A DNA stretch of 62,199 bases, the filler included, from Globobulimina sp. (Eukaryota), in assembly GCA_003354225.1 (NCBI GenBank). It is 27 parts of 27 records of this genome, joined end to end, with 100 filler letters (N's around TTAATTAATTAA, not from the genome) between each part and the next. Parts side by side here need not be neighbours in the genome. Positions count along the whole stretch, not along the records: positions 32,319 to 34,525 come from PIVH01008193.1; 26 more parts are not named here. One strand, given 5' to 3'. The stretch's first letter is position 1. Each line of letters opens with the position of its first letter. Below the pieces are notes generated by a model. The model did not search any database, was not told where the DNA came from, and saw only the letters and a program-made list of their open reading frames with translations. Of this stretch, positions 1 to 62,199 are shown piece after piece. A program made the translations under genes and the position numbers.

Positions 1-248
1 CAAAACCTTGAGAAACGTTTCTATCTGCAGCGGGACAGAAGAATCGCAAAGTTCCAAAATCCCAAAAGTCTATGGATCCTAAAACATGTACGACAATGAT
101 TAGGAAAATATGTATAAATAACCCAAGGCCAAGGCAGCATTGATCGGTTGTATATAACTATAAAGTGTGAACAAATAAGTTAACAACTGACATTTTTGAG
201 TGTAGTTGTTTAATTATTTTTAGTCACACTTTACATTTAGCAACAATA

Positions 249-1907
249 ATGTCGTTGGAAGCTTGGAGACAGAAAGTATCCACAAGCGAAGGATGCAAAT
301 CATTATTCCAGTCCACCAATTTTAAAACTGATTTAACAAAATGTTTGACTCAATTACATGAACTCTCATTAAAGTCATTAGATTTGGATTGCAATGCAAT
401 TAACATGAATTTTCAAAAAGTAATTGTATTATACAGGACACTTCGAAATCTTTCGTCAATCAAATCGCAGTCTGAATGGATTATCATTGAATCTAAACTT
501 ATTTCAGATATCACTCGATTTCTGTCCACTGTGTTTGAACAATTATGTCAAATGCCATCAATATCCAATTCATCAAATGAGGAAAACGATTTTTTTGTGT
601 CATTATGTGATATTATTCGCGCAGCATTTCAAATGTTTTGTAATCTGTCCTTTCACTCATTTGACTGTGAAAAGAGGAAAAGTGTTCATGCGATTCTTTG
701 GGAACAGACAAATCCTTTTATAGTTTTATGGATTGATACATTATCAGCAGCAAAATGGATGAATGATACATTTAATGTTTTAGTTAAAACAAACATGAGT
801 CGTATTTTAGAACCGATTTGTGCTTTTTTTGATGAATTTATTGTGAATCATCCGCAGGATATTAATGATAATCAGTTCGAAATGGCAATGAAAGCAATAT
901 ATGACATTCAACTGATCGATGTTTATTGCTTTGGAAATAATAAAAAATTCTTATACCAAAAAATGGAGAATCAAGACGGTGAAAATAAGACTGATGATTT
1001 TGATGCATGGAAACATCATCGATATATTCGGCAAATAATGCCTTATTTTATAAATTCAAATGGTTTGCTATTTTATATTGATAATTTAGATAAAGAACTG
1101 ATAAAATTGCATTATTTCCAAGTTTCAGTCGAATTATTATTTGAAATGACGGAAAGTATTTTGATTGATATTAAAACAAAGAGTGGGCAGAAAAAAAAAA
1201 TCCATTTAATTCGACATTTATTAAAAAATACTTTTTTTGCATTGATAAATGTGATTCAGTATTCCTTCAAATTTGTGTTTCCCAAAATATTTGAAAAACT
1301 CATGGATAAATCCGAGGATATGATGTTGATAAATATTTGCCAGAATATTTTGGAGATACTATGCAATGTATCATTGATTTCGACCTCCATCGAGAATAAG
1401 AATGAAATGAGAAAATATCAGAATGAGTTGATGAGTCATTGTGGATTAATAATTGTGGCATCCATCAAAACGCTACAAAGCGAAGCGGATAAACTCGCAA
1501 AATATTGCAAAGAGAACAAGATTTCTGAGAATTCATTTAATCAAAAATATGGAGCAACAATTTGTAAAATATTATCGTATCGACAACAAATTACATCAAT
1601 GATTTCCACTCTATGTTGCGACAATAAATTAAATCAAGACTATGTTGCTAAAAATGGAGTGATTGAATTGTTTTTGAACATGACCAAAATTGATCGGTTT
1701 ACAATGTTTTTACAACAATGGAGCATTTTTGCAATTAAAAATATCACAAGCAATAATGTGGAGAATCAGGAATATATTCAAAGCATCAAAGCACAAAAGG
1801 TTGTACAAAATGAGCATATGAAACATTTGGGAATAAAGATAAGCTACGATGAGATCACTGGGAAAATTGCAACGGAAAAAAAGACACAGGATCGGGATCC
1901 AAACTGA
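249..1907 (+). CDS. ATXN10: Ataxin-10 family ARM-repeat protein
   Basis: 552-aa ORF; C-terminus NQDYVAKNGVIELFLNMTKIDRFTMFLQQWSIFAIKNITSNNVENQEYIQSIKAQ...HLGI matches the ataxin-10 C-terminal domain consensus. Confidence 0.8.
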   Translation: MSLEAWRQKVSTSEGCKSLFQSTNFKTDLTKCLTQLHELSLKSLDLDCNAINMNFQKVIVLYRTLRNLSSIKSQSEWIIIESKLISDITRFLSTVFEQLCQMPSISNSSNEENDFFVSLCDIIRAAFQMFCNLSFHSFDCEKRKSVHAILWEQTNPFIVLWIDTLSAAKWMNDTFNVLVKTNMSRILEPICAFFDEFIVNHPQDINDNQFEMAMKAIYDIQLIDVYCFGNNKKFLYQKMENQDGENKTDDFDAWKHHRYIRQIMPYFINSNGLLFYIDNLDKELIKLHYFQVSVELLFEMTESILIDIKTKSGQKKKIHLIRHLLKNTFFALINVIQYSFKFVFPKIFEKLMDKSEDMMLINICQNILEILCNVSLISTSIENKNEMRKYQNELMSHCGLIIVASIKTLQSEADKLAKYCKENKISENSFNQKYGATICKILSYRQQITSMISTLCCDNKLNQDYVAKNGVIELFLNMTKIDRFTMFLQQWSIFAIKNITSNNVENQEYIQSIKAQKVVQNEHMKHLGIKISYDEITGKIATEKKTQDRDPN

Positions 1908-2209
1908 GTTTATTATTCTGATCATGAGGAAAAGTATACATATCCTTGCCATGATTGCTGTTTTATACAAGCCGTTAGAATTAATACTTAATTATAACCC
2001 GTCTCACCAATACAGGCAGCAAAATAATTTTATTTGCAAAAATATTTCATTTTACCATAATATCGCGAATAGTCGATACACATAATCTTTTGCATCACGT
2101 ACTGGCCAATAAAGTGGCCATATTCCGTGGGGGTTATCGTGATGGAGGTTTTAATTGTTAATGGCTACATACGAAAAGTTCAAAAAACAATTAAACAGAA
2201 AATCATTCC

Positions 2210-2309
2210 NNNNNNNNNNNNNNNNNNNNNNNNNNNNNNNNNNNNNNNNNNNNTTAATTAATTAANNNNNNNNNNNNNNNNNNNNNNNNNNNNNNNNNNN
2301 NNNNNNNNN
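2210..2309. other. Artificial contig spacer (first of 26; others start at 4519, 6828, 9137, 11446, 13755, 16063, 18371, 20679, 22987, 25295, 27603, 29911, 32219, 34526, 36833, 39140, 41446, 43752, 46058, 48364, 50670, 52976, 55282, 57588, 59894)
   Basis: Identical N44-TTAATTAATTAA-N44 block (stops in all six frames) recurring every ~2.3 kb; the intervening pieces shrink monotonically from 2209 to 2206 bp. Confidence 0.99.
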
Positions 2310-3515
2310 AGACACGCAGATTTTGCTAACTTGGGAAGATATTTGAAGGAATGGGTGGATATATTTGGTATTTTTTGTGACTTTGTCTCTCCGCAAATAT
2401 ATCATGGTATCAGTCAAATATTATACTTTTCGGAATGTGCTGCGATCTTTAAAGGACCATTAAGTACAACTGAATCTATTTCAGTTGCTTTGAATTTTGC
2501 AAATCAAGGTTTAATTTTGGAATTGAAGCAATTTCAATCATCCATGCAAGCAGGTTATTTTAGCTGTAGTTGGCTGAGTGATTTCGCCAATGAATTGGAA
2601 AGATTTTGGATTGGCAATTATAGTCCGTTGCATATAGTTAATATTGTTAATGTTTCTGGTGATGATATAGTAAATTATCGACCATATATTAATGTGTTAA
2701 ATATGATTGAACATTTTATATCTGGTCAATGGTTTGATTATGAGCCAAATGAACGAATTATAAAATGTTGCAGAGATTTAATTGAAAATGAATTGCATCG
2801 TTATTTTGCAAATACATTTAGAAAATATGTTGCTTTGCCAGCATATGTAACCAATTTATTTCATTTATATTGTCAACAGACTGTGAGAAATGTTGCCATT
2901 AATATTCGAACTTTAAGAGATTCTGACGCTGCTTCGGATAAATGTAACAAAAAACCATTCAAAGGATATCCGTTTCTTCGCGATTTGATGTTGACAAATA
3001 ATTTGCAGTGGATAAATGGCACTCATTTAATGGCTTTATTTCCGTTGATGGAAGAACTAAATATTGAAAGCGTTGAATTAAATGACTTTGTTTTTGAAGC
3101 TATATTAAACACTGTAAAGTCTTGCGAAACATTAAAAGAGATCAAATTAATATTTCCCAAACAAGATAGAATGTCATCTATGGCTGCAGTCAAAAAATAC
3201 AGCGAAGAATTTGCTAAATTAAAATGGTGGATATATGAAGAAATCAATTCAACTGAAGATTGTATCATAATGGAGAAACATGCGAATGTGAATGATGCAG
3301 ATAACCTATTTTCAATCCATGGTATGATCGAAGAAGGTTGTACGAGATTGCAAGTGAATGAAGAGTCATCTTTCAAACACATAATGTTTGTTGGACAAAA
3401 TATGGGTGGCGGCTGTTATTATTATAAAGATAAGGTTTATAGTCTACGACATGGACTGCAAAAATTAAAATCTAAAATTAGAAAATACAAACTGATAAGA
3501 AAAACAAAACAATAA
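2310..3515 (+). CDS. Hypothetical protein with ADP-ribosyltransferase-like motifs (5' partial)
   Basis: Open from contig start; YHG...GPLSTT...VALNFA..GLILEL...SWLSDFANELERF parallels the R-STS-ExE ART core. Confidence 0.55.
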   Translation, partial: RHADFANLGRYLKEWVDIFGIFCDFVSPQIYHGISQILYFSECAAIFKGPLSTTESISVALNFANQGLILELKQFQSSMQAGYFSCSWLSDFANELERFWIGNYSPLHIVNIVNVSGDDIVNYRPYINVLNMIEHFISGQWFDYEPNERIIKCCRDLIENELHRYFANTFRKYVALPAYVTNLFHLYCQQTVRNVAINIRTLRDSDAASDKCNKKPFKGYPFLRDLMLTNNLQWINGTHLMALFPLMEELNIESVELNDFVFEAILNTVKSCETLKEIKLIFPKQDRMSSMAAVKKYSEEFAKLKWWIYEEINSTEDCIIMEKHANVNDADNLFSIHGMIEEGCTRLQVNEESSFKHIMFVGQNMGGGCYYYKDKVYSLRHGLQKLKSKIRKYKLIRKTKQ

Positions 3516-4070
3516 ACAATAACTTCATGCTATATAATATTATATGCGTTATTATGTAATATATCTGATATGCGTTTTTCGGTTTTGTTCGTGTTTTAAA
3601 CCTTGTATTGACGGTTTGCACTCTTCAATAAACTGCTAAACACTGGCTCAGTGCAAACCGGCTCAGTGAATCAAGACGTTTTCCGAATGCCTCGAATGAC
3701 TCGGTGAACAGTGTCCATGCATAACTTGAATCATTTCGCGGATCTCAACCATGCAATTTGAATTATTGACAAATGGATAAAAATAGAGAAATAGAAATAG
3801 AAAAAGTATTATAATATTAGAAGCTTTAAGATAGCTATACAAAAAATAAATGTTATACAGAAGATAGAAAATAATATATAATAGTTGTTATAATGTCACA
3901 CATTGTAATTTTGTATACCAATACATTTTGAACAATTAACTTGCGATGCTTTGTCATAATCATGATCGGATTGATAATGCGTTTTGATGTACCATTTAAA
4001 CAATGGATGTTAGCAACAGATCTATTACAGAGAAGAAAGGAACTTTTCTTTGCATTGGATTGCTCCTCAG

Positions 4071-4207
4071 ACTCGAATAGTGACGGAAGCTACCATTACA
4101 GCAATGACAATGGGTCTACTTACCACAACAATGGTAGCGGAAGTTCTACATACACATCTCCCTCTGGTGAGAGCCACTCGTCTTCTTCCTCCTCTGGCAA
4201 GAAGTAA
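4071..4207 (+). CDS. Last exon of a small fungal-type Ser/Gly/Asn/Tyr-rich protein
   Basis: After an acceptor (tgctcctcag) it reads (Y)SNSDGSYHYSNDNGSTYHNNGSGSSTYTSPSG..., resembling a conserved small fungal protein; local GC is higher than the flank. Confidence 0.6.
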
Positions 4208-4618
4208 GCTTTTGCTCGTGGCATCAAATGGCATTGGATATTCTCTCTAGACTCTCGTCGCAGTGCTCGCAAGCATGAAATATGTTCGCTTTCGTGAGCT
4301 ACCACATTCTCAAATTTTGAGCTACCAATAACGCACCATGTGTAGCTAGCTACCTAGCCAGTCGTAGCTGTTGTAAAATTAGGAATGATTTATTATATAC
4401 CTTACTCATATTTACGAATAAAATCCATGATGAAACTTCGGAACGCTTGAGGCTGAGCGTGATGGAATTCAGAATTCAGTTTCCCTTTTAGAAGCAATAG
4501 GTACGATACTACTATGGANNNNNNNNNNNNNNNNNNNNNNNNNNNNNNNNNNNNNNNNNNNNTTAATTAATTAANNNNNNNNNNNNNNNNNNNNNNNNNN
4601 NNNNNNNNNNNNNNNNNN

Positions 4619-6827
4619 CCAATGTAGGCGGTTGTAGTTATAGGGGGCACACAGTTGAATTTCCATCCATTACCAATGCGACAGCAACCGAAATTTATGT
4701 GTTGGTGGTTACAAATTTTGCCAATGTTTTGTAGGATATCTCATTTTCTGCTTTTCCAACGAGTACTGTATTTACGGATTGTTCAAATGTGACAATAACA
4801 AGAAATCCAACAGCCACTCCCACTCAGTCTACAACCACACCAACACAGACACCGACGCAAAACCCAACGACTACGGAGCCAACAGTTAATCCAACCACTT
4901 CTTTATCCCCAACAGGTTCACCAACTACATCAGAACCAACCAGCACAACCATTGCGACAACAACGGATACGCCAACTACTAATCCAACCACATCCGAGCC
5001 AACAACCACTACTCAACCAACAGCTAATCCAACCGCAACACTTTCAACCACCTCAGAGTCACCAACTACAATTATGCCTACTACGACACAACCGACTACT
5101 TCACAGCCAACCACTACGACTACAATTGTGCAAGATTGCGAGTATGAGTTTAATGGACCGTTCACATTAACCGATGACAATAAATTAGGTGATGTTACTG
5201 TTGCGGCAGTGATGGAGATAAGTTTTACGCTCACATTAGACTCGCAATGCAATGCAACAACCTGTCATATTTTTAGGATTGGAGAAAATGGAGAATTGCA
5301 GCATGTGCCATTGATTTCAATTATTGGGCCTGACAATGATTTGCGTATTTCGTATTCGGACACAACCGGACCTAATGCGGGCACAGTAATTAGTGATGAT
5401 ACGCTTAGACAGGATATGTTTGATCGAAATCCGCATAGATATTATTTTACATTCTCGCCACGCGAAAGAATATTTATATTTGATGGTGTTACATATTTAC
5501 ATAAAACTGATCAAATGTATGACAGTTCAAAATATGATGGCGAAACCTATTCATTATTTGTTGTGGATAAAACAACTGAATTTGGTGAAGCTGTGTTGGA
5601 TGGCATTATCGAAGATATATGCATTAATCCAAATGGTTTTGATACGGAATCGCCGACCACTACCACTACCACACAACAACCAACATTTGATCCAACTACA
5701 ACGGCGCCACCAACACCACGAGTAACTACTGGACCATGTAGTGGTGATGGATGCTCTCCAAATGGAAATACAATTGATATCGCAGTATTCTTTTCATTTT
5801 ATTCCGCAGTTTCCTACAATTTGAACAATATGGAATGTTTTATATATAACGTGTTTGAATCTGCTGGATATGGGTCACTCGATGAGTTTTGTGCCAATGA
5901 GATTGAAGTAGTTGAAGTTAACGGTGGAATGGCAGATTATGATATGTGTGATGTTGGTCCGTGCTTATGGAGTACAGCCAGACGGTTATTACAAAGCAGT
6001 GGAGGCAATATGACAATGATTATAACTACCAATGATACGGATATATGTACGATTATCGATGCTATAGCAGGCACAATAGAGCCACAAATGGAGGATGCAT
6101 TTAAAGATTATTTTGGTATTGAATTGGATGTAACGGTAGTCATTGATTGTGATACCTCTACGCCTACGGTTGCTCCAATTACCTTGGTTCCTACGACAAA
6201 ATCACCGACTATTCCAGAACCGACATCTCATGATCATCCAACCACAACACAGCCAACAGTATCTGCAGAACCAACTGTACAAACTCCCACTAGAGCGCCA
6301 ACAGAATCACCTGTCACATCACAACCAACAACAGTCTCCCACTACCACGACAGCGCAACCAACCACATCTACTCCAACGAGTGCACCAACGCCAGCTACC
6401 ACCAATGTTGAAATATGCGAAGAGATGGAGGAGATTTGCACTGATGAAGGATTTACATTTAGTGCAGAAAAATCTCATCCAATAAATGATGCTCGTAACT
6501 CGGCACCACAGCATGATTGGGATTGTTTATTGAAAGCCAGGAATCCCACATGGTATTATATGGAAATCACTTCGCATACTGTTGATTTAACGGGTGATTT
6601 ATATATGCAATTAAGTGCTGATAATGATGTTGATTTTATTATTTGGGGACCTTATGATGATTTAGATGCTGCAATGCAAACTTGTTTGACTGGCCATGCC
6701 AATGTAGCCAGTTGTAGTTACAGTGGACACACAGTTGAATTTCCATCCATTATCAATGCGACAGCAGGTCAAGTGTACTTATTAGTGATTACAAATTATG
6801 CAAACATTGTACAAGACATACCATTTT
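4619..6827 (+). pseudogene. Thr/Pro-rich mucin-like surface protein with a repeated Cys module; carries an in-frame TAG and a frameshift (partial at both ends)
   Basis: PTT repeats; module CSY.GHTVEFPSI.NAT..++Y+LV+TN+AN occurs at 4619-4790 and 6410-6827; TAG at 4732-4734; frame change near 6330. Confidence 0.6.
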
Positions 6828-6927
6828 NNNNNNNNNNNNNNNNNNNNNNNNNNNNNNNNNNNNNNNNNNNNTTAATTAATTAANNNNNNNNNNNNNNNNN
6901 NNNNNNNNNNNNNNNNNNNNNNNNNNN

Positions 6928-8650
6928 AGTCATTAATTGGATCATTTTGATTTAAACGTTTATTGAGGAATTTGAATTTATTAAAATAAACTGTTTTAGT
7001 TTTTTCTTTGTTCATTTGGAGGTTAAAATTATTGACCATAGTCCAGAAATCATCCAATTTGGTTCTCGACAATGCATCGGATAGTCCGTTGGAGGATGAT
7101 GAAGTCCAATCAATCCAAACTAAGAAGCGGCACTCCAGCATTAAATGGCACAGTTCATATATAAATAACATTAAGTTATAGGAATGGGACCATTTACGTT
7201 TGAATGCGTAGAAAACAGATTCGTTATCAACAAATAAATGAACTGTTTTGCCCGAGAGATAATATCGGAATGTATAGAGTGCTGATAACATGACATGGGC
7301 CTCTTTTTGATTGATATGCCATTCCTTGGTATGGTCTGCAGTAAATTCATAATGCGACCAATAACCACCCATTACAAAACCACCATTGGTGGAGGAGGCA
7401 TCTGTGGAGGCCGAGATTGTCATTTTCTTTGTCATTAATATTTCGGACATAGGAACGGATAGGATTTGATCCGCAAAATAATACCAATATCGCAAATCAT
7501 TGATTATTGACAGCGGGAGTATAAAATGATGGTTTTTTGGATATTTGCCCGAGCGAATATTGGTATGGATGAATTGGAGGAGATTCCAACATAATGCTTT
7601 TGTTGGTTGTTTTAATTGGGCCCAATGCATAATTGTGCCACATATGGATTCTAAGGCTGCTCCTGTTATGACTCTATATTGCATTGTATATAGGAGCAAC
7701 TGTTTAAAATTATGGTATTTGACAGGCGGTATTCCAATCATTTTGGTTTTCAAATCAAAGGAAATACCATATAACACTGCAGATTGACACGCATGAATAA
7801 AGCCTGACTCTTTTAGCGAAACTTGAACGTTTAGCGCTTTCATCAATGCGTCAAATCGTTTTTCCATTTCAATGCAGTCCGCTTCTTTAACCGCCCCAAG
7901 CACAAAGTCATCAATGTGCACAAGGGAGTGACCGCGCCAATTTTTATCAAAAATTCTATTGTCAAGTATCCAGATCAATATTTGCGCAAAATATTGGGAA
8001 TTTGCCGGTGCAGAGGCTACGCCATATGGTTGTTTTCTATCACGCCACACCAAACCAAAAAGGGAGTAACAAATATAGTCACTGTCTTCCTCACATAATC
8101 CAATTTGGCGAAAAAAATCAGACAAATCTCGAATTGCAAAGAAATTGCAATCAATCAATGTTTTGATATATTTTTTTAAGTTTGGTAGTGAGGGTATTTT
8201 ACATTTGATTGGGCGGATTAATTCATTTATGGAGGAGGTTGATTCGGTTTTAAATGAACCGTTTCTGATCACGCGGAACTTGGTGTATTTCCCTTGTCCG
8301 TCTTTCTTCGGGGTACAGAAGATCATAATCATATATTTGGGGGTACCAAAAAATGGTTCAATCTGACCATTTTCAGCTTCACTTATCATTTTATCGAGTA
8401 TCGCCAAGGTTTCTTGAGGTGTATTGGCAATATTCGAGATTTTTGTGGATAATTTGTTATGAATGATATGAGATTGTTGTTGTTGTTTTGATTGGAAATG
8501 TGTTTTTAACCACAATGGAAATCCGACTTTGATCCATTTTATATCAGATTTTCCTTTTGGTTTTCCTTTCAAATATTTCTCAAATAGAGGGATATTAAAT
8601 TGGTTGTGATATTTAGATGGTTCATTATGGAGTTGTGTGAAACGACACAA
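6928..8650 (-). CDS. Reverse transcriptase-RNase H of DIRS/Ngaro type (3' partial)
   Basis: RDLSDFFRQI, QPYGVASAP, HIDDF RT motifs; TDAS, HINQKE, FVDN, NGLSDALSR RNase H motifs. Confidence 0.9.
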
Positions 8651-8899
8651 CTTCTTTCCGAGAGCTGCGGCGAATTTTGGGTTAAATTCTAAATATAAAC
8701 AAGCAAAAACCTCTTAGTCACTATGTAACTTTGGCCACAAGGATGGGAGAGGGAGCTTGAGAGAGAGAAGGAGTATATGACGGTTCCTCATTCACGCTAG
8801 GAATGGGTTTTATAAATAAAATAATAGTCGCACATGCATGTAATAGTCACACATATGGATTGACAACGAACGTATGTAATAGTCACACATTCATAAAGG

Positions 8900-9136
8900 T
8901 CAAAATTTAATTTCATTGAATTTCTCAATGTATTTCTTATAAATATTTGGTTTTGATTTTGCCACTTCACAGGCTTTAAATGGATGATCTTGGTCGGGAT
9001 GGAAGGCGCAAATATGTCGAAATCGAGCTTGCGGCCCAGTTCCGCATAAATTGCGCGGATTGCTACATTTCCCCAATGCGAATTTAAATACACACATCTC
9101 AGTCGGGCACGAGGTGCCATATTCTGCAACACATTC
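8900..9136 (-). CDS. C-terminal end of retroelement ORF1/Gag with Cys/His knuckle (5' partial)
   Basis: CVFKFALGKC...C.....RFRHICAFHPDQDHPFKAC, just upstream of the RT ORF. Confidence 0.6.
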   Translation of the reverse strand, partial: ECVAEYGTSCPTEMCVFKFALGKCSNPRNLCGTGPQARFRHICAFHPDQDHPFKACEVAKSKPNIYKKYIEKFNEIKF

Positions 9137-9236
9137 NNNNNNNNNNNNNNNNNNNNNNNNNNNNNNNNNNNNNNNNNNNNTTAATTAATTAANNNNNNNN
9201 NNNNNNNNNNNNNNNNNNNNNNNNNNNNNNNNNNNN

Positions 9237-10118
9237 ACATTAATGACTTTTTACGGGAATTGTAAGGATATTGAGAACGCATTAAATATTTTTAACTCCA
9301 TTGCAGATAATAAGCATAGCATAATTACTATTTGTTGTATGATGGATGTATTTGTGAAAAATAATTATAATTCGCAATGTGTTCAGTTGTTTAAAGACTA
9401 TGTATTGAATAATGAGCATAAGCATATCACAGCAAATGTTATATGTTATTCCATATTATTTACTGGCTGTATCAATGGTGATATGTTTGAGTTTGGTAAA
9501 GAAATACATGAAACACTAAAAAATGATTATGATGCGATATTGAATGATGTTTCAATCATCGCTATTTTAATAAATATGTATGGTAAATGTGGTATGATTC
9601 ATGTCTCAAAAGATTTATTTGACCAACATGCCAATGATAATAATATTTTATTATACAATGCCATGTTGAATGTGTATGGGATCAATGGAGAATTTGAAAC
9701 AGTGAACAGTTTATTTACGACAATGTGTGAGAATGATAAAATAAATGTGATATCCGACACTTATTCTATATTATTTTCAGGCTGCAGTCATTTCGGAAAT
9801 GTTTCTCAAGCAAAAGAGATTTGGAATAATGTTATTACAGATGATGACATTAAATATGATTGTTATGTGGTGACCAGTTTTATTGATTGTTTGTCACGGA
9901 ATGGAGAATTAAATGAAGCCATTAAATATATTGAAATGTATGAAGGTTATAAAGATAATAAAGTTGATCATATTATGTGGATGAGTGTATTGAGTGCGTG
10001 TAAGACATTTAAGTATAATGAGTTTGGAAAATATGCATATCAAGAATATATAAACAGATTTGGTCATAATAAAGTATATCGGAAAAAATTGCAATCTGTT
10101 TCTGCATTTGCAAGCTGA
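9237..10118 (+). CDS. Pentatricopeptide-repeat protein, PLS/E-like (5' partial)
   Basis: LINMYGKCG, YNAMLNVYGING, TYSILFSGCSHFG, FIDCLSRNGELNEA, MWMSVLSACK motifs. Confidence 0.85.
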   Translation, partial: TLMTFYGNCKDIENALNIFNSIADNKHSIITICCMMDVFVKNNYNSQCVQLFKDYVLNNEHKHITANVICYSILFTGCINGDMFEFGKEIHETLKNDYDAILNDVSIIAILINMYGKCGMIHVSKDLFDQHANDNNILLYNAMLNVYGINGEFETVNSLFTTMCENDKINVISDTYSILFSGCSHFGNVSQAKEIWNNVITDDDIKYDCYVVTSFIDCLSRNGELNEAIKYIEMYEGYKDNKVDHIMWMSVLSACKTFKYNEFGKYAYQEYINRFGHNKVYRKKLQSVSAFAS

Positions 10119-10214
10119 ATTGATTTGTTTTTCCGAAATTATAATGAGATTTTCTACAAAGATTTATAAAGATTTTTAAGAAACCAAATCCTACTCTCGT
10201 ACTAGTCAACCATC

Positions 10215-10385
10215 ATGAAAGGATTTGGAGTGCCTAGAAAGAAACCACCGACAGAAGAAGAATATTTTACAGATCTGCAAAGAAAAATAGTCTATTTCAC
10301 TGTATTCCTTGTTGCTATCATTGCCGCACCACATATAATCGACAAAATTCAAGATCGACTACCTTCTCAACAGTTATGTAATTAA
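10215..10385 (+). CDS. 56-aa single-TM protein, Tom5-like (below the ORF-track cutoff)
   Basis: MKGFGVPRKKPPTEEEYFTDLQRKIVYFTVFLVAIIAAPHIIDKIQ...; catcATG start context; TM segment with a Pro near the C-terminus. Confidence 0.5.
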   Translation: MKGFGVPRKKPPTEEEYFTDLQRKIVYFTVFLVAIIAAPHIIDKIQDRLPSQQLCN

Positions 10386-10844
10386 AATCACATCTAGTAA
10401 TTTCCGGAAATTTCATTTTAAAAACACTTAACAACATTAGATCTAAATCTAAGCCATCAAAATCGAAACGGAATTAATGCAATCAACGACATGAACTTTT
10501 AAAATTGATTGAATACACAAATCATAGCTATCACATTCTATTCTTATCATTGTATCAATAAATTGTTTGATGGTCATTTGGATGTAAGAATTTTCTGACT
10601 TAGTAATGGTTGTTTTTAACTATAACTTAAAACAAACGAATTTGTAACGTTGCTTTTGTTTTCGTTAAAACGTTTCTTCTGTTTTCGTAACTTTTCGTTG
10701 AATTCAAACTGATGACTAAAAATGTATAAATATCCTTGCACAATCTTAATAATTTTAAAAATGTATATATAAATATCCTTGTTATAACTAACAATATAAA
10801 TATGTATCAAATGGTAAAAAAAATTGATTGCTGATAGAAATGAG

Positions 10845-11445
10845 TCAATAAATACCAGGAATCAATTTGTTTGGTACTTTTCTTTTATATTGTTGATAAT
10901 AATGGTTGTGACTGCATTGGTTTTCCTCTTTGTTTGCTCTGTTTACTGTAAATCCTAAGGTCACAATCGAGATAAACATTGACAACTTATTGTGTTGATA
11001 TATCGCTACAAAAGCTTCAGAGATCCACTTTCCCAAATGATGCGGATGCCGAATCTATGCCAATTACACATTCATAGCACATGAACAATGCATTACAATT
11101 ATCAATGTCCAATTGTTTATTCAATGCATTGTTTATGTCCTATGCTCATACAATTGAATATGGTCCATTGTCATTCACTTCTTTTGTTAGTATATTATTT
11201 TCCAAATTGCTTTCATGTTTTGATGTTTCTGACTGTGCCCAAAGCATTAATAAATGACCAAATATAGCTATAAATATTGACGTTTTTTCGCGAATTGTTA
11301 AAGGTGCATTCAATGCGTTTTTATCATTGATTAATCGTTTTAAAAAAAAATACCATCTCAATGCTACAAAAAATAAAAATACGGCACTTCGTTTTAAAGA
11401 GGGAAAATGTTCATCTTCACGATGGTGAAATGGTCGCACTGCGTG
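10845..11445 (-). CDS. ICMT/PEMT-family membrane methyltransferase (5' partial; intron 11055-11151)
   Basis: Spliced product reads GPYSI|IRHPHHLG...EE...YQQYKRKVPNKLIPGIY. Confidence 0.75.
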
Positions 11446-11674
11446 NNNNNNNNNNNNNNNNNNNNNNNNNNNNNNNNNNNNNNNNNNNNTTAATTAATTA
11501 ANNNNNNNNNNNNNNNNNNNNNNNNNNNNNNNNNNNNNNNNNNNNGTTTACTACAATGTTGGTAAACATATTTAAGTGTAAATAATAAAATAGCAAAATA
11601 TATCACTACATTATATAATTGAGTTGACATCCTGTTTTTACTCCACTTCAGTTGTGAAATATTAGTGTTATATA

Positions 11675-13021
11675 ATGGCGTCAGTGTTGGAGGCCATTGA
11701 TTTTCTAATTGATGGGTTTGATTCTGATAATAAAATGCCTGATGATATAAAAGAAGACGAAAAACAACTTGTTGACACTGTATGTGGTGATATAATTTAT
11801 CCGTCTGCAACATTGGCAAACAGTATTTTGAAATATAGAAACAATATGTTTCACGGTGAAACTGCATTGCATTCAATCGATGCTGCTGTCGAAGTAAAAT
11901 TAATATTCACCAATGAGAGTGATAACGATTTATATCTGTATTGGATTAATTATGATGGAGATATTCGTACTCCTCCAAACTTAATCAAATCCAATGATAA
12001 ACACGTCACAAACTCATTTATCACACATCCATTCATTGTATCATTAAATAACAATTTGCAAAACTTCAAAGATATCATTGCTGTTTATATTCCTCGTAAT
12101 ATATCATATGCCGTTCATAATATTATCATCAACAAAACAGCAATGAAATTATTCAAATTAACATGTAAAGCAGCAACATTTGAAAAAGCACAGCGTACAG
12201 TTTGGACGCTACAATCGTATGAAAAATATGTAATGAAAGGATTTACAATTTATTTTGAAGTCGGATTAATGGATAAATATTGTGGTTTATGTCATGTTTT
12301 AAATGACGATTTGAATAAAATAAATAATTTAATACCATGCGCAGCATTGAAAATATTACAGTCAACACCGATATGGTTAAATGATAATTATTTATATTAT
12401 GATTATAAATTAGAAAGAAAAGATGGTGTCTCATATATCAAAGATGTGTACAAACCGAGAGAGTCAATGTGTTTCCATCCGGATATAAATTGGTTGATAG
12501 AACATGGCAATGTAAGTGCTAAAAGAGAGTGTGTTGAGATTTATCGAGTTAGGGATTGGGTGAAAGAGAGAGGATTTATGCCAATGGTATTATTGCATGA
12601 GTTGTCTCACGCATATCATTGGTATTTGGATTATGATCGTAAGGATGTATTAAAGGCATATAATTCAGTCAAAAATAGTGCAAATGGGTTGTATCGGAAT
12701 ATTGCATTTATTTTGGGCGGTAAGCGTGATGCGTATGCTTTAACCAATCAAATGGAATATTTTGCAGAATTAAGTGAATCGTATTTTGGTTTGAATGATT
12801 TTTATCCATTTAATAGAGATGAATTAGAACAATACGATGAAATGGGTTATCAGTTAATGCAAACTGTTTGGAATTTAAATGATAAACAAATTTGGTTAAA
12901 TCATAAACAGGCTTTGCAAAATAGGAGGAATGAAACAAAAGAAGAGAAACACAACGAAAAGGAGACACAAAATGAGACTGAGCGGTTAGAAACGGATATT
13001 TCTCGTATTGTGTCGGTATAA
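11675..13021 (+). CDS. VHL-beta domain plus zincin metallopeptidase
   Basis: IFTNESDNDLYLYWINYDG...NSFITHPFIV (VHL beta); VLLHELSHAYH and YALTNQMEYFAELSESYFGLNDFYPF (HExxH zincin). Confidence 0.8.
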   Translation: MASVLEAIDFLIDGFDSDNKMPDDIKEDEKQLVDTVCGDIIYPSATLANSILKYRNNMFHGETALHSIDAAVEVKLIFTNESDNDLYLYWINYDGDIRTPPNLIKSNDKHVTNSFITHPFIVSLNNNLQNFKDIIAVYIPRNISYAVHNIIINKTAMKLFKLTCKAATFEKAQRTVWTLQSYEKYVMKGFTIYFEVGLMDKYCGLCHVLNDDLNKINNLIPCAALKILQSTPIWLNDNYLYYDYKLERKDGVSYIKDVYKPRESMCFHPDINWLIEHGNVSAKRECVEIYRVRDWVKERGFMPMVLLHELSHAYHWYLDYDRKDVLKAYNSVKNSANGLYRNIAFILGGKRDAYALTNQMEYFAELSESYFGLNDFYPFNRDELEQYDEMGYQLMQTVWNLNDKQIWLNHKQALQNRRNETKEEKHNEKETQNETERLETDISRIVSV

Positions 13022-13110
13022 CATTTGACCAAAATTAATACTATTTTAACTTTTTAATATAAATATCAACTTGATTCAAAACAAGGTACAATTAAATTAT
13101 TCAATGCAAT

Positions 13111-13754
13111 TTAAAGATGAACATTAGACAATCCTAAGGTAGCCACTCTCAATTCATCATCAATATTTTGCATGTCATTATCACACTCATTGCCATCCAC
13201 TCCATCATTGTTCGCTTTCTTTTCTGTATTAATCCCAACATTGACAATATCCTCAAACTGGATACTTAGACCATTTTTAGCTTGATGTTGGAATACAATT
13301 TTACTCCATGTGTCTGCTGTCATTTTACTAACACTCGCTCTCTTTACATAGCATAAATTATCCACAACACATTCATCCATAATTGCATTGGTTATGCTAT
13401 ATCGCAGCAACTGATTAGGCTTAAAATTATATTTCTTAATCTCGAGCTCTTCCGTCGACATCACACCTAACACAATATCACTTTCGTGGGTGGTAATCGT
13501 CCCATTCCTTTGCAATTGTAATGTAACAAATTGCAACAACTTATTTTTATTTTGTCTGTTTGACGTATCAACAAACCATCGACTTATTTTACTATCTTTC
13601 CATATTAAAATCAGAGGACATGACAATGCATTCACATAACTCCCCTTCTTATGGTAAAATATCAAGCCATCCGGCTGTACCCTATACCATTTATTATCAA
13701 CTTTTTCCTTTTTCTCCTCCTTGTTTGCATTTTGATTGTTCAATAAAGAGCCGC
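13111..13754 (-). CDS. Hypothetical protein (5' partial)
   Basis: Open >210-aa frame running off the contig; no recognised motif. Confidence 0.55.
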
Positions 13755-13854
13755 NNNNNNNNNNNNNNNNNNNNNNNNNNNNNNNNNNNNNNNNNNNNTT
13801 AATTAATTAANNNNNNNNNNNNNNNNNNNNNNNNNNNNNNNNNNNNNNNNNNNN

Positions 13855-14722
13855 AATTGACTAAATTGCACATATCCCCCATATGCCCCATATGCATTCC
13901 TTTGATAATTAAATTTCGCCTCGACCGCTTACTGCGCGTTTTATAGCACATTCCTGTTAATTGACTGTTGAACAAATGCCTATCATTCAAGAAACCCGTT
14001 GGATGCGATATAAATCCTAACGAGATATTATTATACGAATAATTGTCATTTTCTTGTTTGATGATTAAATATTTTAAATCCTCATTGATTTCCGATGGAG
14101 TTAAACCAAATTTATATTTTGCAAAATCGATATTTTTCCTCCTCTCGATATTGGCCATGGAATAGGAATAATGTGATTTTGCTCGATTGCGTGTGATGCG
14201 ACGCGATGAGATATGGTTTATGCTATCCACGCTGTCATCAAATACAGATTTGATTTCATTTTTTAGGTCTTGCATTTTCATGCAACTGCCTCCCTTCTTT
14301 GATCCTTGCAATTGCATTTTTTCTTTGATTTTTTGCAATTCTTTGACGATTTTCTTGGTCAATAATCTGCTTTGTTGTTGTTTTTCTTTTACGATTTGAG
14401 ATTGTTTCTCTTTTGCTCTCTCTCTCAATTTACATAGTTTATGTTTCAATTCTTTTTGAATAAAATTTATCTCTGAATCACGTTTGAGTTTATATTTTAA
14501 TAAAATGTTATTTAATTCTTTTGATTTTCCACTTTGAATGGATCTTATTTTTTTGTTGCATTTTTTTATTTTCTGGAAATGTTTGAATGGAATTAATGAT
14601 ATTTGCAATTGTTTTGATGATACTGTTTTGTTTGCATTTTTATTTTTATATCCATTCGAATTTATTAATGACGGATATTGTGAATCCTCGATATCTTTAT
14701 TAAATTGCTGGCCATAAAACAT
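13855..14722 (-). CDS. Coiled-coil protein, possibly Sds3-like (3' partial)
   Basis: Long K/E/Q coiled coil followed by RRITRNR...GLTPSEINEDLKYL, resembling the Sds3/BRMS1 C-terminal motif. Confidence 0.45.
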
Positions 14723-14954
14723 AATCTATCATAAAGTTCAATAAAGCGAACAGAATGTTTAATAGCAAGAAGGTTAAGATTGAAGCAGAAGTTTCCGGAA
14801 ACTCTAGCCGGTGGCAAATATGTTATTTAGTATTCTTGCTGAAACTGCTGAAATTTTCAAAAAACTTCTTGAACCGTACAAAGGTAAAAAAATATAGGTT
14901 TAACCAATCGTTAAAACTCATCGTTAACGTACATAATACTTCAAGTTGCATGCA

Positions 14955-16062
14955 TCAGTAACAAGAGTCATAATGAACATGTTTATTGTAATGCTGTTCG
15001 AATAGATAGGATATATTACATTGTTGTGGAATGTCAAAAGGAAAACAAATATAATCAATCCAATATATTTTGCAAATATTTTCAATATCATTATCACTTA
15101 ATTCTGCTCTGTCGATATTAAATTTTTTAGTTTGCTTAGTTGCATAATTATTATTTCTCCGATCCCTCCCTTGCAAAAACATAGTATTTATTAATAAACT
15201 GGCATTATTCAATAATGCATCATCCACAAGAAAGGAATTCAAAATCTGTGCAATATCTTGCTTCAAATGATACAAATCTCCAATAAACTGAAAAGGGATC
15301 ACTTTCCTCAAAAAGAGTACATTTGGCTTAGCATGGGCATTAATAAAATTTGGCCATGGTCTCACCAATGATGGTGACATGTCCTTCAACCATGCTCTCA
15401 TAGATTCAATTCCTGTTTTTCTGTTATATTTTGTAAAATTGCTTCTTCTGTTTGCTTCATAAAAGGCGGATAGAAATTTGTCAATTGGATCTTACATATA
15501 ATATAAATATAATATTCATAGTGAGGGATCAGTACAAATGTAAATGTATACGGTATACCTCTGACAAATGAAAACATCATTGTTTTATCATCAATAAAAT
15601 TTAAAAATTGGGAAATTGGTAAATGGCTTAAATCCGGATTATCGTAAGGCTGACTCTTAGAAATATTATATGGGGTTAAACTAATTAATTTATTGGATTT
15701 GAGTAATCTCAGTAAGCCCAGTCGCATTGTGGTACCACCTGCTTTCCAAACGTGCAAATATCCGAGTTCTTTGCTAAAAAATCCTCCACCAACGACTCCA
15801 TTGCCTTTCACATTTTGTTCAAAAATGCAACGAAAATAATATGGCGCCCAATTATGATCCGCAGGCACGATATTCAACATTTTGTGTGTCGAATTTTCAC
15901 ATTTTGGTGGCAACCTCACCCGCTGTTGTACCAATGATAAGCTTTTAATTGTTTTAGATGTTGAATCATTGAAATGATTGAAATCATATTTTTTGGTGGG
16001 AATAGATGATCGATATCCAAATGAATTCAATATACTATTTTCTGACAATTGATTTATAGCCA
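14955..16062 (-). CDS. Sulfotransferase family protein (5' partial; intron 15491-15558)
   Basis: YLHVWKAGGTT (5'-PSB); splicing restores FSFVRDPIDKFLSAFYE (3'-PB) and joins the two ORFs. Confidence 0.85.
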
Positions 16063-16515
16063 NNNNNNNNNNNNNNNNNNNNNNNNNNNNNNNNNNNNNN
16101 NNNNNNTTAATTAATTAANNNNNNNNNNNNNNNNNNNNNNNNNNNNNNNNNNNNNNNNNNNNAATGAAAATAATCGCATCCGGTTCTGTCTGGTTTCCAA
16201 GAAATAGATATGTGGTGATACAAAATGATGGTTGTGTCATAAATGGGTATAATCAGAAGTGGAGAATGCAAAGACAAGAGCTGTATACTCCGGAGCCATT
16301 CAAACATGATAAAATTAGAGTGTATGACTCTGACTTAGATTTAGATTTAGAAGAATTTAGATTTAGATGATTCGGACAATTTAGATTTAGAATTTTAATA
16401 TTTGAATTGTACATATTGGGTCTTTTAATATATTTATATTTAATTTTATACTAATTTCTGGGCATTGAGTTTTTGATTTTAATTTGTAGCTTGTTGTTAA
16501 AACTCTAATTAAATC

Positions 16516-17670
16516 ATGGGTTCATCAAATAGCTGCGCAGATAATTCTGATACCAATAAAAATGAAGTATTACAATGGGCCTTTCAGTTCGCATTCATTA
16601 TAACATTCATTATACTATTCATGTATATTAGAAAACGCTTAAATTTGCCACTCAAATCATTTGGTGCTGTTAGATTCCTATTTCTACAGTCTATGGGTGT
16701 TGGTAATGCATTAACATCCATATCTGTGACATACTTTGTTCAGAGTCAATATCATTTCTGTAATGCATCAGAATCAGATAACGTTTTATTAAATATATGG
16801 TTATCATTTAATATTTTAATATTAATCATATTGTTATCTGTAATTTATTGCGAATTACAAATGGAGAAAAACAATAAAATACCTCAATGCATTCTGATTC
16901 CATATACAAACAATGATTGTTGTTGTTGTGATGGATGTAATCAACGCGTTTCCTCTTCAAAATTAGCTGCAAAATCGGACATATTAAAAAAATGGAATTG
17001 GTCAAGACGGCTATATTCATTGTTATTAACTTATATTATATTTGGACTGAGTATATTTTTTACTCCTTTTTATCAACTACAAAATGCGGATAATTTGTGC
17101 GTTTGTACAGCGCAGTTTGACTTGATATTGATTGGTTTTGTATTATCATTTCTAACAATTCCTGCTCTCATCTTGCTAACATTAACATGGTTTGGATGGT
17201 GTTGCTGTAAATATCTTTGTAAACATAATTGTTGTACAGCTTTCTGGGTTGGTTTTTATCGACTTATTGCCTACTCCGCTGCAATTATATTCCCATCGAT
17301 ATTTGTGTTACTTCGACTATCTCAATGGGCACAGCACAAATTCTTCAGGTGGACTGTCACTAATATTTATATTGTGTTGTATGTCGCTGTTGGTTTCATC
17401 GGAATTGTTATCGGAATTGTCGTTTTTTTAAAAGGCCACAACTCCAAAAATATAACAGTCGAAAAAGAAAGTAATAACAATGTAAGCAGACGAGTATCAA
17501 AAGAGAAAGAGATTGAATTACAAGTGATTTCTACTCAAGTATTGGAATTATATGATATCGATGGTGATAATTATAAATGGGAATGTACTTCGTGTACTTA
17601 CAACAACAGTAACATGGTGACTTTGTGTGGCATTTGTGGCGCAACCAAAGTAGTTGTTATTCACCTGTGA
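16516..17670 (+). CDS. Multi-pass membrane protein with C-terminal RanBP2-type zinc finger
   Basis: About 7 hydrophobic segments; WECTSCTYNN....LCGICGA. Confidence 0.75.
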   Translation: MGSSNSCADNSDTNKNEVLQWAFQFAFIITFIILFMYIRKRLNLPLKSFGAVRFLFLQSMGVGNALTSISVTYFVQSQYHFCNASESDNVLLNIWLSFNILILIILLSVIYCELQMEKNNKIPQCILIPYTNNDCCCCDGCNQRVSSSKLAAKSDILKKWNWSRRLYSLLLTYIIFGLSIFFTPFYQLQNADNLCVCTAQFDLILIGFVLSFLTIPALILLTLTWFGWCCCKYLCKHNCCTAFWVGFYRLIAYSAAIIFPSIFVLLRLSQWAQHKFFRWTVTNIYIVLYVAVGFIGIVIGIVVFLKGHNSKNITVEKESNNNVSRRVSKEKEIELQVISTQVLELYDIDGDNYKWECTSCTYNNSNMVTLCGICGATKVVVIHL

Positions 17671-17907
17671 TTTAGCTATAGTTTGATTGTGTGTACGTTT
17701 AATTATTTTTAGGGTTTCTGTTTGTGTCTAATAATCTGTTTGTTGATCATGATTGTTGGACTTAATTGGGACTGTTGACTTGTTGTTGTTGCTGACATGC
17801 TTAGCTAGTCAAACACTTTAACTTTGATTATTGTCATCATGTTGGCTATTAAATGTTTCTTTTATGGAATAACTATTATTTGTGTGGTATTTGCCATTTT
17901 TAAAAGC

Positions 17908-18370
17908 ATGCGCAAGTTGGATGTAATATGGGTGAGTATTTTTATTTTGCATCATCCAAATACTTATGATTTTCAACAGATATTATATTACGGATTATCG
18001 GCTCATGCATTTGATGGTGATTCAAACTATGATGCATCAAATAATCCAATGTTTAAATTACGAAAAGTTTGTAAATCCGTACTGTCACAAAATAAATCCA
18101 TCCTTGATATGGATGTAAAAAGATTACTGATTGAAATTGCATATCCAAATAGGCCAAGAATCATTAGTAACAAAGTATTATTTTGTTTGTTAAATGATTG
18201 TAAGTTATTAAATAATTCTATTATGCAATATATTATCACATCACTTGATAGATTGTCATATTTTATACAAACAAATTGCATCCAAGCGGTTAGAAGACAC
18301 AGTAATGAGTTAAATGAGATGGTTGCAGTGATTGGAGGTTCCTCATCGGGATTAATTACTGCCTTATCTG
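17908..18370 (+). CDS. Probable FAD/NAD-binding oxidoreductase N-terminus (3' partial)
   Basis: Ends in VAVIGGSSSGLITALS, a Rossmann-like motif; likely in-frame intron starting gtgagt at ~17932. Confidence 0.45.
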
Positions 18371-18949
18371 NNNNNNNNNNNNNNNNNNNNNNNNNNNNNN
18401 NNNNNNNNNNNNNNTTAATTAATTAANNNNNNNNNNNNNNNNNNNNNNNNNNNNNNNNNNNNNNNNNNNNAGTTCCTAGGTGATGGGAGAACTGATTTCT
18501 AACGTTTGTTTGACAAAAATTGGTTTAACGTCGATGCTTTAAAAAGATTTCAAAAAGTTTCAAAAAGATTTAAAAAGTTTAAAAACAAAATTAAACAAAT
18601 GAAGTGTTGACCAGCGCCAAAACTTCACAACTGTGTGCGTCGTTGTTTATGTGGCCTTTGATTTTGCACAATAAACTGTGAAATATATGGTGATTGAGAC
18701 TTGGAATTGGATTTTTTATTTGTTTGCTTGATTTTGAATACGCCGGCTTGTTTTGATGCAGCCTTTTTTTTGTTTTCTTAACGCGAAACATCGATAATGC
18801 ACAAAAATAGAGTGGTTCTACAAAAATAAAACATGCATTAACAGACACGGCGTCTTATACATTATATGGCTGTGTTATATCAGTTGTATATGAATAGTAT
18901 TATTAGTATATAATGAATGAAATGTCGTGTCTATTGATGCAGTCTCTTG

Positions 18950-19210
18950 TGAATGCATGATACAGATTGGCAGTGTTTTGTTGTGAGTGATCTATGAATG
19001 CATGATAGGGAATGTTCTAGTATTACGTAATTAGAATTGATACCTAGGACCTAGGTGTCATCAATTACAATTTATTACAATTGATATTTGAGTGACTAAT
19101 TACAATTTATTACAATTAACGACATCTAGGTCCTAGGTATCAATTCCAATTACGTAATACTAGAACATTCCCATACAGATTGGCAGTGTTTTGTTGTGTG
19201 ATCTATGAAT
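18950..19210. repeat. Tandem ~46-bp duplication, second copy interrupted by a MITE
   Basis: tgaatgcatgatacagattggcagtgttttgttgtg(a)gtgatcta is intact once and split at ATA in the second copy. Confidence 0.9.
19008..19172. mobile_element. MITE A, 165 bp, 52-bp TIRs, 3-bp TSD ATA
   Basis: GGGAATGTTCTAGTATTACG... termini with 2 mismatches in 52 bp; the empty site is present in the adjacent repeat copy. Confidence 0.92.
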
Positions 19211-19279
19211 GGTTTTCAGCTTGGTTACATATTCTGTGCATATTCTTCTATTTTAGTATTCTTGATCGGAGAGCCCTAA

Positions 19280-19433
19280 GGGGTTGTTCTTAATTTATTT
19301 TTTCGCAATATAAATTTGGACCTAGGACCTAGGTATCCTTAATTGCAATAAATTGCAATAACTCAATAAATTGCAATAACCATATACCTAGGCCCTAGGT
19401 CCAAAGTATATTGCGCAATATAAGAACAACCCC
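19280..19433. mobile_element. MITE B, ~154 bp, related to MITE A
   Basis: GGGGTTGTTCTTA...TAAGAACAACCCC termini, flanked by cTAA/TTAg; shares ACCTAGG.CCTAGGT subterminal motifs with MITE A. Confidence 0.85.
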
Positions 19434-19455
19434 TTAGAAGACTTAGAAGCTAAAA

Positions 19456-20211
19456 ATGAAAAGTATCAAATATATGAATGACATCACATTCTTTAGGAAT
19501 ACTTTGCATAAAAACAAAACATTGTATCCTCAATCTCGCCATATTCAATCAATTTCAACATTTGCATGCAAACGATACAATTTGAATCAATTGTCATCAT
19601 ATAATTATAACAAGTATATTTATAATGCACATCGGAATGAGTCAACAACGCAACAATCATCAAATATTGATCAAGTATTATTGTCAAAACAAGAGGATCC
19701 CTTAGTTTTGAAACAAAAAGAAGAATTATTGCGTGCATTTGCCAGTCAATTAAGTAAAGGACTCAAACGATTTGAAACATCGAGGAAAATGCATCTAAAA
19801 AACTTATTAAAAACAATTTATGGATGCACTACGATTGAAATAAAACAATATTGCGCAATGTTTGGAATCCACGAACAAATATCGGTGAAGGATGTTCCTC
19901 CTTTATTTTGGGCAGGTATTCAGTTTGTAATTATCAAGAGAAATTTCCTGAAATATACCTAATATACAGTATTGATATTGCATTTGAACAGAGTTCCTCG
20001 GTTTGGAGCAGAGAATCTATTGATTGAAGCACAGAGTATAAGGAGCATGATAGAAAGGAAAACATGGAGAGGACTAAGACATGTGCAGGCATTGCCTGTA
20101 CGCACAAAACGATCGCGCAAACACAAAACACAAAGGAAATTAGGCCCGGTCAGAGCTAAGAGATTGGGATTCTTGTGTATTAGAGAAAAACCACAAACAC
20201 AAAATAAATAA
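19456..20211 (+). CDS. rps13: Nuclear-encoded mitochondrial ribosomal protein uS13 (intron 19916-19969)
   Basis: LKTIYGC...YCAMFGI and TWRGLRHVQALPVRTKRSRK match uS13; long basic/hydroxylated N-terminal extension resembles a transit peptide. Confidence 0.8.
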
Positions 20212-20778
20212 TAAATATTTTGATTTTATATAATTTCAAGCTTCCCTCTTGTTTCTCATTTCTCATTTCTCATTTGTGATGTTTGTAATTACATTGATTG
20301 ACAATTTGACAGCCCACGTTTGTTTGACACTGTCTTCGGTTAGCACCAGTACGCGTGTTTTATATGCCACCGGTGTTGAGGGATATTCATGTCATCCATA
20401 GACAGGATATAGATTCAACAATTGATTTAATTTATCATTGCACTGTCTTCTCGTGTATGAGAATGAGATCCCAAATAAAACAAATTCGTTTGTTGGTGCA
20501 AGGATTAAAAATCATATGATTTGGAAGGAATGATCCTAAATGGGTTTGACCCCTTGTTTTAATTATAAAATAAAACATTCGCAACGTTAACGAAATTAGG
20601 ATATGTTTGTTTTTTTTTGGTATTTGTTTGTATCATTAATTAAATTTGTCAGATAAATAAATAATACCCGACCATCATNNNNNNNNNNNNNNNNNNNNNN
20701 NNNNNNNNNNNNNNNNNNNNNNTTAATTAATTAANNNNNNNNNNNNNNNNNNNNNNNNNNNNNNNNNNNNNNNNNNNN

Positions 20779-22074
20779 ATTCACTGTAATCACATTCATG
20801 TTGCATTTGTAGATTGCAATTGAGTTAAATACATTTAATGCATCATCAATATGACCGAAATGTGAATAAAAATCAATGATTGCTGTTCTTGCGACCATAT
20901 TTGAATCATTATTATTATTCTTATTCAATTTTATTTCAATTGCTTTACATTTTGCAAAATCGTTTAAATTTGTAAATGCTTTCAACGCCAATAAATGCGA
21001 AACTTCATCGTTTAAATATTTATATTTATCATATAATTGTACACACTCTTCATTCAATTCATTCTTAATATATTGTGTCATCATTGTATTAATACAAACA
21101 CTGTCCATTTCGTCGTTTGTTATTGTTTTAAATATATTTATTGCATTCAAAATGTCAGCAAAATCACCATAAAAATCAATGATGGCAGTTTTAAGTTTAA
21201 CACTATGTATATTTCCGAGTTGAGAATGGATTAATTTTCCATTATTAATATTTTCTGAACACGATTGAAGCCCTAAAATATGAATAATATCATCATAATC
21301 ATGCATCGACTTATATTTATTGTATAATTCGAATGCTTTCTGATGTTTTTTGTTTGAAATTAATGCTTTCATCATAGAACTAATCAAAATAATATCTTTT
21401 TCATTATCATCAATGGAGTTAAATACATTTAATCCGCTTTCAATTAAATTAAGTTTTGCAAATTGATGAATAAACTCCGTTTTAATAAAAACGTTTTCAT
21501 TTGGCAACATTTGATGCAATTCAATCAATAAAGGAATTTTATTTTTATTTCCACATTTTTTAATTAATTTAGTGATATTTATTGAATGGTCTTTAATTTC
21601 ATTTTCATTTTTTATTTGATAATTATTATAATTCATCCATTTTAATGTTAGAATTGCTTTTTTAATCTCATTTGATTCAACGCAACATTTAAATAATAAT
21701 GGAAAGGTTATTATTACTCCATCATTTTTGTTGTGTTTTGTAAATCTAACAATCTCGTTCCAAATCAATAATACATTTTGTGGATGTTTAAAACGTAAAA
21801 ATAATTTTAACATTATATTGATAAGAGTATGCTTTCTTTTTTCATCACTTTTATGGTAAATTTTTAATGCCTTTTCAACTATTTCTTTGTTTTCATTATC
21901 TGAAACTGACTTGTTTACAAATAATTGTTTTAACTGATTTGTTGCAATGCTATTACGGGTAGACACAGAATATTGATTTGATGCCAAATGAAAGTATCTG
22001 CTAAAATGTCTAACAATAAAGCACGTGCTGTACTTTCCTTGCAATTGAAATACAGTGTCAGCAATTGGACGCAT
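20779..22074 (-). CDS. Pentatricopeptide-repeat protein with mitochondrial-type presequence (3' partial)
   Basis: Repeated TAIIDFY...D+.NA+N+F.SI and SSMMKAL/NTMMTQY motifs. Confidence 0.85.
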
Positions 22075-22246
22075 TATCTACTCTTCAACATTGTGCATAA
22101 TTATATATTATGCTTCATTGAGTTCATTCATTCCAAATCAAGTGTATCGTGGATCCGTGGACTTAGTGTTTCTAAATAAAGTTTTAGACGCAAAGCTCAC
22201 AGTCAATAAAATATGATACTATACCAATAATATAAAGAGAAAAAAT

Positions 22247-22986
22247 TTACACGTCATTATCTTTTTGATCATCAACCTTAATTTTCCTTTTGCTTCTTAA
22301 TTTTTTTTTGGATTTAGCACGTTTCGCTTTCTTTGCCAACTTTTGCACCGGCGCTTGTAACAAATGTCTTTCGCAGGCGTCTTGCCGCGCGATTGCTTCC
22401 CTTGTACTTTGCGACTGGTCATCCACAACAATGCGAACTAAAAATATCACCAACAATAAAAATAAAACCGCACAAAAAAAGAAAACAGTTTTCAATACAT
22501 CCGTATTGAAATTATACTCATCAAACAAATCCAGCAATATATTACTAATCAAATCCGTTCTAAATGTCAATATCGCTAAATTACTAAAAACAGCAATAAT
22601 ATTAAAACATGACAGCACCGATTTCCATACACCTAATCCAGCTGCGGCCGACGGAACCGGTCGTTTGGCATTTAATAAATTATACGAATCCACTCGAAGC
22701 TCAATATAATTGTTCAATGTCGCTAAAAATGGCATCAATGGGAATATTATCACAAATAACATAATATAGCCATGCAACACCACAATCTCTGCCGTATTAT
22801 CCAACACATCCGGCGACGGCCCCAATTGTATCTGCTCCTCAATATCTTTCATAATCATACTTGGCTTCACCTCTTCATCCATCACTATATGCTCTACGCC
22901 ACCCACACCGACGCCAACTATATATCACACACCGCAAAAGTCTGCAAATCCACAATTCGGAAACAAAAACAGACCATAGACACCTT
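22247..22986 (-). CDS. Anoctamin/TMEM16 C-terminal part (5' partial)
   Basis: AEIVVLHGYIMLFVIIFPLMPFLATLNNYIELRVDS...RPVP.AAAGLGVW. Confidence 0.9.
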
Positions 22987-23086
22987 NNNNNNNNNNNNNN
23001 NNNNNNNNNNNNNNNNNNNNNNNNNNNNNNTTAATTAATTAANNNNNNNNNNNNNNNNNNNNNNNNNNNNNNNNNNNNNNNNNNNN

Positions 23087-23815
23087 CAAGATATTTTTAA
23101 AAATTTATTAAATGTATTTGTTGCTTCCATTAATTTATTAATATTTAAATAGAAATTTCTCTTTTTTTCAGTCTCAAATAATTCAATGCAAATTAATGAA
23201 TCATTCAACGATAATTCCGATGTTTGCAAAGCTTCGGAATGCATAAAATCGGACAATTTCTTTATTGTTTCTGTCACTAATTTATGCAATGGCGAATTAA
23301 TATATTTTCTTGAATTTTTAACTAAAACCAATGACGGATATAATAATACAATCCATGAATATGCATCGATTTCGGTTTCAATATCACAATTATTTATCAT
23401 TGCTAATAATTGAGTTAACCATTTATGCAAATGTAAAGGCAGTGAAATATCATATTTATCAATAATTAATTTGTATTTTATTGTTTTAAATAATGGGAAA
23501 ATGATATCATTTTTATTAAAATCCAAATCCATATTAAATATTGTTTGCAATTGTTTTGTTTCCGATATCGGATTTAGTTTTTCTTTGCTTTCTTCTTTTT
23601 CTTCCTCTTTTTCATTTTCTTTATTAGATTGTACCATTTGTTTTGCTTTTAAATGTCGAACGCGTTTACTTCTTCGCCGCTGGTTTTAATTAAAATTTGT
23701 AACATTAATTATCAACTCATAATAAATAAAAAGAACTTGGTACATTTGGAGTTGCATCAATTGCTATTTGGTTCAGAGCCTTTGTAATTTCATTCATTTC
23801 TTTCGAATCTTGCAT
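23087..23815 (-). CDS. Hypothetical protein (probable intron near 23680-23743; 3' partial)
   Basis: MQDSKEMNE... exon splices in frame to the 200-aa ORF. Confidence 0.5.
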
Positions 23816-23981
23816 GGTTCGGCCTGTTGAGCAACAAAAAGAGTTAAGTTACTTAAGTATACTCAGCGCATATAATCGAGAAAAAGCAAACATTTTGGTA
23901 TCTGAGTGACTGTTCTGTCATCACCACAAGAACAGAACTAATTTTTGGATATCCAGCTCAGGCACTCATAGAAAAGATCAT

Positions 23982-25294
23982 ATGTCAGTAAATTCTGACC
24001 ATTTCGACGAAAGGAAATTTGACTACTCAGATTATGCAGATTCATATATAAGTTTAATAAATGAAGAAACTCATTATTACTCTCATAAAGTACAATTATT
24101 AGATGATGAATCGAAAGAGATTAATCAAGAACAAACCCAACATATCAAAAATAGAATAATTTCAGCATCACAACATTCATTACCTCCATTGAATGAAACT
24201 AAAATAAAACGTTGTCTGTCATCTCCGAGTTTCATTTCATATCTTCATGGTAAGGCAACAAAAAAAGCAATGATAAGCAAACAATGCACAAATAACACAA
24301 TGAAGCAATTGCCAGATTTGCTGGAATTATATAAAAACATACCTTCGTTCAGATTAAACATCGAAAATTTATGCCGCAAAACAAAGTCACCAATAATGAG
24401 TAGTGACTGCTATATATTATGTCATCATAAATCAAATTGTTTTCGAAATGCAATAATGTTGGGATTTTTTCGTACTTTTGCGGCTTCATTTGTTTTGAAA
24501 ACCAGTTTATTAATATTGCAAAATATTTTATTTGGTAAAAAAAAGGACAGTTTTCATAAAATATCTGATATATTAACCAATGCGGATAGTTTATTTTTTG
24601 CACAGTTTATGGGTTTAATGAGTTTTACATACAAAGCAATATTGTGTTTATTGCGAAGATATTTTAAAAAGGATGATATTAAATATCATTCATTTGCAGG
24701 ATTTGTGTCTGGTTTTTGGATCATTTTAGATAGAAATCATCGTCGACAACAAGCATATGCCATGAATGGAGTAATCAGAGCAACTTATGATGCTATACAA
24801 TTATGTGTGTTTTATGGAAAATTGCCAACAATCACCGGTTTCAATATGGCATGTTTTACTTTGACACAAGTAATTTTAATCAATGCTGCATTTTGGAGAC
24901 CAAATTATGTCCATCCAACTTTATATAAATTCCTGTTAAAAGTTGGGAATATGAATAATGATAAAATTCAAATATTAAGAGATGGCATTTTAAGCAACAA
25001 ATTTGTTGAATGCTGCCCATCATTACACAGAGAGAAATCATGTTTGATTTATAATATTAAAGATTTTATACTTAGTTTTAAGAGATCATTCCTTATATTC
25101 GTAGCGGTGCACTTTTTACCGTCGTTGTTGTTTGAACCTAAAAAAGTATTTTTAAATCTGAATAAATATTTTAAACAAAGTTTTACAAATACAGTGGTTT
25201 CCTGTTTGTTTGCGGCAAGTTATAATTGCACTGTTAAAGGGACTGTTTGTTTATTTAGGAATATATTTAAAAGAGATTATTGGTGGTCGGCTAT
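23982..25294 (+). CDS. TMEM135/PXMP4-family membrane protein (3' partial)
   Basis: C...H...C then YKAILCLLRR...SFAGFVSG, with a second C...H...C repeat and HFLPSLLF. Confidence 0.8.
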
Positions 25295-25424
25295 NNNNNN
25301 NNNNNNNNNNNNNNNNNNNNNNNNNNNNNNNNNNNNNNTTAATTAATTAANNNNNNNNNNNNNNNNNNNNNNNNNNNNNNNNNNNNNNNNNNNNAAATTC
25401 GAGGATGAAATAACAAACTATAAA

Positions 25425-26953
25425 ATGCAAATAAATGATTTGAAATCGCAATATGCGACCACTGATCGGTCTGATCCTGAGACAGAAACAAATAAAATAA
25501 ATACTAACAGTGCACAGGTCAATGGTGGTGAGAACATTGTGGATAATGTTGTGAATGACGATGAATATTTTGCACAATTTGCAGCAAAACCGTTTGGTTT
25601 AACATTTGGAAGTACAGAAGATAAAAAAAACTTAGTTGTTACTAAACTGGATGCGGACAGTACTGCTTCCAAACAAAATGTGATTATTCAAAGTAAAATT
25701 ATTAAATTACAGGATGAAATTGTGGAAGATTTGGGAGCAAGAAATATTTATAAAATGTTTACTAATAAATTTGCCAATCAATTACCGTTAAAAATTACAT
25801 TCCGAAAACCGAATAAAGTTAAAGATGAGCAACGGTTAAGAAATATATATGAATCCATTGCCAAAAATAGTGAGAACAAATCAGCTGAATTGGATGAAAA
25901 ATTTGATGTCACAACAGAAGCAAATCATGTTTATTCATGGTTAAGTTAAGTGGTAATGCGCAGTATATATAGTTATTGAGATAATTATGTTTATGCCAAT
26001 ACTTAGAAATTGAATCCAATGACAAAGAAGCCGTACAACGGTTACAAGAGCAATTAGCCTCATTATTAACGACCAGATCAGTTTATTACAAACAAAAATT
26101 AAAAGAAAGCTATCTCGCAGAATATGAGAAAGCATTAATGGAAGATATAAAAGCAATCATTGGAAAAGGACTTGTCATGGATATAATCACTGGTTTATTG
26201 ATGAACTGTGCACAGTTCGATGCACTGATATTAACAAAATGTATTACAAATATGGATATTGAGTCTGTTGCGGATATAATTTGTTGTCGAACCATAACTG
26301 AATTAAAAGCGTTGCGCGCTGCATATAAAAACGAATCAAAATTGGATGTTGCTAAACAGTTACAAGCAATGGCTCGAAATGAGAAAAAAAATACATTGGT
26401 TAAAGTAATTGGAGGGGTGTTTGAGTATAATGAGAGAGAGCAGAAAGAAAATGAGAATGTGGCGGTGGATATGGATCAATTGGATGGGGACTTAAATTTT
26501 ATTTTAACTGCAAAAAAGTTTAAAGATGATGCAAAAGAAAGATTGGTTATGATTTTTACGTCAAATTCTGTAAAATATATAAAAATATTAAATGGACAAT
26601 TTACATCTAAATCGAAGGACAGTTTGACCACATTCATTGATAAAAAATTAGGTAACAAATCAAGTGCCGGTTATTTTTGTAAAACACGCATTTTATATGC
26701 ATTGGATACTGGTGATTATTATGCACAAAAAATTAAGAAATTAGGCAATCAGTACAGAAAAAATCAAAGGAAAATTGCAAATATTTTTGTGCAACGAATG
26801 GAAATTGATTTGAATGCAATAAAAAAAGTATGGACAATGCAAAAATATGGTGATGGAAAGGATTTGAAGCAATGGATTGCTCAAAAGACATCTGGATCGA
26901 ATGAAGCGTATTATTTACAAAAAATATTGGATAATTGTGCTCGTTACGCATAA
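25425..26953 (+). CDS. PDZ domain plus annexin-like repeats (intron 25945-26006)
   Basis: KPFGLTF...LPLKITFRKP (PDZ); LLTTRS...LKESYLAEYEKALMEDIK, IICCRT..ELKALRAAY, IFVQRMEIDLNAIK...YG..L..WI..KTSG (annexin repeats). Confidence 0.8.
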
Positions 26954-27062
26954 TTGTTAACTAGCTTTGGTGTGTTTTGATTGTGTAACTTTCTTTAATA
27001 GTGTCTTTGGTGATAACCAGTTTTGATGTTTTAAATTAAGTATGTAAAGTCAGCCAATAATC

Positions 27063-27602
27063 ATGGTGTCACCTGCACGCAAACGGAGAATCGCAGTGCT
27101 ACTCACATTGCTGGCAGTTCTACTTCTAAGTCGCAACAAACTAAACTCAATTCCTCCAATTTCCTCCATCAACACCAAACTAATACGATACACGCCATGG
27201 AAAATATTATTAGCTGGCTATACAATCCACTATTTATTATCCCATTTGCTATCAATTATCGGTTTAGGTACATCAGATCTGCCACAACAACATTACCATC
27301 CCGACTTTGTGAACCTACGTAAAGTATTAACCGGTTTGGATGCCGGAATTGTATCATGTCTACACATCAGAAAACCAAAGTGGTTACGCGACACATTGTC
27401 AATCATACTCGGCGCATATTTTATTATTTACAGCAAAAACGCAGAAAACGTCATGCATAGATTTCATCAGCAAGCCACCATCGACGGTGTCCGAGCCTGT
27501 TGGACCAAAGGCAGACATCCTTTGTTATGGACGATCACCAAATTAAAGGAACGTTTGTCGTTTCCGATCCAAATTCATCGTCGCAAAATTATAATAAACC
27601 CA
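27063..27602 (+). CDS. Hormone-sensitive-lipase-like alpha/beta hydrolase N-terminus (3' partial)
   Basis: LTGLDAG....HIRKPKWLRDTLSIILGAYFIIY...RACWTK..HPLL matches the N-terminal region of fungal/protist HSL-like hydrolases. Confidence 0.7.
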
Positions 27603-27702
27603 NNNNNNNNNNNNNNNNNNNNNNNNNNNNNNNNNNNNNNNNNNNNTTAATTAATTAANNNNNNNNNNNNNNNNNNNNNNNNNNNNNNNNNNNNNNNNNN
27701 NN

Positions 27703-28655
27703 ATCCCAATAATAATATCTCTCACCAAAATAACTGTTCATTTGCGGAGCTCTCTGTCGCTCTGCTCCCGATTTTTCGTCATAGTCACATAAATTATCGC
27801 ATACTGCAAAGTTTTGAGCCGGTATATCTATAAAAACAGATGCGGCAAAAATATACAATTAAAATAAACACACATACCAATCATAAATTTGCTATATTGA
27901 TTATGCTCATTGCCTCGAATGGAGCGTAATAAATCTCTCCGTATATTCAACTCGCTTTGTAAATGCATTAATTCTGTGTCCTCCCACGAAATAAGCTCAC
28001 TTTCATCACCATCCGCATGCGTTTTGTGTCGCTCTTCAAAGGATTTGGATTTTACCATTTTAAAGCCAGTGTGGAATGGATGCAAAAAATAACAATGTAT
28101 GGTATCTAATGTATTCTTATAAAATGTGATATTTTCATTAATATCTTGGTTATTATGACTGTGATGGTGTTGTCTAATGAAGGAGGGACAGGTTTTGATT
28201 TGGCATTTTATAAATTGATGAACTTTGGTATGGAGCAGCGCTGCGTTGATGTCATTGTGTTCTTTATCTTGGTCCAAATGGGCGGATAAAATATGTGTAT
28301 AATCATTTAATAAATGATTATAACGATTGAAATAGTGTAATAACGCGTTGTTTGAGAAACTATTATTTTGATAAAATTTCAAGGCCATTATTATACGGTA
28401 CAATGATTGACATTCCGTAATGGAATGGTCACCGCAGGAGATGGACACCAATGCGTCGGTTATTTGTATGGTGTCGCCAGTTTTATATAACATTTTTCGC
28501 GCTGCGTGGAATACCGCCAACAGGGAACAATCCATAATCCAATGATGTGCTGATAAGCCACAGGATTTACAAAAATAATTGGATGGGATTGGTGCACGGC
28601 AAACGTTTGTTATTGCTGCGGTTGCCATCGAATCGATCTTTAAATAAGTGTACAA
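27703..28655 (-). CDS. Hypothetical protein of an expanded lineage-specific family with N-terminal CCHC knuckle (3' partial)
   Basis: PIPSNYFCKSCGLSAHHWIMDC; LLNDYTHIL..H, C.I..C..F.R, LDTIHCYFLH; the next exon ends FGERYYYWD. Confidence 0.6.
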
Positions 28656-29113
28656 GTATCAGTCTGTCGGATAGTCCGTGTGTAATGGAGTTTTGTTTTT
28701 GTTTTTGGAAATTGAGTAGATTTGCTAAAGAAAGTAAAATAGTGAATTTATTTGATTTGTTGCGTTGATGAAATGAAATTTAATGACGGAAATCTGGTGG
28801 TGTTTGTTTTAAACAATGGATGGGAATTGTTATTGATGGATGGTGTGGAGGAGTGACAGTTGTAACCAATGGCCAAACTGCTTCGTTGTTTATCAAATGG
28901 AAGTGGTTTATAAAGTGAGTATGCTTTTTGAGTGAAAGGGTTTTTGAAAAAAATGAGTTGCTGCGCATCAGAAACTAAGTCAGTTTCATGGAAGCTTTAT
29001 TAGATGAAAATTAGGGTTGAAACACAAACATTTTGGATTTGCGGAAAGGAGATGGGTACTTTTCCTGAAAGTATGATATATATATATTATTATGTTTGGG
29101 CAAATATTTAATA

Positions 29114-29782
29114 TTAAGCGTGATTGGCTAATTGAAAGAACAATTCCTCGACATAGTCCTCGTAATAAATGACTTCATTTTGTTGATTGGTTTCATCATT
29201 CTTTTGATTTTTTGCATTTATGTTTTTATTATTTTTATTTGTTGTAATGATTGCAATATTTAAAAATTCGTCTAATTCTCCTGCGTCTAAACAAGATTCG
29301 CCATCAAAATCATCCATTGCAGAAATAATATCATTTTTGAATAGCATCAGTTTTTCAGTGTCATCATTGTCATTCTCTTCATTTTTAAAGTGTTTCTGAA
29401 TTATTTTGAAAGCGGATAAAACTGTATCTTCGTCATCTGATGGATAAAGTTTTTGTTTCATTATTTCTAACATTAACATTTCAAAAATTTCATAGTCTAT
29501 TTCATTTTCATTGATTTGATTATCTTCATTTTCATTTTCATTTTTTTTGTTTTGAATTAGTTGTTTCAACCGAGGCAATATAGATTGGTTAATATCGTGT
29601 TCAGACGGGAAATATCCTAAATATCGAATGAGTGTACCAATGTCACGTTTGTTAATTTTATTTTTGTTCTTTAGGTCAAACAAATTGAACGCATTTTGTA
29701 TTTTTGTTTTAAATGCAGCAATTTCTTCAGTCGTTAATGAATCTGTATTTCCGAATATATTGTTTGAAGCTTTTGTGTCCAT
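29114..29782 (-). CDS. DRC8: EF-hand protein, dynein regulatory complex subunit 8 (EFCAB2)-like
   Basis: KIQNAFNLFD...RDIGTLIRYLGYFPSEHDI...YPSDDEDTVLSAFK...IYYEDYV. Confidence 0.75.
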   Translation of the reverse strand: MDTKASNNIFGNTDSLTTEEIAAFKTKIQNAFNLFDLKNKNKINKRDIGTLIRYLGYFPSEHDINQSILPRLKQLIQNKKNENENEDNQINENEIDYEIFEMLMLEIMKQKLYPSDDEDTVLSAFKIIQKHFKNEENDNDDTEKLMLFKNDIISAMDDFDGESCLDAGELDEFLNIAIITTNKNNKNINAKNQKNDETNQQNEVIYYEDYVEELFFQLANHA

Positions 29783-30010
29783 TTATCTATAAATATAAGA
29801 TAATATGTATTATGATATTTTGACGTACTAGTACTTGTTTGTATTATTCAATACCAGATTGATCATGGCTTTACCCCCTAAATCTATAAAAAAGTTGCCT
29901 GCTACGGATTNNNNNNNNNNNNNNNNNNNNNNNNNNNNNNNNNNNNNNNNNNNNTTAATTAATTAANNNNNNNNNNNNNNNNNNNNNNNNNNNNNNNNNN
30001 NNNNNNNNNN

Positions 30011-32218
30011 CAATTTAGCTACAAATGGATACACAGTCTCAGTGACACCAACATACTCCGTTGCCGGTGCCTGCGCAGTGCATAACAGCGACACTAATAT
30101 TATATATACACTTGGTGGGAACCAGGCGGGTGTTTACAGAAAACACACTCAGCGATTCAAGATTTCAAGCAATACATGGCTCAGTCTTGGAGGCAACACA
30201 GTATATTTCAAATCGTACGCAGGCTGTTCCTTTGATGCAACAAATAATTATATTTTTTATTTTGGTGGTTATGGGTCATCTTCGTCGCCATCGTCACCGT
30301 ATTATCTGAATGCAATTGAAAAATATAGCGTGTCTGATGATGGGTGGACTCCATTATCATCAACTTTAACTTCATCACGATATGCGCTTAAATGCCGATT
30401 ATCGATTGACAACAATATATATTGCATTGGAGGAATAAATACTGGCACTGTATTCAACACAGTCGATGTATTTCATCCGACGACAGAAACTATAATAGGT
30501 ACATGGTACTTAAATGAACCACGAACTTATGTTTCAGCGACATTATGGAATGACGATTCCTGTTTAATTGTTGCTGGGGGTTATGATGGTTCATCTTATT
30601 TGGATTCAATTGAAACTTTCGGAGATTGCACAGGTTCAGTTTTGTTTTCGTTTTTCATTTCATGCGTCTATGATTTATAAATTTTAAACAAAAACAAAGC
30701 TCCAACACAGAGCCCAACTGCAAATTCTGCGCCACCCAGCAAAGCACCAACATCATTCATAGAAGCATGGAGTGAGAATAATAAATTTATTTGGATTGGA
30801 CCAGACGCCGTGGATTGGACCACAGCAAACAATTTTTGTAAGAATAAATATAATACGTCATTGGCATCAATTCATAGTGACGCTGAAAATATTGAAATCA
30901 GTAATTTATGCAGTTCGCATTCAGGAACTTGGTGCTTCATCGGATTAAATGATATTGACATCGAAGGGGTTTATGTCTGGATTGATGGAACTGATATTGA
31001 TTATACTCCGGCACTGTGGAGCAATGATAATGCGGGCGGTGAGCCTGGAGAGGATTGTCAATTAATATTACCATCCTATCTCGACGAAAATGCATGGGGC
31101 GATACAGGATGTTCTGCTGCTGCAACGCCATATACTTTTATTTGCAATGCTCCTCCAACTATGGCTCCAAGCTCTGCTCCGACCAATGCGCCAAGCTCTC
31201 CTCCTTCAACATCTCCCTCCAAATCGCCGACAATGCCACCAACTTTATCTCCGAGCTCTGCACCGACCAATTGGCCAAGTTTTGCACCGTCAAATTCACC
31301 GACAACAATACCGACTTTGGCTCCGAGCACAGCTCCGACTTTTACTCCATCAGTATCTCCATCTGAAGCACCGACGATGCCGCCGACATTAGCTCCAATC
31401 TCATCGTGTCTTGATTATGATGGCGAATTTAGCAATGATGGAGATGTGCAATTTGCATTTTTAGATGAATATACACCGTTAAACCAGCCATTAGAATATG
31501 TTTTGACTGTTTCTGCTGAGTCAGACATTGAATGTGAAAATAACAATGATTGTTTTATACCGTGTAATGATATGTTGTCATGTTCCTTTTCCAACATTGT
31601 AATCAGTAATAGCACAGACAAACAAGTTGTGGTTTATTGTGGCGATATATATTCATGTTCGGATTTGTCCATTTCAGTCAAATCCATGGTTTCCATGTTA
31701 AATCTCACTGTTGTTTGTAATGCAGATTATTCATGCATTAATATGAATATTTTTGCAGCAGATTTTAATTCACTGAATGTATATTGTTCAGCATCAAGTT
31801 CTTGTTTGGACGTAAATGTTAATATCACAGTCAATGGCAACGACACAGAATTCGAAAATGATGGCATAATATCCTGTATATCAGAAAATAGTTGCGATCA
31901 TATGACGATTACCACAGATTCAGTCGATACGCAGTTAAAAATGTATGCGCATTCCGATGATGTAACATTGGATAATAAATATGGATATATTCCATTCCAT
32001 GACCATCAGACTGAGGCAAACATTGTTTGTAATGACAGGTTCATTCGATATGAAACTAGTTTGGTTACACAACCAATTATTAATTATGTGGAAACCTCAA
32101 TTTTGAATGGCTATGGCATCAATAGTTTAAATACTTTGCCATGTTCAGGAGTATCAGTAAAATGTGATGGATATTCCTGTCAAATGGTTTCTACTTTGAA
32201 TGTGCCAGATTTTGTTGT
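30011..32218 (+). CDS. Extracellular mosaic protein: Kelch repeats, C-type lectin, APT/S repeats, Cys-rich repeats (intron 30634-30699; partial)
   Basis: GG/Y/W Kelch motifs; W..AN.FC...LASIHS...CFIGLND...W.DG...EDC...W.D..C; PT.APS repeats; the intron joins the two ORFs in frame. Confidence 0.85.
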
Positions 32219-32367
32219 NNNNNNNNNNNNNNNNNNNNNNNNNNNNNNNNNNNNNNNNNNNNTTAATTAATTAANNNNNNNNNNNNNNNNNNNNNNNNNN
32301 NNNNNNNNNNNNNNNNNNTTCTGATTTTAACAAAATTAATTAACCAACCTCAAATTGATTAACAATC

Positions 32368-32892
32368 ATGGCAGACAAAACAAAGGCTAATGTATGCACA
32401 GCCATTGTTGCATTTATTACGCAGTTTCCATTATTCTTTAGCTTTTGATGATGGGGCAATTCGATAGCTGTTGTTTTAGGTATTGCAGTATCAACAACAT
32501 CATACATAATATCAGAATTTATAGCGTTGCTTATTGTTATTACATTAATATTGCCCACATTTTATTTTGTAATGAGGAAATCAAAAGAAAGGAGAGGTTA
32601 TAAACCAGCAATTATCATTGCTGTTGGCTTCATATTCATTACAACTCATTCAATCTATCAGTTAGTTACCAGACACTCACCATTCATGATGAGAGTATTG
32701 GCACTCATTGGTTCTGTCTTAATTATAATTGGAGTTGCTTACAATGCAAGTTTCGAAATCAAATTGTTTCTGTGGATCAAACGTTTTTCATCAAAACCCT
32801 ATCAAAATTGTTGTCAAAAGTCATCCTCTCTCAATAATACTGCAAAACAAATAGATTTAACATCTCAAACTGCAGAAAGCACAAAAACATGA
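32368..32892 (+). CDS. MerC-like 4-TM protein with tandem in-frame TGA TGA (candidate UU selenoprotein), 174 codons
   Basis: aacaatcATG start; MADKTKANVCTAIVAFITQFPLFFSF**WGNSIAVVLG...ERRGYKPAIIIAVG...LIGSVLIIIGVAYNAS; TGAs at 32446-32451. Confidence 0.65.
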
Positions 32893-32909
32893 TCATATAT
32901 TTCGAATTC

Positions 32910-33031
32910 AATGAATTGAAAGCGTTAATTGTAGCATATGGTTATTGCATAAGTGAGGATCTGTATTGCTGCAGATCTGAAAATTCAATCTTCAGTCAAC
33001 CAATCAAGCTAATCATTGCGCTAAATTCATT
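32910..33031 (+). promoter_or_regulatory. 3'UTR stem-loop, candidate non-canonical SECIS
   Basis: Nested pairings AATGAATT/AATTCATT, AGCG/CGCT, TAGC/GCTA, TGGTT/AACCA; apical GTGAG-GATCTGTA-ttgc-TGCAGATC-TGAA. Confidence 0.45.
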
Positions 33032-33118
33032 TGTAAATTAAACATACTGTTATTTTGCATAAAAAAATTGATTTCTGATTAGGTTTTTTTTACTAAATAG
33101 GTTTTTTACTTATTAAAG

Positions 33119-33893
33119 ATGCAAAAGTCTTTGTTTAACGACACATACAATTATTATATTGGTGTTCGCCATGCTGAATCACAAGCAAATGTAGAAAATC
33201 TAATGGTAACAAACCCAGAAATCGGTATTGAACATTATTGTTAATTTGACTTTCCATGCAAATAAATCTATTTTCCTGTCATAACAAAGGTTGCAACGGA
33301 TATGGATTGACACAGAAAGGTGTTCAACAGGCAATTGATGCTGCAAAATATATCAAAAATAGAATAATTCCTAAAATCAACAATTCAACACATAATCATA
33401 GATTCACCATCAGTGATATCAATATTTACCATTCAGACTTCAAAAGAACCACAGAGACTGCCATCCATATAGCAAACTCATTAAATATTGACATATCAAA
33501 CAATGTTTTCCCTCCAGATTATTACGTGAGAGGTTCTATGGTGAATTAGATAATAAACCATATCAAGTAATATTTGATAACCAAATATGGAGGAAAGATG
33601 TTGAAAACATTGATAATAATCATTGTGGAGTAGAATCAATCAATTCTGTTTCAACAAAATTCAAACACTTTGTATCCAGTATTGAGAGGAATGAAAAGCT
33701 TAAATATTCCAAACCAAAATTAATTATTGTTTGCAGCCATGGGGATAATTTGAGAATTTATCAATCGCTTTTTCAAAATACACCACTTAATCAATGCCAT
33801 ACGCTCAAATGGTATGGCAATGCAAGAGTGCGTGACTGGTCTGCAATGACAATCAGTATTCACTCCAAATCAGTTCTTGCGTCAAAACTGTGA
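33119..33893 (+). CDS. Histidine phosphatase (PGM family) with C-terminal SKL; intron 33225-33289, frameshift near 33511
   Basis: VRHAESQAN, GLTQKG..QA, SDFKRTTETA, LRERFYGELD, SHGD motifs; ends ...ASKL*. Confidence 0.8.
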
Positions 33894-33990
33894 CACTAGC
33901 GATATTAGGCAGTAGTGACAAAAACTTCTTACCTTGATTCAATAAATATATTTCCGAGAGTTTTTGAAAAAGCAAACAAAAGCATCGTCA

Positions 33991-34487
33991 ATGGAGCCCA
34001 TTGAACAACAGCCGTTGGTTCAACATGAAAACAATGCAACACAAGATTTTGGCGAGTCTGAATACGGTGATCGGTTACAATATAAATCAGCTCCGCCATA
34101 TAGGGATATTGTATTTGCCATTGTATTTATTGTGCATTTAATAATCATAATTTGTGTAGGATTTATTCTTTGGACATCCCGCTATGAATATATTGAAAAT
34201 AATTCAAATAATTTATGGGATTCTGATGTCTCAGCCACTGCCATTTTTATTGGTGTTTTAGTGATTTCATTGTGTGGAATATTTATTGCATTGTTATGGT
34301 TGGTCATAATGAGACGATATGCATCGAGCATAATTAAGACAATGTTATTTTTAAATATTGCGACATGGATCGCAGTTACAATTATTGGTGTTGTCATTGG
34401 TGAAATAACATTGATTATAATTGGCGCCATTTGCGCTGTGATATATATATTATGGACATGGTGTATTTGGAGAAATATTCCTTTCAG
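33991..34487 (+). CDS. Choline transporter-like (CTL/Pns1) first exon (3' partial)
   Basis: YRDIVFAIVFIVHL...WRNIPF followed by a gtaac donor. Confidence 0.75.
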
Positions 34488-34722
34488 GTAACAATGTTAA
34501 AGATAATATATTTTGCATTCAAATCNNNNNNNNNNNNNNNNNNNNNNNNNNNNNNNNNNNNNNNNNNNNTTAATTAATTAANNNNNNNNNNNNNNNNNNN
34601 NNNNNNNNNNNNNNNNNNNNNNNNNAGTTTTAATTATATTTACAATTTCGCACTTTCGCACTTTGAAATTTATACTTTCGCACTTTCACACTTTTATTAA
34701 TAAATAACAAAGGGAGAGTGTA

Positions 34723-35460
34723 ATGGATGAGGATGAAAAGAAAGGAGATAATATTATGGAGAAAGAATTTGCAGTTCAAAATAAATCAGAATCGATATCT
34801 AATGTATCTGTTGGTGGTTTACTTAAAAATAATGAATATATCATTGCTGTGAAAGGCAACAATAAATATGGATGGGGTTCATGGTCTGAAGCTGTTGCAT
34901 TTAGGACTAAAAACATGCCTCTTTTGAGATGGAGTGAAGAATGGAACCACGGAGATGGTGTTTCATTTTTAAATGAGCATAAAACCAAAGTGAAAATATA
35001 TCCAAAGACCAGAACTCAATCAAGTTGTTGTACAGATTTTGTTATTGATAAAGCAAAATGTAATGTGTTTAAATGGAAAATTATTGTTCCTAAAATGGAT
35101 AATAAAGCAGATATTGGATTTGTTGATTATAAAAATATACAAAGTTTTAAGAATAATGGTCCACCAAACAAATATCCCACTTATTGCGTGTATGCTAATT
35201 GTTCATATGTTTCAAAATTAACAATTTATTTTAATGATTCTGAAATAAATAAAATCAATGTGAATACTCAAGTAACAAATGGATGTAAAATGGTATTGGA
35301 GTTTGAAGCAAATATGAAAACGAAAGATTGTAAAGTTTGGTTTCATGGGCAAGATTTGGGTGTTGTCTTTTCAAATATACCAGATACAATTGTTCCAGCT
35401 GTTGACTCATATAAAAATAACAACAATGATTATGAAATCATATTAATACATTGCAATTAA
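34723..35460 (+). CDS. FN3 plus SPRY/B30.2-like protein, last exon
   Basis: GLLKNNEY...VKGNNKYGWGSWS (FN3 end); FKWKI...DIGFV...LGVVFSNIPDTIVPAV (SPRY-like). Confidence 0.7.
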   Translation: MDEDEKKGDNIMEKEFAVQNKSESISNVSVGGLLKNNEYIIAVKGNNKYGWGSWSEAVAFRTKNMPLLRWSEEWNHGDGVSFLNEHKTKVKIYPKTRTQSSCCTDFVIDKAKCNVFKWKIIVPKMDNKADIGFVDYKNIQSFKNNGPPNKYPTYCVYANCSYVSKLTIYFNDSEINKINVNTQVTNGCKMVLEFEANMKTKDCKVWFHGQDLGVVFSNIPDTIVPAVDSYKNNNNDYEIILIHCN

Positions 35461-35538
35461 TTTTAATATTTTACAAGTGTTATGTGATCGTTACGTTTTG
35501 CAAAAACACTGCTTCAAAAACGTTTTGAAACTAGAAAC

Positions 35539-36684
35539 ATGTACAAATTAATATGCATACTGACAATCATAAGTTTCCAAGTGCTCCAAATATATTCATT
35601 TTACCAATGTCCAGACACATATCAATCAGCATGCACGCCATTATCATGCAGCACAAATGGTGCGAATAAAAGAGCAGGATATGTATGTGATGAATTTCCA
35701 TGGTATGCCGGGAGATGGGGGAGTTGGAGACAAGAACATGAAGAATATTAATGCATCAATGAAACAAGACAGTACTGTCATTCGTGGGCAACTACAGAAT
35801 CTATCAACTCCGTTCAATTTGATTCAGAGGTTAAAAAAGAAGAAATTGGTCGTTGTATCTGTTTGGATGCATACACTGAAATCGTCAATATAACATTTGA
35901 AGAAACCTTTTGCGAACATTGGTTCTGTTTATCTGCACAAACATTTACAAATTGTTACATTAACGGAGATTATGAAACGGAATGCTATGATACGACAAAT
36001 GATGAATTTAATGATTGTAAGTGTACCAAAGCAGCAATCAACGACTTGTTTTGTTTTGAATGGAATTGTTTGACTCTCGAAGACGGAGATAATATCGTTG
36101 AAAATGCCACATTTGTCTGCAGAGAGGACTATGATAATATAAATACTAACTATTGCGCAGAATGGTGGGGCGATATTGAGTCAAATTGGGAGTTTGAACT
36201 ATTAGAATGTGAATGTAAGCAGGCAAGTTTGAATGGGAATTATTGTCAGGAATGGGAGTGTACAGAGAAAGAAATGCAAAAACAATATAGTGTGCTGTCG
36301 GGGACTAATATTGGTTTATTACATGCGATATTATGGCCTGTTATATTTGCATATTTATGTGGCATATCTGCTGTGGTGGCTATTGTAGGAACATGCGCTC
36401 ATTGTTCAGGTGAGGCAGATTTGGAATATTCATGCTGTGCTTTTGGATGTGGCGCTTTTGTGACAGGTTCGGTGTTTGTTGGAGTAACTGTTATTTGTCG
36501 AGGTGTTGGATTTTTTATTATTCATGTTATGGTTTTATTAGGTGTTCCTACGGTGTTTGTAATGGGCGATTGTTGTGTTAATGGGTCGCGATGGTCAATA
36601 TTAGGTCAAATGAGACATGATTTGAAGGAACAAAAAGGGAAAAAAAGGAAAGAGAAAGAAAGAGAAACGAATGATGCTCTATGA
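35539..36684 (+). pseudogene. Secreted/membrane Cys-Trp repeat protein interrupted by one in-frame TAA
   Basis: Signal peptide; the two listed ORFs share one frame; C.C......(Y/F)C..W.C repeats continue across the TAA at 35749-35751; 3 C-terminal TMs. Confidence 0.65.
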
Positions 36685-37011
36685 AAATACAACTTGCGTT
36701 TTCTGTGTGGTTTGATTTTTTTGTGATGATATATTTATTATTATATTGAAATAGTGCGACACCACAATGCAACTATAAACTAGTTCAGTAGTGGTGGTGT
36801 TGCGTCTACACGTATTGGTTTTGTGTCAACTGNNNNNNNNNNNNNNNNNNNNNNNNNNNNNNNNNNNNNNNNNNNNTTAATTAATTAANNNNNNNNNNNN
36901 NNNNNNNNNNNNNNNNNNNNNNNNNNNNNNNNAAATGAAATGAAACGAAACTAAGCCAAAAAAGTTAATTCTAAAGTATTTAATAGTTGTTATTTAACTT
37001 ATTAATAGTGG

Positions 37012-39037
37012 TTATAATTCTTTTTTATTTAAATTTGTAGCAAATTCATCAATAAAATCAACAAAATCATCAACTCCACTCTGATATTGTTGGTGTTGAT
37101 ACATTGAAAACAATTTACCTTTCTCAATTTTATTAGTTCCAGCTGGATAAAGTACCATTGTTGGAAATGTAATTATTCGTTTTTCTGCAACATCATTTTT
37201 ATAATAATCTAAAAATGTAATTTTTATTTTTATTCCTTTATCAACATAATGTGCTTGTACATGTTTTGCTAAATTATTATATTCATTCATATATAGTTTA
37301 CACTCAACATTTGATTCACTGCAATAAAAAACCAATACATCATACAATGGATCCAACACAATGTCCCCAAAACTATTTGCTGTCACAAACTCATAATAAA
37401 TATCTTCTTTTTGCTTTAAAATATATATTTAATGCATTTAATGTGTCAACATATACTTAAATATATTTGCAACTATCACAATCTATACGTATAATAGTTA
37501 GATATTATGATAAGAAAATACCAAATATAGTTGCAAATATATTGTGACAAACAAATAATAGATCGCTAATTGGACATTGTTGTGTATGCCATTCTTAATC
37601 AATATCCAATTGCTTTTCTTAAGAATAGCAAATCCAACAATGTCGCTATAAAACATATGCTTACACTGATGGACGAAGCAGAATGTATCCATGCTTTTGC
37701 AGTCTTATCCACCAACACATTTTCCACAAATGTTTTCAAATTTGCATCATTTATCTCGCCATTCCATTGATATCTAAACTCCTTTAATGTTTTTGCAACC
37801 TGCTCAAATTTCGAGGGATATATTCGCCGATAATGTTCCCTAAAAGCATGCGGCAAATATTCTTCATCCGGTCTGCCCAAAGCATTATAACCATGGGGCA
37901 ATTTGGGCATATTTTCAATTGATTTATGTATCAGCAACGCATTAACTTCTTCACTGAATCCAATACGATCATTAATGTAATCAGATGCGGTTAATACAGT
38001 GATAAATCCATAGACATCTCTCAATTCCATCACTGTTGAAATTATCTCCTTTCTGTCAATTGGTTCTCGCATTAATATTATTCCGTTTTGTGGTATTTCA
38101 AATGATACAAAAAGAATAGAATACGGATCCTCTGACGGTTGTTGTTGTTCTAGAAAAAATGGCAGACGTTGTTGTTGAATCCATGAACCAATCCAATTAA
38201 TATTTTTTTTCTTTTTTGGTGCTGATAATTTTCCAGTAAAAGTTATCTCGAATTTACCATCTAATGTCTCATCAGAAAATGTCTCGCGATTATTTCGGCG
38301 CATTACCACATGATATTTATCATCCGCAACCAAGTAAATTTTATAAAAAGATATATCTGCGGCAGATTTTGATTGCACAGCGAAACTATTAAACAATCGT
38401 TCTGTGGAATTAATCAGTTTACGAAAACAGAAAAAAACAATTTTAATCTATGTAAAATATTAATGATGTGGCAAATATATAAAATACCTCTTTTCGATCC
38501 TTTTTTAACAAATGCAATGATTTGAACCTCATTTTCCGGCGTTTCTTGTATGTCAATTACATCGTTTTTAGTATCTTCAAATTGTTGATAAGTCATTAAT
38601 GTATAATCAGGTTTAGGTCTTTTAATATTTAAAAGTTGCACTTCAAACACTAATGTAGCACCGCCTGGGATCTGTGCGCCAGAACCTTGAGCACCGTAAC
38701 CTAAATCCGATGGTATGGTTAAGGTTCTTTCCTCACCAATACACATATCTAATAAGCCTTCATCCCAACCACGGATAACTCGGCCAACACCAATCTCAAA
38801 GTCAAAGGGTTGATTACGATCAACGGATGAATCGAATTTAGAGCCATCTTTATATAATGTACCTGTATAATGCATTGAAAGTGTATCACCATTTTGTGAT
38901 TTTATTTTACATTCATCCTCTGGGATTGCTTGGGTTACATCGATGATTAGGTCTGAATCCGGTGGCAAATCATCTTTATCTTCAGCTTGTGATACGGTAA
39001 GCAATAATACGGAAGTAATCAACCATAGTGTTGACAT
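37012..39037 (-). CDS. ER FKBP-type PPIase fused to PDI/thioredoxin-like domains, ends KKEL (introns 38402-38487, 37414-37664)
   Basis: Signal peptide; MHYTGTL..GSKFDSS.DR..PF.F.IG.GRVIRGWDEGL; VTANSFGDIVLDP..DVLVFY, ITFPTMVLYPAG; C-terminal KKEL. Confidence 0.85.
37444..37644. repeat. Two intronic inverted-repeat hairpins
   Basis: AATATATTTGCAACTAT (37460-37476) pairs with 37527-37543; GACATTGTTG + TGCCATTCTTAA (37573-37598) pair with 37619-37644. Confidence 0.85.
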
Positions 39038-39239
39038 GACGAATTGACGATGACTCAGTTAGTTTTCTAGTAACTTAATTTAGTTTACATTTAGTTTTTC
39101 AACTAACTTTCTTTGTATGCACTGAATTTCAACCACATTNNNNNNNNNNNNNNNNNNNNNNNNNNNNNNNNNNNNNNNNNNNNTTAATTAATTAANNNNN
39201 NNNNNNNNNNNNNNNNNNNNNNNNNNNNNNNNNNNNNNN

Positions 39240-40326
39240 GATCCGAATGGTTTACAGCGAATCTTATTTTCATCCAAAAGAAGCTAAAATTGAAAATTGC
39301 ATAATTAATAAGACCATGAATGATGTTGTAAATAAAACAAAAAAGAAGAATCAAGCAACAACGTCGTGTGTGATATATCCGTTTGGTTGCACTTTAGGGA
39401 TAATTTCGGAAAATGTAATTCCTTTAATATCGTCGCAAGAGTTTTGTTTTCCGAAACAACAAACGTTGTGCGCTCTGTATGAAAAAAATAAAGGAAGTGT
39501 TATTGTTTATGGATCAGTTAAATCCTTAAATGATTTTTATATAAATAAAGAAGATAACTTATGTATATTGCTATCATTGATAAGTTATTTAACCTCAAAT
39601 GACAAAACAAATACAAATTATTCATGGCTACAAAATGAAAGAAATAAAGGCAAAATAAATAATTTCTTCGACATTGACAATGATGAATATGACGATGATT
39701 ATAAACAATGCATCAATTTAAACGATAATAATAAACAAATATATAACGACAAACACATTGAATTGCCAAATATTTCAGTCATAGCTGATAATGTCCAATC
39801 TTGTTTGGAGGAGCCAGCAGAATTAAAAGATTTTGATCAGTTATTTAATTTGAAACAATTTTCATTTTCAAATCATTTATACAAAGATATTATGGATGAT
39901 TTATACAAAAAATTAAATGTAGAAATTTCAACAAATGATGAGAATCAAAATCATTTAACATTAATTAAGCCACAGTTTGAAGTGCCATTACCTCCATTGC
40001 AACCCGCTGTTTTTTTGCCCACTTTTTTACAACCAATCCCCCCAAATTTGGAATTATTTGATATTGATAACCAATTACAATCCACGCAAATGAGATTAAT
40101 TACTTTTTTTAATAAAATTTATAAAAATAATAATAAAGCTTCCACAGATAATAAAGATTTGGAGATATATATTCAAGGAAGTGCTGAAATTCTTGGAATT
40201 GTCGATAAAGTGAATAGTAATGATTCTGATGGATCGGAAAAAAATCACACATTGACTCAAACCCAAAAATGTATGAAAATATTACATATTGTTGGAAGTG
40301 AATTGCTTAAAGCTAAAACTATGTAG
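39240..40326 (+). CDS. IFT52: Intraflagellar transport protein 52 (5' partial)
   Basis: YPFGCTL, YINKEDN, LTLIKPQFEVPLPPLQPAVF.P....PPNLELFDID. Confidence 0.92.
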
Positions 40327-40507
40327 CATTCAACTGAGTATTTAAAATATGACTTAAAAGAAATGATGTTTCAAAGAAGTAAGTTGCATACAATTTAAAA
40401 TATATAAATGCTAAATGATAAGTAAAACGGCAATAAAATTGATTATTCTGACTGGTTTATTTTTGAATAATCTAAGCTTGGTGTCTATTATTTCGTAAGT
40501 TTAAACA

Positions 40508-41445
40508 ATGCACGCTGGCTCTAAGAGAACCAATGGATCATCACATAAAGGGCCACCATCAAAGAAAAGGAAAATTAATGATGATAACCCAGAAGAGGAT
40601 GAATTTGAAAAATTTATGAAACAAATCAATGAAACGGCATCTAAACAGAAAAAGAAAGCATTAAAAAAACAAAAACAAATCGAATCAAAATCAGTGCAAG
40701 AATCTATTCAAATAAATTCAAAAAAACAGCAAAGAATTGATTTTGATGCAGAAACGCCAATGGATGCTTTTATTGAACAAATGCAATCCTCAGACACTAT
40801 GTTCTTACCAACGAGGTACAGTATATCTATCGCATTGATTTCTGTATTTACATCCTTGCACCACTTAAACCATTACAATAAAAACACCAGAAAAGGCACA
40901 GACGGCTATAACTCCGACGAAGAGGTTTATAACATTGCCAAATATGTCAATAAACTAAACAGAGACAAACAAGAACTAAAAAACCAAAAGAAACACAAAA
41001 AAGGCCAACACAAAGAAAGTGAATTAAAATACGATGATTATGGCAATATTATAACACCGGATAAGGACCGCATTATCGCAGACTTGCCACCATTGGACCA
41101 TTCGAAAATATATTACCAAAAATTCACGAAAAACTTCTATGTCCAACACGCGGACATTGCGAATATGAGTCCCTTGCAGGTGAACCAAGTCCCCGATAAA
41201 TACAACATCCATATCACCAAAAACAGCCACCATAACAACGTGATGGCCGCAGTGGAATCATTTGCATATTTTGGCTTCGACGACAAATTAATGGATGTGA
41301 TCATCTCTCAAAGCTTCAGCAAACCGACTCCCATTCAAATGCAGGCGGTGCCTCTGTTATTGTCGGGTTTCGACGTCATGGGACTCGCACAAACTGGCAG
41401 CGGCAAAACCGGCGCATTTATATGGCCCATGATATCGCACATTAT
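40508..41445 (+). CDS. DDX42: DEAD-box RNA helicase DDX42-like (probable in-frame intron 40816-40890; 3' partial)
   Basis: GYNSDEEVY, LPPLDHSKIYY..F.KNFY..H, Q-motif PTPIQ, AQTGSGKT.AF+WPM+.HI. Confidence 0.85.
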
Positions 41446-41545
41446 NNNNNNNNNNNNNNNNNNNNNNNNNNNNNNNNNNNNNNNNNNNNTTAATTAATTA
41501 ANNNNNNNNNNNNNNNNNNNNNNNNNNNNNNNNNNNNNNNNNNNN

Positions 41546-42765
41546 TCCATCATATGTTTCTTTTGCAGTGTAATGGATACTTTTCTCTATTCCTGCAGTC
41601 ATATATGATATTATCTCACCGCGTAATGCATTGGACACATTCTGTGGTTTCTTTGCATGCGTTGTATTGCCTGAACTGTTGCTATAATCATCCTCTTGGT
41701 GGCCACTGCTGTTATTGCTATTGTCGTCGTTCTCGGTGTGATGCTCCGATATCAAACTGCTGCGATTGTCCTCTTTAAGCGTCACATGTATGGTTTTTGA
41801 GACTTTTTGCGGTTTTTGCTTGGTTAATTTGTGCAACAAAAACCATGCTAAGGCATCGAATCCACAATTTAAAAATATTAATATGGATAATAATATACGT
41901 GGTTTTTGCGGATAGTTTGTTTGATCACAGTCTGGATTTGGATCCAAACATAGAAATGTGGCTTTTTTATCACACTCAATTTCTGATTTGCCGTAGATGA
42001 CAGTGCCCATAGTGATGATGGTTATGATTGCAATGGACAATAAACAGGTAACTAAAATTAATTGCCCTTTAATGATTTGTCTGTGTGAAAAAAGTGTTTT
42101 TCATACTTAGTTATACGCAAATTCGCATAAAAACATATGTAGAAATATATGCAGAACTGTCTGAGTTCAAATGTTTTTTCTAAACCATTTGATAAGCGCT
42201 TAAAAGCGTATATCGTTACAATGACACCCGATCCATTTGTAATTAGCATTGGAATATAGAATAAAATTAAATTATAATAACTAAAGTGTTCACCAGTGTT
42301 GCAACTAAAGCAGATGCCGTAGGATTCTCGATATCGGAATACATTGAATCGCGATACACTGCCAATGAGCATACACGAAAATAACCAGAGAAATATATGC
42401 AATTTTAGTGAGTCTGCGGCTGGTTTCCTGAACGGGTTCGATAATGTTCTATATAAATCCCAACATATGGCAGTAAAATAATTCTGCGATGCTATGAATG
42501 AAATTACAAATATGGGGCCATATATTTGACATGGTTTGGTGTCTGTATTATCAATGCATTCATCGTGAATATCTACAAAAATGAGCATTAAAAAAAATGC
42601 GAATGAAAATATTAAATCACAGGCTGTTTTACTAAGCATTAATCCCGCTGGTGGCTTTCGATACGATTTATTCCGTACGTATGATACCATTACATAGACA
42701 CATAACATTATTGTTAAAAAGAATAATGCTACATATAATGCTGTAAGTCTTAATAGTTTAATCAT
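41546..42765 (-). CDS. 7TM receptor portion of a probable GPCR-PIPK (intron 42081-42157; 3' partial)
   Basis: Seven TM segments of cAMP-receptor-like type followed by LRGEIISYMTAGI, an LR(x9)GI linker motif. Confidence 0.7.
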
Positions 42766-42998
42766 TATTGATTTAGTGTAGTTTAATCTTTACAAAAAAT
42801 CAACTTAACGTTTTTTAGTTTGAAAAAAAAACATTCAACATTATGACACGTTTATCATTGAGGTCTTGTTTTATTCTCATAATGCATAGTTAGTGTTAAT
42901 TATTCATATATTGTTAAAACAGTCAAATTCAAAGGTTAAAACATGATAAATCATTGAGGATACATGATGTCATTAAACCATTACCAGATTATACAACG

Positions 42999-43295
42999 AT
43001 GTCTGAACGAATTAAATTGTTTATTTGTGGTATAATTATGTTGGTTATCACCATAATGTTCGCGACATTAACTTTATTTTCTATACTTTCAAAAGTATTT
43101 CAATTTAATGTTACTCGTAATACAATTGCATCAATACCTTACATTAATGATGATTTACAAGATAAAATAAATTGGTTTATCGATTTTCTTAAACAAGATT
43201 GGCATTATTGCCTATTAATACCAATACTCATTCCCTGGTCAGTTGTTCTAGGTTGGCTGGGCTGGCTCGGATTTAAACTCTACCGACATAACTGA
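42999..43295 (+). CDS. PIGY: GPI-GlcNAc transferase subunit PIG-Y
   Basis: DWHYCLLIPILIP......W..W.GFKLYRHN C-terminus. Confidence 0.85.
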   Translation: MSERIKLFICGIIMLVITIMFATLTLFSILSKVFQFNVTRNTIASIPYINDDLQDKINWFIDFLKQDWHYCLLIPILIPWSVVLGWLGWLGFKLYRHN

Positions 43296-43434
43296 ATTAA
43301 ACTGGTGTTTATTTTCATAATTTAAAAATTATGCATTATATATAATCACATAACAAAAAAGGAATGAAAAAACAGACACACAAAAGAAATTGGATAATTT
43401 ATAAAAATATAAAGATAAAAATGATTTCTATCCA

Positions 43435-43598
43435 TTACAATTTAGAATGTTTCTTTTTATGAAAAGGAACTGTATTTAAATTTTGATTATCTTCAATTTT
43501 AAGATCAGATATAAACATATGTCCCGGTGAATGTGTTATAACTCTGTCGACAATGCCCATTTTTAAAGCATTCTTAACTGCAACTTGCGTAGTAATGC
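43435..43598 (-). CDS. Last exon of D-glutamate cyclase/DUF1445 family protein, ends SKL
   Basis: GITTQVAV...ITHSPGHMFISDL; preceded by a catag acceptor. Confidence 0.75.
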
Positions 43599-44231
43599 CT
43601 ATGTGGTTCAATATGTGAACAAAATCGATGTCATTTTCAATAATTTGGCAATAATGAAAAAAAAAAGTTAAAAACGCGTTTTTAGTTTTTTTTTCATTAT
43701 TACTTGGTTCAACTGTTTGTTGTGTGATAACATCGATTTTGAACATTACCGNNNNNNNNNNNNNNNNNNNNNNNNNNNNNNNNNNNNNNNNNNNNTTAAT
43801 TAATTAANNNNNNNNNNNNNNNNNNNNNNNNNNNNNNNNNNNNNNNNNNNNCTGTAAACTCTTTGAATTTACAGTTTTTTACAGATTATTCAAAATAAAA
43901 ACATTGAAAGTCAAAATTGAATTCTTAAAGGTTGTGTTTCATCGGGAACCATTAACATTTTATTATTAACGTATTTTCCTTCCTAGAAATCCGTGATTGA
44001 CATCAAAATATTAATAATGGCTTTCTGCAATATGCTAATATCAGACTCCAAATTAATACGCAACACTTTGTATTTCCATCAAATGAAATGTATTAAATAC
44101 AGTATGTATGTACATTTCAGAGTCAGTCAGTGTTTGCATAATTGACCATCCGATGACTACACTTTACACTTTACATTTTGTGTGTGTTTTGACAGTTTTT
44201 TGCATTAATTGAGTAAACTAGCAACGGAATC

Positions 44232-45320
44232 ATGCTTTCATTCGTTTTCTTAGCAACATTGGCAACACATGTATTAGCACAAGCAAGTGTGTCATATCCA
44301 AAAGATGAATGTGACTGGATTGGTGCCGATGGAATGCATGGCGCATATTTACCAATTGGTGTCTGTAAACATATATTTAATCCATATAATTTGAGCACAC
44401 CCGCAGACGATCATTATTATTCGCATATGTATGTGTGTGACGCAAATGGAATCGTCATCCAACGGGCCTGGCCACGTAGCAGTTTCTGCCAAGGTGATTA
44501 TAGCGAAATGGCAGTGCGTAGCTCCGGTGATGACTATTATTATTGTTCTGGTAATGGGCCATGTCCCTATGCAGTTGTACGTTTTTACCATCAACTTACA
44601 CCGGAAAGTAATCAATGTATCAAATCGACAGATGGCTGGTTCTCAGAGGCACCGATGACGACCTATCAATGTTTGAATATTACAAAAGATGGCGTGAATG
44701 AATGGTATATGCTCAAATGTACACAAAATGGAGCGTTAATTGGTTATGATTATACCGAAAATTGCCAAGAAGTATTAAATGAAACTATATTTAATGATGG
44801 CTGTAGTTATAAAGATTTATTTGTCGAAATGGAACATTGTGATTACTGGGATGAAGTCAGTCCTTTTTTGCGAAGTACCACAACAACCACAACCTCGTCA
44901 ACTACAACAACAACGACCACAACAACTACCACAAACGCACCGGTGGTACCTACAGATAGTACACAAAGTGTAGCTGTGGATTCTGAGTCTGATTCAGATG
45001 GATATCACCAACATAATCATAGAGGACATTCAGGTTCGCACAGTCATGATGGTGATAGGGATCATTATGACGGGGAAGCACAGCGAGTGGAAGGATGGAC
45101 TGACGGATTGGATTTGTGGCTATTGATTGGGATTTTGTGTGTTGTCGTTGTAGTTAGTTGTGCGGTGTTAGGCTGTTGCATGAATATAAGACGAAAACGG
45201 GAAATTGATGCCTTTGCCAAGATTGTGGAATATACAATGGATATTGAAGGAGGAGATGATGTGAATGAGAGAGATAATGCTGTGATTGTAGAGGGCGGAG
45301 AAACAGTTACATTCAAATAA
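44232..45320 (+). CDS. Type I membrane glycoprotein (Cys-rich ectodomain, Thr stalk, His-rich patch)
   Basis: Signal peptide, Cys repeats, poly-Thr, HQHNHRGHSGSHSH, one TM. Confidence 0.8.
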   Translation: MLSFVFLATLATHVLAQASVSYPKDECDWIGADGMHGAYLPIGVCKHIFNPYNLSTPADDHYYSHMYVCDANGIVIQRAWPRSSFCQGDYSEMAVRSSGDDYYYCSGNGPCPYAVVRFYHQLTPESNQCIKSTDGWFSEAPMTTYQCLNITKDGVNEWYMLKCTQNGALIGYDYTENCQEVLNETIFNDGCSYKDLFVEMEHCDYWDEVSPFLRSTTTTTTSSTTTTTTTTTTTNAPVVPTDSTQSVAVDSESDSDGYHQHNHRGHSGSHSHDGDRDHYDGEAQRVEGWTDGLDLWLLIGILCVVVVVSCAVLGCCMNIRRKREIDAFAKIVEYTMDIEGGDDVNERDNAVIVEGGETVTFK

Positions 45321-45622
45321 ATTAAATTAATTCTTTCCAATTATTTCACATTTTGTTTTGTTTGGGTTTTTTTGTGTTTTGTGATGAATGTTGCATTATT
45401 TTAGGATCCATATAAGTATTAGAGATATCATTATCCGCTGTCATTGCACTGTGGTACTGTTTGTACGCTAGCTTTGCACTAAAAAAAAGTCGTCAAACGA
45501 CTTATAGCATTGGCTAAATGGATTCAAGTCATTCAACGCGATGGAGCCAATTTGTTATTGTTTATTCACTTGGTCAACTTTATGGATCACGGACAAAAAT
45601 AATATTTACAAACAACACAAAA

Positions 45623-46057
45623 TTAAAACAAACCACACATACATTCAAAAAGTAATAAATCTCGCCTATATCCATCACTATCACTTGTTTGTTGTATTGA
45701 TATTTTTATTTTTGGATATTTAATATTTAATGATGATGAGATTGATGAATATACATAAAATAACCAACTTCGTCTATCTCCACCTTCTTCTTCATCCTCG
45801 TCCTTCCAAATCCCATATAATGAACACTTGATTTTATTTGTTTTTCTTGTTTCACTTAAAATATCCAATAAACCACATAATGAAAATTGATATGAATAAG
45901 ATCCGGCAAAATCTGTACATTGAATAACAATATGATTCAAATTTGGAAATAAATTTATCAAACTACTCTTCAAAAAATGCCTGCCACCAATAATCTCTTT
46001 ATATGACACATTATCTTTATCATAACCCACAGAATATGATGACTCCACAATCAAATC
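45623..46057 (-). CDS. C-terminal part of a hypothetical protein (5' partial)
   Basis: Open frame; LINLFPNL..I.I resembles the LMALFPLMEELNI segment of the 2310-3515 protein. Confidence 0.5.
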   Translation of the reverse strand, partial: DLIVESSYSVGYDKDNVSYKEIIGGRHFLKSSLINLFPNLNHIVIQCTDFAGSYSYQFSLCGLLDILSETRKTNKIKCSLYGIWKDEDEEEGGDRRSWLFYVYSSISSSLNIKYPKIKISIQQTSDSDGYRRDLLLFECMCGLF

Positions 46058-46157
46058 NNNNNNNNNNNNNNNNNNNNNNNNNNNNNNNNNNNNNNNNNNN
46101 NTTAATTAATTAANNNNNNNNNNNNNNNNNNNNNNNNNNNNNNNNNNNNNNNNNNNN

Positions 46158-47926
46158 CAAATACTGGTAAACCCATTTTATCATTATTATTATTGTGATT
46201 GTGATTGTTATTCCCATTTGCAACAGGAACAGGTTTTCGCGCTCGGTCTAAGTTGATAATTTTCTCAATTTTCCTTTTTTTATGTACTAGTATACCAACA
46301 CCAACTTTGTTTGTTTTGTGTTTCTTTTTCTTAAATAAACCTGTCGGTGCACTCAAAGATTGTATCACTCGCTTCCTACTAATGCCAACTGGATATTTTT
46401 TGAGCATATCACCGACATTCATCCATCCCGAAGGTGCATGGAACCGTAATTCTCGCGTATGCCGAAAACACCAATTCGTTGTCACCTCATGACACTCACA
46501 TTTGTAATATTGATCCCAAGAGATGGTCTCGCCACAAATATCACAATCAATGGGCGACGACAATGGATTGGGCTGCGGCCGCATAATATGATTATGGTAA
46601 CACATTCGCTCCGGTTCCACACCATCTTCACCCACAGACAAATCTGTCTTACACGCTTCCCATTTCTCGATCATTCGTTTCTTCTTCTTCTTGCGCCGCT
46701 TCTTGCTCTTTTTCTTCTGCTTTTTCTAAACAAATTCACAAAAACATGCATAAATACACGTATACAAATATATTACTAAACAGAAGGTGGACAATCGACG
46801 GATATGTCGCTATTCATTGCAGTTTGAGTGTCAGTTTCACTTCGTTTTCTTTTGCGATTTCTACGTTTACCGTTTGGAACTGAATTATTTGTGTCGATAT
46901 GGAGCGTGTTCATAAGAAAGGAATCGAATTTCCTTTGAGTACTACGCGTGTTATACTCAATGGTGCCATTCTCCTCCGATGAATAATCCTCTTCGGTCTC
47001 TGTACCGTCGGAGGAATATTCCTCTTCCTCTTCGCTGTCATCACTATAAATGTTATACTTTTTGTGTGATCTTATTATTCTTTTCTTCTTTCTCGAGGCT
47101 GACCCATCTTTCATATGCGCCCAATACACGCACTGGCGACCATCATCGGGACAAAACCTACATTGCGTTGGTTTGGGTGCAATGGGGTGTTTATACAGTA
47201 ATTTATTGTCATGTAATTTAAAAAATGGTCTCTTCCTATTTTCAACTCTCTTCTCGCCGCGCAATATGGCCTCGACAAAGGGCTGCAATATGGTCAATGC
47301 GGAGGGAATGCCATCGGGATCTTTACCAAAATACAATCTATTTAGTAGGTTATTAATTATTTGATTTGATGCCTGAGCAATTAGCAATTAATTACGAGTA
47401 TTTACGACTTAACTTATCACCGTAGGCCTGTTTCCATTGATTGATTTTAGTTTGGACAGATATCTGTTGTTCAATTTGTTTTTGTGCCTCGTGTTTAGGA
47501 GTCCAAATTCCTAGCTGGCCGCACGCGTTTACACCCTTTTCAAAGCGACATACATCCAATATTCCATAACAAAATGGACCTAATTGGTAAGGGTCGTCCA
47601 TGTGAAGCGATTTGTTGAACCAATAAGTCTCTGAAAATATCACTACGCCTAATATTTGACCGCGTGGTAATTTCTCGATCTTATCCATTGAGGATTGACT
47701 GTCGATAAGCAAATTCTGTATTGCATTGCGATGGGATGGGACTCTATTTGTTATTATTGTTGTTTATAACTCATTTTATAACTCGCCATCTATAAATAAA
47801 AAAATGGAAAATAAAACATAACTCAAATCTTAATTTCAATTTGTCTCGAAATAAATCAACATGATAGTCATCTGCTTTTAGGTCTTTATTAATTCGTTTC
47901 CCTGCATGAATGTACATGACTCGCAT
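46158..47926 (-). CDS. Multi-exon protein with circularly permuted ASCH domain and Cys/His finger (introns 47744-47822, 47338-47395, one unresolved near 46730-46780)
   Basis: YIHAGKR, LPRGQILGVV, GQLGIW precede ALTILQPFVEAILRGEKRVENR; downstream CYHNH...CDIC...CEC...CFRH. Confidence 0.7.
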
Positions 47927-48148
47927 CGTTGGATCGACTTGGTTTTGGGTTGAATGGGTTCTGTGGAGATTTAAATTTTGATAATGACAGGTTTGTTGGT
48001 TATTATTAGGTTAACAAAAAAAACGTGTTTTTCGAGAAATTTCTTACTAAACTTACTCACTCACAACGTACGTCAGGAACAAACATTTACAACGTTATCA
48101 ATGTTATAATCGTAATTATGTTATATGTACGTTAATACTATCAAAATG

Positions 48149-48363
48149 TTAATCGTTTTCATCAAATATGCCTTTTAATGATGTCACTACATTTTGTATT
48201 CTCGAATCCAACAATAATAAATCGTTACCAATCCATTGTTCAAAATCTGCAAATTTTGGAAATAAAATGGACCGAGTTGCAAATAATTCAATTATTTTTT
48301 CATTCAGTTCATATTGTAATGAATTTTGCATTTCATCTTCTTCATCATCTTTCATGTCAAAAT
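48149..48363 (-). CDS. C-terminal fragment of hypothetical protein
   Basis: Open frame to contig edge. Confidence 0.4.
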
Positions 48364-48463
48364 NNNNNNNNNNNNNNNNNNNNNNNNNNNNNNNNNNNNN
48401 NNNNNNNTTAATTAATTAANNNNNNNNNNNNNNNNNNNNNNNNNNNNNNNNNNNNNNNNNNNN

Positions 48464-50109
48464 AGCTGGGGTCCCACGGATCGAAGGTCTTCAGTGCTCG
48501 TGGATTGTTGGTTTGATCACTTCTTTCTTTGGAGGGAGGACCTCAATGATATCAGGTGCCACAGGAGCTATCGCTGCGGTGTTAGCCACCATTCCTGATC
48601 GACATCACATATATCCCGTTGTTATAATATCTGGCTTTTTAATCACACTCTCAGCAACCTGCAAATTGACCAAATTTGCCAGGCTAATACCTCATTCTGC
48701 GATGATTGGCTTTTTAAATGGTTTGGCAATCATTATTGGACAATCCCAGCTTCATATTTTTGAACATTGTGATGGAATGGAATTAATATTAATGATCATA
48801 TCATCGGTTGCTGTGTTTTTAATGGTTTATTTATTGCCTCGCTTAACCAGCGCAGTGCCATCGTCATTGGCTGGTATTTTGATTGCTGTCTTGTTGGAAT
48901 ACGGATTGTTTCGCGCTGTGTTTGGTATTAAAACCAAAGTGATTGGAGATTTGGGCGAGTTAAGTGGCGATATGCCGACTTTATTATTTTTTAGAAACGA
49001 TTTGGAGTCGCTTGATTTGAATGTTTCTGTGTTGTTGGAGTTGTTAATACCGTCATTGTGGATCACTTTGGTGGCGATATCTGAGGATGTAATGACTATC
49101 GATGTGGTGTCTGAAATGACCAATACTCGGCCAAACACAAAAGAGGGCGAAATTGATATGGTGCGACAGCAGATTATGGCCATGGGAGTTAGCAATATTA
49201 TCTCTGGGCTGTTGGGCACGATGGGTGGTGGCAGCACCATCGGTTTATCCATAATTGCATGCTTCCAAGGTAGTAATGGTCGGTATAGAATCACCGGAGT
49301 TGTTACAGCGTTGACTGTATTATTTGTTGTATTGGTAAGTGTATTTATTATTGTTTTCTATATATTATATATTTAAATGATTGAAAAAATAGGTGGGACA
49401 TTCTGGAATCAGTGCAATTCCGGCTTCTGCACTGGTTGGTATTATTGCGTGTACTGTACACCATACTTTTGAATATCATTCAATTTTTATCATAATGGCA
49501 TCTATTTTGCCACAATCTGCACGCAATTATTTACAACAAAATGTGTATAAGAAATCAATGAAAAAGATTCAAAGAGCTGATGCTTTTGTTATTGTATTGG
49601 TTACAGTTTTAACATTGATAACAAACTTAGGGATCGCAATCAGTGCCGGATTGATATTTTCCTGTTTAGTGTATTCATGGCAATCTGCAAATGATTTAAA
49701 AGTAAAGGTAGAAACTGCAGAGATAAACATTAAAGGAGATGGAGATCATTGTGATGACGGAAAAATAATTAAAATATATCGTTTGGACGGACCGCTATTT
49801 TTTGGTAATGCACGAAGCATTGTTTGTGAGTTTACGCCGAAAACAGATCCTAATCAAATTGAAATACATTTACATGACGCACAAATCTATGATTATTCAG
49901 CCATTAATGCGTTGAATATCATTGCTGAAAAATATAAGAAGTACAATAAATCCGTTCATTTACGACATATTACCGAGAAATCACAAAAATTAATCAGCAA
50001 AGCTCATCATTTAATTTCTAATTTTACGTATGATACAAAATCAACAGTTTCCTCATCATTCAGTTTAGAAGCTGCTGATCATTATCATCTCGAACAATAT
50101 CCAAACTAA
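48464..50109 (+). CDS. SulP/SLC26 anion transporter with STAS domain (intron 49335-49392; 5' partial)
   Basis: FGGRTSMISGATGA, GFLNGLAIII, GTMGG, IYRLDGPLFFG, DYSAINAL. Confidence 0.92.
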
Positions 50110-50279
50110 ATTAATGATATATTTTTTTCGTTTTTTTATTATTTTTTTTCTGTTATTTTATTTTTAGTTTTTTTTTCGTATTCGATATAAACTTTTTTTT
50201 TATAGGAAAACCTCGAACCTTTTTATCTTACAACACTTCTATCATTCCATTTTCTACTAAATAACTACTACTGCCAATC

Positions 50280-50669
50280 ATGTCAAATAAAAAAAAGTTG
50301 CTCGGAGGAGGAGCAGCGTTTGCCAGTCTTGCTGGAATTGGATATGTTGTAAAACAATTCTTTGACAGTAAAAAAAGTAATACTGATGACACAAATGATG
50401 AGAAAAAAGAACAAACAGTCCCCAACAAATTACAGAGAGAATCGTCGCAGGCACCTCCCAACTATTTAGGAGTTAAAATTGAATTAAGTGATTATTATGA
50501 AAAACTATTATCGGAATTACCAGAACCAAAATTAGTGTACAAACATTTTATGAGTTGTTTATCAACGCCACGACCATCACATAAGTTGGACAAAATGCGC
50601 GAAACGCTCCAAAAAACCGCAAATGTATTAGGTGTTGAATACACACAAGATAAAATTGGCAATGTGTGT
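50280..50669 (+). CDS. PepD-like M20 dipeptidase N-terminus with membrane anchor (3' partial)
   Basis: EPKLVYKHF....STPRPSHK...QDKIGNV. Confidence 0.7.
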
Positions 50670-51260
50670 NNNNNNNNNNNNNNNNNNNNNNNNNNNNNNN
50701 NNNNNNNNNNNNNTTAATTAATTAANNNNNNNNNNNNNNNNNNNNNNNNNNNNNNNNNNNNNNNNNNNNGGTGCTGTACAATAATAATAATTCCGATATA
50801 ATAATTCCGATAAAAGCACCATGCTGTCTCGTGCAACAAAGTTGATTACAGCTTCTGCTGTTGAGGTTTTAAATGAAATTCGAAATGCAAATCAAAAGGA
50901 AGATTTTAGATTAGATTCTGAATGATTTAATTCATCATAAACAGTGTTTAACTTAAATTTATCACTCAAAAATCGTATTTTTCAAATCATGGATAATAGT
51001 CATAATACACTCTATCCAGAGCTTGTTCACGAGAAACATCCATCACTAAAGTCAAATGTATTCAAATCACATGATGAATGATAAAAAAATATATTAAACG
51101 TCCATCCGAATCACTCAGAACAAAACAAAGACGCAAACACTCACAAAAACATCAAAAACACAAAACTAAAACTGGCTGAGAGACGGATAGAAAACGTAAA
51201 TTAAGTTTAATACAATGGTTGAAAAAAAAGATAATTTTAAAATCTATTAAATATGTTAGT

Positions 51261-52975
51261 TCATACAATATCTTTAAACAGTTTTTTATATGAATCGGTA
51301 AAGGTGAACCTTAAAAACGAATTTTCTCGCGTTAAATTCCAAATTTCTTCAAAAGCAGTATCAAAAATATGATACAAATACGTATTGATTAACAAATATT
51401 TATTAATAGCAGCTGGACATTGTACAGTTTCATCTGTCGCTCCGCCCGAATGTCTCACAATATATTCAAAAAACTCATCACTATCTTTCTCAAACAAATG
51501 TATTAAAAAATTCCTTGTATCACTCGATACATTCACCGATAAATCGCTGTTTTGTTTTACATACTTATCATAGAGAAAAAACGCAAAATCCCGGATCCAT
51601 TCAGAGCTCACCGAGCATGTTCTTGGTGTATTAATATGTAAAGCAGATAGTCGTTGTGTGCTGTATGAAACCGATGTTGTTCGCGGTGTGCCCGATAATG
51701 TGGCAGGAGACTGCGGCACCGCTATTTGCGAAGCTTTTCTATGAACCATTGATATCCGGAGATCTCTGTAAGTTTTGGTTGCGTCAGAGATGGGTGACAT
51801 TGCCGGAAGCATTGATTCCGACAATGATTCGTTAAAATAATTAAAAGGCCGCAAGTGCCATGCAATTGGAATCCAATCACGCTCTAAAATGGATTGCTGA
51901 AACTTTTTGAATAATGTATTACGTCTGTTGGCAGAATCACTCATATAAAGCCTAGAATATTCTATTCCATCTGTACATTTTTCAGCAAATAGCATATCGG
52001 AAACAGTGTATTCTTTTTATTCACATACTTTGTGCTCCAAATGAAGCATTTCTTTGCTTTCTGCTGCAAATAAGGATCTGTCGAATGTTTCGTTGTCGAA
52101 CATTGATCGAAAAAAATTGAGACAATCGATCTGGCACTGTTTGTTTTTGTTTTTTTAGGACTTTCCATAATGAAAAAGGAACAATGAGTACCGTTATAGG
52201 AGCACAATGACGCTTTGTATTGAGCCACTTCTACCAAAAATAGTACAGATTCCACTGATAATTCGTTGACGCAATGTCGCTGTCATGTGCATAATATGAG
52301 TGTGTGTATATGGACAAAGAGCACATAGCAGCATACCATGAACGCTTCAAATGATGTTTGATGGCGCAATACATCAAGCAATGGGATTTTTTTTTTGCCA
52401 TTTTTGTTGTGATTGATAATGGATATTCTGCGTTGTTCTAATTTTTGCAAATTGAGTAATAAGCCATTTAATACCCAGCCAGTTTGCAGATAGGAAGTAG
52501 AAAAAATAAATGTTATGTCAATGAAATATAAAATGCTCTCGAACATTTTTGTTGTGTATATGGAGGTTAATAATAAGATGAGAGAGAGGATGGAAGTGCA
52601 CAATATGTAGCAAAGCATATAGGACAAATACTTCATTTCATTTGTTATGTTGAACTGATCGTTTATATTTTTTATTTTTTCGACAATAAACAGTACGAAA
52701 GCGGAGACTGGAAGACCTATACAGATACGTAACGAGACAAATAAATATTCGTCAATCAGTGTAGTTGTCTTATTTGATGATATGAGGATATTATTAATAA
52801 TATACGTGTAATAAATGTAAAGCAAAAGCATGAAAATGATGGCAATATAGATTGGGAAAACACATTTTAATAAAACAGTATCGCTGCCAAATGAATTTTT
52901 CTTATTTAAAAAGAAATTGCTCTCATTTGGACTGATAACGTTCCGCCAGTTGCGATCGACTGTGGCATTCGCAAA
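51261..52975 (-). CDS. TM plus split RGS-domain protein (7TM-RGS type); multi-exon, one apparent homopolymer frameshift; 5' partial
   Basis: LLDVL....SFEAFM|RHCVNELSVESVLFLVEV..YK and LYDKYV..NSDLSVNVSS..R, IFDTAFEEIWNL...SFLRF. Confidence 0.8.
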
Positions 52976-53107
52976 NNNNNNNNNNNNNNNNNNNNNNNNN
53001 NNNNNNNNNNNNNNNNNNNTTAATTAATTAANNNNNNNNNNNNNNNNNNNNNNNNNNNNNNNNNNNNNNNNNNNNGAAAAAATCTTTTTTTGGAATATTA
53101 AGTTTGT

Positions 53108-53151
53108 ATTAGTTTGCTATCTTCTCATAATTAGTTTGCTATCTTCTCATA
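53108..53151. repeat. 22-bp tandem duplication
   Basis: attagtttgctatcttctcata x2. Confidence 0.85.
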
Positions 53152-53223
53152 TAAAAAAATTAAACTAAATCATATTATCATTATTATAAAAAAAACAAAC
53201 GTAATTTGGGTTTAATATTCATT

Positions 53224-54749
53224 TCAATGAAACGAAAATGTTTTGAATTCTTCCCATGTGACACCTGGTTGTTTTTGTTTTGGTTTTGTGTTAAAAATCT
53301 TATTAATTGTATATTTTTTATTTTTTAACCATTCTTTATATTGCACATATTTGGTAACACCAATCTTATTAATTATGCCGCCATCGGTTGATCCATAATA
53401 TCTATCATCCACATTCAATGATTTATATTTCCTTTTATCCATTGATAAATTTGGATCTTCATTCCAACATAAAAACTCATCGTCAGACATTTGTTCCCAA
53501 TTTATACTGTTTCTGAATCGACAATATGGCAGCACCACATTTGAAATAGTCGCGAATAACCACACAAATAATAAAAAAGCACCAGCTATAACTTGAACAT
53601 ACATTGGCCATGAATCATAATAATCGATAAAAATAGTGGTTACACTGATATTCATAATCGACAAAACCAAAATAAAATATCCAACCAAAATATATGAATC
53701 AATATACGTTAACTCGCAGGTCTCCGGCAAGTCGATTGATATCGCATATTGATAGGCTGCCAATGTCAGCAAAAGCGTCACCAAATAACCCAACTGATCG
53801 CCTACGCCATCCCCATCACTGTCTGTCAACGAAAATATGGCAAACGAAGATAATACAATCAAAAACAAGGGCAATATGGCATATAACAAATAAAAAGTTG
53901 GCTTTCTTTTCACCCTCAATCTTATCAATGAGAAATAAAATTGATATTTCTGCTCAGGATCAATAAGTGAGGAATGGTCCGCTCTCATATCCAACCAAGG
54001 AGTCAATAAATTCCATTGTGTAACAGAATCGTGTTTGCAGCATTTAATGGGAACGTGGTATTTATAGCGGGAGCCTGGATATACAAAATCGGGCATAGTA
54101 GTCACAAAATTATACTTTTTAATATTATACGGCACTTTGATGTTTAAAAACTGCGCATCGAATGGAAATGTATTCAGCTCAAACCGTTCCGATAACGCGC
54201 AGGTTACACTGAAATGCAAATGAAAGCATTTGTTTGCTGGGTCGAGCCATATTCGTGAGTTAATGTCATCTTTTCGTTCCATTAGATTTAAGAATGGGTC
54301 ATGCGGCTTAATTGGCAACGAATAATTATCTGATATCTCCTCGAATTTTTTATAATCGACATATTTTTCAGTTTTGTCGTCACCGAATGCAGCATTGCCT
54401 TGTAATTTTTTCAGCAATTTGTCATCTTTCCAAAATACATTAATCCATGCTCTAACACTAAATGTTTGATCATGCAAATTAATGCCAGTCAAATGTATTT
54501 CGCATGCGAGACATGCTTTCGCTAAATTATTCACATCCTATCATATATATATATATATGTAATGTACAATAACAAGCAACAAATAAGCCACACTTTGTCA
54601 ACTGGTGATAGTTCATCTTTGTCGGCTGGTGGTGGTGTCGGTGATAATAGTTCCTCTTTTTCTTCTGCAAATTGAATATGTTGTACTGTTTTGCCTGTTT
54701 TTAGCAGAGGATCGCTCACCGCATTTGTTCGAGAGGTTGTTGTTGTCAT
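53224..54749 (-). CDS. Pentameric ligand-gated ion channel, Cys-less Pro-loop type (intron 54538-54593)
   Basis: I....QTF......W.D, FELNTFPFDAQ, LRVKRKPTFY...ILP, LLLTL.AY, LP....LTYID. Confidence 0.85.
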
Positions 54750-54824
54750 GTTTAGTCGGACAACATTCAGAGCAAAATTTATATTACAAATTGTACATTG
54801 AGTGCGAGGATAGAAAAGATTGAC

Positions 54825-55281
54825 TTAATACACCCGATAACCTTCGATTGTGGCAATAGCATTTTTACCGTATAAACTCACTGCTAAGCTATATTTAATG
54901 CTATTCCGTTTTTTAATATTACCATACATAATTCCTTGATATTTTTTATGTTTAAACCATCCGTTATTATTCGTTAAATAAAATGATAATGTTTTTGTTT
55001 GCAAATTTAGATCCATACTAACTGTCATTTCTTTGCACCTTTTAAATGATGCAAAATCACCATACTCTTTACTTTGATATTTAAACAATGCTTGATCCGC
55101 TTGAATATAATATGCATAATTGATGTCATCTTTATTTCTTTGAAAAGCGGTCTCCAAATTATTCCTATTTGTTGTGATTCCAATAATATACCAACAATTT
55201 TTTAATCTCAACTTAATATCCCATGCAAAATGATAGTTTGTATTGGATTCAATAACATGTCTTCCAAAAACACAACTCCAT
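54825..55281 (-). CDS. SPRY/B30.2-like domain (5' partial)
   Basis: W.I.LR...IIGI...MDLNL..KTLSFY...YQGI..NI....YSLAVSL. Confidence 0.7.
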
Positions 55282-55381
55282 NNNNNNNNNNNNNNNNNNN
55301 NNNNNNNNNNNNNNNNNNNNNNNNNTTAATTAATTAANNNNNNNNNNNNNNNNNNNNNNNNNNNNNNNNNNNNNNNNNNNN

Positions 55382-56313
55382 TTTAATTGAAATTTTTTCC
55401 ATTGTTTTTGGTTTTTGATTGCATTTTCATGATATATGGCTTGATCGTAATCGCCGACCTCCGGACTACACATTTTCGTTGTTTTCATTGGCGATACTAA
55501 CGGATCAAAATATGCATCTTTTTCATTCTCATTTGAAAATACAACATCTTCATTTTCAGCTTGGTTTTTCGTGTTCTTTTTAAAAACCAATGACTTTCGC
55601 AATATGCTCAATTTATCTTTAATTATTACTATTTCTTCTTCGTTATCTTTTTGTTGGTCAATGGCGGCGTGTTGAACATCTGAAGAATGCGTTTTTGGTT
55701 TTTCTTTATCACTGTTTGCTTTTGTAAATATTCCCATTGACGATAATTCTTCATCCAACAATTCAATTTCCTTTGCAATATTTGTTAAAAAACTATCATT
55801 TGCCGACACCGACAGCGATTTTATCTCGTTTTTCTTGTTATTCTTCGCAGTGTTTACCACATTTGGGAGTTGTGTCCATTGTTCATCTGCTTCAGATTTG
55901 TTATTTGTGTTTGTATGTTGTGCGCTTACCATAGGCAATATATCCACACTCAAATTAAAATTTGTTTGACCATATTCGCCGTACATTTTGCGATTTCTCT
56001 CATCATTTATATTTTCGTCTTGATTGTCATCAATACACTCATTGGATTCGGTGATTGATTCGGCAATACTTTTCGCAGTAAAACTATTCGATGATAACAA
56101 ATGTGGCGGCGATTCTGTCTGAGAATATTCTTTATGTTCCATGACATTTATATCTTTGTTTTGCTGTGTTTGTTCTATTTCATTTTCGCTTTCACTTTCC
56201 GATAAATTGTGACTTGTTTCATGATCGGTGACGGTGAGTGGAAGGATTGAGCCCTGTGAATAAATACAGTGGTTGTTTGTGAATGCAATATAAATAGAAT
56301 GAATTAGCTGCAT
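55382..56313 (-). CDS. Low-complexity acidic hypothetical protein (start uncertain; 3' partial)
   Basis: Open frame of ~310 codons rich in E/N/S/K. Confidence 0.5.
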
Positions 56314-56560
56314 ATGATTTCACAAAATCGTCAAGATTCTTGTTCATAAATGAACTGATTAAATCCATCATGACTACGACTACGGGGCAATATCAAAAAC
56401 AGAATGGATGGATCTGGACTGACGCAGCATTTGTAAACTAAGACTATAAAAAAACATCTTAATCAAAGCTTCAACAAAATCAACACAAACAATCCAATCA
56501 ATGTTGAAGTTGAACAAATTAAACATTATATTCCCATGCTTTAGTCTCCTTGTTTCACTT

Positions 56561-57546
56561 TCATCCATTTCTGCAATACACAACAAACACATTACATATC
56601 GGTTCAAATGTCATTAATTCCCCAGTCTCTAAACTGACTAATTCCAACATGTTTGAATTATCACCAAATTTTATATAAAGCTCATTTCCTTCATCTATTG
56701 TATTATCTGAGATTATAACAGATTCAAATACGTTCGCATTGCCATCCACAATGACAATGTCACCGCTCGCAACATCTATTTGTGACAAGGCAAAGGAATA
56801 CGAACCAGCAATGACTCGTGCTAATGCATACAATTTGCCATTTGCAAAATTAATGTACGAAACACTTGTCGATAATTGCATTTTGTCAAAGGTTTGGTCA
56901 TTAATATTCACTCCATACAAATAAGAATCATCACTATGGCCAATAACAGTTTCATTTGCATCATAAATACACTCTATTCCAATGTAATAAAAAATTCCAT
57001 TGTCATAATCCATGGTTCGCGCTGAATTTATTACAAAACAAGAGGTGGTCACTACAATTTCTTCAACAGATCCATCTTCATTTATAAATACAACATGTTC
57101 TTCTGCGGCATCAGAGTCCCAATACATTGCAACTAATCTTCCAGAAACATAATCGTATTGAAAAAATTTTAAGTTAGCACGCGTTGGCGTTACTTGATTC
57201 ATTACATCTCGATCCTGCAATGGTTGATAATGTGTAAACAGATTGGTCTACAATTAAGGACATGAGACTTGACAGGATCTGCTGAAATACCGCCCATTTC
57301 ATAGTATGGAAACGATAAATCATCGCCTAAACGTGTTACTGTCTCATCGTTCAAGTCAATTCGAGATGGATACCAATTTGCGGCGGGACTATCTTGAGCT
57401 AAAGCAAACATATTCCCTGCTGATATTTTACTATCTTCTGCTTGCAATTCACAACTTAGCTCACTTCCATCGGATTGCGCAGTAAATTCTTTTGTGGCTG
57501 CAATGTAATTAAATGTCAAAATTACGCTAGTTAATACAGTTAGCAT
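56561..57546 (-). CDS. Secreted beta-rich (propeller-like) protein with probable intron ~57215-57273
   Basis: Signal peptide; repeated ID..SG/D..SG strand motifs. Confidence 0.55.
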
Positions 57547-57848
57547 TGTTGTTGATTTTCTAGAGAAAATTTTAAGATTATGCGTAANNNNNNNNNNNNN
57601 NNNNNNNNNNNNNNNNNNNNNNNNNNNNNNNTTAATTAATTAANNNNNNNNNNNNNNNNNNNNNNNNNNNNNNNNNNNNNNNNNNNNCACCATCCTGTCG
57701 CCTTGCAGTCTCATTTATTTATTTTGTTCATCAATACAATCATAATCAACTAATCAAATCCAATCTAATTAATTTGTACATTTAATTCATTCGCAAATTG
57801 AAATATTAAATTAAAAAAATAGAAAATAATTAAAAAAAATCTAAAATA

Positions 57849-59888
57849 ATGTCTAATTTTTGGGAATGGAGCAAAGACGTATCATTTGTAAATCGTTTTA
57901 TTTTCCCGGCACCCAAACCGAGCTCATACAACAAAGACTCGTTCCCCGACGAACTCTTATTTGTGCCACCAAAAGAAAAATTGTATCACTATTACAAACA
58001 ATTTAAAATGGAGCAATTAAACAAAAACCAAGGACTTCCAAACAATAAATACGATATAAACTCCCCCAAATACAACAAATCGCCCTCCAAACCAGACACA
58101 GCAAACCCATCTGACAGCCATAGCAATAGCAACAGCAACGAATCTAAGCAACAATATTGCGACGCAAACGCCATTCCTTGCATTTACATCGAACGCAAAT
58201 ACCGTTTATCAGAAGCCACGCATTTATTGTTATATCTCCATGGCAACGCTGAAGATTTGGGCAAATGCTATCCTATCATCGACTACATCCGCATGAAGTT
58301 ACAAGTCAACATCTTAGCGCCCGAGTATCCCGGCTATGGTGTGTCCGCAGGCGACGCCAACGAGAACTCTGTATCCGATATGGTCCAAAATGTCTACGAA
58401 TTCGCCATCTCTCCCTACGGCCTCAACGTACCGCCTTCGAGAATCATAATCTATGGCTTCTCCATCGGGTCTGCGGCCGCCTTAAGCTGCACTAATTTCA
58501 GCTTAACCAAAGTTTATATCCCAAACCTATACACTCAGAAAAAAAAGCACATATTGGACGATATCCTGGACTCTGATTCTGACAACAAAATGGATGACGA
58601 CCAGCCTCAGCCGGATCATGACGAGAAAAAATATAATAACCACAGCCACAATAACGAGCAGAAATTGTTACATTACACCGACCAAAAAGGCCAAAAACAG
58701 GCTCCCGCGCCGCCGCGCAAATACTTTTTATCCACTTTTTTGCGCAGTATTCCACACAAAGAGTCTGAACATCGCGTCTTGTTCGCGACGGATACGCCTT
58801 TTTATACTTCGGATATCGACTCCCATGTCGACGGCGATCCGTTTGAGCGCTTGCCATTGGCGTCGTTATTGAATATATTACGCAAAGGAGACGTCGAATA
58901 TCCTACTTCAGTGAATAAGAAAACTCTGTTATTAGTGGCACGAAAGCACGGCTTGATACCGCCGCTAATGTCGTGCAAGAAAGCCAATGTCATTCGAAAA
59001 TACTCGCTATTGATCATTGTGTGTCCTTTTGCCTCGATATCGCAAGTGGTGGCGGACAAAATTGGCGTGTTTGCCTCGTATTTGTTATCGGAGCGGTTTA
59101 AGAATATCGAAGCAGTGAAGAAAGTGCATGGACCGTTGCTGATTATACACGGTAAGGACGACAGTATTATTCCCTATCAACATAGCATTGAGATACACAA
59201 AACTGCGCAAAGTTGCGATATCCAGCCGACACATATCGAGTTATTGGATGGTTGCGACCATAATACGATGGATTTGCGCAAGATCACCAATGTTATAAAT
59301 AAGTTTTTCAAGCATCAGTTCAATTTATGCAAAACATCCAAACGGATGAATGGAAACGGAAATGGCTACGATGCGGATATCGGACATAGATTTAATGTGA
59401 ATGCGCCGTATCCAAAGACCACGCATAATTACGGGCGCATTATACGTGAGTTTGTGGTGCAAATACCAAATTATTGCTGGTTGAAACCGGAGCAGGAAGC
59501 ACAGGAATTGAGTGAAGAGGACAAGGACCGATTGAAGAAGAAACAGGAACAAGATGACGAGGAGTATGCGTTTAATTTGTTTATGAAACAGTTGTTGCAG
59601 CACGAAAATATGCAGACGGCGTCGGCCACGCATTTACAGGCACATCAATCGAGGAAATTGAACAAGTTTTTTGGTCCAATGGGCGATGACTCGCAGTCGC
59701 AATCGCAGTCGCGGACAGTGAACAGTCATATTAGTAGTCGTGTGAGTAGCATTGGGATGGAGGAGAACGATGGCATTGATTTGGAAGAGATGGATAATCA
59801 TCAACGAGAGCCAGAGTATTCGCTATCGCATGCTTTACGATTACAGCCTCATGATATTATTTTGCCGCCTGATTCTTCTTCAAATTAG
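57849..59888 (+). CDS. ABHD13/17-like alpha/beta hydrolase with long insertions
   Basis: FIFPAP, LYLHGNAEDLG, EYPGYG, GFSIG (Ser), IIHGKDD (Asp), CDHN (His). Confidence 0.9.
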   Translation: MSNFWEWSKDVSFVNRFIFPAPKPSSYNKDSFPDELLFVPPKEKLYHYYKQFKMEQLNKNQGLPNNKYDINSPKYNKSPSKPDTANPSDSHSNSNSNESKQQYCDANAIPCIYIERKYRLSEATHLLLYLHGNAEDLGKCYPIIDYIRMKLQVNILAPEYPGYGVSAGDANENSVSDMVQNVYEFAISPYGLNVPPSRIIIYGFSIGSAAALSCTNFSLTKVYIPNLYTQKKKHILDDILDSDSDNKMDDDQPQPDHDEKKYNNHSHNNEQKLLHYTDQKGQKQAPAPPRKYFLSTFLRSIPHKESEHRVLFATDTPFYTSDIDSHVDGDPFERLPLASLLNILRKGDVEYPTSVNKKTLLLVARKHGLIPPLMSCKKANVIRKYSLLIIVCPFASISQVVADKIGVFASYLLSERFKNIEAVKKVHGPLLIIHGKDDSIIPYQHSIEIHKTAQSCDIQPTHIELLDGCDHNTMDLRKITNVINKFFKHQFNLCKTSKRMNGNGNGYDADIGHRFNVNAPYPKTTHNYGRIIREFVVQIPNYCWLKPEQEAQELSEEDKDRLKKKQEQDDEEYAFNLFMKQLLQHENMQTASATHLQAHQSRKLNKFFGPMGDDSQSQSQSRTVNSHISSRVSSIGMEENDGIDLEEMDNHQREPEYSLSHALRLQPHDIILPPDSSSN

Positions 59889-60023
59889 TTTTANNNNNNN
59901 NNNNNNNNNNNNNNNNNNNNNNNNNNNNNNNNNNNNNTTAATTAATTAANNNNNNNNNNNNNNNNNNNNNNNNNNNNNNNNNNNNNNNNNNNNTTTATAA
60001 TGAGTTTTTTCATTTTTCAAATT

Positions 60024-62199
60024 TTCAAAACTCAAAAAAAATCAAATTTTTTCTCCAACTTCTTGCATTCCTACGTAAAATTTTGCGTAGATTTCGAATC
60101 CGACATGCGTTTTTACAATACTACTCAAATTTTTGCGAAAATTTGTATTTACCCTGAAAATTGCTGAAACTGACAAAACCATTCGCCTAACCTACCATAA
60201 ATCATTAGCGAGATCCGACCCAGGCTAATTTCTTTTGCATTGGATATCTCGCATATCAGGCTACGTCTCAAACAAAAATTATTGAAAATCTCAGTGTTCT
60301 AAGAGGAGAAATTAGATACCGAACATGTGTCCTCCAATGTGTTTTTTCATTTTTCAAATTTCGAAAATTCAATACATTTTTTTTCATCTTCTTGCATTCC
60401 CAAGTAGAATTTTGCGCAGATTTCGAATCCGACACCCGTTTTTGCCATACTCGTAAAATTTTTGCGAAATTTTTATTTATGCTGCCCATGTACATGTTTT
60501 GTTATTTAGTATTGTCTTAAACTATTGCCCTTCAACTAATTTCACATCAATTTTGCTGAATTTTTTTATTAAATTAAACAGAATGACATTAAATACAGGA
60601 TTTTTCAACAACTGTGATAGTGGCCGGCCATACATTCATGACCAAAAGATATATTTAATTATAAATGTTATGGATTTTCGAAATATTCAATGAAGTGGAC
60701 CATCTACTATTTCGTTCAAATTCTCGAGGAGAGGACAACATCACGATCGATCATTATGTTTTCATCATCCAGGTAGTTAGATGAGAGTACACATATTCAG
60801 CTGTGTCTTCAGGAGCATCATGGTCTATTTCATCAACTATCCACTTCTTCCCCTTCCTTGCTCTTTTGGCAACAGGTGAATGTGCAGCTGCACCTTCTAT
60901 GCGAACTTTTCTCGCTTTTCGCGAAAAATTGCTCAGAATCTGTTGCTCTGTCAGATCAGGTCAGTCATCCTTTTGGGAATCGAAGAGTTTGTGTTGAAAT
61001 GTAGAGAATATATTCGTGACAACAAGATTATTCTAACATAACAATATTGTATACTTCCAGCCTTCTTTTCTTTTCTCATTTCTTTTGCTACTCAGTTGGC
61101 ATCAACTTTGCGCCCAGTTCTCTCGCCTTCAAGAAATTTATCATCCAGGTATTGCACTTGATTCTGATTAAAACACTCATATGGGGGAGGTTCGCGAAGA
61201 GCCCAACCCATCTGTAATGGCTCAAGCTCTGTTGATTGACAGGCGCTATTGCGAATTTGTTTACAAGTAGATTCAAAAGGTACTGTTATTTTAGGGGAAT
61301 AGAAAAAATTAAGCTGATTGTGCTAAACAGAAACCAGAATATTGAGGACGAGCATCATGATTATTATGAATTTGTTTCGGAAACCACATGGCTGACAGAA
61401 AATTATCCTTGGAGACTGCTCACGCCTACTATTACCAAAACAAACCCGAATGACTTTCAACTCGATGATGATATAGATTACTACGATTGAAATTTCACAG
61501 TTATTCTCGTTTTTGATCACTAAAAACTTTTATTGAGTTTCATCTTCCTCAGCTAGAAAAATCTGAATAAAATAAGACCCTGCCTTTCCAACAACAACAA
61601 AACATGTATAATACAAAAGTACCAGATTTGCAGGGCAGTGTAAATACAAAATTCGCAAAAATTGGTATGGCAAAAACGCATGGCGAGATGGCAAAAATAT
61701 AGAGTATGGCAATGAATAAAAAAGAGTCTATATATAGAAAAACAGCAATAAATATATAGTATGGCGTATAGAGTATGGCAAAAACGGATGTCGGATTCGA
61801 AATCTGCGCAAAATTCTACGTGGGAATGCAAGAAGATGAAAAAAATGAATTGAATTTTCGAAATTTGAAAAATGAAAAAACACATTGGAGGACACATGTT
61901 CGGTATCTAATTTCTCCTCTTAGAACATTGGGATTTTCAATAATTTTTGTTTGAGACATAGCCTGATATGCGAGATATCCAATGCAAAAGAAATTAGCCG
62001 TGGGTCGGATCTCGGTAATGATTTATGGTAGTTTAGGCGAATGATTTTGTCAGTTTCAGCAATTTTCGGGGTAAATACAAATTTTCGTAAAAATTTGAGG
62101 AGTATTGTAAAAGCGCATGTCGGATTCGAAAGCTACGCAAAATTTTACGTAGGAATGCAAGAAGTTGGAGAAAAAATTTGATTTTTTTTGAATTTTCAA
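60024..62199. mobile_element. Decayed long-TIR DNA transposon (arms >=430 bp, both truncated by contig ends)
   Basis: 60024-60452 is the near-identical reverse complement of 61771-62199; each arm has an internal sub-repeat of ~335-bp period. Confidence 0.85.
60750..61180 (-). pseudogene. Remnant of a transposase-like C-terminal domain
   Basis: FLKARELGAKLMPTE/VAKEMRKEKKAG...LFDSQKDD*PDLTEQQILSNFSRKARK, with a frameshift at ~61090 and an internal stop. Confidence 0.5.

Follow-up and report, generated by a model that had tools for sequence, protein, structure and literature searches.

The window analysed here, a stretch of 62,199 nucleotides in all, consists of 27 separate contigs of 2206–2209 bases each that are joined by N44-TTAATTAATTAA-N44 linkers. 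One of these contigs holds a gene whose reading frame runs into two neighbouring TGA codons near its start, continues behind them, and is followed on the same strand by a second, spliced gene:

32319..34525, no strand assigned: contig holding the gene, 2207 bases, with artificial N/TTAATTAATTAA linkers at both ends
32368..32445, + strand: codons 1–26, with an ATG in strong context, the Lys-rich tail MADKTKAN, and Cys10 and Pro21 within a hydrophobic helix
32446..32451, + strand: tandem in-frame TGA, codons 27–28, the proposed Sec-Sec, intact in the contigs of runs X1 and X2
32452..32889, + strand: codons 29–174, with Trp29, three more predicted helices, the motifs RRGY.P and (Y/W)NAS, and a C-terminal tail
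32809..32814, + strand: Cys148-Cys149 in the C-terminal tail, CPKCC or CCPNCC in relatives; the nearby Tyr145 is Cys in X2
32890..32892, + strand: terminal TGA stop, by sequence reading
33120..33956, + strand: next gene, its start codon by sequence reading, with a 65-nt GT..AG intron at 33224–33288

The contig begins just 49 bases 5' of ATG 32368 (context aatcATGG), and the frame is closed by a TGA 4 codons ahead of this ATG, so that translation could start no earlier than 32368 on the contig piece. Recomputing the frame gave the same 174 codons with TGAs at codons 27–28 that a preliminary description of the locus had reported, i.e., 26 sense codons, TGA TGA (F-S-F-stop-stop-W-G), 146 sense codons and a TGA stop, with no TAA or TAG in frame anywhere from ATG 32368 to the stop. 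The window contains 90 TGATGA sites, counting both strands, and just one of them is followed by at least 100 open codons: There are 146 of them behind 32446–32451 and 44 behind the next best site.

TGA acts as an ordinary stop elsewhere in the window, as had been described previously: The 22 ATG-headed ORFs of at least 200 codons end on TGA (9), TAA (10), or TAG (3). A change of the genetic code that would turn TGA into Cys or Trp was ruled out by these 9 TGA-ended ORFs together with genes of 679, 448, and 447 codons without any in-frame TGA. The gene itself uses TGG for both of its Trp residues and TGC or TGT for Cys, and the contig is not mitochondrial because the neighbouring gene has a spliceosomal intron. 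Ahead of the tandem TGA, codons 1–26 reach a codon-usage log-odds score of 5.8 bits in frame versus 1.4 and −1.1 bits in the other two frames, with an in-frame reference of mean 6.8 and SD 3.7, and beat 94% of stop-free off-frame windows. The window further contains retroelement debris in the form of a reverse transcriptase at 6872–8389.

Logan contigs of several sequencing runs cover the locus. A contig of run X1, which is probably the source sample, agrees with 32333–33432 without a single difference. A contig of run X2, from another study and under another organism label, spans 32393–32790 with no gaps and 4 differences, all of which are listed and none of which falls in the TGAs, while a contig of run X6 covers 32431–32680 in full colinearity with the DNA and again without gaps (4 differences, 1 of the 4 listed; TGA integrity is not claimed for this contig). 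Contigs of X2 and X6 lack the neighbouring gene's 65-nt intron and are therefore considered RNA-derived, a nature deduced from the skipped intron for runs that are not recorded as RNA. Since the X2 contig is colinear over 32393–32790 with both TGAs intact, there is no splicing, editing, or assembly error in this region, and TGATGA is thus present, unspliced and unedited, in an RNA-derived sequence. As stated earlier, no short in-frame GT..AG intron takes out the TGAs, which is also what our sequence reading and the colinear RNA contigs indicate. The contig of run X7 stops short of the TGAs, and ATG 32368 is reached by none of the RNA contigs, whose 5' ends lie at 32393, 32431, and 32477.

The gene is under purifying selection. 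Inside the ORF, the 7 listed sites at which X2 differs from the window comprise 5 synonymous and 2 non-synonymous changes, the latter in the variable C-tail (p about 0.013 for at most 2 non-synonymous changes among 7 in a binomial model that assumes 75% of random changes to be non-synonymous). Four of the synonymous differences are located at codons 38–49, one of these at codon 38. Another X2 contig, spanning 32761–33129 with the 3' end and 3'UTR, shows 6 differences of which 5 are listed, and none of the listed ones lies in 32893–33060.

By sequence comparison, the gene is a member of a tiny orphan family with proteins from Nonionella and Bolivina, fragments of environmental origin, and a single distant homolog from the sea, P0009. 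The Nonionella stella member is EukProt EP01083 P306416 and that of Bolivina argentea EP01084 P030553, whereas P0003–P0007 come from ENA contigs and P0009 from a metatranscript. An exhaustive phmmer search yielded 5 matches and a profile search 8. Codons 29–174 share 62% identity with protein P0002 of Nonionella stella, and conservation with the relatives begins at codon 33–41 or earlier. None of the 7 foraminifer-type predicted proteins has anything aligned to codons 1–26, and 6 of the 7 begin with a Met that stands opposite codon 33, 41, 46, 46, 64, and 79, respectively; such staggered starts in six relatives are as expected were their ORFs also broken upstream. Metagenome scans for the DNA of relatives gave 323 pattern matches with a 4-sequence alignment and 175 with P0009 as the query, none of which was confirmed in either scan, and a search for shorter proteins returned no match. 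In the ESM Atlas, P0009 matched unnamed clusters only (score at most 0.86) and P0007 had no usable match, and an NCBIfam scan of the window protein revealed no relevant family.

We propose that the gene product is a 174-residue four-helix membrane protein that belongs to this orphan family of foraminifera plus one distant marine eukaryote. AlphaFold predicted helices at residues 3–37, 43–72, 79–101, and 106–141 of the read-through protein with a mean pLDDT of 71 and values of about 58–69 in helix 1, and a Foldseek search of this model against the PDB gave nothing at E ≤0.001 (best E 1.8).

The part of the protein that is encoded ahead of the TGAs has a counterpart in P0009, which possesses a first helix with Pro, Cys, and Trp opposite P21, U28, and W29 (U denoting the proposed Sec). 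The BLASTP alignment with P0009 begins exactly at U28-W29 = C72-W73 (pair E 3e-8), and the gap-free MAFFT alignment sets P21=P65, U28=C72, and W29=W73, so that codon 27 stands opposite Ser71 and codon 28 opposite Cys72. Comparison of the foraminiferal profile with P0009 using hhalign gave a probability of 95.8% (E 6.9e-9) over residues 17–135. The anchored score of codons 8–29 against P0009 is +21 and is equalled by 0 of 944 other offsets; with the two TGA positions left out it is +13, a value that 0.18% of the 44,442 peptides from the window and 0.68% of the 3,551 hydrophobic ones attain, and the permutation p for the upstream peptide against the first helix of P0009 is about 0.002–0.007. As judged from these alignments, codons 1–26 are homologous to the first helix of P0009, with a Cys match that rests on one distant homolog. 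Conserved coding sequence is found on both sides of the UGA pair, on the upstream side by way of this single distant relative.

The preliminary description had viewed the protein as a MerC-like metal transporter. However, Pfam MerC matches the read-through protein (P0001) with only 13.0 bits (E 0.16; cut-off 27.6) and none of the 6 scanned relatives at E up to 10, compared to 90.8 bits for the MerC of R100 as a positive control (PF03203). BLASTP against R100 MerC gave an E of 2.0, and hhalign of alignment A3 against 5 Tn21-type MerC sequences a probability of 1.8%, the comparison set being narrow with five sequences of 65–81% identity to R100 MerC. The supposed MerC consensus RRGYGP and WNA turned out to be motifs of the orphan family that are absent from the five aligned MerC sequences. 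No mer family was detected in 40 scanned window ORFs that could provide the context of a mer operon, and the neighbouring gene is spliced. These comparisons do not support the earlier assignment, and the protein is not a demonstrable MerC mercury transporter.

What the protein would share with MerC (PF03203) and MerT (PF02411) of Tn21/R100 is architecture, a likeness that rests on the predicted four-helix model. MerC has four helices in an N-in/C-in topology. MerC and MerT are likewise small, are located in the inner membrane, and have two thiols in helix 1 (MerC as C-A-A-C, MerT as vicinal C-C, comparable to the proposed U-U of the window protein) as well as a second, cytosolic Cys pair comparable to C148-C149. 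If gap-free alignment is assumed, the weak Pfam alignment would set U28 near the first Cys column of MerC. Besides the lack of detectable homology, the window gene differs from MerC in being eukaryotic, nuclear, and placed beside a spliced gene without a mer operon, and its family has the RRGY.P and (Y/W)NAS motifs.

The insertion of selenocysteine at UGA would call for a signal in the transcript, and two structures lie in the 3'UTR:

32910..33031, + strand: long imperfect 3'UTR hairpin (178-nt stretch with an MFE of −36.1 kcal/mol, z −1.93, 8 of 200 shuffles as good)
32953..32980, + strand: GUGA-N / N-GA core-like hairpin (9-bp helix, UUGC loop), without an AAR or CC motif

Every canonical eukaryotic SECIS has a longer helix than this core-like hairpin plus an AAR or CC motif (SECISearch pattern). 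The Rfam SECIS families matched neither the whole contig nor the 3'UTR alone at E up to 10, a scan for the AUGA/GUGA...AA...GA pattern performed no better than on shuffles (60 of 200 reach the observed score), and no canonical SECIS comprising an AUGA/GUGA core, a helix II of 10–13 nt, AAR or CC, and GA was found. Any Sec insertion here would therefore have to depend on a non-canonical signal, for which the GUGA...GA hairpin at 32953–32980, located 61 nt past the stop, would be a candidate. This motif, which was defined post hoc, occurs 7 times in about 120 kb of strand, with 0.013 occurrences expected in the 228-nt 3'UTR. The window contains no tRNA, and the Pfam families assigned to 16 of 40 window ORFs include no selenoprotein or Sec-machinery family. 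Our literature search found no paper on foraminiferal selenoproteins.

We consider a tandem UGA read as Sec-Sec to be the single most likely, though unproven, reading of this locus and assign it a probability of roughly 45%. The selenoprotein that the preliminary description had suggested thus gains from the unspliced TGAs in RNA, from purifying selection, and from the Cys-Trp of P0009 at the site, but loses from the lack of a canonical SECIS and from transcript contigs that do not reach the ATG.

A less likely alternative is that the UGAs are real stops which end a 26-codon upstream ORF or belong to a 5' leader, and that the product is a shorter three-helix protein starting just behind them, e.g., at a near-cognate start such as ATA 32464 (codon 33), where P0007 has ATG. 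The first Met of P0007 indeed coincides exactly with codon 33 and that of P0002 with codon 41, and the ORF of P0006 passes the site without a stop as V-D-D-G at codons 27–30, which gives this protein a plausible acidic N-terminus directly ahead of the conserved GxGxTT segment; P0007 and P0006 are thus each compatible with a shorter protein whose start follows the TGAs. The missing canonical SECIS and the absence of ATG 32368 from every RNA contig argue in the same direction. However, there is no in-frame ATG between the TGAs (from codon 29 on) and codon 69, so that a non-AUG start must be assumed, and the starts of the relatives (33, 41, 46, 46, 64, and 79) vary as they do in first-Met ORF calling, unlike a conserved start. 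Furthermore, the frame-0 peptide upstream of the supposed stops is more similar to helix 1 of P0009 than expected by chance, and its codon usage is coding-like.

It is improbable that the gene is a pseudogene or decaying copy in which two nonsense changes hit a former Cys-Cys or Ser-Cys of an intact four-helix gene, because both TGAs occur in two organisms with different labels, between whose copies there are 5 synonymous versus 2 non-synonymous changes, and because the gene is present in the RNA-derived X2 and X6 contigs. Upstream ORF breaks are also seen in relatives from other genera, and the conversion of two neighbouring codons to TGA in 174 codons that are otherwise free of lesions is unlikely in itself. 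Decay would be consistent with the Cys-bearing P0009, in which a sense codon appears to be ancestral or at least possible at codon 28, with the failure to find a SECIS, and with the retroelement debris at 6872–8389, from which it follows that decayed copies occur in this genome.

Recoding other than by Sec, with both UGAs read as Trp, Cys, or Arg or with a frameshift from the +1 frame into the conserved frame, would make the missing SECIS irrelevant but appears similarly doubtful. The +1 frame over the site reads ...F-D-D-G-A-I-R-stop, and its D-D-G at 32447–32455 resembles the V-D-D-G of P0006. Yet double read-through would be very inefficient, and a frameshift is difficult to reconcile with an upstream +1 frame of off-frame-like codon usage (1.4 bits) and poor ATG context, with a sequence in which no slippery heptamer is evident, with the 4 X2 differences at codons 38–49 that all alter the amino acid in both other frames, and with P0009, which has Ser-Cys-Trp and not Asp-Asp-Gly at the site.

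Short in-frame introns do occur here, as exemplified by the neighbour's 65-nt intron and by a probable one that contains an in-frame TGA at 52285 (minus strand). Loss of the TGAs during mRNA maturation, through a short intron or RNA editing, is nevertheless highly improbable and already largely refuted, since X2 (32393–32790) and X6 (32431–32680) are colinear with 0 gaps in runs that do skip the neighbour's intron, X2 shows no editing of the TGAs given that all its 4 differences lie elsewhere, and no frame-keeping GT..AG pair surrounds the site.

On the Sec-Sec reading, the two neighbouring UGA codons would be decoded as selenocysteine-selenocysteine within the first helix. According to the positive-inside rule, the Lys-rich N-terminus and the RKSKERRGYK loop would be cytosolic; the Sec pair would then sit in helix 1, within its outer third, and the Cys-rich C-tail would be cytosolic as well. 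The pair would form a vicinal diselenol or diselenide inside the membrane, and its combination with the C148-C149 tail in one protein is contingent on real read-through. By analogy, the Sec pair may bind a soft metal ion and hand it over to the cytosolic Cys cluster, following the principle of MerT and MerC but with no homology to either; alternatively, it may serve as a redox centre. We further suggest, though with confidence somewhat short of an even chance, that this is the first foraminiferal selenoprotein and represents a new eukaryotic family characterized by a vicinal Sec pair in helix 1, a tandem UGA, and a minimal non-canonical SECIS (GUGA...GA, 9 bp, without AAR).

Among known selenoproteins, the predicted membrane selenoprotein MSP of Dictyostelium, Chlamydomonas, Volvox, and Ostreococcus is reported to have two Sec (Lobanov et al. 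2007, PMC2375036) and to be almost never found in a Cys form (PMC7539508). By its description, MSP resembles the proposed protein in being small and membrane-located, in occurring in unicellular eukaryotes, and in having two Sec. No Dictyostelium or green-algal protein was among the 5 phmmer and 8 profile matches, in libraries that may or may not contain MSP. Consecutive Sec-Sec is predicted for the algal PDI_e with its GUGUU motif (Jiang et al. 2020, PMC7539508), the sole eukaryotic case of two consecutive UGA predicted as Sec-Sec that we found in print. PDI_e differs in being a soluble thioredoxin-fold protein with a predicted canonical SECIS and in belonging to another sequence class than the window's membrane family. 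For Bigelowiella, a rhizarian, 23 selenoprotein genes have been reported (PMC7539508).

If the UGAs are stops, what remains would be a three-helix orphan family of membrane proteins preceded by an odd upstream ORF, a finding of minor interest. If they are read as Sec-Sec, the membrane Sec pair together with the cytosolic Cys cluster would be an attractive candidate for the handling of soft metals (Hg, Cd, and Cu) in organisms that serve as indicators of pollution. Sec-Sec decoding would also extend the use of selenocysteine to Foraminifera and add a membrane-embedded vicinal diselenol, a chemistry that has so far been predicted only in a soluble algal PDI (PMC7539508). Without a canonical SECIS, it would moreover imply a divergent insertion signal in this lineage, with a bearing on searches for protist selenoproteomes.

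The window consists of 27 separate contigs of 2206-2209 bases each, glued together by linkers; adjacent contigs carry no information on linkage, and ORFs that enter the linkers (translations ending X...LIN) are artefacts. The gene under study lies within one of these contigs and is organized as follows.

Contig boundaries and elements of the gene under study
2254-2265, 4563-4574 and so on to 59938-59949: linkers of the form N44-TTAATTAATTAA-N44
32319-34525: contig holding the gene
32368 (+): start codon ATG in the context aatcATGG, opening 26 sense codons (MADKTKANVCTAIVAFITQFPLFFSF)
32446-32451 (+): tandem TGA TGA, directly after these 26 codons (codons 27 and 28)
Behind the tandem TGA, up to the stop (+): 146 sense codons, the first being TGG
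32890-32892 (+): TGA stop of the gene

Another in-frame TGA is found four codons 5' of the ATG. Among all 90 TGATGA sites on both strands of the window, this one alone is followed by at least 100 open codons (the runner-up has 44), which confirms the long open frame around a tandem TGA that the preliminary description had reported. Its view of TGA as an ordinary stop elsewhere was likewise borne out: TGA terminates 9 of 22 ATG-headed ORFs of at least 200 codons and is absent in frame from genes of 679, 448, and 447 codons, while the gene itself encodes Trp by TGG and Cys by TGC or TGT. Ordinary eukaryotic Pfam families, among them IFT52, anoctamin, annexin, FKBP, PPR, and DEAD, were matched by 16 of the 40 ORFs scanned, and no selenoprotein family was among the matches. 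The genetic code in the window is thus the standard one, and the tandem TGA within this gene is no chance pattern. We consider a pair of selenocysteines (U27-U28) the single most likely reading, at a probability of roughly 45%, based on RNA, a signal of selection, and one Cys-bearing homolog; the missing canonical SECIS element counts against it.

Run exhaustively against 1.84 billion representatives, phmmer returned 5 hits, and a word-seeded profile search returned 8.

Relatives
P0002: Nonionella stella, 62% identity
P0003-P0007: five ENA fragments
P0008: Bolivina argentea
P0009: metatranscriptome protein of 220 aa

Both species-named relatives are foraminifera, which makes a foraminifer or something closely related the most likely origin of the window. 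The motifs RRG(Y/F)(G/K)P and (Y/W)NAS as well as a C-terminal Cys cluster occur family-wide, and Pfam scans of the window protein and its relatives gave no family at its threshold. The main rival explanation is a shorter product whose translation begins 3' of both TGAs, and we regard it as rather unlikely. Nothing in any of the seven foraminifer-type predicted proteins aligned to codons 1-26, and six of them start with Met at window codons 33, 41, 46, 46, 64, and 79; such scattered starts look as if each ORF had been called from its first Met after an upstream stop, and not like a conserved start. The seventh, P0006, passes the TGA site without a stop, with an N-terminus (M-D-V-D-D-G-D-H-Y-S-R) that precedes the conserved part; its opposite end extends into an intron. 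It is the only relative with an ORF crossing this site. Its residues 1-11 include V-D-D-G against window positions 32446-32457, where the +1 frame likewise reads D-D-G, and its DNA would, assuming common codons, share the 9-mer TGATGATGG with the window one base out of frame. This likeness may reflect a contig indel, a real frame difference, or chance.

The distant marine homolog P0009 has a complete N-terminus including the first membrane helix. An hhalign comparison with the foraminiferal profile (probability 95.8%, E 6.9e-9, window residues 17-135) marks it as a distant yet, by sequence, real homolog. Its BLASTP alignment begins precisely at U28-W29 = C72-W73, and MAFFT pairs P21 with P65, U27 with S71, U28 with C72, and W29 with W73, gap-free back to the conserved core. 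When window codons 8-29 were anchored on P0009 52-73 and scored without gaps, the result was +21, matched by 0 of 944 other offsets and 0.27% of shuffles. Without both TGA positions it was +13, a value attained by 0.18% of the 44,442 peptides from the window that are free of stops and by 0.68% of the 3,551 that are hydrophobic. Codons 1-26 have a codon-usage score of 5.8 bits when read in frame 0, and the two alternative frames yield 1.4 and -1.1; the frame 0 value is higher than that of 94% of stop-free off-frame windows (in-frame windows: mean 6.8, SD 3.7). Because of these alignments, scores, and codon usage, codons 1-26 look coding and homologous to helix 1 of P0009, with Cys at the second TGA. 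This TGA/Cys correspondence would be a classical Sec/Cys signature resting on one homolog.

Logan contigs of sequencing runs match the gene. The X1 contig is identical to the window over 32333-33432 and, probably being the assembly's own source, not independent. A contig of X2, from another study and with another organism label, spans 32393-32790 without gaps and differs at 4 positions, each of which is listed and lies outside the TGAs. Within the ORF, 5 of the 7 listed X2 differences are synonymous (third position of codons 38, 43, 45, 49, and 162), and the four at codons 38-49 would alter the protein in both other frames. The two non-synonymous ones, P144R and Y145C, fall in the variable C-tail. 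This pattern indicates purifying selection on the TGATGA-bearing copy, which argues against a pseudogene and makes that explanation improbable; we give some other kind of recoding the same low standing. At 32797-32802, the X2 tail reads R-C where the window has P-Y, placing an additional Cys three residues ahead of C148-C149 and making the tail more similar to that of the Nonionella relative, which has C-x-x-C-C.

In the gene beginning at 33120, a 65-nt GT..AG intron (33224-33288) is skipped in X2 and X6 but retained in X1, so X2 and X6 are RNA-derived. Since the X2 contig is colinear and differs only elsewhere, its TGAs are neither spliced out nor edited in RNA, which leaves removal by splicing or editing highly improbable. 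The X6 contig (32431-32680) is colinear with the window, and we make no claim on its TGAs given that only one of its four differences is listed. No RNA contig reaches the ATG at 32368 (5' ends at 32393, 32431, and 32477).

The window also holds several other features.

Other features
52285 (-): in-frame TGA between ORFs 52286-52831 and 51264-51995
23907 (+) and 26478 (-): two further single-TGA joins
34450-34487: 35-base stretch with very high coverage (maximum depth 565 in X2, 279 in X6)
6872-8389 (-): ORF whose reverse transcriptase and RNase H-like domains each fall slightly short of the Pfam cut-off

The TGA at 52285 links a 182-codon ORF to 106 more open codons, into an RGS-domain ORF, and most likely belongs to a short intron that keeps the frame, not to a recoded site. 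The high-depth stretch, covered by several contigs that diverge on either side, resembles either a repeat or a motif conserved across a multi-copy family, and lies within the contig's third gene (ORF 33991-34491). The ORF at 6872-8389 is a retroelement fragment truncated by the contig end.

Rfam searches (4227 families including those of SECIS) yielded no hit to a SECIS family, even at E values as high as 10, in the whole contig or the 3'UTR alone, and nothing at gathering scores across the window. Our own scan for AUGA/GUGA, a helix, AA/CC, and GA did no better than shuffles, 60 of 200 of which reached the observed score.

Hairpin elements of the 3'UTR
32910-33031 (+): imperfect hairpin of 122 nt, z -1.93
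32953-32980 (+): GUGA-N/N-GA motif within it, closing a fully paired 9-bp helix whose loop is UUGC

Such a motif was counted 7 times across roughly 120 kb of strand, giving 0.013 expected in the 228-nt 3'UTR, and was defined after being seen. For this reason, and because it differs from known SECIS elements in having neither the AAR motif nor their helix length, the motif counts as a hint, not as a SECIS.

The MerC-like identity originally proposed did not hold up. Pfam MerC scored the read-through protein at 13 bits (E 0.16; cut-off 27.6) and matched none of six relatives scanned, compared to 90.8 bits for MerC of plasmid R100 as a control. Together with an hhalign probability of 1.8% when the family was compared with five MerC sequences of the Tn21 type and a BLASTP E of 2, this leaves MerC membership unsupported. 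The motifs taken for MerC consensus belong to the orphan family and are absent from the five-sequence MerC alignment. AlphaFold predicts four helices (mean pLDDT 71, lower over helix 1), and Foldseek found no solved structure matching the model at E 0.001 or better.

Predicted helices
Residues 3-37, 43-72, 79-101, and 106-141

The likeness would be an architectural analogy: a putative chalcogen pair in the first helix plus a Cys cluster in the tail, an arrangement reminiscent of MerT, with its vicinal C-C in helix 1, and of MerC, with its C-A-A-C.

Our literature search found no paper on selenoproteins in foraminifera. For the rhizarian alga Bigelowiella, 23 selenoprotein genes are reported in PMC7539508. 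In PMC2375036, MSP of Dictyostelium and green algae is described as a predicted selenoprotein of the membrane that has two Sec residues, with a 75Se band of fitting size; MSP, set beside our family by description, limits the novelty that can be claimed. Judged by the positive-inside rule, the N-terminus with its many Lys residues, the RKSKERRGYK loop, and the C-tail would face the cytosol and thereby place U27-U28 in the outer third of the first helix. There, a putative vicinal diselenol could trap soft metal ions at the outer face and pass them to the cytosolic Cys cluster, or the pair may switch between its diselenide and diselenol states and so serve as a redox centre in the membrane.
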